This document shows positions 1 to 64,000 of a stretch of DNA of 64,000 nucleotides, one piece after another. How positions within the stretch are numbered: the first letter of the stretch is position 1; each line of letters begins with the position of its first letter. The DNA comes from Octopus sinensis (lineage: Eukaryota): assembly GCF_006345805.1 (NCBI RefSeq), contig NC_043006.1:100130001-100194000 (forward strand), read 5' to 3'. The position numbers were made by a program, and so were the translations under genes. A model generated the notes under the pieces. The model searched no databases, was not told the DNA's origin, and saw only the letters and a list, made by a program, of their open reading frames with translations.

Positions 1-736
1 GTATCTGTTGTTTTAGTTAGATTGGTCGTTAACAGACTTTGATTATGTTCGCTGTACGTGACTCCAACTAGGATGGTACATATTCCATTACTTCTATATA
101 AATTGTATCACTGCTAATAATATGTGTGGAAGCTATATTTGTAAACGACTCATGGATGTTTCATAGAATTTCTTTTAAATTTCTTTTATAATCACATTAA
201 CCTCAAGCGTACAGCTTGCACCCAGATCAGAACAGTCTCTATTTTGTAGGCTTTGAAAGTATCAGAAATCATATTTTTATTTGGTAATTTATTTTAAAGC
301 TTCATACTAACACAGTGAAAAGCAATTGGGTTGTTTTATTTTATGACGTTGTTAAGCTCATAATCATAAGATCTCGATTTCCATTACTGTACAGTCCCAT
401 CGTACAGTCCCATCGTTTCACATTTTCCAGCCTACACAACAGAAAAGGAGTACCGCCTAGCGTTGATGAAGCCGCCTCTCCGTTCATGTCTAAGTCTGCT
501 CGAGGCAGACATAGTAAATCATAAAATATTCAATGCGTACGTGATACAAAATACCTGGTCCATACCCACTTGCGAAAGACGGGTAACTTTTGGCAACCTA
601 AATTCTTACAGCGAATAGTAGCTCCTGAAATCTGATAATATAATAATACATTCTTTCAGGCCATGTTCATATTCTCTTTGACATACACATTCTCACATTG
701 ACATAATCACATTCTCTTCCAATCCAGAGTGACCTA

Positions 737-966
737 TACTCTTACTCTTTTTACTCTTTTACTTGTTTCAGTCTTTTGACTGCGGCCATGCTGGAGCACC
801 GCCTTTAGTCGAGCAAATCGACCCCGGGACTTATTCTTTGTAAGCCCAGTACTTATTCAATCGGTCTATTTTGCCGAACCGCTAAGTGACGGGGAGGTAA
901 ACACATCAGCATCGGTTGTCAAGCAATGCTAGGGGGACAAAAACAGACACACAAACACACACAGGC

Positions 967-1019
<53 letters not shown>

Positions 1020-1160
1020 TACGACAGGCTTCTTTCAGTTTCTGTCTACCAAATCCACTCACAAGGCATTGATCGGCCCGGAGCTGTAGCAGAAGACACT
1101 TGCCCATGATGCCACGCAGTGGGACTGAACCCGGAACCATGTGGTTGGTTAGCAAAGCTA
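737..1160 (-). mobile_element. tRNA-type SINE, family A; its 5' head is split off by an insertion
   Basis: Near-identical to the copies at 17941 and 58735; (AAGAGTA)n-like tail and internal (TA)n linker; the sequence stops at AGCAAAGCTA and resumes at 3326. Confidence 0.85.
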
Positions 1161-3318
1161 ATTTATTTCAACAATTTTGCCACTAGGGCAGTACACAGAG
1201 TAGCTACGGGCTGGACAAAGACATTAAAGGATGATGGTGGTGGTGGATGAAGATGGTGATGGGAGAAGTCAAAAAGCGCCCGCCGACTTCCGCTTCTCTA
1301 AGACATTGTTCTTTTTTTCAATAAGTTCAATTTTCTTTTTTCCTTAGTTTCAATAAATCGACATGAGGTTGCAAACCTCTTACACGAAGGAGGCACTAAA
1401 ACCTCTTACAAAGTTCTTTTTTTTTCATTTCTTTTGCCACAAGGGCAGTATATGCATTCACAAAAATTCTCCCTGTCAGGTCCCCGAAGCAAATTGTCTT
1501 GCCGCCTGCAGACAACTCTGCGGCGACAAGTCGAGGCCTGCAAAGAGAAAAGTAAAATGTTTCCTCTCAAAGGTCTTTGTGACCCTTGACAAAATGTTTT
1601 CCGTTACTACCTCCGCAGCTACCCGCGGAGGCCATAACGGACTCCTTGAGCTGACCGTGTCCTTGCGTTCTCGGTCACCCAAGCCATTCAAAAACTTTTC
1701 CAGCTTCCCTCCCTTGTGGTAAAGGAGGAGAAACAACTCCTCTTCACAGGAAGGGACCTCACACTGATCCGTCAGTGGCACACTTTCCACTGACTGAGCA
1801 CTGTCCGCGGGTGGCACACGTCCCACCCGCGGCTCCGTCGGCGACACAGAAACGTCAGCCGTCCGACCTCTTTTTCTTTTTTTTTTCCTCTTTTTTTTAG
1901 AGGCTGCTAGCCCGGCGGGCTCCTTCGGCAGACACGGGGGGTCGCTATCCTCCTCCTCCGTCTGTACGTTCTTTGGTGAGCAACCATTGTTGCTCACCTG
2001 TCTTTTTCTTTTCGTGGAGGCAACCTCCTCCACGACTTCCACCGTCTCCCCCTCCAATGAGGGGGCAGCGGGCACCTTTTCCTTTTCATGCTCCGGGGCA
2101 GCACCACGGCCACCGGGACACTTCCTCCTGATATGTCCAGGCTCCAGGCACAGGTAACACTTGGGGGGGGGGCGTCCCTCAAGCATCACCGGATACCTGT
2201 ACCCGGCCATCCTCAAAAAGTCCGGTAAAACCAGACTTTTGGCTGATTGGGAGGGGTCAAAACAGCTCTTGACCCCTCCCAATCAGCCGCAGGCTGTACT
2301 TTTACGTTCAGTAGCTTGGAACTGCTACCATCCAAGCCCCGGCGGATAGAGTCCTCTATCCACTCGGGCTCAACGCCTGGTGGTAAGCAGCAGATCCAAG
2401 CTCTCAACAATTTTTCTCCCTTGTAATTTGGGAGAAACAATATTTGTTTGCCCTCAATGGGCTGGCTTGCAAATTCGCAAGCTGCTTTAGGGGAGTCAAA
2501 TAGCAACCAAACCGTTGCGTATTTAACTCCCCGTGCGATATATTTAACGGCTGGCATGTAGTCTGCCAGCTCGTTAACAATAGTGGCCTTTGGAAAGACT
2601 GCTATGGTGTCGAGCGACTTCGAATATGTCCTCAGCACCACGGTCTTTTCCTCGAGCTCATTCAAATATTTTTTGGGAGGTGTCAAATCCCACACAGTGA
2701 ATTTTTTGCCATAACGTAAGATTTAAAACAGTTCAAAATGTGATAAAATAAAATAAGACACAGAAAGGAGAATGAAAAATACAACAGAAGGGAAGAAATA
2801 AAATTAGAAATAGCAGTTCAAAAAAAGTTCTTTTTTAAAATAAATGATAGACGGAGAAAGAAAGTTCAAATCCAGACAAAGGAATTAATTTTTTCTTTTT
2901 TTTTGTTTTCACTTTTTTCGGCCAAAAAATTGTACTCCAGGCCAAATGCACAGTTGGTAAAACACCTTGATAAAATAATCCTTGGTACTCCTTGGTAATT
3001 CCCGTGGATAACACAAAGACAATTTCAAAAACAATTTTTGCAGACGGACTACGCCGCTTTAAAAATACAATTCTCACTGCAAAGTGAGTCTTTACACTCG
3101 ACAACAGGCAGAAAAATTATATCTGGAGCAAAGTGGAGTTTATTATCTGCTAAAAAATATTAAATGCTAAAAAACATTAAATGCAAGCAATAGACCTCAC
3201 TAAGCTCCCAAAAATACAAAACGCCTACCTGTAGTCGAGTCAAAAGTTCAACAATTCACGTTGAAACACGTGACAACTGGAGTAGCAAAAAAACACGTCT
3301 GAACAGGTCAGAGGTGAG
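1161..3318 (-). mobile_element. Non-autonomous gag/ORF1-only retroelement with target-site duplication
   Basis: AAAGCTA at 1154-1160 and 3319-3325 flanks the insertion inside a SINE; it encodes a zinc-knuckle protein; no RT or endonuclease motif seen; A-rich/AATAAA 3' end. Confidence 0.75.
1476..2712 (-). pseudogene. LINE ORF1/gag-like protein with one CX2CX4HX4C knuckle, frameshifted
   Basis: Overlapping ORFs 2213-2695 and 1476-2282; CYLCLEPGHIRRKC; RRM-like RAWICCLPPGVEPEWIEDSI; basic tract KKKRKKKRKRGR; an ATG at 2712 becomes in-frame if one A is added to the A6 run. Confidence 0.7.
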
Positions 3319-3325
3319 AAAGCTA

Positions 3326-3347
3326 CTTACCACACAGCCACTCCTGT
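3326..3347 (-). mobile_element. Displaced 5' head of the SINE at 737-1160
   Basis: CTTACCACACAGCCACTCCTGTG follows AGCTA directly in intact copies (18336, 59116). Confidence 0.75.
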
Positions 3348-3989
3348 GTTATTTTTCATTAAGAATTATGACGAAAATTTACCCGTAAGATCGTTGCTAA
3401 TGTTCTTTTCTCTGTAGCTGTTGTTGCTACGGTTGTATAACATCGGTTCAAATTATGGCACCAGCAATATACCTTATTTTATTCATCCTTTTATTCAGTA
3501 GACATTATGCCGGAATTCATTGTTCGATGTCACAATTTTCAATGATTGTTAATCAGATCCTATTATTATGTTTTAATGTGAACAATACATTTTCTGATAT
3601 TTCACATGGAAAAAGAAAACTTACGTAAGTTTCAATAATTACAACATTGAGAAAAGTTCGCTTGATATGTTAAGCAAGAGAACAAAACTGTTTTCATATA
3701 GCTTATCAATTTTTAGGATACATCATGACCAAAAATGTGTTATTAAATAAACACATTGTATAACATCAGCTACTGGGTTATAAGTTTAGGTTTGACAATC
3801 CATCAATGTGATATGGTATCAAGTGTTTCCGTGTAACACAGCAATAATACAATCTAGTTCTTGCCTTTTTACTCTTTCTTTTCAATTATGTTTAATACGG
3901 AGCTGCTTAATACAACCCCATTCTCCATATATTGGTTTACCTTCTGGCTTATCAGGATAACGAGTGTGTTAGACCACTTTGATGCAACC

Positions 3990-4209
3990 TGTATATAACT
4001 TAGATAACTTAGATATGTTTCGACCAAAGATTGGTCCAGGCCATGTCTAACTTAATAGCACCATCTGATAGGATTATTCGAATCCTGTTTAAGTCAAGTT
4101 TTGTTCAAGTAGTGAGTTCTTGTTGGGTGAGTTGTATCCAATTATGTGTGGCTTATCTGGTATTCTTTGAAGGAATCTATCCAGACTCCATTTAAAGTTG
4201 ATGGGATCC
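3990..4209 (-). mobile_element. CR1-like LINE 3' end
   Basis: Minus frame DPINFKWSLDRFLQRIPDKPHIIGYNSPNKNSLLEQNLT*; 3' UTR stem-loop and tandem ATCTAAGTT tail. Confidence 0.65.
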
Positions 4210-4325
4210 TTTTCCTCTTTGATCTACCTCGGGACAATGTTAAATATATATATATATACTGGTAAAAACGGTAAGATAACAAAAGAAAGAAAGAGACCTC
4301 AATATTTTGTAAATAGAGGAAATTT

Positions 4326-4480
4326 ATCTGTAAAATAATATGTGACAATTATTCGGTAGCCAAGATAAAACTGTGAGTTTCGGATGCCGAGGTGGAACTC
4401 CCCACCACCATCTCTTCGGCATCCGAAACTCAGAGTTTTGTCTTGGCTACCGAATAATTGTCACGTATTATTTTACAGAT
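4326..4480. repeat. Foldback hairpin, 65-bp arms, 25-nt loop, probably PLE-derived
   Basis: Arms 4326-4390 and 4416-4480 are reverse complements with 3 mismatches; lies next to (TA)n. Confidence 0.9.
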
Positions 4481-4519
4481 ATATATATTACACAAACACA
4501 CACATATGTATGTGTATAT

Positions 4520-4561
<42 letters not shown>

Positions 4562-4562
<1 letters not shown>

Positions 4563-4970
4563 GCAGGAGTGGCTGTGTGATAAGTAGCTTGTTTACCAAC
4601 CACATGGTTCTGGGTTCAGTCCCATTCCGTGGCACCTTGGGCAAGTGTCTTCTCCTATAGCCCCGGGCCGACCAAAGCCTTGTGAGTGGATTTGGTAGAC
4701 GGAAACTGAAAGAAGCCCGTCGTATATATGTATATATATATATATGCGTGTGTGTGTTTGTGTGTCTGTGTTTGTACCCCTAGCATTGCTTGACAACCGA
4801 TGCTGGTGTGTTTATGTCCCCGTTACTTAGTGGTTCGGCAAAAAGTGACCGATAGAATAAGTACTGGGCTTACAAAAAGAATAAGTCCCGGGGTCGAGTT
4901 GCTCGATTAAAGGCGGTGCTCCAGCATGGCCGCAGTCAAATGACTGAAACAAGTAAAAGAGTAAAAGAGT
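4562..4970 (+). mobile_element. SINE family A, full length
   Basis: Head GCAGGAGTGGCTGTGTG...GGTTCAGTCCC (A/B box-like), internal (TA)n, tail GTAAAAGAGTAAAAGAGT. Confidence 0.85.
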
Positions 4971-4991
4971 ATATATATACATATATATATA

Positions 4992-5043
<52 letters not shown>

Positions 5044-6457
5044 GCGCACTATATACACAAGCAAACACAATGTATATATATGAATAGATGATTAGGGAAT
5101 TAGGTTATAGAGGTTGCATATATAGCAGAACGTCAATAGTAATATATGTATATGTAGTAATGTATGTATATTCACCGTTGAGCACGTCATTGTATATATA
5201 TACAATTTTTTTGTTAGTTCTGTATTTTATAATGTGGAGGCCAGTATATGCACACTATATCTATCGAAGTCACTGGTTTATCATTATCGCTGTTAAAATT
5301 GCATCATTCTTCCATAATTCTATAAGATTTCAAGCATTACAACTCTTATCGTGTTAGTGTATATCAGCAAAACTTCTGAAATATTCAAAATGTCCCACGA
5401 TCTGAGCCCGAATTGCAGAACTCAAGCATCATATACTTGAAAAATATTGCCAAGAATAAATTCTCTTTCAATCAAGGAAGACATTTTCTTCACTACTGGA
5501 TTAAATACCATCCCCATAGTCTCTTGTGGATGTGAATGCATTAGCTTTAACTTTATTATGAATCAAATGACCCAAGCATAGCTCGCCAAGGCTTGAAGAT
5601 ACGCTGTCGACTCACAGGGAGATTTGCATTTTCCTCCACGGCTATCACCACTCGAATGGGAATAAATTAATAGCAATTACTGTTTCAGCTGCATTGTTCT
5701 TGCATAATATTAGATCATTGCATATGGATGGATTCCATTTATTCTATTCTGTTTTTCTTCAATACGTTCAGTTCTTTGTTCAGTAACATTTTCATTTTAG
5801 TTTTAGATATTTAAATGCAGCATAATTCTCATAGGGTTTTTTTCTTTCTATTTTTTTCTTTTCCTTTTTTGAGAAATTGCGTGCTGACTACATGGGAAAC
5901 AACAATGACGTTTCAAGTTTTATCAAGATGAAGTGTCTCTGTCTTTGATATAATTTCCTGATATTTCTCTATGCTTTCAAAAGTTTTTTTTCCTTTTTCA
6001 CGTTTCTGTTTTGTACTTTTCTTCCTAGATTTGTTTCTTCATGCTCAAATATGTTGGGTACAACTAACTGCAAATCCAGATATTTTGAATATATATTAGC
6101 CGCAAGTTATTCCATTATTTCTTTTCTTAACTAAGTGCAACGTCTTAATATTAGTTTCATTATGTCTGTGGAGTTCCAATTGACATATTCTTTCATATTA
6201 TTTCAGAAATATTCTTTCCCTATTCTAAAAAAATGTTTCTAATAGTTTACTTATCATTCTGGATTGTTCTGCATATTCAGACATTTAAAATAAGTCATTG
6301 CATAAGAGATTTTATCTCTTATTTTTCATAGCCTGAAAATACCTAAAAAATATATTCCGTATGTAATGGGAATTCATTAGCAGTTGCGCACATTGCTGAG
6401 TAGTTGAAGCGCTTTCCGATTATGTGAATTCGAGTTCGTGCGCTCCAAAAGCATTGT

Positions 6458-7000
6458 TTCAATTCAATTCAATTCAATTTTTATTGGCTCAAAAAGCAAA
6501 AGCAAGTCCATTTAGGGGGACATGGAGTTATGTACAGGGGGGGGGGGTATACAAAGAGTTCAGGCCATTTCTGGTCAAGAGAGACTTTGAACCGAGCGGT
6601 CGTCTGCATCTTCATTATCTCATCCAGCAGCTTATTCCACGGATCCGCAACCCGGGCGGAGAAAGCCCCTCTCCTTTGATTGAGATGAAATCGTCGTAGA
6701 TAGAGCTTTTCGGAGTGACCCCGCAGTCCACGGTCTGGAGCAGGAGTGAAGAACAGCTCCTTCGAGAGGTTACACTTTCCGCTTATGATGTTGTGAGCGA
6801 GAATGAGATCACCACGGCGTCGTCGTTTTTCTAGAGAATAAAGGTCGAGCGTCTTCAGCCTTTCTTCATAAGACAAATGCTTGAGACCAAGAACCATGCG
6901 GGTAGCCAGCTTCTGGACTCTTTCGAGATAATATATGTCTTTGAGGAGGTAAATAGGAGGCTTGAATCCCGTACTCCAATAGGGGCCTCACCAGCGTGAC
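6458..7000 (-). mobile_element. CR1-clade LINE, 5'-truncated 3' end
   Basis: ORF 6481-6897 LSYEERLKTLDLYSLEKRRRRGDLI...FKVSLDQKW; upstream LVRPLLEYG-like motif; (ATTGA)n tail at 6458-6480. Confidence 0.9.
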
Positions 7001-10000
7001 ATCGTAGGTGAAAACTGTGGAGAAAATTATTTAATGTCTAAGAATATGTGAAGGGGAAGAAAGTGAGGGAGACAGAGAAATAAACAGAAAGAAGAAGACG
7101 CGTGGCCAAAGTCTTTGTGTATTGGTCTTACAAACGTAAAGCAGTAGGTTTGGTTCCCAGACGATCATTGCGTTTTAGCCGAAAGCGAGATACTGCCTTT
7201 CAGGTAGATTATTGTAATTTAATCATCTAATGAGTGCAAGTTATAATATCGAGAAAGTAGCGTCCAGTCACGTGAACCTCATGCTTTATCAATTATTTAT
7301 TGCCTCGGGAACGGTATAAACTGTGAGAAAATTTATCTACATATTTGAAATATACAGATGTCGACCGCAACGGTCCGATCTCCCGTGTGTGCTGCACTCG
7401 CTTTGTTAATATACAGGTATAATATACATGATAACTAGAATCTAATTGTTTACAAGCCAGTGCCATTTTTCATTTCTTACTTGTGATTTGCGTGTGGAAT
7501 ATCTATTTCAAAAAGACGTTGATTTCTGCCGGGCATTTGATTATCCCACGCCTTAACAGCTTATATTTGTGAAAATGTGAATAGGATACAAGTGCTATTT
7601 ACAGTACTTATTAATTTTGTTAGCGCGTGTTACCGCGTTATATAAATTTCTTCATTGAAACGAATCGTTTCGTAAATACACGATGTGTCAGGTGGAAAGT
7701 GATGAAACTGAGCAACTCTTAAACTATTGAAATCACAAACTTTAAAACTTACACGTTTGCAATAAAATTCTTATTGACATTAGTCACTCGTAGCTTGTTT
7801 GTAGACGTAAAATGTTTTTGATTTTTTATAAAATAGGTTTTAATGGTTGTGCTTGTTTTGTATATCATTAGCGTTAGCATATCCTTTGCTACAGTTTACT
7901 GTCTCATGATATTATTTCCGAAATATGTTTATTTTGATTTGCTCTTAATATGGATTTGATTCATGAAATATATTTCATGTTTGTGTAACGTAATTCTAAT
8001 AACTCTACTGTCCGCTCTATTTACACTACTGTAGTTGTGTTCGCGTTGTTCTATGACCAACTCCCGTAGTTTGCTTAAATATCCTTTGTTGATTAATGGT
8101 TAGCTATAATTATATACTTGTTTGTCTAACTTTTTTTTCTTTGTGGTGGAGACACGCAATCCTTTCTGAGCAGAGATTTCGCCACTGACAAATTGCATCC
8201 GGGTATGACTAAAATATTCCAATGGAATAGCCTCAAATGTTTTTCATCGGAATTATCCGAGGTAAGTAAAATTCCTGAAGATGACCCGAATTTCAAATAC
8301 AATTTGTTTTCTAATCAAAGCGAATAAAAATGAAACCGTGATCATTCACATCTTTGGAATCAAACTGCTCTTTTATTACTTTAGTCTTTCATTATTATAA
8401 TATATCCCTACTCAACATCTATCTACTAATGAGCAATGAGAACTATAATATACATTTTTAGTGGGGAGAACTCATTGTTGGACTGGAGATCAAATGTAGT
8501 GATTTCTGTAAAGAAAATTGGTTGTAAGACGTGATTAGTTAATGCACGCCTATAAGCAAACTCAATACATGTAATACAAATATTTGCACATGTTTGTTAA
8601 GATAAATATCTTGTGCCAAATGTTAAAATCCATTTCTTAGAAAAAAATGTTTTAAACGTGTATAAACCTTGCACGGAAATCAGTCATTAAAGATTAATCA
8701 AATTTTCTTATCTGTACTCGTCTTTTAAAACGTTATTTTATCTATTTCAATAACTTGCAATTACACAACTAGAAGTTCAATGATAATGCAGTCAAACAGA
8801 TTTTGCAATATTTGAAACGCTTTTTGGCATTATAATCGTCATTTAACAAAAGCTGTTTACGATGGAGCTATTGCTTCAAATTAGTGAGAAGATCTTGGGT
8901 GAGTTTGAAAGGAAATGGGAAAATTATTACTTTTCAATTTTCACCGAGGTGAATGTAGCCGAAGCTACATGTTTAGCATGTAAAAGCGCACATAATTTAA
9001 TGCATTTCAGAAAACTTTCACCGTGAATTATCAATCAACTATAACTATAGAACTGCCTTGTTATATAAAACATATTTTAGAATACATCATTAACTCAACT
9101 GAGGCTTGTAATACCTACAAAAGTTTACTCCTTGTAAACAATAATTGAAGTTCATATTTCTTACTTTTAAAACATCTCAATTTTTATCAAAAAGCTCAAA
9201 AAATATGATATAGTGTTGCCACATCCTAAATGGAGTGCTCCAAGTTGTTATTTACAATTTGTTCAGAATTAACAATTATATATTAGATATTCGCACATGT
9301 AAGAAAGATGATGATCAATATTGCATGTCATATACACTTACTATTAAACATAGCTTTTTGGATTCAGTGGAATGCGATACACAAGAATCCGATACTCAGA
9401 AATTGTAATACACAGTTACAGAATACTTTTTTTTGATTCGTGAACCTATGAAACACTAGAGGTCATGCACTAACATAAACTTATATCTATATACTGTTGT
9501 ATGTGTATGCTGGGGTAGAAGATAGCATACTATAGATTAGCTCTCCTACTAGCTATATTTGCAAAGTAGACTAACATTTTTTATACGTCACCATCATGCA
9601 AGCTTTATTATATTCACCTTGGTAAATGGTTTGCAGTTTGCAGCGATTGAATAAGCCACAATCAGACTGGCTTTCGTTACTGTTTCATTTTAACTTTTTA
9701 TGCTATCGATCAATGACAGTTGTCATAAACCACTCTGTTTGAACCTTTTATGTCTCGTGAGGTAACTTTCCAGTTCGATGTGCATGATGAAACGAATATT
9801 TTGTTTGGTAATGCTAACTTCTGTTATATTCCTTTAGCAGTAAACATTATGTGCTATACAATTTTCATACCTTTGGATTCTTAACTTTATTTACAAAATT
9901 TTCCATTGCTCAATGGTCTTTCAAGATGCAACATCAGAGTCAATATTTTGCATAAACCTTTTGGCGTTATAATGTTATATACATATACATACATACATAA

Positions 10001-10031
10001 ACACACACGCACACACATATACACACACATA

Positions 10032-10064
<33 letters not shown>

Positions 10065-10202
10065 CAAAATACTAATGAGCTACGTTGAACTACTCATTCT
10101 TATCATTTTCGAACCAGGAGCTTAACTGTAGTCTGTCTATACCATTTACTCAGAATTACCTGACACCTTTGGGTCTTCTTGACACCAATACCTCTCACAA
10201 AC

Positions 10203-10234
<32 letters not shown>

Positions 10235-10824
10235 CTTATAAAATATCTGACAGTAAATGAAAACGATTTAATTCCAATATTTATTTATGTTTAAAAAGTG
10301 AATGAATTTAATAAGAACATTTCAATATGGAATATCATGAAAATTGTTCGAAACTGAATTCCTTATTGACACCATTTTTCCATATGAATAAATAAAATTT
10401 TATATTAAGTATTTATGGAATTTGATTAACTGTCGGGTGTTTGGGCCTACCGTGTATATATATATATATGCGTGTGTGGTGTATGTGTTTGTGTGTGGAA
10501 AGCGAGATAGAGAGAGAGGGGGGAGAAAGAGAGATTCAGCAGATGAAATCCAGAGGTGCTTCCTATAGAAAACACTTAGTAGCGCTCAATTGATTTGAGC
10601 TTACAGGGTCTGAGATTATACAATTTTTACTAGTTCTTATTTCTTTTGTCATTTCATTTTGTGCTGTATTGAACACTTGATGTGGTTTTATTGTCAGGTT
10701 CTGACCATGCATGGTTGTATCTCTTAGATACCCTTGTTTATAATTTTCATAAGTATTATAATCTATAAGTTTTTTCTTTTCATGCTACCATTAGATTTTA
10801 TCGCTATTTAAAATAACGATCTAT

Positions 10825-10873
<49 letters not shown>

Positions 10874-11184
10874 AAATAATAAGGGTAAAAAACTGAATAT
10901 TAATTTTATTAATATCAATTTAAAACCAGTGGTCTACCATATTAAAATTTGAAGATTCATTGAAAATTATATTACATACATATAAGAAGGATGACCAGTA
11001 CTTGGATATCCATTGTGCTAGAAGTACATCCGCTATAGTCTTACCACTAAGAAAGGAATGTTCTCAAGAAAATTGAAGAAACGCCAGAACGTAAGCGAGC
11101 AAGACAAATGACAGAAACAAAATATAGATTAATCATAAACTATTTGCGCTATAAAACTTACGCAATCTAGTTGCAATTTACAGA

Positions 11185-11300
11185 TAAACAAAAGACGAAG
11201 ACAGGTGTATAAACAACAGACAGGGATATTAGTTTAACGCTCGAGAAGGTGAGAATGTCTTTTACATTTCGAGCCTACGCTCTTCAACAGAAAGGGACAC
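11185..11300 (-). mobile_element. PLE pseudo-LTR-derived repeat with degenerate minimal HHR
   Basis: Same family as 16965, 19245 and 58325; minus strand CTGTTGA-A-GAGC-GTAG-GCTC-GAAATGTA. Confidence 0.55.
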
Positions 11301-11852
11301 GATGAAATAAACAGAGAGACAATAAAAAATAGTTTGGCACTAACGGTCAATCATGGCGGCTGTATAAGCATACATGAAAAACATACATACATACATATAC
11401 ACGAGACGCCTTCCTCTTTTTCTCCAATCGTTCCACCCTGCTCTGTAATTCTTCTGCACTATTTCTAACTCATCCGTCGAAATTCACATTACTGTTAATA
11501 TATACCACTCCGCTCTCACTACCTCCATCCACTACAAACACACCGACTCACACTCCTACTTTGACTTCTCCTCCTCCTCCTCCCACCCTACCCACACTTA
11601 GTTCTCCATGCTCTACTGCCACTTCCTCTGTAACATAAGAAAAAAACTGGGGTGATGACGGTCAAATCTCGGTTACACAAGCACAAGAGTACGAAACTCT
11701 TGCGCCAGAGCAATAAAGGCAAAAGTGCGAATAATTTCTTAGTTCTCCGGTGTGTATATGCATGTATATATATATATATATAAGTGTATATGTGCGTGCG
11801 TGTGTGTGCATTCCTGTATGTATGTATGTATGTATGTATCTCTGTATGTAAA

Positions 11853-12082
11853 GGCGGCGAGCTGGCAGAATCGTTAGCACGCCGGGCGAAATGCTTAGCG
11901 GTATTTCGTCTGCCGTTACGTTCTGAGTTCAAATTCCGCCGAGGTCCACTTTGCCTTTCATCCTTTCGGGGTCGATAAATTAAGTACCAGTTATGCACTG
12001 GGGTCAATGTAATCGACCTAATCCGTTTGTCTGTCCTTGTTTGTCCCCTCTGTGTTTAGTCCCCTGTGGGTAGTAAGAAATA
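11853..12082 (+). mobile_element. tRNA-type SINE, family C, full length
   Basis: GGCGGCGAGCTGGCAGAATCGTTAG A-box, GAGTTCAAATTCC B-box; homologous to 28246 and 28426. Confidence 0.85.
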
Positions 12083-12084
12083 TG

Positions 12085-12142
<58 letters not shown>

Positions 12143-12347
12143 GTGAGTTAGGTGGGATATATTATCCAAGCGCATACCGTATTGGCTCTCAGCTGAGTTC
12201 CAGGTGAAGGCTAACCACGGTGAAGAGTATCCAACGTCTGTCTCTAAGATTAATTGTTATTCACTTCATGAATTTTACTTGTGGGTAATTTCGTGTATCC
12301 TACGTATCCCAGCAATTTTCCCTGGGTTTGATATTAATATTAATAAT

Positions 12348-12718
12348 AACAAGAGCACTCAGAGAGCGCAGGGCTCCACCAAGTCAACGGCAACTTCCTC
12401 TCAGCGATTAGCCGGAGCTGATTTTTAAAATGAGAATATCTGAAATAAACTCGACTGCTCTCACAAACGAGAATACTAAAAATGAACACGACCGCTCTCA
12501 AAAATTAAGTAAAAATCGGGAAAAATAATTCAGAATCCTTGTCCGGTACGGAATTGATCCCAAAATATAGTCGATTCGTGCCAGCCATGAGGTCAAATAT
12601 CCCTGAAAGTTTTGTACAAATCCAACCTGCAGTTCTTGAGATATCTCGTACACAGATCAACAAGCAAACAAACGCGACTGCAAACAATACCTCCGCCTGA
12701 ACGAAGGCGGAGGTAATA
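12348..12718 (+). mobile_element. Helentron-associated (HINE-like) non-autonomous element
   Basis: Starts AACAAGAG after (TAA)n; ends in a perfect 9-bp GC hairpin ACCTCCGCC/GGCGGAGGT (12689-12714); family call is pattern-based. Confidence 0.5.
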
Positions 12719-12980
12719 AAGATCCTGGAGACTTATATGTTCACAAAATTTATTATATAGTTGCATATTTTATAAGGACTATAAAATAAATGATATATGT
12801 ATGTGTGTGTGGGTGGGGTGGTGTGTGTGTGTGTGTGCGCGCGTAAATATTAATAGTAATATAGTGTATGTCTATTTATACATCCAAAAAATTTACTCTG
12901 CAGTTCTCACATGCTCTATTTAACTGTGAAATGAATTTTGTGGATGTATAAGTCTCCATAGGCTGTATTATTATTTATAT

Positions 12981-13781
12981 ACTAGCAGTAAAGCCCGTCA
13001 ATGAAGGGGCAATTGCTTTTACTGTTTATCACCAGCCACATTGAACCAATATGTGTGTACTTTTAGAAGAGAAAACTACGTAATAAACGAAGTAGAAGAA
13101 AGATCAATATCAGACATGAAATTGTGTTTGTTTATTACATGACAATAATAAGTGAATCGTATGTGTTATTTTATTTATCTAGCATTTCTTTGATGTTCGG
13201 TTTCAGATGCATGTTGTGTTTTCTGTATCTGTCGCTGATCTTCAAGTCGTGCGCGTGTTTTATCGCCGTTTTCTGATGCACGACGTCTGTTTGCTTGGAG
13301 GTGACGGACTTGTTTTATGAGACATTATTTTGGTAATAAATATCAGTAAGTAATAGTGAAATGAAATTCGGACGCTATATTAGAGTAATGCAAGGAAAAT
13401 AGGTATATCATATAATAGAATAGCTTAAGGGAATGATAAATGTTTTTGATAAGGAATATCAGTAAGTTGGAGTGAAATGGAAGTATAAACGATGTGTGAA
13501 TATCAGTAATAGTGAAATGAATTTACAAATGCTGAATGGTGTCTGTGTTTTTTTTTTGCTGAAATTCCGACGCTATGGTACAGGAATGCAGGACAAAGTG
13601 TCGTGTGGTTATCTTTTTATTGTTGTGGCGATAATTTTCGCTTCGGTGTGAATTTCTGTCTGTGTGCGTGTGACTTCACTGTTAGATAGTCTCTGTTTAT
13701 GTGAAAGAAATTTGTATATTTATATCTGAACGGTGAAGTTAGAAAAGTAGTTATATCTGAAACATGAATGACTATACATGT

Positions 13782-13822
<41 letters not shown>

Positions 13823-13900
13823 ATGTATGTGTGCCTGCGTGTGTGTGTTGTGTGTGTGTGTGTGCGTGTGTTTGTGTTCACATGGAGAGAGAGCGAAAAA
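12981..13900 (-). mobile_element. Possible non-autonomous Helitron
   Basis: CTAG end at 12982 with an adjacent imperfect GC hairpin (GCCCGTC...GGGGC); other boundary unclear. Confidence 0.3.
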
Positions 13901-14198
13901 GACAGGCAGAGAGATAAAAAAATAACATCATTTCTTTAGAGTTCTTCTCTGCTGGTGAAAATGGACAAAACACCTACACTTATAATGTCTTCCAATATTT
14001 TCTTTCTTTTCAATTTTACTTGTTTCAGTCATTAGCTTGTGGCCATTCTGGGGCACTACATTGAAGATTTTTTACTTGGACGTATTGACCGCAGAATATT
14101 TATTTTTTAAATCTCTACTTGTGGCAGTGATTACAGAGAATGTGTGAGTGAGAGAGAGATTGACTGTGTTTAATTGTGCAGAATACAATAAATCTCTC

Positions 14199-14581
14199 TC
14201 TATATAAGCCTGAACTTGTCTGTGTATGGCAGGTTTGGTAGCCTTCAACTAACACTATCTCCTCCGAAACCCTGCGGTGCAGGTTGACCAAATTTAAGTG
14301 TATGATAGAAGGCTTGCTCTTCATTTCGTAAAAGATAAAATTCAAATCGGACCATGTTAAGACCAAAAATTATTTACATCAAAAGGTGCTTTCTTTTCTA
14401 TGAAAATCTCTATTTTTTACGATTTTTTGACTGCCGTTTCGCCATTTTCGGTGTATTTCAACCAGAAAAATGTTTGCTTAAAGAGAATAACAAGCTACAT
14501 AATGCAAAATTTTAACTTTTCAAAAATTGAAATTCTAAAGGATCGAAACAACCCCGAGCAACGCCGGGCGATACTGTCAGT
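14199..14581 (+). mobile_element. Non-autonomous Helitron-like element
   Basis: 5' TCTATATAA; subterminal CCCG...CGGG hairpin (14553-14568); degenerate CTAG-like end. Confidence 0.45.
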
Positions 14582-14940
14582 AAATGAATAAATATATGTG
14601 GTGTGGTGGCTGTCATTGTCTTCGACGCACACTATTCTCGCCACAGGACAGTTTTAGGCCAAATAGAAAGACAGAAGGATAGAAAGATAAAGAGAGAGAG
14701 GGGGGGAGAGAATGAGTGAAAGAGATAGAGAGATTGAAACGTATCGGTTCTTTGAAATTTTGGCTCATTATCTCTGGTCACACCATCATCATCATTTCAT
14801 CACCAAAGTTAAAGTGAGAATGTGAACAAAATACCCACGCTTATAAAATGAGACGGTGTCTCTTGTTTTGTGGCACAAACAGACAGAATCTCTCTTTTAG
14901 ATATATATACATATTTGCAGGATACATACATACATACATT

Positions 14941-14976
<36 letters not shown>

Positions 14977-14977
<1 letters not shown>

Positions 14978-15080
14978 TTTATTTAAAGCGGCAGAAAATT
15001 CAACAAAACCTGTTACTTTGAGTTTCCCTGGAAAGTCAGAGTAACAGGTCTGGTTGAATTTTCTGCTGCTTTAAATAAAG
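14977..15080. repeat. Foldback hairpin, 45-bp arms, beside (TA)n
   Basis: Arms 14977-15021 and 15036-15080 with a few mismatches. Confidence 0.85.
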
Positions 15081-15150
15081 CATATTACTCAACCACTGGT
15101 ATTTGAGTACTCTTTTTTCCACCTTGTTTCACATTTATGTGTTTACTCCG

Positions 15151-15210
<60 letters not shown>

Positions 15211-16504
15211 GGTTGTGTGTGTATATGGATGCATATGTAACTTCCTTTCAAAGATTCAAATTAAAAGTTCTAAATAGTGAATCACAACTTTATACACATG
15301 TAGTGTAAGATATGTATTATAGATAATTTCGAGATTAAAGAATACGTTATGATTATATGTTATGGTAATTGCCGTTTCTTTCACACTTCTCAGTCAGCAA
15401 AATGGTTATGTACTTCCGTTTCTGGGTCAGTTAAAACACACTCATGTCATTTAAAACGATCGAAAATATTAAATGACAAATAGTTGGTTGACTTTAGTAC
15501 TGATATCTAAAATTTTATTGAAGACATAATGTGAGGAAACAGGTGTCCAAACAGTCGAGCGAAATAAAATATGATTTGCTTGACTATTGATGCATAGAGG
15601 CAATATACTGCCAGTGTGCGTAACTGTCTTGCTTGTCCTTATAAAAAAATTAAGCCACATCTGTTGTAATATGTAAATTGCTAAACATTGCATGGCATAA
15701 ACACTAGCTTGTACCATGTATGCTTATCGTATGCAGCTATGATTTGAAATATTTTTAGTTTTTGTAACCCCAACAGCTTTCACTGTTTATCCAACAGGCA
15801 AACAAATATTTTCCCTCGTATCTTCTTTTCTTAGAGGTGATGATTCATATAAACTATGTTGCAATAACGTATGAAATGCTGGCAAACTATGTTGATTCAT
15901 TCATTTAGGAAGGTGAATGCATTCACTGCTTCAAATTTTGCGGGTAGGAAAATTTATAATTTTTAATAAGAAATGTAATCTCATACCTGACATATTAAAT
16001 ATTTGCACGCTTTATCGATACTGAATTCTGTTGTTAAACAACGAGAAGAAGGGAAAACAGAAAAAAGTTTTGTAAGCAAGCACCACATATTCAGTGTGGT
16101 CGTTGTTTCTAGAAGTTGCTTTATAATCATCAAAAACTCACCTTTATTCTACAGTACAGGACACGGCTATAATGTATTCGATATGTTAGCATGATGACTT
16201 CGTGCTGTTATAATTCCGTGTTTGTGAATAGCATTTGATACAATGCTTATTGTGTTTATAAAAAGAAATTGAGGAACAAACATTGTTCAAGATGCATTCA
16301 AGGAGGGTGGAAAGATTTTCAGGAGAGACATTTAATAACGTCAAAGATATACAAAACTCTAATAGTAGGATCCTCTGAATACAACAGGTATATCTTAGTA
16401 TCTAATCATTTCCTGAAGGTCTAATGGAATCCTCCAAGTTGAAGATGTCCGGGACTGTTGCCGTGGCCTCATTTATCACCTAAACACTTCTCCTTTAGAC
16501 TGAG

Positions 16505-16800
16505 GGAATGCACGTAGCTTAATGTTTCAGGTATTTAGCTCACGATCGTGTGTTCGATTCCTCGCGGTGCGATTTATTCTCAAACAAGACATTTTATTTT
16601 TCGATACTCCAGTCCACTAAGCTGGCAAAAGGCGTTGTACCTAATTTTTCAAAGAGCCAGCTATGACACATTTTTGTCACGCTGAATCACCCTAAAAACT
16701 GCTTTAATGGTACACATCTATGCTAATTTCAGGAGCTGGCTCTTCGATAGACGTTATCAACAGGAATACTTATTGTCGTAATCGATAGAGAGCCAGGCCT
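16505..16800 (+). mobile_element. Old degenerate SINE related to family B
   Basis: tRNA-like head (GTTCGATTCC) and GTCACGCTGAATCACCC shared with 19344-19728. Confidence 0.35.
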
Positions 16801-16888
16801 TTCGCTCTGGTAACAACCAAAAATCACAAGGGGCAATGTCTGGACTGTAGGAATGGTGATGGTCAGTTTAGATAGTCATCTCAGTCAA

Positions 16889-16958
<70 letters not shown>

Positions 16959-16964
16959 AAGGAG

Positions 16965-17130
16965 AGTTTACGAAAAAAACAAAAGACGAAGACAGGTGGT
17001 GTACGAAACAAACAGATGTATTAGTATAACGCTCAGAAATAGAAAACGTCTTTTAAGTTTCGAGCCTACGCTCTTCTATAGAAAGGGACACAGTAAAAAC
17101 AAGGAGAGAAAAAATGTGTGTAGTGGCTAA
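16965..17130 (-). mobile_element. PLE-derived repeat with degenerate HHR, inserted in (TA)n
   Basis: Homologous to 11185-11300; flanked by long (TA)n on both sides. Confidence 0.55.
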
Positions 17131-17135
17131 CGATC

Positions 17136-17215
<80 letters not shown>

Positions 17216-17940
17216 ATATATATGTATATATATATATATACATATATATACATATACACTAGCAAAACTGCATATTTTTCTAAAGTTTCTTATAAAACGA
17301 AAAGCCAATAATCCTATTAACAAGCTATCACAGTAATCAGTGTTGCTTATGAATTTGAAATTGACGGCAAACATGAAAGTGGTATACTTCTACAATATCA
17401 ACCATACAAATCGTCTCCCTCACTTCATTTCTTTATGCACATCAAACAAAGAGAGGAAATGTAATGCATTACATCATGGAAATGAAAATGAAACTAGAAA
17501 GGAATACTAATAAACACTTCATTTCCCTTCTAGAGAATTACCCAACAGAAGCACAATAGATGTTAATGACAAATAATTTTCGGAGCATAATTTAGTGCCA
17601 AAACAAACCTGCAGATGATAGACATTAATGAACAAAAATAAATCACTCATTTTCTAATGATGTACAAATTTAACGGTCAAAAATTCAACAGCCACCACTA
17701 GTGGATACTCTGATTGCTTGGCCCCATTTACCATAAGTTATTTATATCGTATACTAAGCAGCGTAGTTTTCTCTTGGTGTTCATATACTGCACACGGCAC
17801 GAAACAAAGCTTGATATGTAAACATTGGTGAGCAATACCTCTATACACCGGAAAATTCACAGGGAAAAGAATATATTAACTGTGGAAGCAATACTTACAA
17901 CAAGAAAGAACAAGAAAATATAAATTTGGTATAAATTATA

Positions 17941-18153
17941 TACTCTTTTACTTGTTTCAGTCATTTGACTGCGGCCATGCTGGAGTACCGCTTTTAGTCG
18001 ATCAAATCGACCCCGGGACTTATTCTTTGTAAGCCCAGTACTTATTCTATCGGTCTCTTTTGCCGAACCGCTAGGTGACGGGGACGTAAACACACCAGCA
18101 TCGGTTGTCAAGCAATGCTAGGGGGACAAACACAGACACACAAACACACATAC

Positions 18154-18198
<45 letters not shown>

Positions 18199-18361
18199 GA
18201 CAGGCTTCTTTCAGATTCCGTCTACCAAATCTACTCACACGGCATTGGTCGGCCCGGGGCTATAGCAGAACACACTTGCCCAAGATGCCACGCAGTGGGA
18301 CTGGACCCGGAACCATGTGGTTGGTAAACAAGCTACTTACCACACAGCCACTCCTGCGCCT
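17941..18361 (-). mobile_element. SINE family A, full length
   Basis: Near-identical to the 737 and 58735 copies. Confidence 0.9.
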
Positions 18362-19244
18362 ATTTGTGAATAGAAATAAATAATTGACTGATCACTTCTA
18401 AATAAAACGATCAAAATTCATATTTGAGCAGCAACCTCTACAGCAACATCTGTGACATTCTTCACTATAAGTTATAATAGCAGCAGCCAGCATTGCAAAT
18501 TAATCTTCAAGAGAACACTAGAAAGTTTATAGAAGAATATCAAAAGCCCCAAAAGAATAAATGCTTCAAAAAGAGCCAAAATATAAATCAAATCACCATT
18601 GAATATAGCAAACATTGCCTTCGGTCTCAGAACTCATACCGATGTCTTCAGGTTTTTCTGGTGATGGAATTAGAACGTCCGTGGGTAAAAAGTCCCATGC
18701 TGTTGGGGGTTGGGATAAACGATATTCCCCCCCCTCCTCGAACTGTGTTCCTTCATCTTCACATGAGTAAAAGTAACAGTCATCACTGATTTTAGGTGAT
18801 CTTCGGCATTGAGTTGATTTGTACCTTTTACCGAGGGTCTTAGGTTTTCAACACAAATTAAGCAGGCCTTATAAGAAGCCCACTTTTTATCTCGGTTTCG
18901 TAATTTCACGCGCAATTAGTTATAATAAGATTTTTTGACAAATTCGCTAATGCTTCACTGACCTTTATTTTTCTAATTTTGATATAAAACTCGCCATAGT
19001 TCAAACAAAAGTTATCCAGGCTTGCTGTACACCTTCCAGATGATATTCTGGCTCCAAATGATGAGGAAACTGAGAAGGGAACATGTTTTTAACCGCATAT
19101 AATAAGTTTTCTATTCAAAGATAGATATAATATCATTAAAGACATAGTGAAATATCATATATGATACAATAAAAAAATCGCGAGTAGCAAATACATACTG
19201 AAGAATGCACGAGGGGATAATGGAAATATATATATATATATATA

Positions 19245-19795
19245 TATACCCTCCTTGTTTTTCTATGTCCCTTTCTGCAGAAGAGCGTAGGCTGGAAACG
19301 TAAAAACCTTCTCTATTCCTGAGCGTTATACTAATACATCTGTGGAGGCGCAATGGCCCAGTGGTTAGGGCACCGGACTCGCGGTCATAGGATCGAGGTT
19401 TCGATTCCCAGACCGGGCGTTGTGAGTATTTATTGAGCGAAAACACCTAAAAGCTCCACGACGCTCCGGCAGGGGATGGTGGTGATCCCTGCTGTACTCT
19501 TTCACCACAACTTTCTCTCACTCTTACTTCCTGTTTCTGTTGTACCTGTATTTCAAAGGGCCGGCCTTGTCACTCTCTGTGTCACGCTGAATATCCCCGA
19601 GAACTACGTTAAGGGTACACGTGTCTGTGGAGTGCTCAGCCACTTACACGTTAATTTCACGAGCAGGCTGTTCCGTTGATTCGGATCAACCGGAACACTC
19701 ACCGTCGTAACCGACGGAGTGCTTCCCAACTAATACATCTGTTTGTTTTGAACACCACCTGTCTTCGTCTTTTGTTTTTTTTTCGTAAACTCTCC
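19245..19795 (+). mobile_element. PLE-derived repeat with degenerate HHR, interrupted by a SINE
   Basis: CTGCAGA-A-GAGC-GTAG-GCTG-GAAACGTA at 19275-19302; the remainder resumes after 19742. Confidence 0.55.
19344..19728 (+). mobile_element. tRNA-type SINE, family B, full length with 14-bp TSD
   Basis: GGAGGCGCAATGGCCCAGTGGTTAG...GGTTTCGATTCCC head; ACTAATACATCTGT at 19330-19343 and 19729-19742. Confidence 0.9.
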
Positions 19796-20339
19796 CTATA
19801 TATATATATATATATATTAACCTAAGTAATGTGACCTTCTAAAGTGCGCCTTTCTATCGTCTCAGGTTGGGAGCGACTGATATTAGTGATGTAGTGCTTT
19901 TGTGTAACCGAAACGGTCTAAAAGTTGGTAGATGATTATTTTTCACAATCACGGCTATTAGTTATACTGTTAGAGATTATTTAAGTATGGCAATTAATAG
20001 TAATAATAATAAAAAAAAAACAAGAATCAAATCCGACCATATGGTAAGATGCTATCATCGATTTTGTGAAGACACTATACTTGATAATGTAATTTCTTTG
20101 TAATTTTTTAAATCAGCAGAAAAAAATTTATCAATTTCAGTTTCTGGTCACATGTGTAATGAGGCTGCAAACAACTGAGAAACAGAATCATCCAATCAAC
20201 ATTGCTCTCTTTGCTATCAGCGTTACCATAATGATTCTCATCCTCTTCATCAATTACTCTGTCTCACTCTCTCTCTTTCTCACCCTCTCTCTCTCTGTAT
20301 ATGTGTATACTTGCGCGCACGTGTGTATATAACGCAAAG

Positions 20340-20720
<381 letters not shown>

Positions 20721-21227
20721 GTGCTCATGTGTATATATGTGTGTCTGTCTGTGTGTCTGTCTGTGTGCGTGTACACTTGCCACATTGAGTTACATTTCTC
20801 ACTTTTTTTTTCAAGCGAGTGGTCTCGTCAGCCCACGTTGCAATAATGCAACCTATGCACCAACATGTGTATGAATTTATGTATACGTGTATGTTTGCAC
20901 ATATGCATAAGAATAAAATAAAGGTGTAGATACAGAATTAGAACGCGTAATACAAGTACAAGTGAAAGAAAAAAATGATTATAAGGTATAAATATAGAAT
21001 ATAGGACAATGAAAAGCAGATAATATTCTCTCACTTGTGCAGTACAAACCACCTGAAGGTCTCTTACATATCAATATCAAATTTATGGTGAGATGTCGGA
21101 GGTGTTATGTAGTTATTATTGATAGCTTTGTCCTTGATTTATAAATTGCACACGGCTAAGAGACGTTGAAGTGAGAAACTCACTTAATATGGTCATCTCG
21201 CCATTTCAAATTTAATTTTTTAATTTA

Positions 21228-21259
<32 letters not shown>

Positions 21260-21265
<6 letters not shown>

Positions 21266-21596
21266 TTGTGTGTGTGTGTGTGTTTGTGGGTGTCCGTGCC
21301 TGTTTTTGCGTGATTATGTGCCTGTGCGTACATGCTTATATTCATATATATGAATATATATATATACATATGTGTGCATGTGTGTGTGTATGTATGTATG
21401 TATGTATGTATGTATGTATGTATGTACATGAATATGTATATGTATGTGTATATATAGATGTTTGTGTGTGCATGTGTGTATACGTGCGTGTATATGTGTG
21501 CGCGTTTGTGTCTGTGTGTGTGTCCGTGCCTGTTTTTGCGTGATTGTGTGCCTGTGCGTACATCTTTATATATATATATATATATGGATATATATA

Positions 21597-21670
<74 letters not shown>

Positions 21671-21745
21671 TGTGTGTATGTATGTACATGAACATATATA
21701 TATGTGTGTGTATATATAGATGTTTGTGTGTGTGTGTGTGTGTAT
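21260..21745. repeat. Tandem duplication (about 230-260 bp) in a compound microsatellite
   Basis: GTGTCCGTGCCTGTTTTTGCGTGATT.TGTGCCTGTGCGTACAT at about 21290 and 21520; a second block at about 21421 and 21680. Confidence 0.6.
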
Positions 21746-22355
21746 GCAGCTCTTTCTCATTCGTTCCTGCACTATAACTATTCATTTAACACTCGCCCCT
21801 ACACCCATCTCTTAACATCCCTTTTACTTTTATCCCATATCTTGCTACCCTCCCTATTTTCCTCTGCTTTTGTCTCTTCCTCAAACCCACGCTTACATAC
21901 TTTCTCTGTTTTTGTTTTTATTCTTTGCGTTGTTAAATTTAATATATAAATCTACACGAAAGTGTAAATAAGATTAAAATAATTCTGGATACGGAGAACT
22001 AGCTGAGAAAAAGTACTGTATATTGAATCTTCACAATTTTTTATTCTGGCTTTGCATCGTATATATACGTATATATAGACAAATACAGGTGTATTAAATG
22101 CCATACAAAATTCTGAATGTATTAACATCATCTCCGCTTCTAGAAATGTTTCGTAATAACCAAAGGGAAATTAAGATCAACTTCAGTTAAGAAGGGGAGA
22201 TAACTCACGATTCAGAAATTCGCCGCGACTGACGTAGTAAGGACAACGTACATACTTATTTCCTGGCGATAAGAGAATAGGCATGGACATAATTTTCTAG
22301 CTTAATAGGCGTCGTCAGCAAACCATTTGTGCATTCTTTACACACACACACAGTC

Positions 22356-22386
<31 letters not shown>

Positions 22387-23060
22387 TATCGTCAGTAGTT
22401 TCCACAGACACATACTCACACACAATGAGTCACAAGCGCACATATGTGTCTGTATATGTATGTATATGTATATGCATATATATATATATATATGTGTGTG
22501 TGTGTATATGTATATATACACAGATGCACACACACATACAAACACACACACACACACATATACATATCATACTCCTATAAATGAGAACTGATTTTATTTC
22601 ACAAAAATCTATCACATACAATAAATGATTCTGTACTATTAAAGTATGTCTTAAAATTATGTTTCATATTTTAATAATCTGTTGCTGTTTGTTAAAAACA
22701 ATAAATTTCCTAACTCTAGATTTTCTAGGCCCTCCCTGTCACATATTGATAATGTGAAGTGATGAAGTGATGACGTTTTTACCATTCCTTACTGTTTCTA
22801 TGATGTTGTTACTTTCTGGTATTTTATTATTTTACCTTACCTCCTCACATGTCAGTTTCCTAACATTATAGTCTCTCGGATGAAGCTCTGTAGCTCAGTC
22901 ATTATCCAGTTCCTGTCCAATGTTTGTGCAGAAAGTTACCCTCCCAGGCACAAGTCCAGCCTCCCCTCTCCTCGCCACCAGTGTTATTCAAGGGAAAGGC
23001 AATGGGGCCGATACAGCTTGGCACCTGTAACGTCAAAACTCATTTCTACATAAAGTAGAA

Positions 23061-23134
23061 TCCCGGTGTGGGATTCGAACTCACAATCTCACGATCGTAA
23101 GCTCGACGCTCTAAACACTGAGCCATGCGCCTTC
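23061..23134 (-). mobile_element. Isolated tRNA-like SINE head
   Basis: GGCGCATGGCTCAGTG.TTAGAGCG A-box, GAGTTCGAATCCC B-box; acceptor stem does not close. Confidence 0.6.
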
Positions 23135-23140
23135 ACATAT

Positions 23141-23171
<31 letters not shown>

Positions 23172-23217
23172 AGCAACTCGGTTCATTTTGAAGGATCACA
23201 AACAAAATTTTTTACCA

Positions 23218-24371
23218 ACCCATCATTAAGGCTTATCTGCCCTTCTAGCTCTGACATCGGTATCCTTAGTAAAAATATACTAGATAAATATTTTCCTAAT
23301 TTAATTAAAACATTAAAACTTAATTTATGGACTAATTCGTTTCAAGTAGTTGACTGGTTCAGTTCTATTACCAATAAGGGGAGTACTAAGTATATCCAGT
23401 TTGATATTTCCAATTTTTATTCATCTATCAATCCAATAGTACTTAATAAGGCACTTTGGCTTGTTCATAACAAAGCTGGTCTCACCCGAGAAGAAATTAA
23501 TGTTGTGTTGGCAGCCAGAAGATCTATTATTAAATTTGATAATAAGTTGTGGGTCCTTAAAGACACACCAGATAGTTTCGATATACCAATGGGATGTTCT
23601 GATTCAGCACAGATAGCTGATTTGGTCTGTATATATATTCTTTTTGAAATGGCAAAGCGAATGAAGGCAGAAAACCCTTATTTAATCCCATATTATCGTT
23701 CTAAAAGTAAATATAACACCTTCAAAAATAATTCCACGATGAATACTAGTAAAAATATTTGGTTAATAATTCCTTAAGGGAGACAAATTAAATCTAATCT
23801 CCCACTGCTGTTTCGTCAAGCTATTGTTAGGAATTTTCCAAAGAATTCTAGGTATTACTCAATTATCAATTCACATACGGTCGGGATCGGTTTTTCAAAC
23901 ACAAAAAATTTCTTACAAATTATATCTTCACATAAAAACAAACTGTTAAATATTAATACATTTACTAATACTAACATTAATTTAGCTAATACCATCCAAC
24001 CCTCTAGAAATATTAATAACAAGGTTATTGTATCTGAAATCAATTCCAATAGAATTAAGTTTATGTCAAGTAACTCTAAGATTAAACAGTCTATATACCA
24101 GTGTATAATCAGTACTCGTAATAAAGTACGATTTTACATTGGAAGCACATCGTTAGAGTTACCTAAAAGAATTTCTATCCATTACTCAACATTTAGGGAT
24201 AGAAATAAACGTAATAGTACCGGTTTCAGCAAACTGATTTGGAATCTGAAAGACCACAACGAACAAATTCATTTAGAATGGTTGATTCTCTCAATCTTGA
24301 TACCTTATGACAAAGGCAAGGAATTCTGTCTTCTCTGCAATTCTGAGCTATTTTTCATTATTTTTTCCTAA
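23218..24371 (+). pseudogene. PLE RT-endonuclease ORF remnant
   Basis: Open frame about 23218-23777 (LRLICPSSSDIG...LVCIYIL) jumps to the post-thumb KNIWLIIP region without YxDD; linker, then the 24063-24371 GIY-YIG ORF ending CLLCNSELFFI. Confidence 0.85.
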
Positions 24372-24657
24372 AAATTCCCTTAGTAAACACGGTTATAGAG
24401 CGAGCATACAGATGTAAACATTGGCAAAAACACACATTTAGTGCATATAAATAGTCTCTATCATTATATATAATTTAAACTTTAATTTCATTTATATTAA
24501 ACATTCACTATTAATATCCCTACTCTGTCTGTTAGCTACTTATGACGTTATATCATATAACGTTTTTTTAAACAATATTAATAGCGTTCAGTCAATCGCT
24601 ATACAAATCAATCATTTTTTGCTAAAATGTCTTATTGACGAGTTTCGGTTTTTTTCT

Positions 24658-24741
24658 CTTTCCTGAAGAGAAGATTGCATTGTTTATACCATTTATTCTT
24701 TTGAATAGTATCAGTGGAATTTTTGAAACATGTGTCGAAAG
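24658..24741 (+). ncRNA. Type I hammerhead ribozyme, intact core
   Basis: Stem I CTTTC/GAAAG, CTGAAGA (24663-24669), long stem II, GAAA-C-ATGT-G-TC; predicted cleavage after C24736. Confidence 0.7.
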
Positions 24742-25170
24742 TAAAAATATTTGATTTACACCTGCGTTGAACTCCATTTATTTATTTATATATTATTCAA
24801 AATATTCCACGTAACCACGAAGTTTCTACCTTTATAAACAAGGAGTTACAACCTCTTTACTTGTGAAATTTTTGCTATCCTGGTAACTATTTTTTTTTTT
24901 TCCGTGTTAATTGTTAACAAGGTAAAATACACTCATCTATGTATAATACAAATATATATATATATATACATATATACAAATATATATATATAGCACGGAT
25001 TTTTGTCAGTGAAGGAGGTCGCGGATTTTAGCGACGAAAATATTTTGACAAATTAAACTTATATGTTGAAGTGAATCGAACGGCTTTTGTGTGTTTCTTC
25101 AATGGCTTATAAACACCTCCCACGCTGCAATTGTTATAATATATATATATATATATATAAATACAAATTT

Positions 25171-25231
<61 letters not shown>

Positions 25232-26148
25232 GTAAGGGAGTTTAGTACACTAAGCGCAGAATAATGGCAATATGAAATCGTGAAGGTGACTGAAAATGTG
25301 AGAAGACAGAAACCTGTCTATATTGGGAAAAAGAGACGAACAAACACCGAAGCAGAAATTCAGAACAGATAATATTTACACATATTTACAGTACAAACCA
25401 CCTCAAGCTCAATTACATTTGAATATCAAATTTACTTCATAATGTAGGTGGCGTTATATTGCAATTATTGTTAGCTGTGATTTTGACCTAAAGCAGTATA
25501 CACACTTCACAAGGTGAGGATGTGCAGAACAAACTTGGTGTAAAGATTTCTCGGCGCTTTTAATGAAATGCATAGTTCAGTATATACATACACAAGCATA
25601 AGTTCATATGTATGTATGCATGAATGCACTTTCGTGTACATTGAAGAGAAAAGTAATAATACTTCAGTATAATAGACAGTAGATTTTTAATTAATCTCTC
25701 AGAAACCGAATTCCTTCGATGATTACTGTAGACTATGATGAGTACTAACAATAATACTAAAAACATATGAATTCAGTTTAACTCAAAGCAGTATAAACAC
25801 CTTTGAGAATATTAATGTTATACATATTCAGCTAGTGCGTGTAACTGATCACAATTGAAAATACACACACCTACCCACATACATATGTATATATTTTAAG
25901 TTACCTTAAAAAAAAACCTCGATTCAATAACACCGTTTACAAACCCTATGCTTGGAATGACCAATTTTAAATGCTATTCTAACTTAATCACAAGGTACAG
26001 GAATCTTATATGTATGCCATTCTGCCTAAATAATGGAACTGAAGATATATTATACCTGTATATCTCACGTCTATTTTCATTCCTCCACTTCACTCTCTAT
26101 TTCATGTCTTATCTAGAATAAATATTGCTTAACCATTTTCTCTCACCA

Positions 26149-26194
26149 TTTCGGACGAAGGGATATATAAAATATCACAGAAACAGCTGTAAGA
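26149..26194 (+). ncRNA. Degenerate minimal HHR (PLE type)
   Basis: CGGACGA-A-GGGATAT...ATATC-ACA-GAAA-CAGCTG-TA; reverse homolog at 56073-56118; core mutated. Confidence 0.4.
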
Positions 26195-26554
26195 CCCATT
26201 TATAAATGTTCTGAAATCCTTCACAGCCTTGTATTTTTATCTCATTCTGCTAATTTACATATATATATATATATGTAGTGAATTGTTGTTTTTATTTAAT
26301 TTTAAATAATTCATATGTTATGAAATTAAAAATTACGAAATTTACCCTGTAGCATGTATGAATATATTATATGAAGCAAATATGAATTTATCATATCTAT
26401 TACTTAAAAGAAACATTGGTAATGCTCTGAATAAAATCAAGTTGGGACACCATCTCACCAATTAGCAGTTTATGTTGAGAAAATTACGATAACATAGACG
26501 CCCCACGATCGTAGCACTTCCTGTGTTACTGTATTTGCATATCATTTACCTTCT

Positions 26555-26740
26555 TTTACTTGGTTCAGACATTAGAGTGCAGCCATGCTGGAGCACCACC
26601 TTGAAGACTTTTTTAGTCGAATGGATCGAAGAGGTTTCCTACATATTATATCGAACTCATAGCCAAACCGTTAATCTATGGTGAGGTAAACACACCAACA
26701 CCGGTTACCAAGCAGTGATGGGGAACAAACACAGACACAA
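26555..26740 (-). mobile_element. SINE family A, diverged 3' part
   Basis: GCAGCCATGCTGGAGCACCACCTTGAAG...GTAAACACACCAAC. Confidence 0.6.
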
Positions 26741-26825
26741 ACTCGTACACACACACATATATATATATATATACATGCATATATATATATGCATATATAT
26801 ATATATATGCATATATTTTTTTTTT

Positions 26826-27040
26826 GTACTTGTTTCAGTCATTTGACTGCGGCCATGCTGGAGCACCGCCTTTAGAGTGGTGAAAGAGTACAGCAGGGAT
26901 CACCACCTCCTGCCGGAGCCTCGTGGAGCTTTTAGGTGTTTTTTTTCGCTCAATAAACACACACAACGCCCGGTCTGGGAATCGAAACCGCGATCCTCCG
27001 ACCGCAAGTCTGCTGTCCCAACCACTAGGCCATTGCGCCT

Positions 27041-27043
<3 letters not shown>
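26826..27043 (-). mobile_element. SINE family B 5' half joined to a family A 3' end
   Basis: 26876-27043 is the reverse complement of the 19344 head and body; 26826-26875 matches the family A tail. Confidence 0.75.
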
Positions 27044-27090
<47 letters not shown>

Positions 27091-27093
27091 TTA

Positions 27094-27181
27094 TTTTATA
27101 GAAGGAGCTTCTACAGGACTAGAACTGTTTCATTCAAAAGAAATCATCAGTTCTAGTCCTGTAGAAGCTCCTTCTATAAAA
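27094..27181. repeat. Perfect 34-bp hairpin with an HHR core in the loop
   Basis: Arms 27094-27127 and 27148-27181; the minus strand reads CTGATGA-TTTCTTTTGAAT-GAAACAG across the loop. Confidence 0.9.
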
Positions 27182-27251
27182 TCAATTAATTTACTCTGCT
27201 ATGTATTGAGTACCTTATTTACTGTGGTTAACCCCGACTCAACCCGGGACC

Positions 27252-27333
<82 letters not shown>

Positions 27334-28245
27334 CATATATATATATATACACATATATACATATATACATACACACAAGGCTATAGTGGAAGACACATGT
27401 CCACATGTAGTAAGACTGAACCCAGAAGTATGTGGTTGGCAAGTACGCTTCTTACTACACTGCCATGACTGCGGCTATCGTAGCTATTAATTTATATAAT
27501 TAAGGCGATCAGAAGCCACAAAATTTTGAGATCCGCTTAATTTTCATTTAATTGTGACCATTGTTGTCCTGATTTTAGAAATACTAATTGCCTACATTTC
27601 ATTTTGATGAAGTCTAGTATATATTTCTTGCTGGTTATAAATTAAGAGAGATCCAGTCATGCAGTTTCAGATAAGGTTTATCAAAATCTTTTCATATAAG
27701 CAATAGAGCCAATGAAATGCAATTATATATAATTTTTGTCATTTTCTGCTACACGATTGAACATTTTTAGCGTTGAACGCATGTGATGCAAAAGCTGATA
27801 TTATTTTAAACTATAATATATACATAAATTTGTGAGAACATAATTGCAGTGTGCTGGATATTGAATTATCTCTTTAAAATTTGAAAACTAACTTTTATTC
27901 CTGTAAATTTAGGCTGTAATTTAAATTTATGAGTCAATGTAAATATATTCTACTTAAAAAATGATTGCAATATATCTATTTATTCTACAGTTACCTACAA
28001 TAACAGAGCCCACATAGACGATTCAATTGCTTAGAAACTAAACCTCTAGAGACGATTGTATGAGATAAGCTTCCTTTAAGAAAGTAAGTTCCTACAAATG
28101 TACCCTAACTCAAGCAAACCCCTCTTATGAATGATTAATACCCTAACGTGTTACTAAATACACTGAAAGCATAGCGGTCTTAGATCGCCTTAATATTATT
28201 TTGAAACTTTGATTCAAGAGCAGCAATTTCGAGAAATGGGGCAAT

Positions 28246-28394
28246 TCGATTTCTTCGACGCCAGTCGTCAACTGGTACTTGTTTTAACGACCCCGAAAGA
28301 ATGAAAGGCAAAGTCGACCTCAGAAAGTTAAAGACGGACAGAATGCCGCAAAGCGTTTTACCCGGCGTGCTAACGATTCTGCCAGATGACTGCC
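28246..28394 (-). mobile_element. SINE family C, diverged
   Basis: Reverse complement of the 11853 copy (CGGCGTGCTAACGATTCTGCCAG). Confidence 0.7.
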
Positions 28395-28425
28395 TAAGGT
28401 CGATTTAATCTTAGCGGCAGCAATA

Positions 28426-28590
28426 CGGCGGTGAGATGGCAATTTTGTTAGCACACCGGACAAAATACTTAGCGGCTTTTATTCCGTCTTTCAGTTCTGA
28501 GTTCAAATTCCGCAGAGGTCAACTTTTCCTTTCATCCTTTTGGGGTCGATAAAATAGATACCAATAGAGCACTGGAGTCGATGTAATTGA
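28426..28590 (+). mobile_element. SINE family C, diverged
   Basis: GGCGGTGAGATGGCA...GAGTTCAAATTCCGC...CCTTTCATCCTTTTGGGGTCGATAA. Confidence 0.7.
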
Positions 28591-28656
28591 CTGACATTCT
28601 GTCAAAATTTTACACCAATATTTGTGGCAGAAATATCCTCAGGTTATTATTTTATG

Positions 28657-29056
28657 CTTTTACTTGTGTCAATCATTTGACTGAGGCCATGCTGAAGCAC
28701 TGCCTTGATGGGTTTTAGTTGAAGAAATCGACCCCAAGACTTACTTTTAGCCTTGTATTTATTCTACCAGCTCCCTTTGCCGACCCGTTAAGTTACGGGG
28801 ACGTAGATACACCAACAACGATTGTGAAGTGTTCATGTGGGGTCAAACTCAGACACAAAACACACACACACACATACATATATATACATATACGATGGAC
28901 TTCGTTTAGTTTCCGTCGGCCAAATTCGCTCACATGGCTTTGGTCGGCCCGAAGCTATAGTAGAAGACACTAACCCGAGGTGCAACGTCGTGGGACTGAA
29001 ACGGGAACCATGTGGTTAGGAAGCAAGCTTCTTACCACACAGCTATACTTGCGCCT
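28657..29056 (-). mobile_element. SINE family A, older full-length copy
   Basis: Colinear with the 17941 copy, more substitutions. Confidence 0.8.
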
Positions 29057-30707
29057 GTTAGTTTAAGAAATTTTAAGAGCTTCCTAAATGCAAGATCTAC
29101 AAGAATCATCATAAAGTGAACAGCTGGTTTATGGAATTTTCAAGCACACCAAAGAGATAAAGCTGCTACAGTATAAGGAACTATCAAGTGCACCTAGATT
29201 GTAAGCTCCTGCCGTGTTTATTTGGTAATGTATAAAATGCTTTAAATACTTCCAACTTGGGTTTCTTCAATGAATAACTCAAAGCTGCCAGTGATTAAAA
29301 AGGTGCCCAACTGAAGTAATAAACGTATGGCCCATAGATTTTTCAGTGCTTTCAGCATCTGGAAATTAGAATTATATGCTTTAACACAACTTATGATACC
29401 GAAAGTATTTCTGGAGAATGCGTCATTGTTGCGCATCTGTTAAATCGGAAAAGAAAATATTTGGTGAATACTTGCATTATCTCTTAACAAGAGTCTTCCG
29501 TGCTGCTTTTAACGTACAACGCATCAAGTATTTTAGCTGAATATTATGTTTATAAACGTGGTCAGCCCCAAAGGGCCAATGTTTCATAAAAGTAATCCCG
29601 ATAATGATTTTCGAGATTAAACCTCGTCAATAATTCAAAATGGGAAAAGCACTTTTTAGCTAATCAACTCGGAATCAATTGCCACGTGATATTCAAATTA
29701 GATTTGATTTTTCTAAGAGAAATCAAAGCTTCTTCGTTCAGATATCAAGCAAGGCACTGCAGCTATGCAAAATGCCTAATGAGGGCCCTGGGCTATTTGC
29801 AAACCAAAAGTTGGATCATTATAGTCTCTTCTTAATCGTACTGATCTCACTGTTTGAGGGCATTCAATATTCGTTTTTAGCACGACAAACCAATTACACT
29901 AGCTAAGGATGTTCAACAGCATCTTTTAAAGTAAATTGATGCCATCAGTCAATCATTAAGAGATAATGTACGCAAATTAGCAAAAGAAATAATTTTACTC
30001 TCACTCTCACTCCCCAAGAGGTCAGGAATTAAAGTACGAAACCAAAGATCTATAAGAGAATATTCATAAGAAGTACACCATGAAACAAGGCAGATATAGA
30101 TGTAACGATAAAAGTATTCTATTTTCGAAGAATATTTGTTTGTAAGTGATTCACAGATTTGGAATTCGAGAAGGACTCATAGATGAAGATTCTTGGAAGA
30201 ATAGAATTAATTTTGATACTATAGAAGCTGTATTTTGAAAGCTTACACAAATATAAGCGTTTTGAAACAGGAAAACTTTTACAAGACTTAAGATATCAAA
30301 GTAAAAATGTTAACATGGAAGAAGACTTAAGAGTCATCCACTTTAAACAGAAATTTCATTTTAAGTATTTAATCAAGTAATGAAAGTACAGAATGATATT
30401 TTTATGATATCCTTTTGTTATAAAACATTGAAGGAAAAGTTTATTTTAAGCATCGTATTGCATTTGTACTCTGCTTCAAGTGATTTAATGAACTTTTATG
30501 AAAATGTATTAAGTTCCTTTGAATTAACATTATGCGTGTTATAATGAGGTATTTATTGAATTTCTAAATAACAGAGCTTATCCTGTAAATGTTAAGTGTT
30601 TACGGGTAGACTTTTATGCAGTGTCTTTTTTCTGAATCGGAGTAAATTTACAGTGCCTGACCTTTAAATATGGAACAACCAAATTCATGTACATAAATTT
30701 ATACTTT

Positions 30708-30890
30708 ATCTTTTATTTGTTTCAGTTATTTTCACTGCGCCTATGATGGTGATCCGTCTCGGAGAGCATTTAGTCGAATAAATCGACCCCAAGACTTCGA
30801 CCGGATTCATTCGCAAACCAATAAATTTTGAATACGTAAACATAAACATACCAACACTGTTTGTCAACCATTGGTGAGGGACAAACGCAG
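30708..30890 (-). mobile_element. SINE family A 3' fragment
   Basis: TTTGTTTCAGTTATTTTCACTGCG...TTAGTCGAATAAATCGACCCCAAGACTT. Confidence 0.55.
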
Positions 30891-31111
30891 GCACACACGC
30901 AGGCACACACAAACGCAGGCACACACACACACACAAACGCAGGCACACACACACACACACAAACGCACACATACACAAAGACACTCATATACTGACGCAC
31001 ACACTTGCGTATATGTATGTACGTATATATATACATATATATATATGTATATATATATGTATATATATATGTATATATGCATATATACATACATATATAT
31101 ATATATATATA

Positions 31112-31157
<46 letters not shown>

Positions 31158-31164
<7 letters not shown>

Positions 31165-31738
31165 AATCAATATAGGGTGGCAAAAAAATTCAGCAGAAAT
31201 TATTTGCCACCAGCGGCCTAGTGGGAAAAAAGTAAATAGTCAGAGACCATTAATAAATTCAACAGCAAAATTTAGGAACGGCCATAATAGGCCGTTCAAC
31301 CCACTAGAAATAGCAGCCAAGGCTTCAACCGCAAAACAATATTAATTCCGTAAACCAGGAGAAAATTTAAAAAACATTTACCCTGTAATACCTTATACAA
31401 TGCATCGTTTCGTCTATTTTTTAATGGTAAATCAACTTGATTAAATTAAATCAAGCTAATCTTCCATAGGCCAATAAATTCATCAGTAAGGTAAGCCAGA
31501 CGGGACAGATATTTGCACGAGGCAGCACCACTACTGTCTCGGCTATATCTGACCTAAAATTTTCAAATCATCGTACTCGCGCCAAAATAGACGAAACGAT
31601 GCATTGTATAAGGTATTACAGGGTAAATGTTTTTTTAATTTTCTCCTGGTTTACGGAATTAATATTGTTTTGCGGTTGAAGCCTTTGCTGCCATTTCTAG
31701 TGGGTTGAACGGCCTATTATGGCCGTTCCTAAATTTTG

Positions 31739-31742
<4 letters not shown>
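31158..31742. repeat. PLE-type foldback in (TA)n, about 159-bp inverted arms
   Basis: Arms 31262-31420 and 31584-31742; GAAACGATGCATTGTA half-HHR; head related to 57259. Confidence 0.8.
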
Positions 31743-31774
<32 letters not shown>

Positions 31775-31776
<2 letters not shown>

Positions 31777-31885
31777 GACGGCCTTCTTTCAGCTTCCGTC
31801 TACCAAATCCACTGACAAGGCTTTAGTGAGCCCAATTTTATAGTACGCGTCACATGTTTAAAGTGCCACGCAGTGAGACTGCGCC
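31775..31885 (-). mobile_element. SINE family A 5' fragment
   Basis: ACGACGGCCTTCTTTCAGCTTCCGTCTACCAAATCCACT...GTGCCACGCAGTGAGACTG. Confidence 0.6.
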
Positions 31886-32594
31886 TGTTCAAGGCGACTG
31901 TAGCATACATTAGATTATGTAGTAAGCAATAATTCTAAAGCAAACCCATACACTTAAGTATATATTCCAACCGCTCTAACGCCATTGATTTATGTTATTT
32001 GCATTCATAAATAAGAATGGAAAACAAGATCGTGTGGACACGATTTGGATACTCATATCTAAGAAATGCACGCAATTATGGCGAAGTTTTAAAGTCCCGT
32101 TGCGAATTATTTCGTATTCCACATCATAACATTAATCATCGCATATTATTGTGAGAAATCAAATCAATGGTAAAAAAAAAGAGACCAGTAATTCCTGGTT
32201 TATATATATTTCCTTCACATAAAAAATATATCGGAAAATGTGCGTTCAATTATAGTTTTACTATTTTAAGTTATGCTATTATGTTCTATAAATAAATATT
32301 TGTACACAAGGGAAATTGAAAATATGTGTTGAAGGCAACGGAAAATGTGAAGAAAAGCAGAAGAAAAGGAAATTAAAGAAAATGGACAACGAGTGAAAAT
32401 GGCTTAACACGATATTTTTATCAATTGTCATGGCTGTTGACACAGTGTGTAAACGGTCTTCGTTCCTGATATGTTTGTGTGTGTGTGTGTGTGAGTGTGT
32501 GTGTGTGTGTGTACGCATGCTTGTGTATATATATATATATATATGTATATGTGTGTGTGTGTCTGTGTGTGTGTGTCCGTGTGTGTGTGTGTGT

Positions 32595-32631
<37 letters not shown>

Positions 32632-32739
32632 ACAGACATGACAGAAGTAAATAGACACGTCATAAAATGTTGTTTTATGTATATTCTAACTTGTAAGGAT
32701 TTATACTTTTTATTAATGGACAGTTCTTAAGTTTCAGAT

Positions 32740-33690
32740 TCTGTATGCAACTGATTGATCATGCTATGTACAAAAGAAGCCTTGGAACTGTTTGAATTTC
32801 AGAAAGACCGAATTGAGAGTCATTCTGAAGGTGGACACGAGTAAAATCGCAGAAAACCTTGGGATCCCGCTTTCTACAATTAAAAGCGTGATTGTGCAAT
32901 TCACCAGAGAGGGGAAGCAGTCCACATCACCTCGCCCTGATCAACCAGGGCATTATAACAGGACCCTCGTATTTGTCAAGGCCCCTGACATAGCAAAATA
33001 AGTTGATATCTGTCCCAGAACAGCTGTCTGGTATCTCTCCACAAACTTGGTTACTATGGCAGACCAGCAAGAAGGAATCCACTTCTTTGACTGGTCAACA
33101 TAAAGCAGCGAAAAGATTTCACCAGTGAGATGGTGAAGAGGCCACTATTATTTTGGACAGTGTCATATTCGCTGATGAGTCCAGATTGGCTGTATTTCTT
33201 GACAGTGGACGAGTATGGGTCTAGAGATTCTGTGATTAAGAATTTGATGTGTTAAGATTGCAGTCAACAATGAAACACGACAGCTATTTTGTGATGGTCT
33301 GAGGAGCAATTTGGAGCAATGGTTGATTAGAGCCGGTGGAGTGTGTGGGTAACATAAACTCAGATAAATATGTGTCCTTATTGCAGAAAGGACTCCTCCC
33401 AATCTTCTCCAGTGGTGAAATAATTATAGAAGACTATTTATGTAAGATATCGTTCCGTGTCATACGGCTAAAATGACCCAAGATTTGTTGGATAAGAATG
33501 GCATTAAAAAGTTTCCATGGCCAAGCCAGTCACCGGATATACACTCTATTGAATACCTCTGGAACATAATGGATAGGGCACATTTTAAAAAGAAAAAGAA
33601 AATATATTAAAAGCTAGATCATTTGAAATTACTGCATGAAACTTGGCAAAAAATTCCGTACGAGAATATTCATCATCTGATCACTAACAT
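32740..33690 (+). mobile_element. Tc1-like transposase relic
   Basis: IAENLGIPLSTIKSVI HTH; FADES; VMV.GAIW-like; WPSQSPDI...IEYLWNIM; many stops and frameshifts. Confidence 0.75.
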
Positions 33691-33851
33691 GCATATATAT
33701 ATACACGCAAGCAAGTATATATGTATGCATGTACATATATATGTACGTGTGTGTGTGTGCATCTGTGTATGAATGTAACAACGAAAAGATGGACGATGTA
33801 CACGCACACGTGCATATATGTATATATATGTATATGTATATATATATATAT

Positions 33852-33885
<34 letters not shown>

Positions 33886-33920
33886 ATATATTATATATAT
33901 ATATATATATGGATAGATAC

Positions 33921-33956
<36 letters not shown>

Positions 33957-34021
33957 CGGGAAGCTTTATGAAAATAAACAAAATACGAAGGCAGGTGGAA
34001 TACAAACAAACAATTGTATTA

Positions 34022-34060
<39 letters not shown>

Positions 34061-34061
34061 C

Positions 34062-34131
<70 letters not shown>

Positions 34132-34192
34132 AGATAGATAGATAGATGGATAGATAGATAGATAAATATACATATATTATTATTATTATTAA

Positions 34193-34258
<66 letters not shown>

Positions 34259-34285
34259 CATCATCATTATTAATATTATTATTAT

Positions 34286-36727
34286 TCTATGTTTAACTTT
34301 TGCTTTATATTTGTACAAGTTGGTTCCAAGTCTCACCCCGAGACCTCAAGAGACAACAAGCTGGAAGTTCGTGATGTTGTTATGCGTAGTGTGCCATATA
34401 TTTGGTTTTGTATTTAGTGTTGTACTAGTGAATGTCAAAAAAAAAATCGAAAAATATGTTTGTTTTAAAACTTGAGATTACATAGAAAGTATTTTGCGTA
34501 GGATATGAGCAGTTCTTATGAGCACTATCTTTTGAATTTCTGCCATTTTTGGGTTTCCTGGTATCTGAGTTCGGTAACGATCAGCCCCTTTCGCTCTCAT
34601 TCCCAGGGCACCTATGACAACAGGTATTGTTTTAGTCTTCAGGTTCCACATTTTGCTGATTTCTATTTCAAGATCTTTATATTTGCTCAGTTTTTGGTAG
34701 GTCTTGACAGATACGTTTATATAGATTGGGACAGTCATATAAATGAGGAGGCATGTTCTTTGTTTGAAGTCTTTCAATATGATGTCTGGCCTATTTGCAT
34801 CTATCTTTCTGTCAGTTTGAATGGGGAAGTTCCAGAGGAATGTGATGCGCTCATTTTCAAGCACTGGAGGTGGTTTGTGTTCCCACCAGTTTTTTTCATG
34901 GGGCAAATCCAGGTTTTTGCAGATTACCCAGTGAATATATTGTGCAGCTCTACCATGCCTGGTGAGATACTCTGTAGGCTCTAGAAGACTGCACTTGGAG
35001 ACAACATGATCAATGGTTTCATTTTGTTGTTGATATACACGACATGTTGGGCTACTGCCGTTCTTTAATATATTGGCTTGGTAGATCCTTGTTGGTAGGC
35101 ATTGATCTTGAGCTGCGATGATAAACCCTTCTGTTTCAGATTTTAAGCCAGAGGCCATTAGCCATTGATGGGTCAGGGCTTTGCCAACATCTGTATTATT
35201 CGCTCTCTTTGGGTATTTGCCATAGAGAGGTTTTTCTTGCCATTTATCATTCAGAAGATCTAAGGCAGCAGTTTTGGCACGGGTTTTCATGCGTTTAGCT
35301 TTTTCTGTGCTTGTTTCTTGTATGTCTAATTCCGAAATTTGTTGCATTCGGAATTCACTTAGATATTCCTTTGCCTGTTTTGTTACTGAGTATGATGCTT
35401 TCTTGTTTTCATGTTTTGAGACAAGTTTTAACATCCAGTCCTCAGAGTTTTTCAGGTAGGTGTCTAGGCCAATTGTAGCAATCTTCATTGTTATTGCCAG
35501 TTGTAAAAGTCCACGGCCTCCATCTTTTCTTGGCAGATAAAGTCGTTCTATATCTGCCTTAGGGTGGTACATTCTATGCATTGTCAACAGTTTTCGTATT
35601 TTTCTGTCAAGGTTTCTTATTTCAGTAATTGACCAGTTAACGATATTCAAACTGTAAGTCACGACTGGTATGGCTAGAGCATTGATCGCTTCGATCCTGT
35701 TTCTCGCATTCAGCTCTGTCTTGAGTATTGCTCTTACTCTGCGATAACATTCTCTCCTGATCCTTTCCTTCATCACTGAATGCCTTATTCCGTCCCCTTC
35801 AATTACCCGTAGGTACTTGTAGCTCTCCGCTGGGTCTAATTATTTTATGACATTCTGCTGGTCAAGGTTAACGTTGGATGTTTCTGTCATTTTCCCTTTG
35901 ATAAAGGTAGCTTTTGCACATTTATCGAGGCCAAATTGCATTCTGATGTCGTCACTGAATTGTTTAACAATCGCTAGTAAGCCCTTGAGTGGTTTGTCAT
36001 TTTTTGCAAAGAGCTTTAAATCATCTATATAAAAGAGATTAATTATATTTTTATCCAACATTTTATATCCGTACTGTGCGTCACTGAGCAATTTTGAGAG
36101 AGGTATTAAGGCTAAACAAAAGAGAAGTGGTGATAGTGAGTCACCCTGGAAAATGCCACATGAAATTTTTACATCAGCAGCATTTAGAGATTCATTGTCA
36201 CTGTTCAAAGTTAGTGTGGTTCTCCATGATCTCATAATTACAGACAAAAAGTTTCGGACAGTAGGTGCATTTCCAGGCATTTCTTTCCAGGCTATGTGGT
36301 AGGCTATCAAAAGCCTTTTTTATAGTCTATCCGGACTATTGACAAGTTTTTGTGTCGTTTGTGACAATCTTCTAAGATTATCTTATTGATGAGTAGTTGA
36401 TCTTTACAACCATAAGATCCACGTTTATATCCTTTCTTTTCATTAGGGAATATGCTGCTGTCTGTTAAAAAACTATAGGCATATTCCGTCAGGACAGATG
36501 TTAGCGTTTTATACATAGTTGTTAAGCAGGTTATGGGTCTATAGTTTTTTGGTTCATTTGTTTCTTCACTTTTTGGAAGCAGGAATGTTAACCCATTAAC
36601 TAGTCAAGGGGGCATCCTACTAGGGTGTCGCAAAACATCATTGTAAAGATCTGTTAGCAGTTCATGGCTCTCTGGGAAGGCATTCAAACAGAAGTTAGGA
36701 ATTTTATCCTTTCCTGGAGACTTCCAT
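34286..36727 (-). mobile_element. R4/Dong-clade non-LTR retrotransposon, 5'-truncated, in (TAA)n
   Basis: RT GIFQGDSLSPLLF and YIDDLK; CCHC-derived CRVY...HVVSKC; restriction-like endonuclease RPDIILKD...K..KYKDL; (TAA)n on both flanks. Confidence 0.92.
34478..36720 (-). pseudogene. R4-type RT plus RLE endonuclease ORF broken into 3-4 frames
   Basis: ORFs 36307-36516, 35840-36310 and 34478-35776 are consecutive pieces of one protein. Confidence 0.9.
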
Positions 36728-36748
36728 ATATTATTATTATTATTATTA

Positions 36749-36806
<58 letters not shown>

Positions 36807-36845
36807 GTCATTATTATTATTGTCATCATTATTATTATTATTATT

Positions 36846-37292
36846 CACGCATTTTCTCTTATACAACACTATACCAAAAAGAGCTAGCTATATCGAACGG
36901 CCAAATCTCATTTGAGGTATTCCTTTCCCTTCAACAGTCTAACGTCCTCCTTGAAATTTTCACAGTTCCTAACGAAGTTGTTTTTCTGAAATATCCTCAA
37001 TTCGACGTTAATTCTTAGCTTCTCAAGCCATGCATTCAACTTTTGATCAACGCTCCCAGAGCGTTGACCTCTCAAAGTTCATCCACTTATAAACAGGTTT
37101 TGCTTTTCCATCTGCACGGTGACCAAATTGCAAAGAAACACGATCAGCACAGAGAAAGCGCTGTAGGGTAGCCGGTTTAGCCGCTGACATCCCATTTATG
37201 ATTCAAAGAAAAAGAACCTCCTCGCAGAGCAAGCCTGTAGGGTTTCCGGTTTAGTCGCCGACATCGAATTTGTGATTTAATTTAACGACTTC
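36846..37292 (-). mobile_element. Bipartite non-autonomous element: 5' UTR-like module plus R4/Dong 3' end
   Basis: 36846-37061 encodes ALGALIK/LNAWLEKLRINVELRIFQK/TSLGTVKISRRTLDC* plus UTR; 37062-37292 resembles 44127-44245; flanked by (TAA)n. Confidence 0.7.
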
Positions 37293-37293
37293 A

Positions 37294-37381
<88 letters not shown>

Positions 37382-38727
37382 TTACTATTTTTATTATTTT
37401 TCAGTAGTAGTAGTAGCGGTGTGTGTGTGGGGGGGGGGGGTAGAATTAATTTTATTAAAAGCCATATCAGGCTATTTCAGGCATTTAGGCATATTGTCAT
37501 TAGTGTATAAGGAATGCTTCTTTTGTTAACGTCTAAAAATACAATTTCTGTCATACGAACATATTAATTTTTTCAAGAATATATAAAAAATATATATTCT
37601 ATTTTAGCAACGATTTAATAACTTTTTACTAATTTCCGTTTAGATTTTTTTGTTTCGTATGCTTTTGAAAATTTTCTCTGTAGTCCTTTAATATTCAGAA
37701 CGATGTTCCCTTTAATATAATCGTCCAAGCATCGGCTAGAAAAAAATCTTCAACGAAACGACTTGTGTAACTTGAACTTCAAAATAATTGTCATGTTACG
37801 ATTTAAATTGACTACCAGACCTTTTCTGGTCCACACAAACACACGTGTATGAATATATGTACATACATGCACGCACACAAGCACGCGCGCACGGACACAC
37901 ACACACATTCACACACATATATGGACAAATCAATGGCATGTAAAGTGATATATAAATGAAATTTCACATTAATTTGAAGAGCTCAATAACTTTAGTAATG
38001 TACATAGTTAATTTAGTTAACTTTTCCAACGGATAGATTGATAGTAATTTCAAAGTTTTAATAGATGTGTCATATATGTTATCAGAGGACATATGTTTGT
38101 ATACTTGTAGGACAATAAAAAAGCCTGTAATTGTCGTATACCTAATGCATGACCTCTTATGGGCTTCTCTCTGCGTAAAAATGTTGTTTATAAATGTCTT
38201 GTAGAAACACTAAGGAAACACCATGCAAGGACCTACATAGGTAGAACTATAGATTTTAAATAAGGATATAGCGCTCAGTGAAATTCTTTCAATACGATAA
38301 AGTACAAATTCTCCACATCATTAACCACACACATACATGATCTTAAATCACAAAACATACAATATACAATGGCTTGATCCATTATAAAAGAAGCTCAACC
38401 TTATAATACAAAGATAGGCAAATGCAAGCTATGCTTAAAAGAGACTTTAATTATTGTCCGTCTACACAACTCCGCGATATTAAGTAAATTTTCCGATGCT
38501 GACTACCCTTGCAAACATTGGTTTTACTCGATATTTATGCATTATAATTCTGGAGAGAGGTGCGAGCCAGCTTCACACCAATTTGATTATATAATGTTTA
38601 ATCTTTCAGTAATACAGAGTTCACATTTGTACCTCGTCCTCTGTATATTTTGGCTTCGTTAATTTTCCTTCTTTATTTTGTGGGGTGGGATTATATACAT
38701 ATATATGTATATTTATGCATGTATGTA

Positions 38728-38774
<47 letters not shown>

Positions 38775-39920
38775 TATATAATATATATTTATATATTATA
38801 TTGCGTATTTGTGTGAATAAAATCGTTTTTCTTAGGAATAGAAAAAAGTCTATCTATATTTCTTCTTTTGCTGGTGTCTCAAGTTTAGATTAAATCAGTC
38901 TTTCTCAAAGGGACGGTCGGACATTTTTTTGAGAAAATTTGGTTGAAATGTTTTACAACTCAGCACCGTCCATATATATATGAATTAGTGGGTTTTAATG
39001 GATCTGATGGTGAAATTGATGCAGTTGTTGTCCCTTACAGCTTTAACTGAGCTCATCCTGCCAGAAACATGTGGATTACATCTGAGAAGTGGAAGATTGA
39101 TGTCTATTGCATTATTCTGGTGTTCTTCCTAAATCACTGAATATTACACGCCAGTAATGTCGAAATAAGTGTCATGTGTGTGGTATTGTTAAAGTGGGTA
39201 TGCTACAAGAGGAACCACTTAATACAATTACAGAGAGCAAACAGGAGAAATAACCCGTAACCGGTCTTTTGATGTGTTCATCAAGAACACTGTGTAAGAA
39301 AAATTTTATTTGGTGAGTATTATTTCCGTTTTGCTTCTATCTAGAAATCAAAGAAAATGCCTACTGTTCCCTTCAAATTTTGCTCTCCTTGCCTGGACAT
39401 CATTGTTTTGAAACAGTTCTGTTTTCAATTACATTTCAAAGATGAAGTGCTGAGTTCCTGCAACAGAAATATCGTTATACCAAATATTCTGCTCAAACCC
39501 ACCACAGATTTGCTAGACCCTAACCTCTCCAGCATGTTCCTTAGTGGAAACATGTGCATCCCTGATCATGAGCAGTAGATGGGATGCAGGGTGAAGAGGC
39601 ATCATGGTCATGAGAGATTCTTTAGGGCTTGAACAAGGGCAATGCTTGAAGGAACTATCAGCCATTTTTCATACTTTCTAGTGGTAATCAAATAGGAAAT
39701 AGTAGATGCTACCCAAATATATAAGTCATATTATACATAGTGATTTGTCGGTCATTAACTGCCAATTGACTGAAGTGTTTTGGTCAGTGAAAGTTTAACA
39801 CAGTGTGACAACTGGGGGTTACCTCTGAAGTATATATCCTGCAGCAGAGAAGCAGGCATGCGATTTATGTTCTAATAAGTAATTTACAGAACGGTACTTA
39901 TGCTATTCATTTACCACAGT

Positions 39921-40142
39921 TATTTGACTGTGGCCATGCTGGAGCACTGCCTTTAGTCGAGCGAATCGACCCCAGGACCTATTCTTTGTAAGCTTATTAC
40001 TTACTATATAGGTCATTGTGCCGAACCGTTAAGTTACGGGGTAAGTAAACACATCAGCATTGGCCGTCAAGCGATGTTGGGGGCACAAACACAGACACAA
40101 AAACGTATACACACACATGAATATATGTATATATATATATAT

Positions 40143-40216
<74 letters not shown>

Positions 40217-40217
40217 T

Positions 40218-40251
<34 letters not shown>

Positions 40252-40414
40252 ATACGAAGGGCTTCCTTCAGTTTTGTCTACCAAATCCACTCACAAGGCT
40301 TTGGTCGGTCTGAGGCTATAGTAGAAGGCTCTTGCCAAGGTGCCACGCTGTGGGACTGAACCTGAGACCATGTAGTTTGTAAACAAGCTACATACCACAA
40401 AGCCACTCCTACGC
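39921..40414 (-). mobile_element. SINE family A, older copy with expanded (TA)n linker
   Basis: Colinear with the family consensus. Confidence 0.8.
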
Positions 40415-41126
40415 ATATATTTTTCTAACTGGATATTTATGTTTTTAGAGCATAAGTGCGGTTTATTTTATAGATATGAGTCCATCAGATCAAATAAGCA
40501 CGTTTTCCTTAATTCTAAATCATTAGTCGGTAAAAGGAATCTATCTACCACACAGTAATAAGAATTCAGACGTTTATTCAAAAATGGATCATGTAATATT
40601 ATATTGAAAAAAAATTGCTAAGTTAAGTTCAAAGACGTTCAGCGAAAGCAGTAGTATATGGGCAACAAAAGAACGGAATCGGCAGAAATGAGAAAAATAG
40701 GAGATAATTATGGTATAAAAATCTAAAATACAAAATATGAAGGACAATGTAACTTGTAGAAAATTGAAATGTATTAAATTCATTTCAATCTAAATTTTGC
40801 CTCCAGTCATAATTAATAAGATATATATATTTTTAAACATATATGAGACAGTTATTTGATTATTAGTTTTATATATTTATTGTGTATTTTAATAAAAAAA
40901 CAGTTAGAAAAAGTTGAATAGCGCTCAACAAATAGTTTAGATATAGGTTAATGTAAAAGAGAAATTAGAAACATTTTCAAGGAAGTTTGCGAAGTAATGT
41001 TATGGTTTTGCCTATCCTTGTAGTATTTAACCTCGTCTTTCATAAAGAATATACAAATTGATCTTTATATGCTGGTGTGGCAGTTCTGCCATGATGTACA
41101 TACACAGATACACACACACTCACATT

Positions 41127-41185
<59 letters not shown>

Positions 41186-41629
41186 ATCAAAATAAGCAAC
41201 AAGCATATCCAGATATAATGCAGTACAATCGTTTCAAGCAACTCTATTTAATTAAGCAATGCAATCATTACTTCAATTTAAAATGCAGAGCAATCCTCAG
41301 CTGCACAAAAACATAGAATTTAATTAAATTAGAACAGATGGACACATTACTATGCTTATACCTAAAATGTTCAAGAAGTTAAGGAGATATGCTGGAGTGG
41401 GGACAGCATGTTCCTTGTCTATCTCCTTAACTTCTTGGAGATTTTAGGTATAACTATACTAAGGTGTTCTTGTGTTCTGATTTAGTTAAATTCAATGACT
41501 TTGCTTTGTGCACCTGAGGATTGCTCTGCATTTTAAATTGATGCAATGATTGCATTGTTTAATTAAATGGAATTGCATGAAACGATCGCCCTGAATTACC
41601 TTTCGATATACTTGTTGCTTATTTTGATA
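41186..41629. repeat. Diverged foldback, about 200-bp arms, in (TA)n
   Basis: ATCAAAATAAGCAACAAG/CTTGTTGCTTATTTTGAT ends; inner AAGAAGTTAAGGAGATA/TATCTCCTTAACTTCTT. Confidence 0.75.
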
Positions 41630-41759
41630 TTAATCACGTTACTATGTGATTTTAGTACGGTATTATTGTATGGATAATACCGTACTAAATTCTGGTGCCT
41701 CAACTTAAGTACCATATCCATCTGAATATAAATTTTTGCTGAACTCATCTACCATACCA

Positions 41760-41815
<56 letters not shown>

Positions 41816-42430
41816 TATATATATCTATGTATATGTATATATGTACAAAATACAAAGTTATATCTTGAGATCGATAGTGACAACTACACTCAAAACATGT
41901 AACAGAGAGGAATAGTAGTGCTCAAATGAGCTGTATACACTTATTAATCCGAGAGAAGGCAATGTGAGCAGCAACTAATCCACAGAAAGATCAAGCACAT
42001 ACATATATTCATATATTCATTTATATCTATAGAACAGATATAAAGACCAACGTTTAAAAATATAGTAATACATAAATATATAAACATCATATAAAAACAT
42101 ATAAATATATAAGAATCAACGTTGCATATATAACATATTGAATGTACGCTTAAAATCGTAAAACATTTTGTATAAATTTGTTAAATGAAAAGTTTTGGGT
42201 AATAAAACATACAAAGACATTATAATGACGTATTAAAATGGCAGAGAAAAATACAGAGAAGATAAATATACAAATTTACAAAACTACAAAAATGTTCATC
42301 TATTAAACATATCATATATTTGGAATTGACACTCCCTTCGTCAGGATGTTTTTTACACACAACACCTAGTACTCGAAAACAAATGCACAATGTTTATATG
42401 TATGTATGTATGCATGTATGTTTGTATGTA

Positions 42431-42740
42431 TTGGAATTTCAACATCAGCAGGGTATTTTTGTATGTATGTGTATATAAGTGCAGATTTGTGTTAATTACG
42501 TATTCCTATGCACATGCTTCCATCTCTAGACATGCTTACATATACTTAAATGATAAACCTCTGCAAAGTTTTACAGACTTTTACAGTTCCAGTGATGGCA
42601 TGGATCTGTAGTCTCCAAATCAACTTTCTCCTTTCTGTCGTTCAGAAACCTAATTTCTCAAGATTGGCATTTAGGCAGTATGTTGCATATCGCACTGTAC
42701 GAATAATTACACGTATAAACCTGAACGTATAATCTGTAAG
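42431..42740 (-). mobile_element. R4-like LINE 3' end, second family
   Basis: Minus frame RFIRVII...LEKLGF*...ITGTVKVCKTL; homologous to 42908-43290; flanked by (TATG)n. Confidence 0.7.
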
Positions 42741-42907
42741 TATGTATGTATGTATGTATCAATGTATGTATGTATGTATGTATGTATGTATGTATGTATG
42801 TATGTATGTATGTAGGTAGGTAGTTAGGTAGGTCATCATTCATTTTATTTCAAGATTTCTTGCCAATAGAGAAAGAACCGGTTTCTAAACCTAGATTGAA
42901 GGTTACA

Positions 42908-44004
42908 TTGGAATTTCAACATCAAAAACAGTGTATTTTTGTTTCTATGTATGTATGTATGTATGTATGTTTGTATGTATGTATGTATGTATGTATGTAT
43001 GTATGTATGTATGTATGTATGTATGTATGTATGTATGTATGTGTGTATGTATGTGCAGATTTGTATGGTTTATGTATGAATTCTCATGCATATAATTGCA
43101 TATCTAAGCATGCTCATATTTATTTAAACGGTAAACTTCTGGAAAGTTTTATAGATTGGATTGGATCTATAGTCTTCGAATTAGCTGTCTCCTTTCTGGT
43201 TTTGAGAAGCCTAATTTCTCAAGTGTAGTATTTAGGCAGTGTGTTACATATCCCAGGGCTCCAATAATTTCAGGTATAAACCTGAACTTGTAATCTATAT
43301 AGAGTAACTGCAGTTTCCTCGATAGTTCAGCACAGGAGTCCTACTTTTCACTGATTTTCAGTTTTATGTTAACATCCGCTGGGCAGCTAATTTCTACATC
43401 AGTCCACAGTTTCTCTTTTCTGTCTCAAATCATTATATCAGGACTGTTGTGATTATATTTTGTTGAGGTTTTCACTGGTACATTCCACCAGAATTCCTTG
43501 GTATTATAAGTGGCTATAGTTTCTACCATGTTGTGGGTTCTTAATTCTTTGTCACCTAGATTATCCTTCTGACGGATTTCATTATACAGTGTCCTATCTA
43601 CAACGTCTGTCTCATCGGCAGATTATAGCGTGTTGACATTTTCGGACAACTACTTATCGTGTGGGTGATATCTTCAGCGTAAACTCCAGAAAGCCTGCAT
43701 CGCTTGTCACATTTCATGGCTTTTCCTGCATCGCTATCCCTTTTGTATATCAAGTATTTGGTTGATATTTCCTGTTCCCGGATTACAAACGCATACCCAT
43801 CAAAGTGAGAGGTAGTAATCCGGCTATTGGTCCATGATAAACTGCTCTGATGATCATCACGGAGCTTTCTATTAACATATCCATGCATAGTCTTCTGCTC
43901 GTATAGGCTCGTGTTTTTATCTGATGATACGTTGCGATAGACTTGTGCGACTTCTTTCGGCATGCATTTTAGGTTATCAGACAAAAAGCGTTGCTCAAGG
44001 AGCT
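42908..44004 (-). mobile_element. R4-like LINE, 5'-truncated (zinc finger, RLE and 3' UTR)
   Basis: CRLSG...HTISSC; EFWWNVPVKT...SPDIMI*D...VEISCP.D.N; IIGALG. Confidence 0.8.
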
Positions 44005-44062
44005 GTATGTATGTATGTATGTATGTATGTATGTATGTATGTATGTATGTATGTATGTTATG

Positions 44063-44626
44063 TCAGGTCACTTTCGAGTGCTACTGGTAACATGTAACCC
44101 AGTACAAACTGTTGCATGGTCGGGCTGTCGGCGACTAAACCGGCAACCCCACCAAGCTTGCTTGGTGAGGAGGGTGTTTATTGGACACCCTGCGGGATGA
44201 AAAACAAAACCCGTCAAAGAGCAGAGGAACTCTTGAGAGTCAACGGCCATCCAATAAATGTTTTAAGGCTGTATCATGCGCGGGGACGTGGAAATAATCG
44301 GACTGAATACCCGATCGCGCAGTTAAACCATTGGGAGTGAAGGATTCCTTGCCTTAGGACATCCTTCTAGGAGAAGGTAACTGGGATAACTCCGACATAA
44401 AACCTGCGGCTCAGTGGTTACCGATGATGTTGACTCGTTCTTCTTTTCTGATTATGGCTGGTGTTCCTTAGTGAGTGGGATTGACTCAGTGCACAGCCTT
44501 TCCTCACTTTAAAAAACAATCTTCTTGCACAGGCATTGAGCGATAACAGCATTGATTAAGCTTCGTGCAATGGCCATCCTCGATAATGAGGGGGCAGCCG
44601 CCATGTATGTATGTATGTATGTATGT
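44063..44626 (+). mobile_element. Bipartite RTE-derived non-autonomous element (5' UTR plus 3' end plus (GTAT)n)
   Basis: RTE 5' UTR-like CTAGGAGAAGGTAACT...AAACC; last 49 bp (44556-44604) match the RTE 3' UTR at 45098-45146. Confidence 0.7.
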
Positions 44627-45230
44627 TTCAGGAGAGATGCAAGAATAGCTATTGATCGTAGCAGGTGGAGAAGGATTGTGCATGAGGGGACAGCCACTTT
44701 TGAGAAATCTCGAGTTGCACATGAGAAAGTAAGGAGGGATGTCAGGAAGGGCACCGCTGTTACACTTCCTTTGATGCTGACATGCGATGTATGTGCAAGA
44801 CTCTGCCTCAGTAAAGCTGGACTCATGAGTCATCTTCGTAGTCATAAAGCGAGACAGATGAGTGACAACCTGGCCACTGATGGTGGTGTAACGCACCATA
44901 CTAATCATATCTGTCGGGCATGTGGAAGAGAGTGTAATTCGGCAGGAAGACTTAAACGAGATGCAAAGGTACATGAAGCCCAGTTACAACGACAGCCAGC
45001 TATTACCGGTAGAGGTTTTAGTTGCCAATTTTGTACGAGACGTTGTAGATCTTTAGCTGGGCTAAAAAGTCACATTCGATCACAGCACCAGTAACAGTTA
45101 AGCTTCGTGCAATGACCATACTCGATAACGAGGGGGCAGCCATAATGTATGTATGTATGTATGTATGTATGTATGTATGTATTATGTATGTATGTATGTA
45201 TGTATGTATGTATGTTTGTAAGTATGTATG
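44627..45230 (+). mobile_element. RTE-clade LINE 3' end with three C2H2-type zinc fingers and (GTAT)n tail
   Basis: IAIDRSRWRRIVHEG...FE; CDVCARLCLSKAGLMSHLRSH, CRACGREC..., CQFCTRRCRSLAGLKSHIRSQH*. Confidence 0.85.
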
Positions 45231-46253
45231 TGACTTCGTGCAGTTATATATTTTAACTTTATCTCATATTAGGAATCATCCACTTCACTTACTGCGTTGA
45301 CTATCCTAAAATCGGTCGTGTTCACGGGGCATTTAGGACATATGTTGCTTTATGACTTTAGATTGACAGTAATACGGCAAAAACAATCCAAAATATGCAT
45401 GGTGTTTGTGGAAAAGTTTGTTTAAATGAAAGTACTACTTGGAGAATTTTGCAAAGATTGAACGAGTAATTGGGGCTCTACGGGAAGGTAGTTTACCATA
45501 GCATAAGGTAGAATTACTCTTCTCCGCTTCTTATAAAAATATCGCGGTTATGTGTACAGAATTTGCTGAGAAATTAAAGAGAGGTCGTTGAGCAATTACT
45601 TCTTAACTGTATGAGTTTGAAATGGCGTCAAATTTAATAAAATTCAATCATTATAAGTTGAAAGACAAAATCTCAATAGGTGTGGACATCTGCAATTATG
45701 GACAGATCCTGACAAATGATGGAAAATGGATCATTTAAGATATTGTTAAACGCTTACCCAAAACAATCCAAAAAGAGACATCTGTCTAAGAAAAGTACTG
45801 TTTTGTGTCTGACGGGATTGTGTTGGCGCGATCCGTTTCTAGCTGATAACAGGTGACGAAACAATCAATGGTAGTAACAACATTCAAACACTGCTTTCAT
45901 TTTTTCTTCCAAATAATTAGTAATTTTAAATTTACTATAGGTTGTTTCAGAAAGTTAATTGAGATTAGATTTCGGCGTATTTTTACTGAAAATGAAGTCT
46001 ACTTCATTTTCTAACGCGAAAATAATTTGAAAAGAAATTGAAAATAAATCTCATCTAAAATATAATTTCGTTCTTATCACTAAAAATCAGTTGGCTTTTG
46101 GTTTTTATGTATTTCTCTAATTTTCTATGAATATGCATTCCTACGAAGGTTTTACGATCATAGATTTTTCAACCAATTCCTTTCCTAGCAATTATACTTT
46201 CGACGAATGGATTTCCTTTATGAATGATCCGAGTCCTAGGTGCATATATATAC

Positions 46254-46314
<61 letters not shown>

Positions 46315-46334
46315 CACATACATACATACATACA

Positions 46335-46396
<62 letters not shown>

Positions 46397-46463
46397 CATA
46401 CATACATACATACATATAAATATATATCAGGGATGTATGCGTGCGTTTTTATGTATGCATGTA

Positions 46464-46595
<132 letters not shown>

Positions 46596-46839
46596 TGTCT
46601 GTGTGTGTAATAGTTATCATATTTTAATTCTCAGAGATCCTGACATAATTTGCCCCGGTCAATTCCGTGAGAGCGAACAGCAAAATGATTGTCTCACGGG
46701 GTCTCACAGGGTCTCTCTCCATGATATTTAACATCCAGCTACCATTTTGTGTAGGGAGAAGAGGGAGCGAGAGGAAGTATGAGCGAGGTATGAATTCGAG
46801 GGGGGGGGGATTATATATACATATAGGGTTAAAAGTTAT

Positions 46840-47040
46840 TATTATTATCATTGTTAATATTATCTCTTTATCGAAGGTTTTGTTGGAGCTCTTTGAGTTT
46901 TGCATGCGTAGTGGGCTTACTACCTGCAGCCTACGGTATCCTTCTATTCGTTCTTTTTAGCGATCTCATGCTTTCTTGATTATTCAGGCCGTGTCAAGGG
47001 GATAGACATTTCCTAACAGTTCTTCTGGACATTCTAGAGC
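46840..47040 (-). mobile_element. Possible R4-like 3' end with TAA tail
   Basis: SRRTVRKCLSP* resembles an R4 C-terminus; followed by UTR and (TAA)n; weak. Confidence 0.3.
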
Positions 47041-47151
47041 CAGTGAATGGACACACGAGAGTCAGTGAATGGCACTGTATCAGGGCATTTATTATTATTA
47101 TTATCATCATCACTACCATCATCATCATCACCACCATCATCATCATCATCG

Positions 47152-47196
<45 letters not shown>

Positions 47197-47214
47197 GTAG
47201 TAGGTAGTATTGAG

Positions 47215-47432
47215 AGCAAAGAAAAAAAATGGAAAACAATGGAACGAGTACAAGGAGGACATGAAGAAAAATTACGCAAAAAGGGACTACATGATGAATT
47301 CCATGTGGCCACGACAGAAGTTGCTGGGGGCAAATAGATGGGATTGACTGCTGAAAGGTACTATAAAATATAGACCGTGAGCGCTATACTGGCAGCGCAG
47401 GACAAAGCTCTGGTCACGAACTGGAGGGTTGA
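47215..47432 (+). mobile_element. Internal R4-like fragment
   Basis: KKGLHDEF...TEVAG...ILAAQDKALVTN parallels KPLYGKY...IIAAQDQCLPT of the 34478 ORF. Confidence 0.55.
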
Positions 47433-47433
47433 C

Positions 47434-47479
<46 letters not shown>

Positions 47480-48115
47480 AGTAGTAGTAGTAGTAATATT
47501 TGTAGTAGTAGAAGTATGTGTAGAAGTAGTAGTATTTGTAGTAGTAGTAGTATTAGTAGCAGTACAGCCCCTGCGAATGCATGCCTTTCATCGACTCTCA
47601 CCTGGTGTTCACAATGATTTCATCACCTTTCGCTCCTTCCAGTGGTTTCAAACTTTATGGATATTATCAGATGATCGACCAAAAATGCAGTTTCTCTCTC
47701 ACCATATTTATTCTCTGTAAACGATGGTGGATTCAGCAATAAAAAACCCTTAACATGCAGCAAAGAGAGCTGTTGCTGCTGGTTTCAGTTAGAACTTCTG
47801 ACACATACCTTATTTTGTTGTGCTGTTACACAGAGGTTTCCTAAAGAACAACCAACCTTTTTCTGCTTGCCAAATCTGCTTAAATTTCATATTTCTGGCG
47901 ACGTTCCTATTCTCTGTCTTTCATAATTCTTTGCATGTCCTGCACTGCATCTTCAATCTATTTCCTTTCCAACGTTCTTCCATCTCAACTGCATTTCATA
48001 CGATCCAATTAAGACACAGGTGACACTATTCGGTGGAAGGCATAAACTGTCGAATCCTATTATCGTCTGTAACGTCACATAATGATGCCAACATTAATAT
48101 GACAGCAGGCTTTTC

Positions 48116-48305
48116 CGCTACACAAAGCTAATTTTTTCCGGTAGCACTATGCAAAAAGTGAATGTATTACACACACATACACACAAATATATATATACAG
48201 ACATACATACTTACACACAGATATACAGACATGGGCACTAATGTGTACATGTGTGTATGTATCTATTTGCATAGTGCTACTGGAAAACTTTAGCTTTCTG
48301 TAGCG
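48116..48305. mobile_element. MITE-like element with about 40-bp inverted ends
   Basis: CGCTACACAAAGCTAA...GTAGCACTATGCAAA and TTTGCATAGTGCTAC...TTAGCTTTCTGTAGCG. Confidence 0.55.
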
Positions 48306-48461
48306 TCACATGTAAAGGAAATGTTGAATTTAAAAGTTGAAGTGAATCTAACGGTTTTTTGTGTGTTTTTAAATGTCTTATAAACACCTCCAGGCTGCAC
48401 TTGTTTTTGTTTCAGCAGACGATCTCAGATCAAGTCACTTCCTGTGCAGTACATCTCCGTA

Positions 48462-48499
<38 letters not shown>

Positions 48500-48650
48500 T
48501 ATATATGTGAAATAGAAGATGAATAATTTGTAGTAGATTAATCAACAGTTTAAACGATACCTTAGTAGCAAAAATCACAGCAGTAAACAGCACGGTTGGA
48601 GGTACAACCATCTGGCGTTGCAACCGTGCGTTGGTGCGGATAATTGAAAT

Positions 48651-50228
48651 TAAAACATTATTGGTGAATTGAAGAAATGGAGCTGAACGCAGATTGAACA
48701 GAAATCGTTTTATTTCATTCTACACGTGTTCGAAAGGCACAAATTACCAAAATCCGATTGAATAATGGGACCTATTGTGTCTTTCTCTTCAGGAAGAAAA
48801 AAGGAAATCCGTTGCGAAAAACAAAAACAGAACAGAGGCGGAGCAAACAAACAAATCGAACTGTGCTCCTAAGAGCCCATGGCGAAATGTTATCAGTGTA
48901 TGTTGAGAACCGGTGGCTGAAGAATTCAACGGGTCAGGCATCGGTCAATCATGTGGGTGAGGGTGTATAGATGTTCTTTGTGACCGAGAAATAAAGTTCT
49001 GACTATTTAAAGAATATTGGATGTTTTATAAGTGGCGAGAAAAATCTACTTAGAGACGTGTGTGTGTATACTGTTCTATATATGTGTGTGTTGGCGTAGG
49101 GGTAGAAAACATTTTTGTGTACGTGTGTGCGTTGATCGTTCGGCTGTCAGTGGCTACTGCCGTGATAACGTTGGGTGGCAGAAAGAAAAAAATAAAAAAA
49201 TTATATATATAATATGGCGCTTGTTCTGGGACGTGAACAAGCGCCAGACAACGGACTCAGTAAGCTAATATGGCGGTGAAGGATGCGAACTAAGCTATAG
49301 GCTGGAATGGTCAATTTTGTCGGTGTGCCCTCCCATTTGATAGGGGCAGAAGACAGTGCAACCTTTGTGTCTCCGAACTCTTCCATATTTTGTTGCCGGA
49401 GGCCGGATGGTAAACGGGCTCTACAGTCGGCTTTTCGATGCCCCCATTGGCGGCGTTACACTTATCTGGCCTTTAAATAGCGTTTATAATAATACCGGCA
49501 CCCATAGCCTTGGTAACAAATTCTGAAATAGCTTTAAGATATCTACGATTGACCACTGCAAGGGGAATTAACCCTGTAAGACAAACGGGGCTTGGTTTTT
49601 TCACAGCGGGGGTTTTTCCTACAAGGTAGGCTTAGTGAACACACACACACATAAAACATAATATATATATATATAATTTTTTTATTTTTTCTTTCTGCCA
49701 CCCAACGGTTATCACGGCTAGCCACTGACAGCGAACGATCAAACGCACACACGTACACAAAAAATGTTTTCTACTCCCTACGCCAACACCACATATATAG
49801 AAACAGTATACACACACACACGTCTCTAAGTAGATTTTTTCTCGCCACTTAGAAAACATCCATATTCTTTAATAGTCATAGAACTTTATTCTCGGCACAA
49901 AGAACATTCTATACACCCTCACCCACATGATTGACCGATGCTGACCCGTTGAATTCTTAAGCCCCGGTTCTCAACATAACACTGATAAACAGTTTCGCCA
50001 TGGGCTCTTAGGAGCACAGTTCGATTTGTTTTTTGCTCCGCCTCTGTTCTGGTTTTTGTTTTTCCAACGGATTTCCTTCTTTTTTCCTGAAGAGAAGACA
50101 CAATATGGTCCCTTATTCAATCGGATTTTGGTAATTTGTGCCTGTCGAAACACGTGTAGAATGAAATAAAACGATTTCTGTTCAATCTGCGTATCACTCC
50201 ATTGCTTCAATTCACCAATAATGTTTTA
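48651..50228 (+). mobile_element. 5'-truncated PLE with inverted pseudo-LTR (about 560-bp arms)
   Basis: Arms 48651-49211 and 49661-50228; the spacer encodes a frameshifted GIY-YIG C-terminus GLSKLIW...LEWSILSVCP.FDRGRRQCNLCVSELFHIL; HHR in each arm. Confidence 0.85.
50084..50161 (+). ncRNA. Type I hammerhead ribozyme, intact core
   Basis: TTC/GAA stem I, CTGAAGA (50087-50093), G-C-closed stem II, GAAA-C-ACGT-G-TA. Confidence 0.6.
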
Positions 50229-50345
50229 TATATATTATATATATATAATATATATAATATATATCTATATAATAAAATATTAGGGAATAAATCCAAATTT
50301 ACAGGGAAAAGTCAGATTTAGGACTGAATCCAATTTTATAGTAAA

Positions 50346-50688
50346 ATATTATATAATAATAATTAGAGACAAAACCACTATTATGCAAATCAAACAAAGA
50401 AATACTTAATCCAATACATAAAACATTTTATATAAATTAAATAAAATTAAATTCGCCACTACAATTGTTTCGTGTCTCTTCTAAGGACATTCATCAGGTG
50501 GTATTCAGATCTATTCAATTTAAGTTATGAATACCACCTGATGAATGTCCTTAGAAGAGACACGAACAATTGTAGTGGCGAATTTTAATTTTATTTAATT
50601 TATATAAAAATTTTTATGTATTGGATTAAGTCTTTCTTTGTTTGATTGCATAATAGTGATTTTGTCTCTAATTAATATTATATAATAA

Positions 50689-50690
<2 letters not shown>
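50346..50690. repeat. PLE-type palindrome, about 160-bp arms, 20-nt loop, HHR in each arm
   Basis: Arms meet at 50507/50528; CCAC-CTGATGA...GAA(A)CAATTGTA-GTGG in both. Confidence 0.9.
50456..50501 (-). ncRNA. Minimal type I hammerhead ribozyme
   Basis: CCAC/GTGG stem I, CTGATGA, TGTC/GACA stem II (closing pair A-C), GAAA-C-AATT-G-TA. Confidence 0.55.
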
Positions 50691-50726
<36 letters not shown>

Positions 50727-50729
<3 letters not shown>

Positions 50730-51074
50730 CGCACGAGTGGCTGTGTGGTAACTAGATTGCTTACCAACCACAAGACTCCGAGTTCAGTGCTATTGCGTAA
50801 CACCTTGGGCAAGTGTCTTCTACTATAGCCTCTGGCTGACCAGAGCCTTGTGAGTAGATTTTGTAGACGGAAACTGAAAGAATCCCGTCGTATATATATA
50901 TATATACGAATCCAATTTCTCTGTCCTCCCTTCTCGGGATCTTTCCTTCTCCTATGTTTCCGACGAAGAGCTCCGCTCGAAACGTTAAACCCTCCTTCTT
51001 CCCTTCTTTCCTGAGCGTCCAATAATACTATATTTGTTCCACGTCCTCGCGTTGTTGTGTTTTCTTGTTTGGAT

Positions 51075-51149
<75 letters not shown>

Positions 51150-51435
51150 GTATATATATGTGTGTATATATCTATATATATTTATATATATATATATACA
51201 CATATATATAAATATATATGTATATGTGTGTCTGTGTGTCTGAGTTTATACCCCCACCATCGCTTGACAAGCGATGCTGGTGCATTTCTCTCCCATAACT
51301 TAGTAGTTCGGCAAAGGAGTCCAATAGAATAAGTACCACGCTTACAAAGAATAAGTTCCGAGGTAGATTTAGTCGACTAAAGGCGGTGCTCCACATGTCC
51401 ACAGTCAAATGACTGAAACAAGTAAAAGAATAAAA
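50727..51435 (+). mobile_element. SINE family A with a PLE fragment nested in its (TA)n linker
   Basis: Head 50727-50890, insert 50907-51078 with CCGACGA-A-GAGC-TCC-GCTC-GAAACGTT, SINE body resumes about 51225. Confidence 0.8.
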
Positions 51436-51439
51436 TATA

Positions 51440-52424
51440 TGGGGTTGTCCGGAAAGTTCCTGCCGATTTATAATAGTAGCTTACATTTCAACTTATTTTA
51501 GAACACAGATTAAGCAATCTTTTCGTGAAAGAAGGTTTCTCTGCTTATAACCTGTGTTAATTCTGTAACTGATTAAAAAAGAAGATAAGAAAGTTCATTT
51601 TCGGCACTTTATGATAAGAAAGTTCATTTTCGGCACTTTATGCTTTTCTTTTTCCGTAAGGGGGCAAAATACCTCACAAGCAATCAAAGAAATATGCGCA
51701 GCTTACAGTGATGTTTCTTTATCCGAAAGAACTGCACAGAAGTGGTTCGCAACGTTCCAAGCTGGAGATTTTAGCCTTCTTGATTAGGAGTGATCAGGCA
51801 GACCATCCACTACAGATGATGACCAAATCAATTCATTAATTGTGAATAACCCATATTGCACAACCCGAGAATTCGCAGAAAGCCTCAATCTATAAAAATC
51901 CGTTGTTCATGAGCACCTGGTACACAAATCGCTACAATGTTTGGGTACCACATGAGTTGAATGAAAAAAACCTTTCGGGGGCATTTCCATCTGTGATTCG
52001 CTTTATAAACGGAATGAAAATGCGCCTTTTTTAAAGCAAATTGTGACAGGTGATGAGAAATGGATTATCTGCTGAAATGTTCAGAGAAAGCAATCCTGGA
52101 GTGAGTGACACGAGCCACCCTTAGCCACCCCAAAAGCGGGTCTTCACCGTAAAAAAGTCTTGCTTTGTGTCTGGTGGGATTGGAAAGGAATTTTTACTAT
52201 GAGCTTCCCCCAAGTAATCAGACAATTAATTCTGAGAAATACTGCACACAACTGGACGAGTTAAAAGCAGTAATTCAACAGAAACGTCAAGAATTGGCCA
52301 ACAGGAAGGGTGTGGTTTTCCAAAATGATAATGCAAGACCGCACGTTTCTTTTGGAACCAGACAAAAGTTGCTGCAGCTCGGCTGGGATGTGTTACCCCA
52401 CTCTCCGTTTTCACCAGATATTCA
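51440..52424 (+). mobile_element. Mariner (DD34D-type) transposon relic, 3'-truncated
   Basis: TIR-like GGGTTGTCCGGAAAGTTCC after TA; WVPHEL, IVTGDEKWI, LCVWWDWKG, FQNDNARPH, LPHSPFSPDI. Confidence 0.9.
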
Positions 52425-52914
52425 CGCTCATATATATATATACATATATACATATATACATATATACAGAGAGAGAGAGAGGGAGATGCAGGCAGGCACA
52501 GACAGAAGCAGAAAGTAATGTAAGGCAATCAAAACAGAAGTGTTCGCTGATATGATAAGTTACTAAATATTATACGAAGTTTTTCGATCTTGTTTTACGT
52601 TATTTTTGCTGTGTGACTACATAGCGGTAGAATCGGATGCACCAAGTCTTAGTCCTTCTTACAGTTATCCATACAGTATACTGGTATTAACAGTCCTAAT
52701 GTCAGCTAGTTCAAATTTAATTACCACACCCTATATCGCAAATATATCGCGCATATATCGCTCTCACTAATAATTACTTGTGTTTCCGCTGGTCAGATTA
52801 CGTAGTTGAAGAACAAAACCTCGTGAAACCTCTGCCACCACATATGCAAACCAATTCCTGAATATGCTTCACTTGCGTACTTAAAAGCATTCGACCTTTG
52901 CCTGGAATAACATA

Positions 52915-53210
52915 GTGGAGGCACATGTCCTAGTGGTTATAGCAGTGGATTCGCGGTCGAGGGATCGCGAGTTCGCATCTCAGGCTGGGCAATGCGTGTG
53001 TTTATGAGACAAACACCTGAGCTCAGCGCGGCTCTGACAGAGGGTAATGGCAAACCTCTGCTGGGTCTTTCGCCACAACTTTCTCTCTCTCTCTTGCTCA
53101 CCTGCGCCAGACGGGTGTTCCGTCCAGGTGGGGGACCTATATGACAAGGAAACCGTGAAACCGGTCATTATGAGCCAGACATGGCTCAGGAAGAAACAAA
53201 CAACAACTGA
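52915..53210 (+). mobile_element. SINE with a family-B-like head and different 3' body
   Basis: GTGGAGGCACATGTCCTAGTGGTTA...GAGTTCGCATCTC; shares CCACAACTTTCTCTC; ends (AAC)n. Confidence 0.65.
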
Positions 53211-54414
53211 ATAAACACTACAAATAATATTATGCAATGGTTTCATGAATAATAAAACATCACAGACTTGAAAGCACGTTTCTGGAATTTAGAAGGAACT
53301 AAATCATCATTTATCAATTTATCAATCATTTATTTATTCAAAAATGTAATTATATTTTTCATTATCCTTAATAATATGTTTATATCATTTAGTTTTGTTT
53401 TTTACCTAAATTGTATAATCGCCTGAGAAATGGTGAGTGCGTGTGTATACATTATTTGTACGAAAATTAACCAAGGAAGGAATAGATTCGTTTACCAGGA
53501 GTTAATGAAATATACACAACCGTCAGAAATTAATTAGCACCCTTGATTTGCTCTTCACTCAAGGTATGTGCTGTCACCTAGTGGCCATACCTCGAACTAT
53601 TGCTTTGTTGCGAGTTCACTGTTGCGCAGAACGATGACGTAACTTTGTTTGCAGAGCAGTTTGAGAGTCTACAGCCTTATGATGTTGACATAGCAGTGCA
53701 ACAACGACTTGGAGTGCGGATGCAGACAAATCTTCCTTTGTTTAATAGATATAGGTAGCGCCTCGCAAGGACCGAAATCACACCATACTAAGTTTTCTCA
53801 TCGCGTAAGACGTTTTGAACAGCTCATAGGTTAATTGATTTAACCTATATAATGTAGAAATTTGAGAAGTGCTAATTAATTTCTGACGCAAGTGTATATA
53901 ACTTTAGAACCTAGTTATAGAATGAATATCACTTGTATCACCAGAGTAGAATTATTTTATGTAAATTGAGATATCCCCAGGTATAGAAACGTGTCTGTCT
54001 AAACGAACAAATCCAATACGGTTACACTGTACCTATATTGTTCTTTTGTTTGGATACTCTAAACTCTGGATGAATAGATATACAGAAAATTTACCCAAGA
54101 GCATAACTGGAAAATGAGTGTTGGATTTACATGTAGAGATGCACATTCATGAGAGCTAAAATGTGAATATCTTTAGATTGATCATATATATATAGAAATG
54201 TGTGTAGATTAGGGCAAAATAAGAGAATGTGTATGTGCGAGTTAATCCTCTTAGCTTGCTGCTCTGAAGCTATTGAAATGGTCAATAAGATGTATATGTG
54301 TGAGTATACGTAAGTCATGGGTACGAATGTGTGCATGTATATATCTATAAACATGTGTGTTTGTGTTTTTATGTGTTTTTATGTGTGTGTACATAGACAT
54401 GCGTATCTATATTA

Positions 54415-54446
<32 letters not shown>

Positions 54447-55629
54447 ATGTGTCTGTGTGTGTATATGTGTGTGTGTGTGCATGTGTGTGTGTGTGTTGTG
54501 TGTGTATAAATAATGTAAATGAATATGTATGTAAAAAATTGCGGGCATCTCATAGTGACTTGCATGGCAACTGTGATGAGACTTAAAGGCAACCGAATTT
54601 AAGCTTATAATTAGATAACTCTAAGTGTACAGGCAGACACATTGGTATCCCCTTGTGGCAACACGTTTACTATGCGCAAATGATTTCGTTGCAAGTAAAA
54701 CGCTTATAAACACAAGACATAAGGAATTCTTCCGCTCTGTATACTTGCGACATCTTAATCCGATCATCTATCTTCATGAAAGTAGGGACATTTCTGTGTC
54801 CGAAGTTTATTTTACGTTTTATATATTTGAATCTTTATTTCCATTAAGTTATTTTGATCTGTTTAATATATATTTTATACTTTTTTATTTTTATTTTCGT
54901 AATTTTTTTTATCATTTGTATCTCTGTGTGTCCATGTTGCTCTTTGTCAATGGCATGCTAAAAATAGAATATGAGTATAAAAAACTACAGCTGGTTTAGT
55001 AGTACTATTGAAGTCACGCACCCGAAGACGTGCAGGTACAGAGTTATCTTTGAATCATTTTGATGCGATAGTGTGTTCAATACGCGAAGTATTCAGTAGT
55101 TACCAGCAGAAACAATTACAATGATTTGGATTAATGCCTGTACATCGCATCTTGTATTTCAACTGTTATGCATTCTACGGATATTAACGAATTTCCACAT
55201 GTATATCCGGTAAAAGAAGAATTCCTACTGTGTGATAGCATATGGTAGCCGATACGCGGAGAGAAGCTTTGGAAAACACACTATATGGTTTTACTCAGAT
55301 GGTGCCAAATTATATATATATTCATTTGTGCGTGTATGCGTGTGTGTGAGTGGTGTGTGTGTGAAGCCACTCGTTTTTTTTATTCTTTTCAAATTTATTG
55401 ATTCGTCACCACTTATAGAACGATATATTGAGAAAATATTTATCTGCGTAACTACTATATCAGATTATATCTATATTTGAATTTTAAATTGCAATTCTAA
55501 TGTTGATTTTCACGATTCTAACATTCTCACTAAGTTAAATTAAGTAATCATTTAACAGTGTTTGTGGTTTTGATATTTCTGCAGTTGTCTTGATTTATTA
55601 CGTGCAGTACTACAGTGTGTATAAATACC

Positions 55630-55997
55630 AACAGCATTTACGTTTCTTTTGTATCTACGATGCCACACAGTGAAAAGGAATCAACAATGGTTGACTGAAA
55701 ATGGGATCAAAAAATCTCCTGACATAGACCCAACTGAAAATCTTTGGAGCATACTAGATTGAGCTATACGAAAAAACTCGAGGAATAGTTATGATTGATA
55801 CGTGAAAAGTGGGCAGAAATTCCTCAAGAGACAATCACAAAGTTCATCAGTTCAATGCAAAAAAGAGTTTCTGTATTGAAAACTGCAAAGGGAAAGTCAA
55901 CTAAATACTATTATATGTAATCCTACCATTTGTTCGCTTTGCATGTTAAATAAAAGATTTTGAAAATTAAAGGTGTCTCTTTATTTCCTGCATGTCT
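55630..55997 (+). mobile_element. Tc1-like 3' end
   Basis: WLTENGIKK...SPDIDPTENLWSIL; terminal ...CCTGCATGTCTG followed by TA. Confidence 0.6.
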
Positions 55998-56072
55998 GTA
56001 TATATATATATATATATTCGGAATGAGATAAAATAACAAGGCTGTGAAGATTTTGGAACATTTATAAATAGG

Positions 56073-56118
56073 TCTTATAGCTGTTTCCAGGATATTTATT
56101 ATATTCCTTCATCGGAGA
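56073..56118 (-). ncRNA. Degenerate minimal HHR (PLE type)
   Basis: TCT-CCGATGA-A-GGAATAT...ATATC-CTG-GAAA-CAGCTA-TA-AGA. Confidence 0.4.
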
Positions 56119-57152
56119 CAGTGTGAGAAAATGGCTAAGCAATAGTAAATGTAGATAAGATACGAAATAGAGATTGAAGTGGAGGAATGAAAATAGATGT
56201 GAAATATGAAGTGATATTGCATTTGTAGATCCATTATTTAGGTAGAATGGTATACATATAAGATTCCAATACCTTGTGAGTAAATTCTAATAATGTTTAA
56301 AATTAGTCATTGTAAATTGCAATAGAATTTAAAGTTAGTCATTCGAAGTATAGAGTTTGAATCGAGGGTTTTATTTAAAGTGACCTAAAAGTAGGGAATG
56401 TATTTGTAAGGTGAAATTGAAAACATTAATTTTTTTTATCTCATTCTGAAAAAAAGTTTTCTATATATACACATGCTGATATACGACCTACGTTAGACTC
56501 CTTATTCGCATAATCACAGAACCTGGATCTTAACTATGAACTATCCATAGCACTTGCTCAGCATTACCTGTCACCTTTCGGTCTTATTGACACTATTACC
56601 TCTCATAACCTATATATATATCTACATGCATACATATGCATACATATAAATGTGTCTGTGTGTGTTTGCGTGTATGTGTATTTGTGAATGCATCTTCGTG
56701 CCTCAATTTGTTCCTACCGAAACAAGATGACAGTATTGGTATGTTTACGATCACATGACAAACCGCTTCGGTCAAAGAAACCGATAGAATAAATGCCAAA
56801 CTCAAAAATACAAAACAAAAAAATCATTATTTCTGAATAGATTCATTCCACAAATTTCCTTCAGAGCAGTGGCCTAGCATGGCTGCAATGGAATGGATGA
56901 TACAAGTAAGAAATGCAAGATAAAACAAATTTATGGATGCAGGGAGTGAAAGAAAAGGGCTAAATGTTGTTTCGCACGAATTTTTCTCTGAAACTGTGAA
57001 CTGATTCCAGTATATCCGATATTTTTATATTTTGGGAAATTCGAAATATAAAGACACATAAATTTACTCACCTGTTGCTACTTTTGATTTTAGATATATT
57101 GTTGACGTTTCCTGGAAAAGTTTAGTGGCAACAACTATAAAAGGCAAACTAA

Positions 57153-57183
<31 letters not shown>

Positions 57184-57187
57184 ATTA

Positions 57188-57258
<71 letters not shown>

Positions 57259-57263
<5 letters not shown>

Positions 57264-57655
57264 TAAACTTTAGGGTAGCAAGAAATTCTAGAAAAATTCT
57301 CCGCTACCAGCGGTCAAGTGAGAAAGAAAAAATAGTCAATAGACTATATAATATACATTCAAACATATAAGGGATGGCTATAATAGAACATCCGACTCAC
57401 TAGAAAGAGCAGCTAAACTCCAAACCACTAATAGTTGTAATTCTGAAATGGAAAGAGAAATAAAAACGTTTACCCTTTCCTTTCTGGACTATGCATAGTT
57501 TCGGCAATCTTATGTAAATAAATAAAATAAAATTAAATTTATTTACCACTGTAATTACCAGAATTACAACTATTAGTGGTTTGGAGCTTTGCTGCTCTTT
57601 CTAGTGAGTCGGATGTTCTATTATAGCCATCCCTTATATGTTTGTATATATTATA
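57259..57655. repeat. PLE-type foldback in (TA)n, about 98-bp arms
   Basis: Arms 57347-57445 and 57559-57655; head TAGGGTAGCAA...GCTACCAGCGG related to 31158. Confidence 0.8.
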
Positions 57656-57675
57656 TATATATATTATATATATAT

Positions 57676-57711
<36 letters not shown>

Positions 57712-57965
57712 AACTAAACTCCCACCTGTGTATCAGCTCACCAGCTTCTAATAGAAATGTATAGTAATAGCATAACCAAGATATCAGTCAGCATATCTTA
57801 ATGATTCGAAAATATATACTCATTCAGAAAGCTGCAGGATTATTATATTGAAAAGTGTGAAGGAAAAGGAAAAATCCTAATTCAAGTACAAAGAACATGC
57901 CTGTTTTTATGCATCTCACTCGCCTCTTCTCTCATCTTCCTTCCTTTCTCACTCTCCCTCTCTCC

Positions 57966-58069
<104 letters not shown>

Positions 58070-58252
58070 ATCTGTGTGTGCGTGTATGTGTATATGTAAC
58101 ATACATACATACATATATATACAGACTGTATATGTGTATATAAAGGATGCACCGATAACAAGCTGGTGGAGAATCTGTCTGAGGCTAAACTAGTAACATT
58201 CAACAGCCACTTCGATGTGACAAGTTACTTTACTATATATATATGTATATAT

Positions 58253-58284
<32 letters not shown>

Positions 58285-58287
58285 ATA

Positions 58288-58324
<37 letters not shown>

Positions 58325-58329
<5 letters not shown>

Positions 58330-58460
58330 GGAGACAGGTGTAGGAATAAGAAGCAAGTGTATTAGTCTAACGCTCGGGAAGATTGAAAAAGTCTTTTACG
58401 TTTCGAGCCTACGCTCTTTGACAGTAAAGTGTAAGAGAAAAAAAAGCGGGGATAGAAAAT
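58325..58460 (-). mobile_element. PLE-derived repeat with degenerate HHR
   Basis: GTCTTTTACGTTTCGAGCCTACGCTCTTTGACAG, same family as 11185. Confidence 0.55.
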
Positions 58461-58734
58461 AAGTCTAGCGATTACTGGTTCAGCACTCACGTACATAAGC
58501 ATTGACACATGCACTGACGCACGCACGCACACGCAAACACAAACACACACACACCTATGAACCTATTTAAAAGATGTGCCTATCTTGGTTGGTGTACATT
58601 GACGATTTACTACGTTTCCACTGGAATCTTTTTACAAGTATTTTTACTGTAGTCCAGCGGACAAGTTGTTTCAATGCCAGTTTTGTCGAGACAAATTGTA
58701 TTACATTTGAGTGGTAGGTTGTTGAGATATTCTC

Positions 58735-58938
58735 TTTACTCTTTACTCTTTTACTTGTTTCAGTCATTTGACTGTGGCCATGCTGGAGCACCGCCTTTAG
58801 TCGAGCAAATCGACCCCGGGACTTATTCTTTGTAAGCCCAGTACTTATTCTATCGGTATCTTTTGCCGAACCGCTAAGTGACGGGGACGTAAACACATCA
58901 GCATCGGTTGTCAAGCAATGCTAGGGTGACAAACACAG

Positions 58939-58969
<31 letters not shown>

Positions 58970-59141
58970 CATATATACGACAGGCTTCTTTCAGTTTCCG
59001 TCTGCCAAATCCACTCAAAAGGCATTGGTCGGCCCGGGGCTATAGCAGAAGACACTTGCCCAAGATGCCACACAGTGAGACTGAACCCGGAACCATGTGG
59101 TTGGTTAGCAAGCTACTTACCACACAGCCACTCCTGTGCCT
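58735..59141 (-). mobile_element. SINE family A, full length
   Basis: Near-identical to the 737 and 17941 copies. Confidence 0.9.
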
Positions 59142-61319
59142 ATATTGTTAATATTTCTTTTGGTGCTCCTTGCTCTTTTTGATATTATAAAGAGAAAACC
59201 CACTGGTTTCACCTGCGGATGACAAAAGGATGATTACAGGCGTTCACATACTGCTTTTGATGCAAAGAGTGGGCTCACTGACCGGATGGATTATTTCTGA
59301 AAGAAAAAAGTTATCGGACAACACAGAGTTATAATCTCGGATCTTTTTATTCAGCGGTAACTTTTGTTGCTTTAGAATCTGTAACATTGTTGCTAAACAT
59401 AATCTACATAATTTAATTTATGGAACTAACATGAAGCAGAATACAAAGACTTGTGAAGTTAACATTTTGGTCTTTGCCACCTTGTTGTTTAATCTAAAAT
59501 TTGTTAAATTCAAAAGGTTTTATACTGCAGTGATTTACATTACTGCTCGGGAATATATTTTGTTTACTGGACAAAGTAACAGAGCAACTAATTCGTACTC
59601 TATATTCTTTGACGTTTTCGCCTACTATATTCCAAATTAATTTTTGACTTGCTTACAGGAAATTATAAAACACTATAATTATTTCTTGGCTAGTATAAAG
59701 CACATCAATTCTCTATAACATATAATTTGATTAATTGTTGTTGTGAAAGATAAAAGGTTAAGCAGTCGAAATTGTTTCTAAGACATACATCTACAAACGA
59801 TCTATGTGATACAGAGACGATGAATATTTAGAATAATAAATATATTCAGAGGCAAAAAAAATTGATTTATAGTCTAATTAAGCTTGCAGACAAATTTACT
59901 AGTATGTGACCTAAACATATTCTAAAGAAGGAAATCAACCTGCGTTAAATTTGAATCACGAAACATTTATATATCCCTTTTGCAAATTACATATTGAATC
60001 ATTGCTATGTTACGACAAGGGTTTCGACCTGTAATGTCTAGTGCAGTTCTTAACCGATGTAAACTTTAAACTAGCCCAACACACAATCCAAAATCTGTCT
60101 TAATCATTTTAAAGATTATTGAACTACAACGTTGATTAGCACTAAAGTCGATTTGGGTGACAGGTGGCCAATAACTTTCAAATATTATAATGGATATATC
60201 AAGTGTTCAGAACTTTTCTCTCGACTACTTTTGATCGAAATATGCTATAAGCTTCAAGAAAATTGGCTTGACATCACTATAGATAATGCTGAATTGTTTA
60301 TCAAGTAGACGGTTTAATACCGTTGCATGTAGCACTTTCAAGATCTCTGGTATTTATATATGTAGTCATCAATATTAATCAATTTTTGAAGATCACATGA
60401 CTTTATCGATGTTTATATTCTTTATAATTTTGAAGAACTGCAATAGTCGAGGAGATAAGATGGTGCCATTAAATTCAATATATTTCCATCTAACATCCGT
60501 GTTATTAATGTCAATGGATAAACCACTTGTAAATCACACCTGTGGATTTAAATTTACTTCTGGTTTAAATGAAAATAAAACTTGCTGGTTTTACTTCGAC
60601 ATATAAAAAAAAATAGATGTAATAAATGCAATTAAATTCCTTGCAGCCCATTAACTTGAGATACGCGTTTCAATCTGCTTTTCCGCAAACCTACGTTATT
60701 CGTAATCTTTCAGATTTTCCGTTTGAAATTGGAAGAGAAAATGTCTCTGTTAATCTTGTTAACAATTCTTTTTATTAACTTTTCAATTTCTATCACAATA
60801 ATAATACTATCACGACATTTAGTCTCGTAAATGAACGGGATCTGTTCCTGGGTGTGTGTATGTGTATGTGTGTGTGTGTGGGGGGGAGGTTCTCAGATTT
60901 AAAATGCGACATTCTTTCCGTTATCCACATTCCAAAGATGGTGCTTAATATCTTTGTAACAAACCAGCTTCTCCAGAGGAAGAATTTAAATGACTAAAAA
61001 CAGAAGAAACATACATACACACACAGACACAGATACACACACACACACACACACACACTAAATACACATTGATAAACCCAGTGGCTACTACTAGCTCCAG
61101 GCCACGATAGACAAGGCGGATACTCTTGAAGACAAGAATCTGAACTTACGGAGACAATATTTACATATCGCCTGAGGAATCATAATTAGGTCTCATAATT
61201 CAGGGAAACGGTTGTATAATCAAGTACTTGCACGCTGGAGAACTGCGTTGCGTAGAGACAATTGTAGTGATTGAAAATAAATGTCCAACCGTACTCCTTG
61301 TTGATTCAATTTTTAAAAA

Positions 61320-61355
<36 letters not shown>

Positions 61356-62626
61356 CTGTATATATACATACAACTATATATGTATGTGTATATATGTACA
61401 TATATATATATATGTATATATATGTATATATATATATATATATATATCAGTAGCAAATTGTTGTTGTTGATGCTGTAGCGCCAGTGAAAGTTGCCTTGCA
61501 ACAGTAGGGCTGGGTGGAAGCAGGTCACATAGTGGTGCCAAACAAGGTGCTTCCAAAGTAGTAGCAGTAGCAGGCAGTAGCAGGTCACATAGCGATATCA
61601 ATGAGGATGTTGAAGTGACCCCTGAATTTTTGGAGTTGAGTCAGTTGGTGCAATATTTCCATTGACAAGTATGACATCTAGTGTTGTCATGTGCATGTGT
61701 AAAGAATGAAATGATCTTGTGATTTCTATTATTTTGTTTTCGATCTGTTTTACAGATCTGTAAAAAGATTCTGACGCTAATTTTTCAGCGATTTTACCGT
61801 AGACATTAGCTTTTACACAATCGTTGTGGTGAGTGTACCAAACGTTTATCAGTGCATTGATTCGTTTCTACCCAGTGGCGTTTTAGAATATTATTGACCA
61901 TTTTCAGTGGGACAATATTATACACTGTACGTCAGTTATTAATGACTTGATATATAAAAGTTTTGTGTCGATATATTCCGAAGTGCGTGGCTATAGCTGG
62001 GTGGGTGTTAGAGAGTTCAGTGTATTTAGTACAAATCAGAAGGAGCGGTGTGCTCCTCAAGTGAAAAGAATGGTACTCACGGGACTAGTTTTAGAACTAA
62101 TCTTGTGTTTAGTTTTGGTTTATATTTGTTCCTCCAGGTTGTATACAAATTTGTGTAAATTTATCCTCCGGTGATAAAAATAGTAGAATGGTAGAATTCA
62201 AGAGATTTGGGACTAAAAACAAAGTTATTGCTGGTTTGAGTTGAAATATGTTTCTTTCGCTACTGACTGGCCGGGGCTATATGCATTTGTTATAATCACT
62301 ATTTCTGTTCAGGGATAAAAATTGCATATTCTTGTTCTCATTGATATTGAAATTATATTGCAAAATTGCAGTTAATCAAATCAGTCGGTTACTGAACTGG
62401 TAGCTGAAATATTGTTTTTTTATTCGGAATTATTGTCACTCAGCAGCTTTTATATTTATGTTATTAACCAATGAACGGTCCCACCTAGTAAGATGAACTA
62501 AGTTAAAAATGCATAATATAAACTCACTAGTGGAAGCAATGCTAATGATATACACTAAACACGTTATGCTACTCTGCAATGTCGAAATCAACTCCTCTTG
62601 CAGGGAAATTACAAACCATTGATCTA

Positions 62627-62779
62627 CATCATCATCATCATTGTTCGACCATGGTCGAGACAATGGAATTTACCATGCTACGCCAGACTTCATGGTCCAT
62701 CATAGCATTACGGAGGTCCTGTTGCTGGATGCCTGTATCCCTGGAGATTGCATCAGGGTAGGAGAGAGCGGGTGGGAGA
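62627..62779 (-). mobile_element. LINE 3' terminus (probably RTE-like) with (TGA)n tail
   Basis: PALSYPDAISRDTGIQQQDLRNAMMDHEVWRSMVNSIVSTMVEQ* followed at once by TGATGATGATGATG; the D-x-x-x-W-R C-terminal pattern is typical of APE-type LINEs. Confidence 0.7.
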
Positions 62780-62932
62780 TGGGCTGAATCCTGGAAGCAC
62801 TGCAATACCAGGCGAACCCGTAGCAAAGGCGGAGCAAGCCCCTAACACTTCGCCTCGTTCTAAAAATCAGTTTAATATCGATGGCCCCAAATAGGGACCG
62901 TATCAGATATTAAGCTGATAAGAACAGGCGAT
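62780..62932 (-). pseudogene. U2: U2 snRNA copy lacking about nt 6-39
   Basis: Minus strand ATCGC|CTGTTCTTATCAGCTTAATATCTGATACG, Sm-like GATTTTTAG, stem-loop IV CCTGGTATTGCAGTGCTTCCAGG, GCCCA end. Confidence 0.92.
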
Positions 62933-63949
62933 ATGAGTAATATTGAAATGTTGATTTGTCTTTCATTTACAGCAACAGAAACCAGAATTAAGAATTAGAC
63001 ATCTACTCATTTTGTCCTGGAGAATCGCAGAAGGTACATCGTTTTGAATCTGTTTGAATATACGAAGTTATAAGGTGTATGTTATTGCACAGTATCTTTT
63101 TTCTTATCTTTCGACGCATTGTTCCTAATACAAAGCATATTGAACTTATAAAACAAAGAACGATGAATATACAATATCAAGTTGGAAAACCCATTGTAAA
63201 ACTAAAGGAAAAAACAAGAAGAACCTTATTTGATGCGATATTGTATTTCATATATACAACAGATTGTAAAATTATTATAATTTTCAACTAGACTGTTACC
63301 AACGTCTTATATGAATCAGATAACAGCATTTCAAATACTTATTATATCACCATCTGTCATCCATAAGCTAATATACAAGAAACGGAACACCTTGGATTAC
63401 ACCCTTAATTGGTCTTTTCCATTCAATACAGTGTAATGCCTTGCCTTTGTAGAATGAAAAGGGAATTAACAAAGCCAATCCCTAGTGAATACTAAAGTGC
63501 TATGAAAGAAGAAGTAATGCAATGTTTAAATAATTTATTGAGAGGCAATTACCAAAGCGCAGTATATTGTCGACGTTAAAGTTGCTAAATTTGAATGTGG
63601 TGGTTCCAGCATGGTGTGTCCTCAGATAATTTAGCTAACTCTCTGAGTAATTAAGCACACGGCACCTGAAACATTGTGTAATAACATTGTAAATGAATAT
63701 TTAAGCAGTCATTAATAGAAATATCTTATCTTCGGCAATTCATATGCAAATTTATAAGTTTAATATGCTGTCCAATCTAAATTAACAAATCGTTGAGAAT
63801 CTGCACACATATACTTATATATCATTATCAGGCTTAATATGCTTTTGTGCGAAACAAGAACGGGTCAGAGAAAAAGCTAGTCGTTACATGCTTCCGATGT
63901 TAAAATACGCTATTATCTAATTATCTATCTATCTATCTATGTATATATA

Positions 63950-64000
<51 letters not shown>

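What the first reader, a model, noticed from the sequence alone, without database searches (positions are those of the whole stretch)
62627..62932. U2 snRNA fused to a LINE 3' end: chimeric retrocopy or U2-headed SINE
Seen (minus strand): U2 sequence through its 3' terminus (stem-loop IV, GCCCA) joins with no spacer to the last about 45 codons of a LINE ORF, its stop and a (TGA)n tail; about 306 bp in total. Knowledge: U6/L1 chimeras arise by RT template switching in mammals, and snRNA-headed SINEs (SINEU) are known from crocodilians. I know of no U2-head plus LINE-tail element in molluscs. Inference: the head-plus-LINE-tail layout is that of a SINE, so this may be an undescribed family mobilised by an RTE-like RT. 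A one-off chimera would still show that this RT switches onto spliceosomal RNA.
Basis: partly seen in the sequence, partly recalled or inferred. Interest (0 to 1): 0.85.

Follow-up and report, generated by a model that had tools for sequence, protein, structure and literature searches.

The report
U2 snRNA fused to LINE tail
This is a dead 306-bp DNA copy in which a spliceosomal U2 RNA lacking its 5' functional third is joined head-to-tail to the last 140 bases of an RTE-like jumping gene, most likely because the element's reverse transcriptase hopped from its own RNA onto a U2 RNA; the same accident is already documented for U6 with RTE-like elements in lizard and opossum, so it is an ordinary example.

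Summary
On the minus strand, Rfam finds U2 at 104.8 bits (E 4e-20). The next 126 bases are the last 42 codons of a non-LTR retrotransposon ORF, 81-87% identical in DNA to LINE copies in ENA assemblies. The stop codon is the first unit of a (TGA)4.7 tail.

Three amendments are needed:
- U2 positions 6-39 (stem-loop I and the branch-point-binding site) are missing.
- 13 nt at the junction cannot be assigned to either partner.
- No target-site duplication of 6 nt or more exists.

The parent element has one ORF with endonuclease and RT domains, no 3' UTR and a trinucleotide-repeat tail. That is RTE-like architecture.

The best reading is a chimeric retrocopy made by RT template switching from LINE RNA onto the 3' end of U2 RNA. 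It was dead on arrival.

I found no second copy in the window, in 153 related LINE-tail proteins, in exact-ORF look-ups or in the public contig scans. None of these holds the host genome, so the SINE-family idea is untested and currently unsupported.

U6/RTE-like chimeras are already published (Anolis, opossum; PMC4476161). This is therefore a new member of a known kind, of modest interest.

The parts
62928..62932 (-). ATCGC, identical to U2 nt 1-5 and directly abutting U2 position 40. It is either the true 5' end of the U2 copy (implying an internal deletion of nt 6-39) or flanking DNA that matches by chance.
   Evidence: Sequence. The 5-mer occurs at 4.2e-4 per position in the window. The Rfam global alignment of model positions 1-39 has low confidence.
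62780..62927 (-). U2 snRNA copy, Rfam model positions 40 to about 186: stem-loops IIa and IIb, Sm site (GAUUUUUAG), stem-loop III, and stem-loop IV ending in GCCCA. It lacks stem-loop I and the branch-point recognition sequence GUAGUA.
   Evidence: RF00004, 104.8 bits, E 4.4e-20, posterior probabilities near maximal over this stretch.
62767..62779 (-). Junction stretch TCTCCCACCCGCT, of ambiguous origin. It could be the U2 single-stranded 3' tail or a pre-U2 extension, LINE sequence with small indels, or untemplated bases.
   Evidence: Rfam aligns 62779-62774 to U2 model positions 187-192. LINE copies L008 and L009 match CCGCT (62771-62767) with a 2-nt gap. CCATCTC also occurs in LINE copies about 20 nt upstream of the anchor, but the shuffle p is 0.12. 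A LINE reading would need a linker shorter than in any of the 124 relatives in which it could be measured.
62641..62766 (-). Last 42 codons of the ORF of an RTE-like non-LTR retrotransposon (LSYPD...STMVEQ), with no start codon of its own. It contains a short palindrome, TCGACCATGGTCGA (62658-62645), just before the tail.
   Evidence: protein and DNA homology. (palindrome self-hit). (the fold is not better than shuffles, z = -0.8).
62627..62640 (-). (TGA)4.7 tail. Its first unit (62640-62638) is the ORF stop codon. The same tail follows GTCGAACAA in all close LINE relatives.

Best explanation
This is a bipartite chimeric retro-pseudogene made in one retrotransposition event. The reverse transcriptase of an RTE-like LINE primed on its own RNA in the (TGA)n tail. 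It copied the last 140-155 nt, which is the end of the ORF because this family has no 3' UTR. It then switched template to the 3' end of a U2 snRNA (mature or 3'-extended precursor) and copied U2 towards its 5' end. The integrated copy lacks U2 nt 6-39, either because the enzyme skipped or aborted in the heavily modified, structured 5' region, or because of a later deletion.

The product is inert. The U2 part has no branch-point-binding site and no external snRNA promoter. The LINE part is a promoterless ORF stump.

What is shown: the parts, their order and orientation, the tight junction, and the family-typical tail. What is inferred: the template switch itself, its timing, and that this is a one-off rather than a re-amplified unit.
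For: -
- The LINE piece is strictly 3'-terminal. In every relative its homology starts at one point (62766, or 62771 with a 2-nt gap) and runs through the stop into the shared (TGA)n tail.
- Both parts lie on the same strand, in the order snRNA 5', LINE 3'. That is the order expected if cDNA synthesis starts at the LINE 3' end.
- At most 13 nt are unassigned at the join. Six of these align to the pyrimidine-rich 3' tail of the U2 model, and five more match LINE copies L008 and L009.
- No A-rich or (TGA)n tract follows U2, so U2 did not retrotranspose on its own.
- No direct repeat of 6 nt or more brackets either the LINE piece alone or the whole unit.
- The parent family is a bona fide autonomous LINE: endonuclease plus RT in one ORF in L008 and RVT_1 in P0020.
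- There is published precedent. U6 chimeras with RTE-like LINEs occur in Anolis and opossum, the opossum ones 5'-truncated and without obvious TSD. 'Stringent' clades (L2, RTE) mobilise snRNA only as template-switch chimeras (PMC4476161).
- No further copy was found in the window, the related proteins, the exact-ORF look-ups or the public contigs.
Against: - No target-site duplication delimits the unit, so a single insertion event is not proven.
- The U2 part is not full length, whereas most U6/L1 chimeras carry a full-length snRNA.
- The 13-nt junction stretch is unexplained.
- The closest LINE copies found are only 81-87% identical and come from unidentified metagenome assemblies, so the actual parent subfamily is unknown.
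- Copy number in the host genome could not be measured. All negative searches were in collections that apparently do not contain this host: even its U2 3' 24-mer is absent.
Confidence: 0.68

Rival explanations
1. It is one member of a multi-copy U2-headed SINE family. An original U2/LINE chimera became a transcribed master copy, and its RNA, carrying the LINE's 3' recognition end and (TGA)n tail, is mobilised in trans by the RTE-like LINE.
For: - The head plus LINE-tail layout is that of a simple SINE.
- The tail keeps the whole 3' end, including a palindrome next to the repeat tail that is conserved across relatives.
- A shared internal deletion in a U2-derived head has a precedent in crocodilian SINEU-3 (PMC4494074).
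- RTE-clade LINEs are prolific SINE partners (PMC5786205).
- An Octopus vulgaris annotation lists one 'SINE U' family covering 369 kb (PMC13282606). Its nature is uncharacterised, and the relation of this window to octopus is unverified.
Against: - There is one copy in 64 kb.
- No ORF spanning the junction was found among the LINE-tail proteins or in the exact look-ups. These searches have low power.
- U2 genes have external promoters only, and this head also lacks nt 6-39, so there is no obvious way to transcribe it.
- The LINE part is still an intact reading frame only about 5% from the family consensus. That is what a direct copy of LINE RNA would look like; a long-independent SINE lineage would show more decay.
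Confidence: 0.15
2. There were two separate events. A U2 pseudogene or orphon fragment was already here, and a 5'-truncated copy of the LINE later inserted, in the same orientation, a few bases behind its 3' end.
For: - No TSD ties the two parts together.
- The 13 unassigned bases could be old flanking DNA.
- 5'-truncated copies of about 140 nt of this LINE family do exist on their own. L010 starts at the very same codon, although I picked that locus for that reason.
Against: - It requires an insertion within 0-13 nt of the U2 3' end and in the same orientation, purely by chance.
- No repeat brackets the LINE piece alone.
- A U2 retro-pseudogene made on its own would need its own 3' tail, and none is present.
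- Nothing resembling an snRNA 3' box follows the element (the consensus is from memory).
Confidence: 0.08
3. The chimera formed at the RNA level before reverse transcription. A U2 RNA was ligated to a 5'-cleaved LINE RNA fragment, as RtcB does for U6/L1, and the fused RNA was then retrotransposed through its LINE 3' end.
For: This mechanism is demonstrated for U6/L1 (PMC6789731). It predicts the same DNA anatomy as template switching.
Against: From general knowledge, RtcB needs a 2',3'-cyclic phosphate, which U6 carries but mature U2 does not. Nothing in the sequence distinguishes this route from template switching.
Confidence: 0.06

Closest known systems
U6 snRNA / RTE-like LINE chimeras in Anolis carolinensis (RTEX-2 Acar, 3 copies) and opossum (RTE_Mdo, RTESINE1): Doucet et al. 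2015, PMC4476161
   Same: A spliceosomal snRNA copy sits 5' of the 3' end of an RTE-type LINE. Both are interpreted as template switching by a 'stringent' RT that cannot mobilise the snRNA alone. The opossum cases are 5'-truncated in the snRNA and lack an obvious TSD, as here.
   Different: The snRNA here is U2 (Pol II, Sm class), not U6. The host is not a vertebrate by the look of the sequence (35% GC, microsatellite-rich), although the taxon is unverified. The LINE here has no 3' UTR and a (TGA)n tail.
U6/L1 and other small-RNA/L1 bipartite chimeric retrogenes of mammals (Buzdin 2002/2003; Garcia-Perez 2007; cited in PMC4494074 and PMC4476161)
   Same: The order is the same (small RNA 5', LINE 3' part), both parts are in sense orientation, the fusion is direct, and the LINE breakpoint is variable.
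   Different: L1 chimeras end in poly(A), usually have 10-20 bp TSDs and usually carry a full-length snRNA. None of these three holds here.
SINEU families of crocodilians (Kojima 2015, PMC4494074)
   Same: The 5' part is derived from U2. SINEU-3 is an internally deleted U2, and a template switch onto U2 is proposed for the family's origin.
   Different: SINEU are multi-copy families with poly(A) tails. They share no tail with a known LINE and are tied to Tx1-Mar elements through a shared target preference. Here there is one copy, an RTE-like coding tail and (TGA)n.
RTE-derived SINEs with tRNA or 5S heads (Malik & Eickbush 1998; Kojima 2018, PMC5786205)
   Same: A small-RNA head is joined to the RTE 3' end, and the partner LINE clade has very short 3' UTRs ending in short tandem repeats.
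   Different: Those heads carry internal Pol III promoters and the families are abundant. A U2 head carries no promoter, and no family is shown here.
Keno (Tx1 clade) LINEs that insert specifically into U2 genes (Kojima & Fujiwara 2004, cited in PMC4494074)
   Same: A LINE is physically associated with U2 sequence.
   Different: Keno interrupts U2 genes at a fixed internal site, with U2 sequence on both sides. Here U2 ends at its natural 3' end and nothing U2-like follows the LINE tail.

Membership tests
snRNA/LINE template-switch chimeric retrocopy | The 5' part is a copy of a small nuclear RNA, in sense orientation relative to the LINE part. | tested here: met
   RF00004 U2 at 104.8 bits on the minus strand. 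The LINE ORF is on the same strand.
snRNA/LINE template-switch chimeric retrocopy | The 3' part is the 3'-terminal segment of a LINE and ends in that LINE's own tail. | tested here: met
   Homology to seven LINE copies starts at 62766/62771 and runs through the stop into the shared (TGA)n tail.
snRNA/LINE template-switch chimeric retrocopy | The fusion is direct at the 3' end of the snRNA, with no genomic spacer or separate tail. | tested here: inconclusive
   13 nt (62779-62767) cannot be assigned. Six of them align to the U2 model's 3' tail and five to L008/L009, so as few as 2 nt may be unassigned. No A-rich tract or other separate tail follows U2.
snRNA/LINE template-switch chimeric retrocopy | One target-site duplication brackets the whole chimera. 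| tested here: not met
   There is no exact direct repeat of 6 nt or more between the flanks. The published RTE-like U6 chimeras of opossum also lack an obvious TSD (PMC4476161).
snRNA/LINE template-switch chimeric retrocopy | The snRNA part reaches the RNA's 5' end, as is usual for U6/L1. | tested here: inconclusive
   ATCGC (U2 nt 1-5) abuts position 40, and the 5-mer frequency is 4.2e-4 per position. However, nt 6-39 are missing.
SINE (including SINEU) | Many dispersed copies share the same head-tail junction but have different flanks. | not testable with these tools
   The host genome is not available. There is one copy in the window and none in the proteins or contigs searched, but those collections lack this host.
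SINE (including SINEU) | The head provides transcription through an internal promoter. | not tested
   From the literature, U2 genes use external PSE/DSE promoters and no internal promoter is known (PMC4494074). The head here also lacks nt 6-39.
SINE (including SINEU) | The 3' tail is shared with a partner LINE. | tested here: met
   81-87% DNA identity over 134-147 nt, including the tail repeat.
SINEU specifically | Poly(A) tail and a Tx1-Mar-type target preference (Mariner-N4_AMi). | tested here: not met
   The tail is (TGA)n, the partner is RTE-like, and the flanks are unique AT-rich sequence.
RTE clade (parent of the LINE piece) | A single ORF encodes an AP-endonuclease and an RT. | tested here: met
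   The L008 ORF has Exo_endo_phos_2 plus RVT_1, and P0020 has RVT_1. The L008 contig lacks the 5' end, so the absence of an ORF1 is not shown.
RTE clade (parent of the LINE piece) | The 3' UTR is extremely short and ends in short tandem repeats. | tested here: met
   The stop codon is the first unit of (TGA)n in the window and in L002, L005, L006, L007, L008, L009 and L010; in L001 the stop is TAA, immediately followed by the same (TGA)n tail.
RTE clade (parent of the LINE piece) | The RT domain is placed phylogenetically within the RTE clade. | not tested
   No reference set of LINE clades is available here. 'RTE-like' rests on architecture only.
Functional U2 snRNA gene | Intact 5' end with stem-loop I and the branch-point recognition sequence GUAGUA. 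| tested here: not met
   Model positions 6-39 are absent.

The most novel reading that the evidence does not exclude
The unit is a member of a transcribed, multi-copy U2-headed SINE family mobilised by an RTE-like LINE in an invertebrate (possibly cephalopod) genome. That would be the first snRNA-headed SINE outside crocodilians and the first with an RTE partner and a coding-sequence tail. It might correspond to the uncharacterised 'SINE U' class listed for Octopus vulgaris.
Probability: 0.15. Interest if true: 0.6.

Novelty: new member of a known kind. Interest (0 to 1): 0.27.

Why it matters
As a single chimera it adds one data point: an RTE-like reverse transcriptase outside vertebrates switches template onto a Pol II, Sm-class snRNA. 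This extends the published U6/RTE cases and fits the view that 'stringent' LINEs can only carry cellular RNAs as chimeras. Such chimeras are also the raw material from which SINEs arise. If genome-wide searches found many copies with the same junction, it would show how a promoterless snRNA head can still found a SINE. That question was left open for the crocodilian SINEU families.

Tried and rejected
1. A second copy in the window. BLASTN and TBLASTN of the unit, the U2 part and the tail found only self-hits and plain (TGA)n microsatellites. The 80-bp (TGA)n at 47117-47196 has no LINE sequence upstream.
2. A single-sequence word-index protein search with the 47-aa tail found nothing, although relatives exist. 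The index is sparse, and this wasted one search.
3. A synthetic 'U2 peptide plus LINE tail' profile, meant to fish for ORFs spanning the same junction, gave only 2 candidates, both plain LINE. It has low power.
4. A check for 5-residue matches to the U2 translated in all three frames, across 153 retrieved LINE-tail proteins, found only two chance 5-mers.
5. Exact look-ups of five ORFs that cross the junction or tail on either strand, and of the 62-aa ORF, found none on record.
6. Public contig scans all returned 0. I scanned for the U2 3' 24-mer (JGI metagenomes, GTDB genomes, IMG/VR), a 'U2 loop, gap, LINE motif' pattern (JGI metagenomes), and a LINE-tail 34-mer (GTDB genomes, IMG/VR). These collections do not contain the host, so the negatives say little.
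7. TSD search. There is no direct repeat of 6 nt or more.
8. Empty-site reconstruction from a paralogous repeat failed because the flanks are unique in the window.
9. LINE origin of the 13-nt junction stretch. The local alignment p is 0.12 by shuffling, and it would need a linker shorter than any measured relative. This stays unresolved.
10. The 3' hairpin as an RT recognition signal. The fold is no better than shuffles (z = -0.8), so I make no claim.
11. CpG decay as a clock. The window's CpG observed/expected ratio is 0.80, too weakly depleted to date the copy.
12. Taxon identification. A Ceph-SINE 23-mer is absent, and the sample accessions of the ENA contigs are uninformative.
13. Rfam on ten LINE-bearing loci, to look for other small-RNA/LINE joins, found none.

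Full report
**What is there.** I read the region on the minus strand. A scan of the whole window against Rfam gives one hit above gathering score: U2 spliceosomal RNA at 62949-62774, minus strand, 104.8 bits against a gathering score of 46, E 4.4e-20.

The confident part of the alignment starts at model position 40 (CUGUUCUUAUCAG, window 62927). It covers stem-loops IIa and IIb, the Sm site, and stem-loops III and IV down to GCCCA at 62780. Model positions 1-39 are not credibly aligned. The sequence there reads ATCGC (62932-62928), which is identical to U2 nt 1-5, followed immediately by position 40.

That 5-mer occurs at only 4.2e-4 per position in the window. I therefore lean to a real U2 5' end with nt 6-39 deleted, but a plain 5' truncation with a chance match is not excluded. 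Either way, stem-loop I and the branch-point-binding GUAGUA are gone, so the copy cannot function as a U2.

**The LINE piece.** Downstream, the frame ending at the TGA at 62640-62638 reads LSYPDAISRDTGIQQQDLRNAMMDHEVWRSMVNSIVSTMVEQ.
- An exhaustive phmmer search of 1.84 billion representatives finds 38 proteins that end with this segment (best E 1e-10, 68-71% identity).
- A profile of these finds 248 more (best P0043, 84% identity).
- P0020 has an RVT_1 domain upstream of the segment.
- The near-complete copy L008 has one long ORF with endonuclease (Exo_endo_phos_2) and RVT_1 domains.
- At the DNA level, seven copies from ENA metagenome assemblies are 81-87% identical to the window over 134-147 nt.
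- In every one, homology begins at the same point (CTCTCCTAC, 62766; five bases earlier with a 2-nt gap in L008 and L009). It continues through GTCGAACAA into the same (TGA)n tail.

The family thus has no 3' UTR: its stop codon is the first repeat unit of the tail. One ORF with endonuclease and RT, no 3' UTR and a short tandem-repeat tail is the architecture described for the RTE class (Malik & Eickbush 1998, as cited). I did not test clade membership phylogenetically.

**The junction.** Thirteen bases lie between GCCCA (62780) and CTCTCC (62766): TCTCCCACCCGCT.
- Rfam aligns the first six to the pyrimidine-rich single-stranded 3' tail of the U2 model.
- The last five match L008 and L009 if a 2-nt gap is allowed.
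- On that reading only two bases are orphaned.
- CCATCTC, which overlaps the U2 end, also occurs in several LINE copies about 20 nt upstream of the anchor. This could be microhomology used in a template switch. However, shuffling gives p = 0.12, and a fully LINE-derived reading would need a linker shorter than in any of the 124 relatives in which it could be measured.

The join is therefore tight but not proven to lack a spacer. The species' own U2 gene flanks and the true parent subfamily would settle it.

**Boundaries and context.**
- No direct repeat of 6 nt or more links the flanks, either around the whole unit or around the LINE piece alone.
- The flanks are unique in the window, so no paralogous empty site is available.
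- No tRNA is present, and no other Rfam family reaches its gathering score; the sub-threshold miRNA matches nearby are TA/TG microsatellites.
- No ORF of note lies near the element.
- The LINE piece differs from the consensus of its relatives at about 7 of 140 positions, of which two or three are private to the window. One private change is a CpG transition (CGT to CAT, giving the unusual H in MMDHEVW), and a second CpG-type difference (ACG to ATG) is seen only against L001 and L006. The copy is therefore not brand new.
- The window's CpG depletion is too weak (observed/expected 0.80) to date the copy.

**How it most likely arose.** The order (snRNA 5', LINE 3' end with its own tail), the shared orientation, the tight join at the natural 3' end of U2, and the lack of any separate tail behind U2 are what target-primed reverse transcription followed by a template switch predicts. 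The RT starts in the LINE's (UGA)n tail, copies about 140-155 nt, jumps to the 3' end of a U2 RNA and copies it towards the 5' end.

This is the accepted origin of U6/L1 chimeras. The same has been reported for RTE-like LINEs: three U6/RTEX-2 chimeras in Anolis, and 5'-truncated U6 joined to RTE_Mdo and RTESINE1 in opossum without obvious TSDs. Those authors noted that 'stringent' clades (L2, RTE) produce snRNA copies only as chimeras (PMC4476161). The missing TSD and incomplete snRNA seen here match the opossum cases.

RNA ligation before reverse transcription, shown for U6/L1 (PMC6789731), would give the same DNA. It is less likely for U2, which lacks the cyclic-phosphate end (general knowledge).

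**Family or one-off.** These searches found nothing:
- the window itself;
- peptides of the U2 translated in all three frames, among 153 LINE-tail proteins;
- a chimeric profile search (only two candidates, so weak);
- exact look-ups of junction-spanning ORFs;
- scans of JGI metagenomes, GTDB genomes and IMG/VR for the U2 3' 24-mer, plus a gapped U2-LINE pattern (JGI only) and a LINE-tail 34-mer (GTDB and IMG/VR);
- Rfam on ten LINE-bearing loci.

Because even the host's U2 24-mer is absent from those collections, the negatives carry little weight.

Against a family on intrinsic grounds: the head has no known internal promoter and lacks nt 6-39, and the tail is still an open frame close to the LINE consensus.

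For a family: the layout is SINE-like, SINEU-3 shows that an internally deleted U2 can found a family (PMC4494074), and a 2026 Octopus vulgaris annotation lists an uncharacterised 'SINE U' class (one family, 369 kb; PMC13282606). I put the family reading at about 0.15.

**Taxon.** The window has 35% GC, is very rich in microsatellites and is full of transposon fragments. That is compatible with a cephalopod, but a Ceph-SINE motif is absent and the ENA samples holding the nearest LINE copies are not identifiable here.

**Verdict.** The chimera interpretation is supported, and the SINE interpretation is open but unsupported. Because snRNA/RTE-like chimeras are already described in vertebrates, this is a new member of a known kind (U2 instead of U6, a different host group), of modest interest unless a genome-wide search reveals a family.

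Noticed in passing
window 47117-47196 and 47440-47560: There is an 80-bp (TGA)n/(TCA)n microsatellite and, about 250 bp away, a long (TAC)n-type array. No LINE ORF end lies upstream of the (TGA)n, so it is a plain microsatellite and not another tail of this LINE family.
   Followed up: yes
window 34478-36310 (-): Two adjacent ORFs (432 and 156 aa) carry an RVT_1 fragment and a weak zf-RVT match. This is a decayed retroelement RT unrelated to the LINE tail studied here.
   Followed up: partly
window 1476-2695 (-): Overlapping ORFs of 268 and 160 aa include a CCHC zinc knuckle (weak Pfam hit). They look like a gag-like retroelement ORF.
   Followed up: partly
window 52165-52518 (+) and 44552-45094 (+): There is a mariner-type transposase fragment (Transposase_1, E 2.7e-8) and a 180-aa ORF with C2H2 zinc fingers. 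The nature of the latter (host exon or transposon ORF) was not determined.
   Followed up: partly
window 58054-58123 and 61317-61446: Sub-threshold Rfam 'miRNA' matches (mir-297, mir-466, mir-3149 and others) fall on TA/TG microsatellites. They are composition artefacts.
   Followed up: yes
L002 560-2908: In this ENA contig the LINE tail (TGA)5 is followed within a few bases by another 5'-truncated LINE copy (endonuclease plus RT ORF). This is either nested or adjacent insertion at or next to the repeat tail, or a possible target preference of the family for its own tail repeat.
   Followed up: partly
L010 170-320: This is a solitary 5'-truncated copy of a related LINE that starts at exactly the same codon (L of LTFPD) as the LINE piece in the window. 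I chose this locus because its protein started there, so the coincidence has no statistical weight. A preferred RT stop or switch point about 140 nt from the 3' end would still be worth checking genome-wide.
   Followed up: partly
window 62645-62658 and the same place in L001-L010: The palindrome TCGAC(C)-loop-(G)GTCGA lies immediately before the (TGA)n tail and is kept in all relatives, with only wobble-compatible changes (for example GTTGA in L010). It might be an RT recognition hairpin, but it is also coding (S-T-x-V-E), and the fold is not better than shuffles.
   Followed up: partly
L006 585-615: The contig ends in CTGTCTCTTATACACATCT, a Nextera adaptor. This is an assembly artefact in the public ENA contig.
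   Followed up: no
literature (PMC13282606, supplementary table 1): The Octopus vulgaris repeat annotation lists the classes 'SINE U' (1 family, 369,490 bp) and 'U-L1' (1 family, 52,753 bp) without describing them. The 19 'recently active' U insertions average about 730 bp, which looks more like snRNA gene units than a 300-bp SINE.
   Followed up: partly
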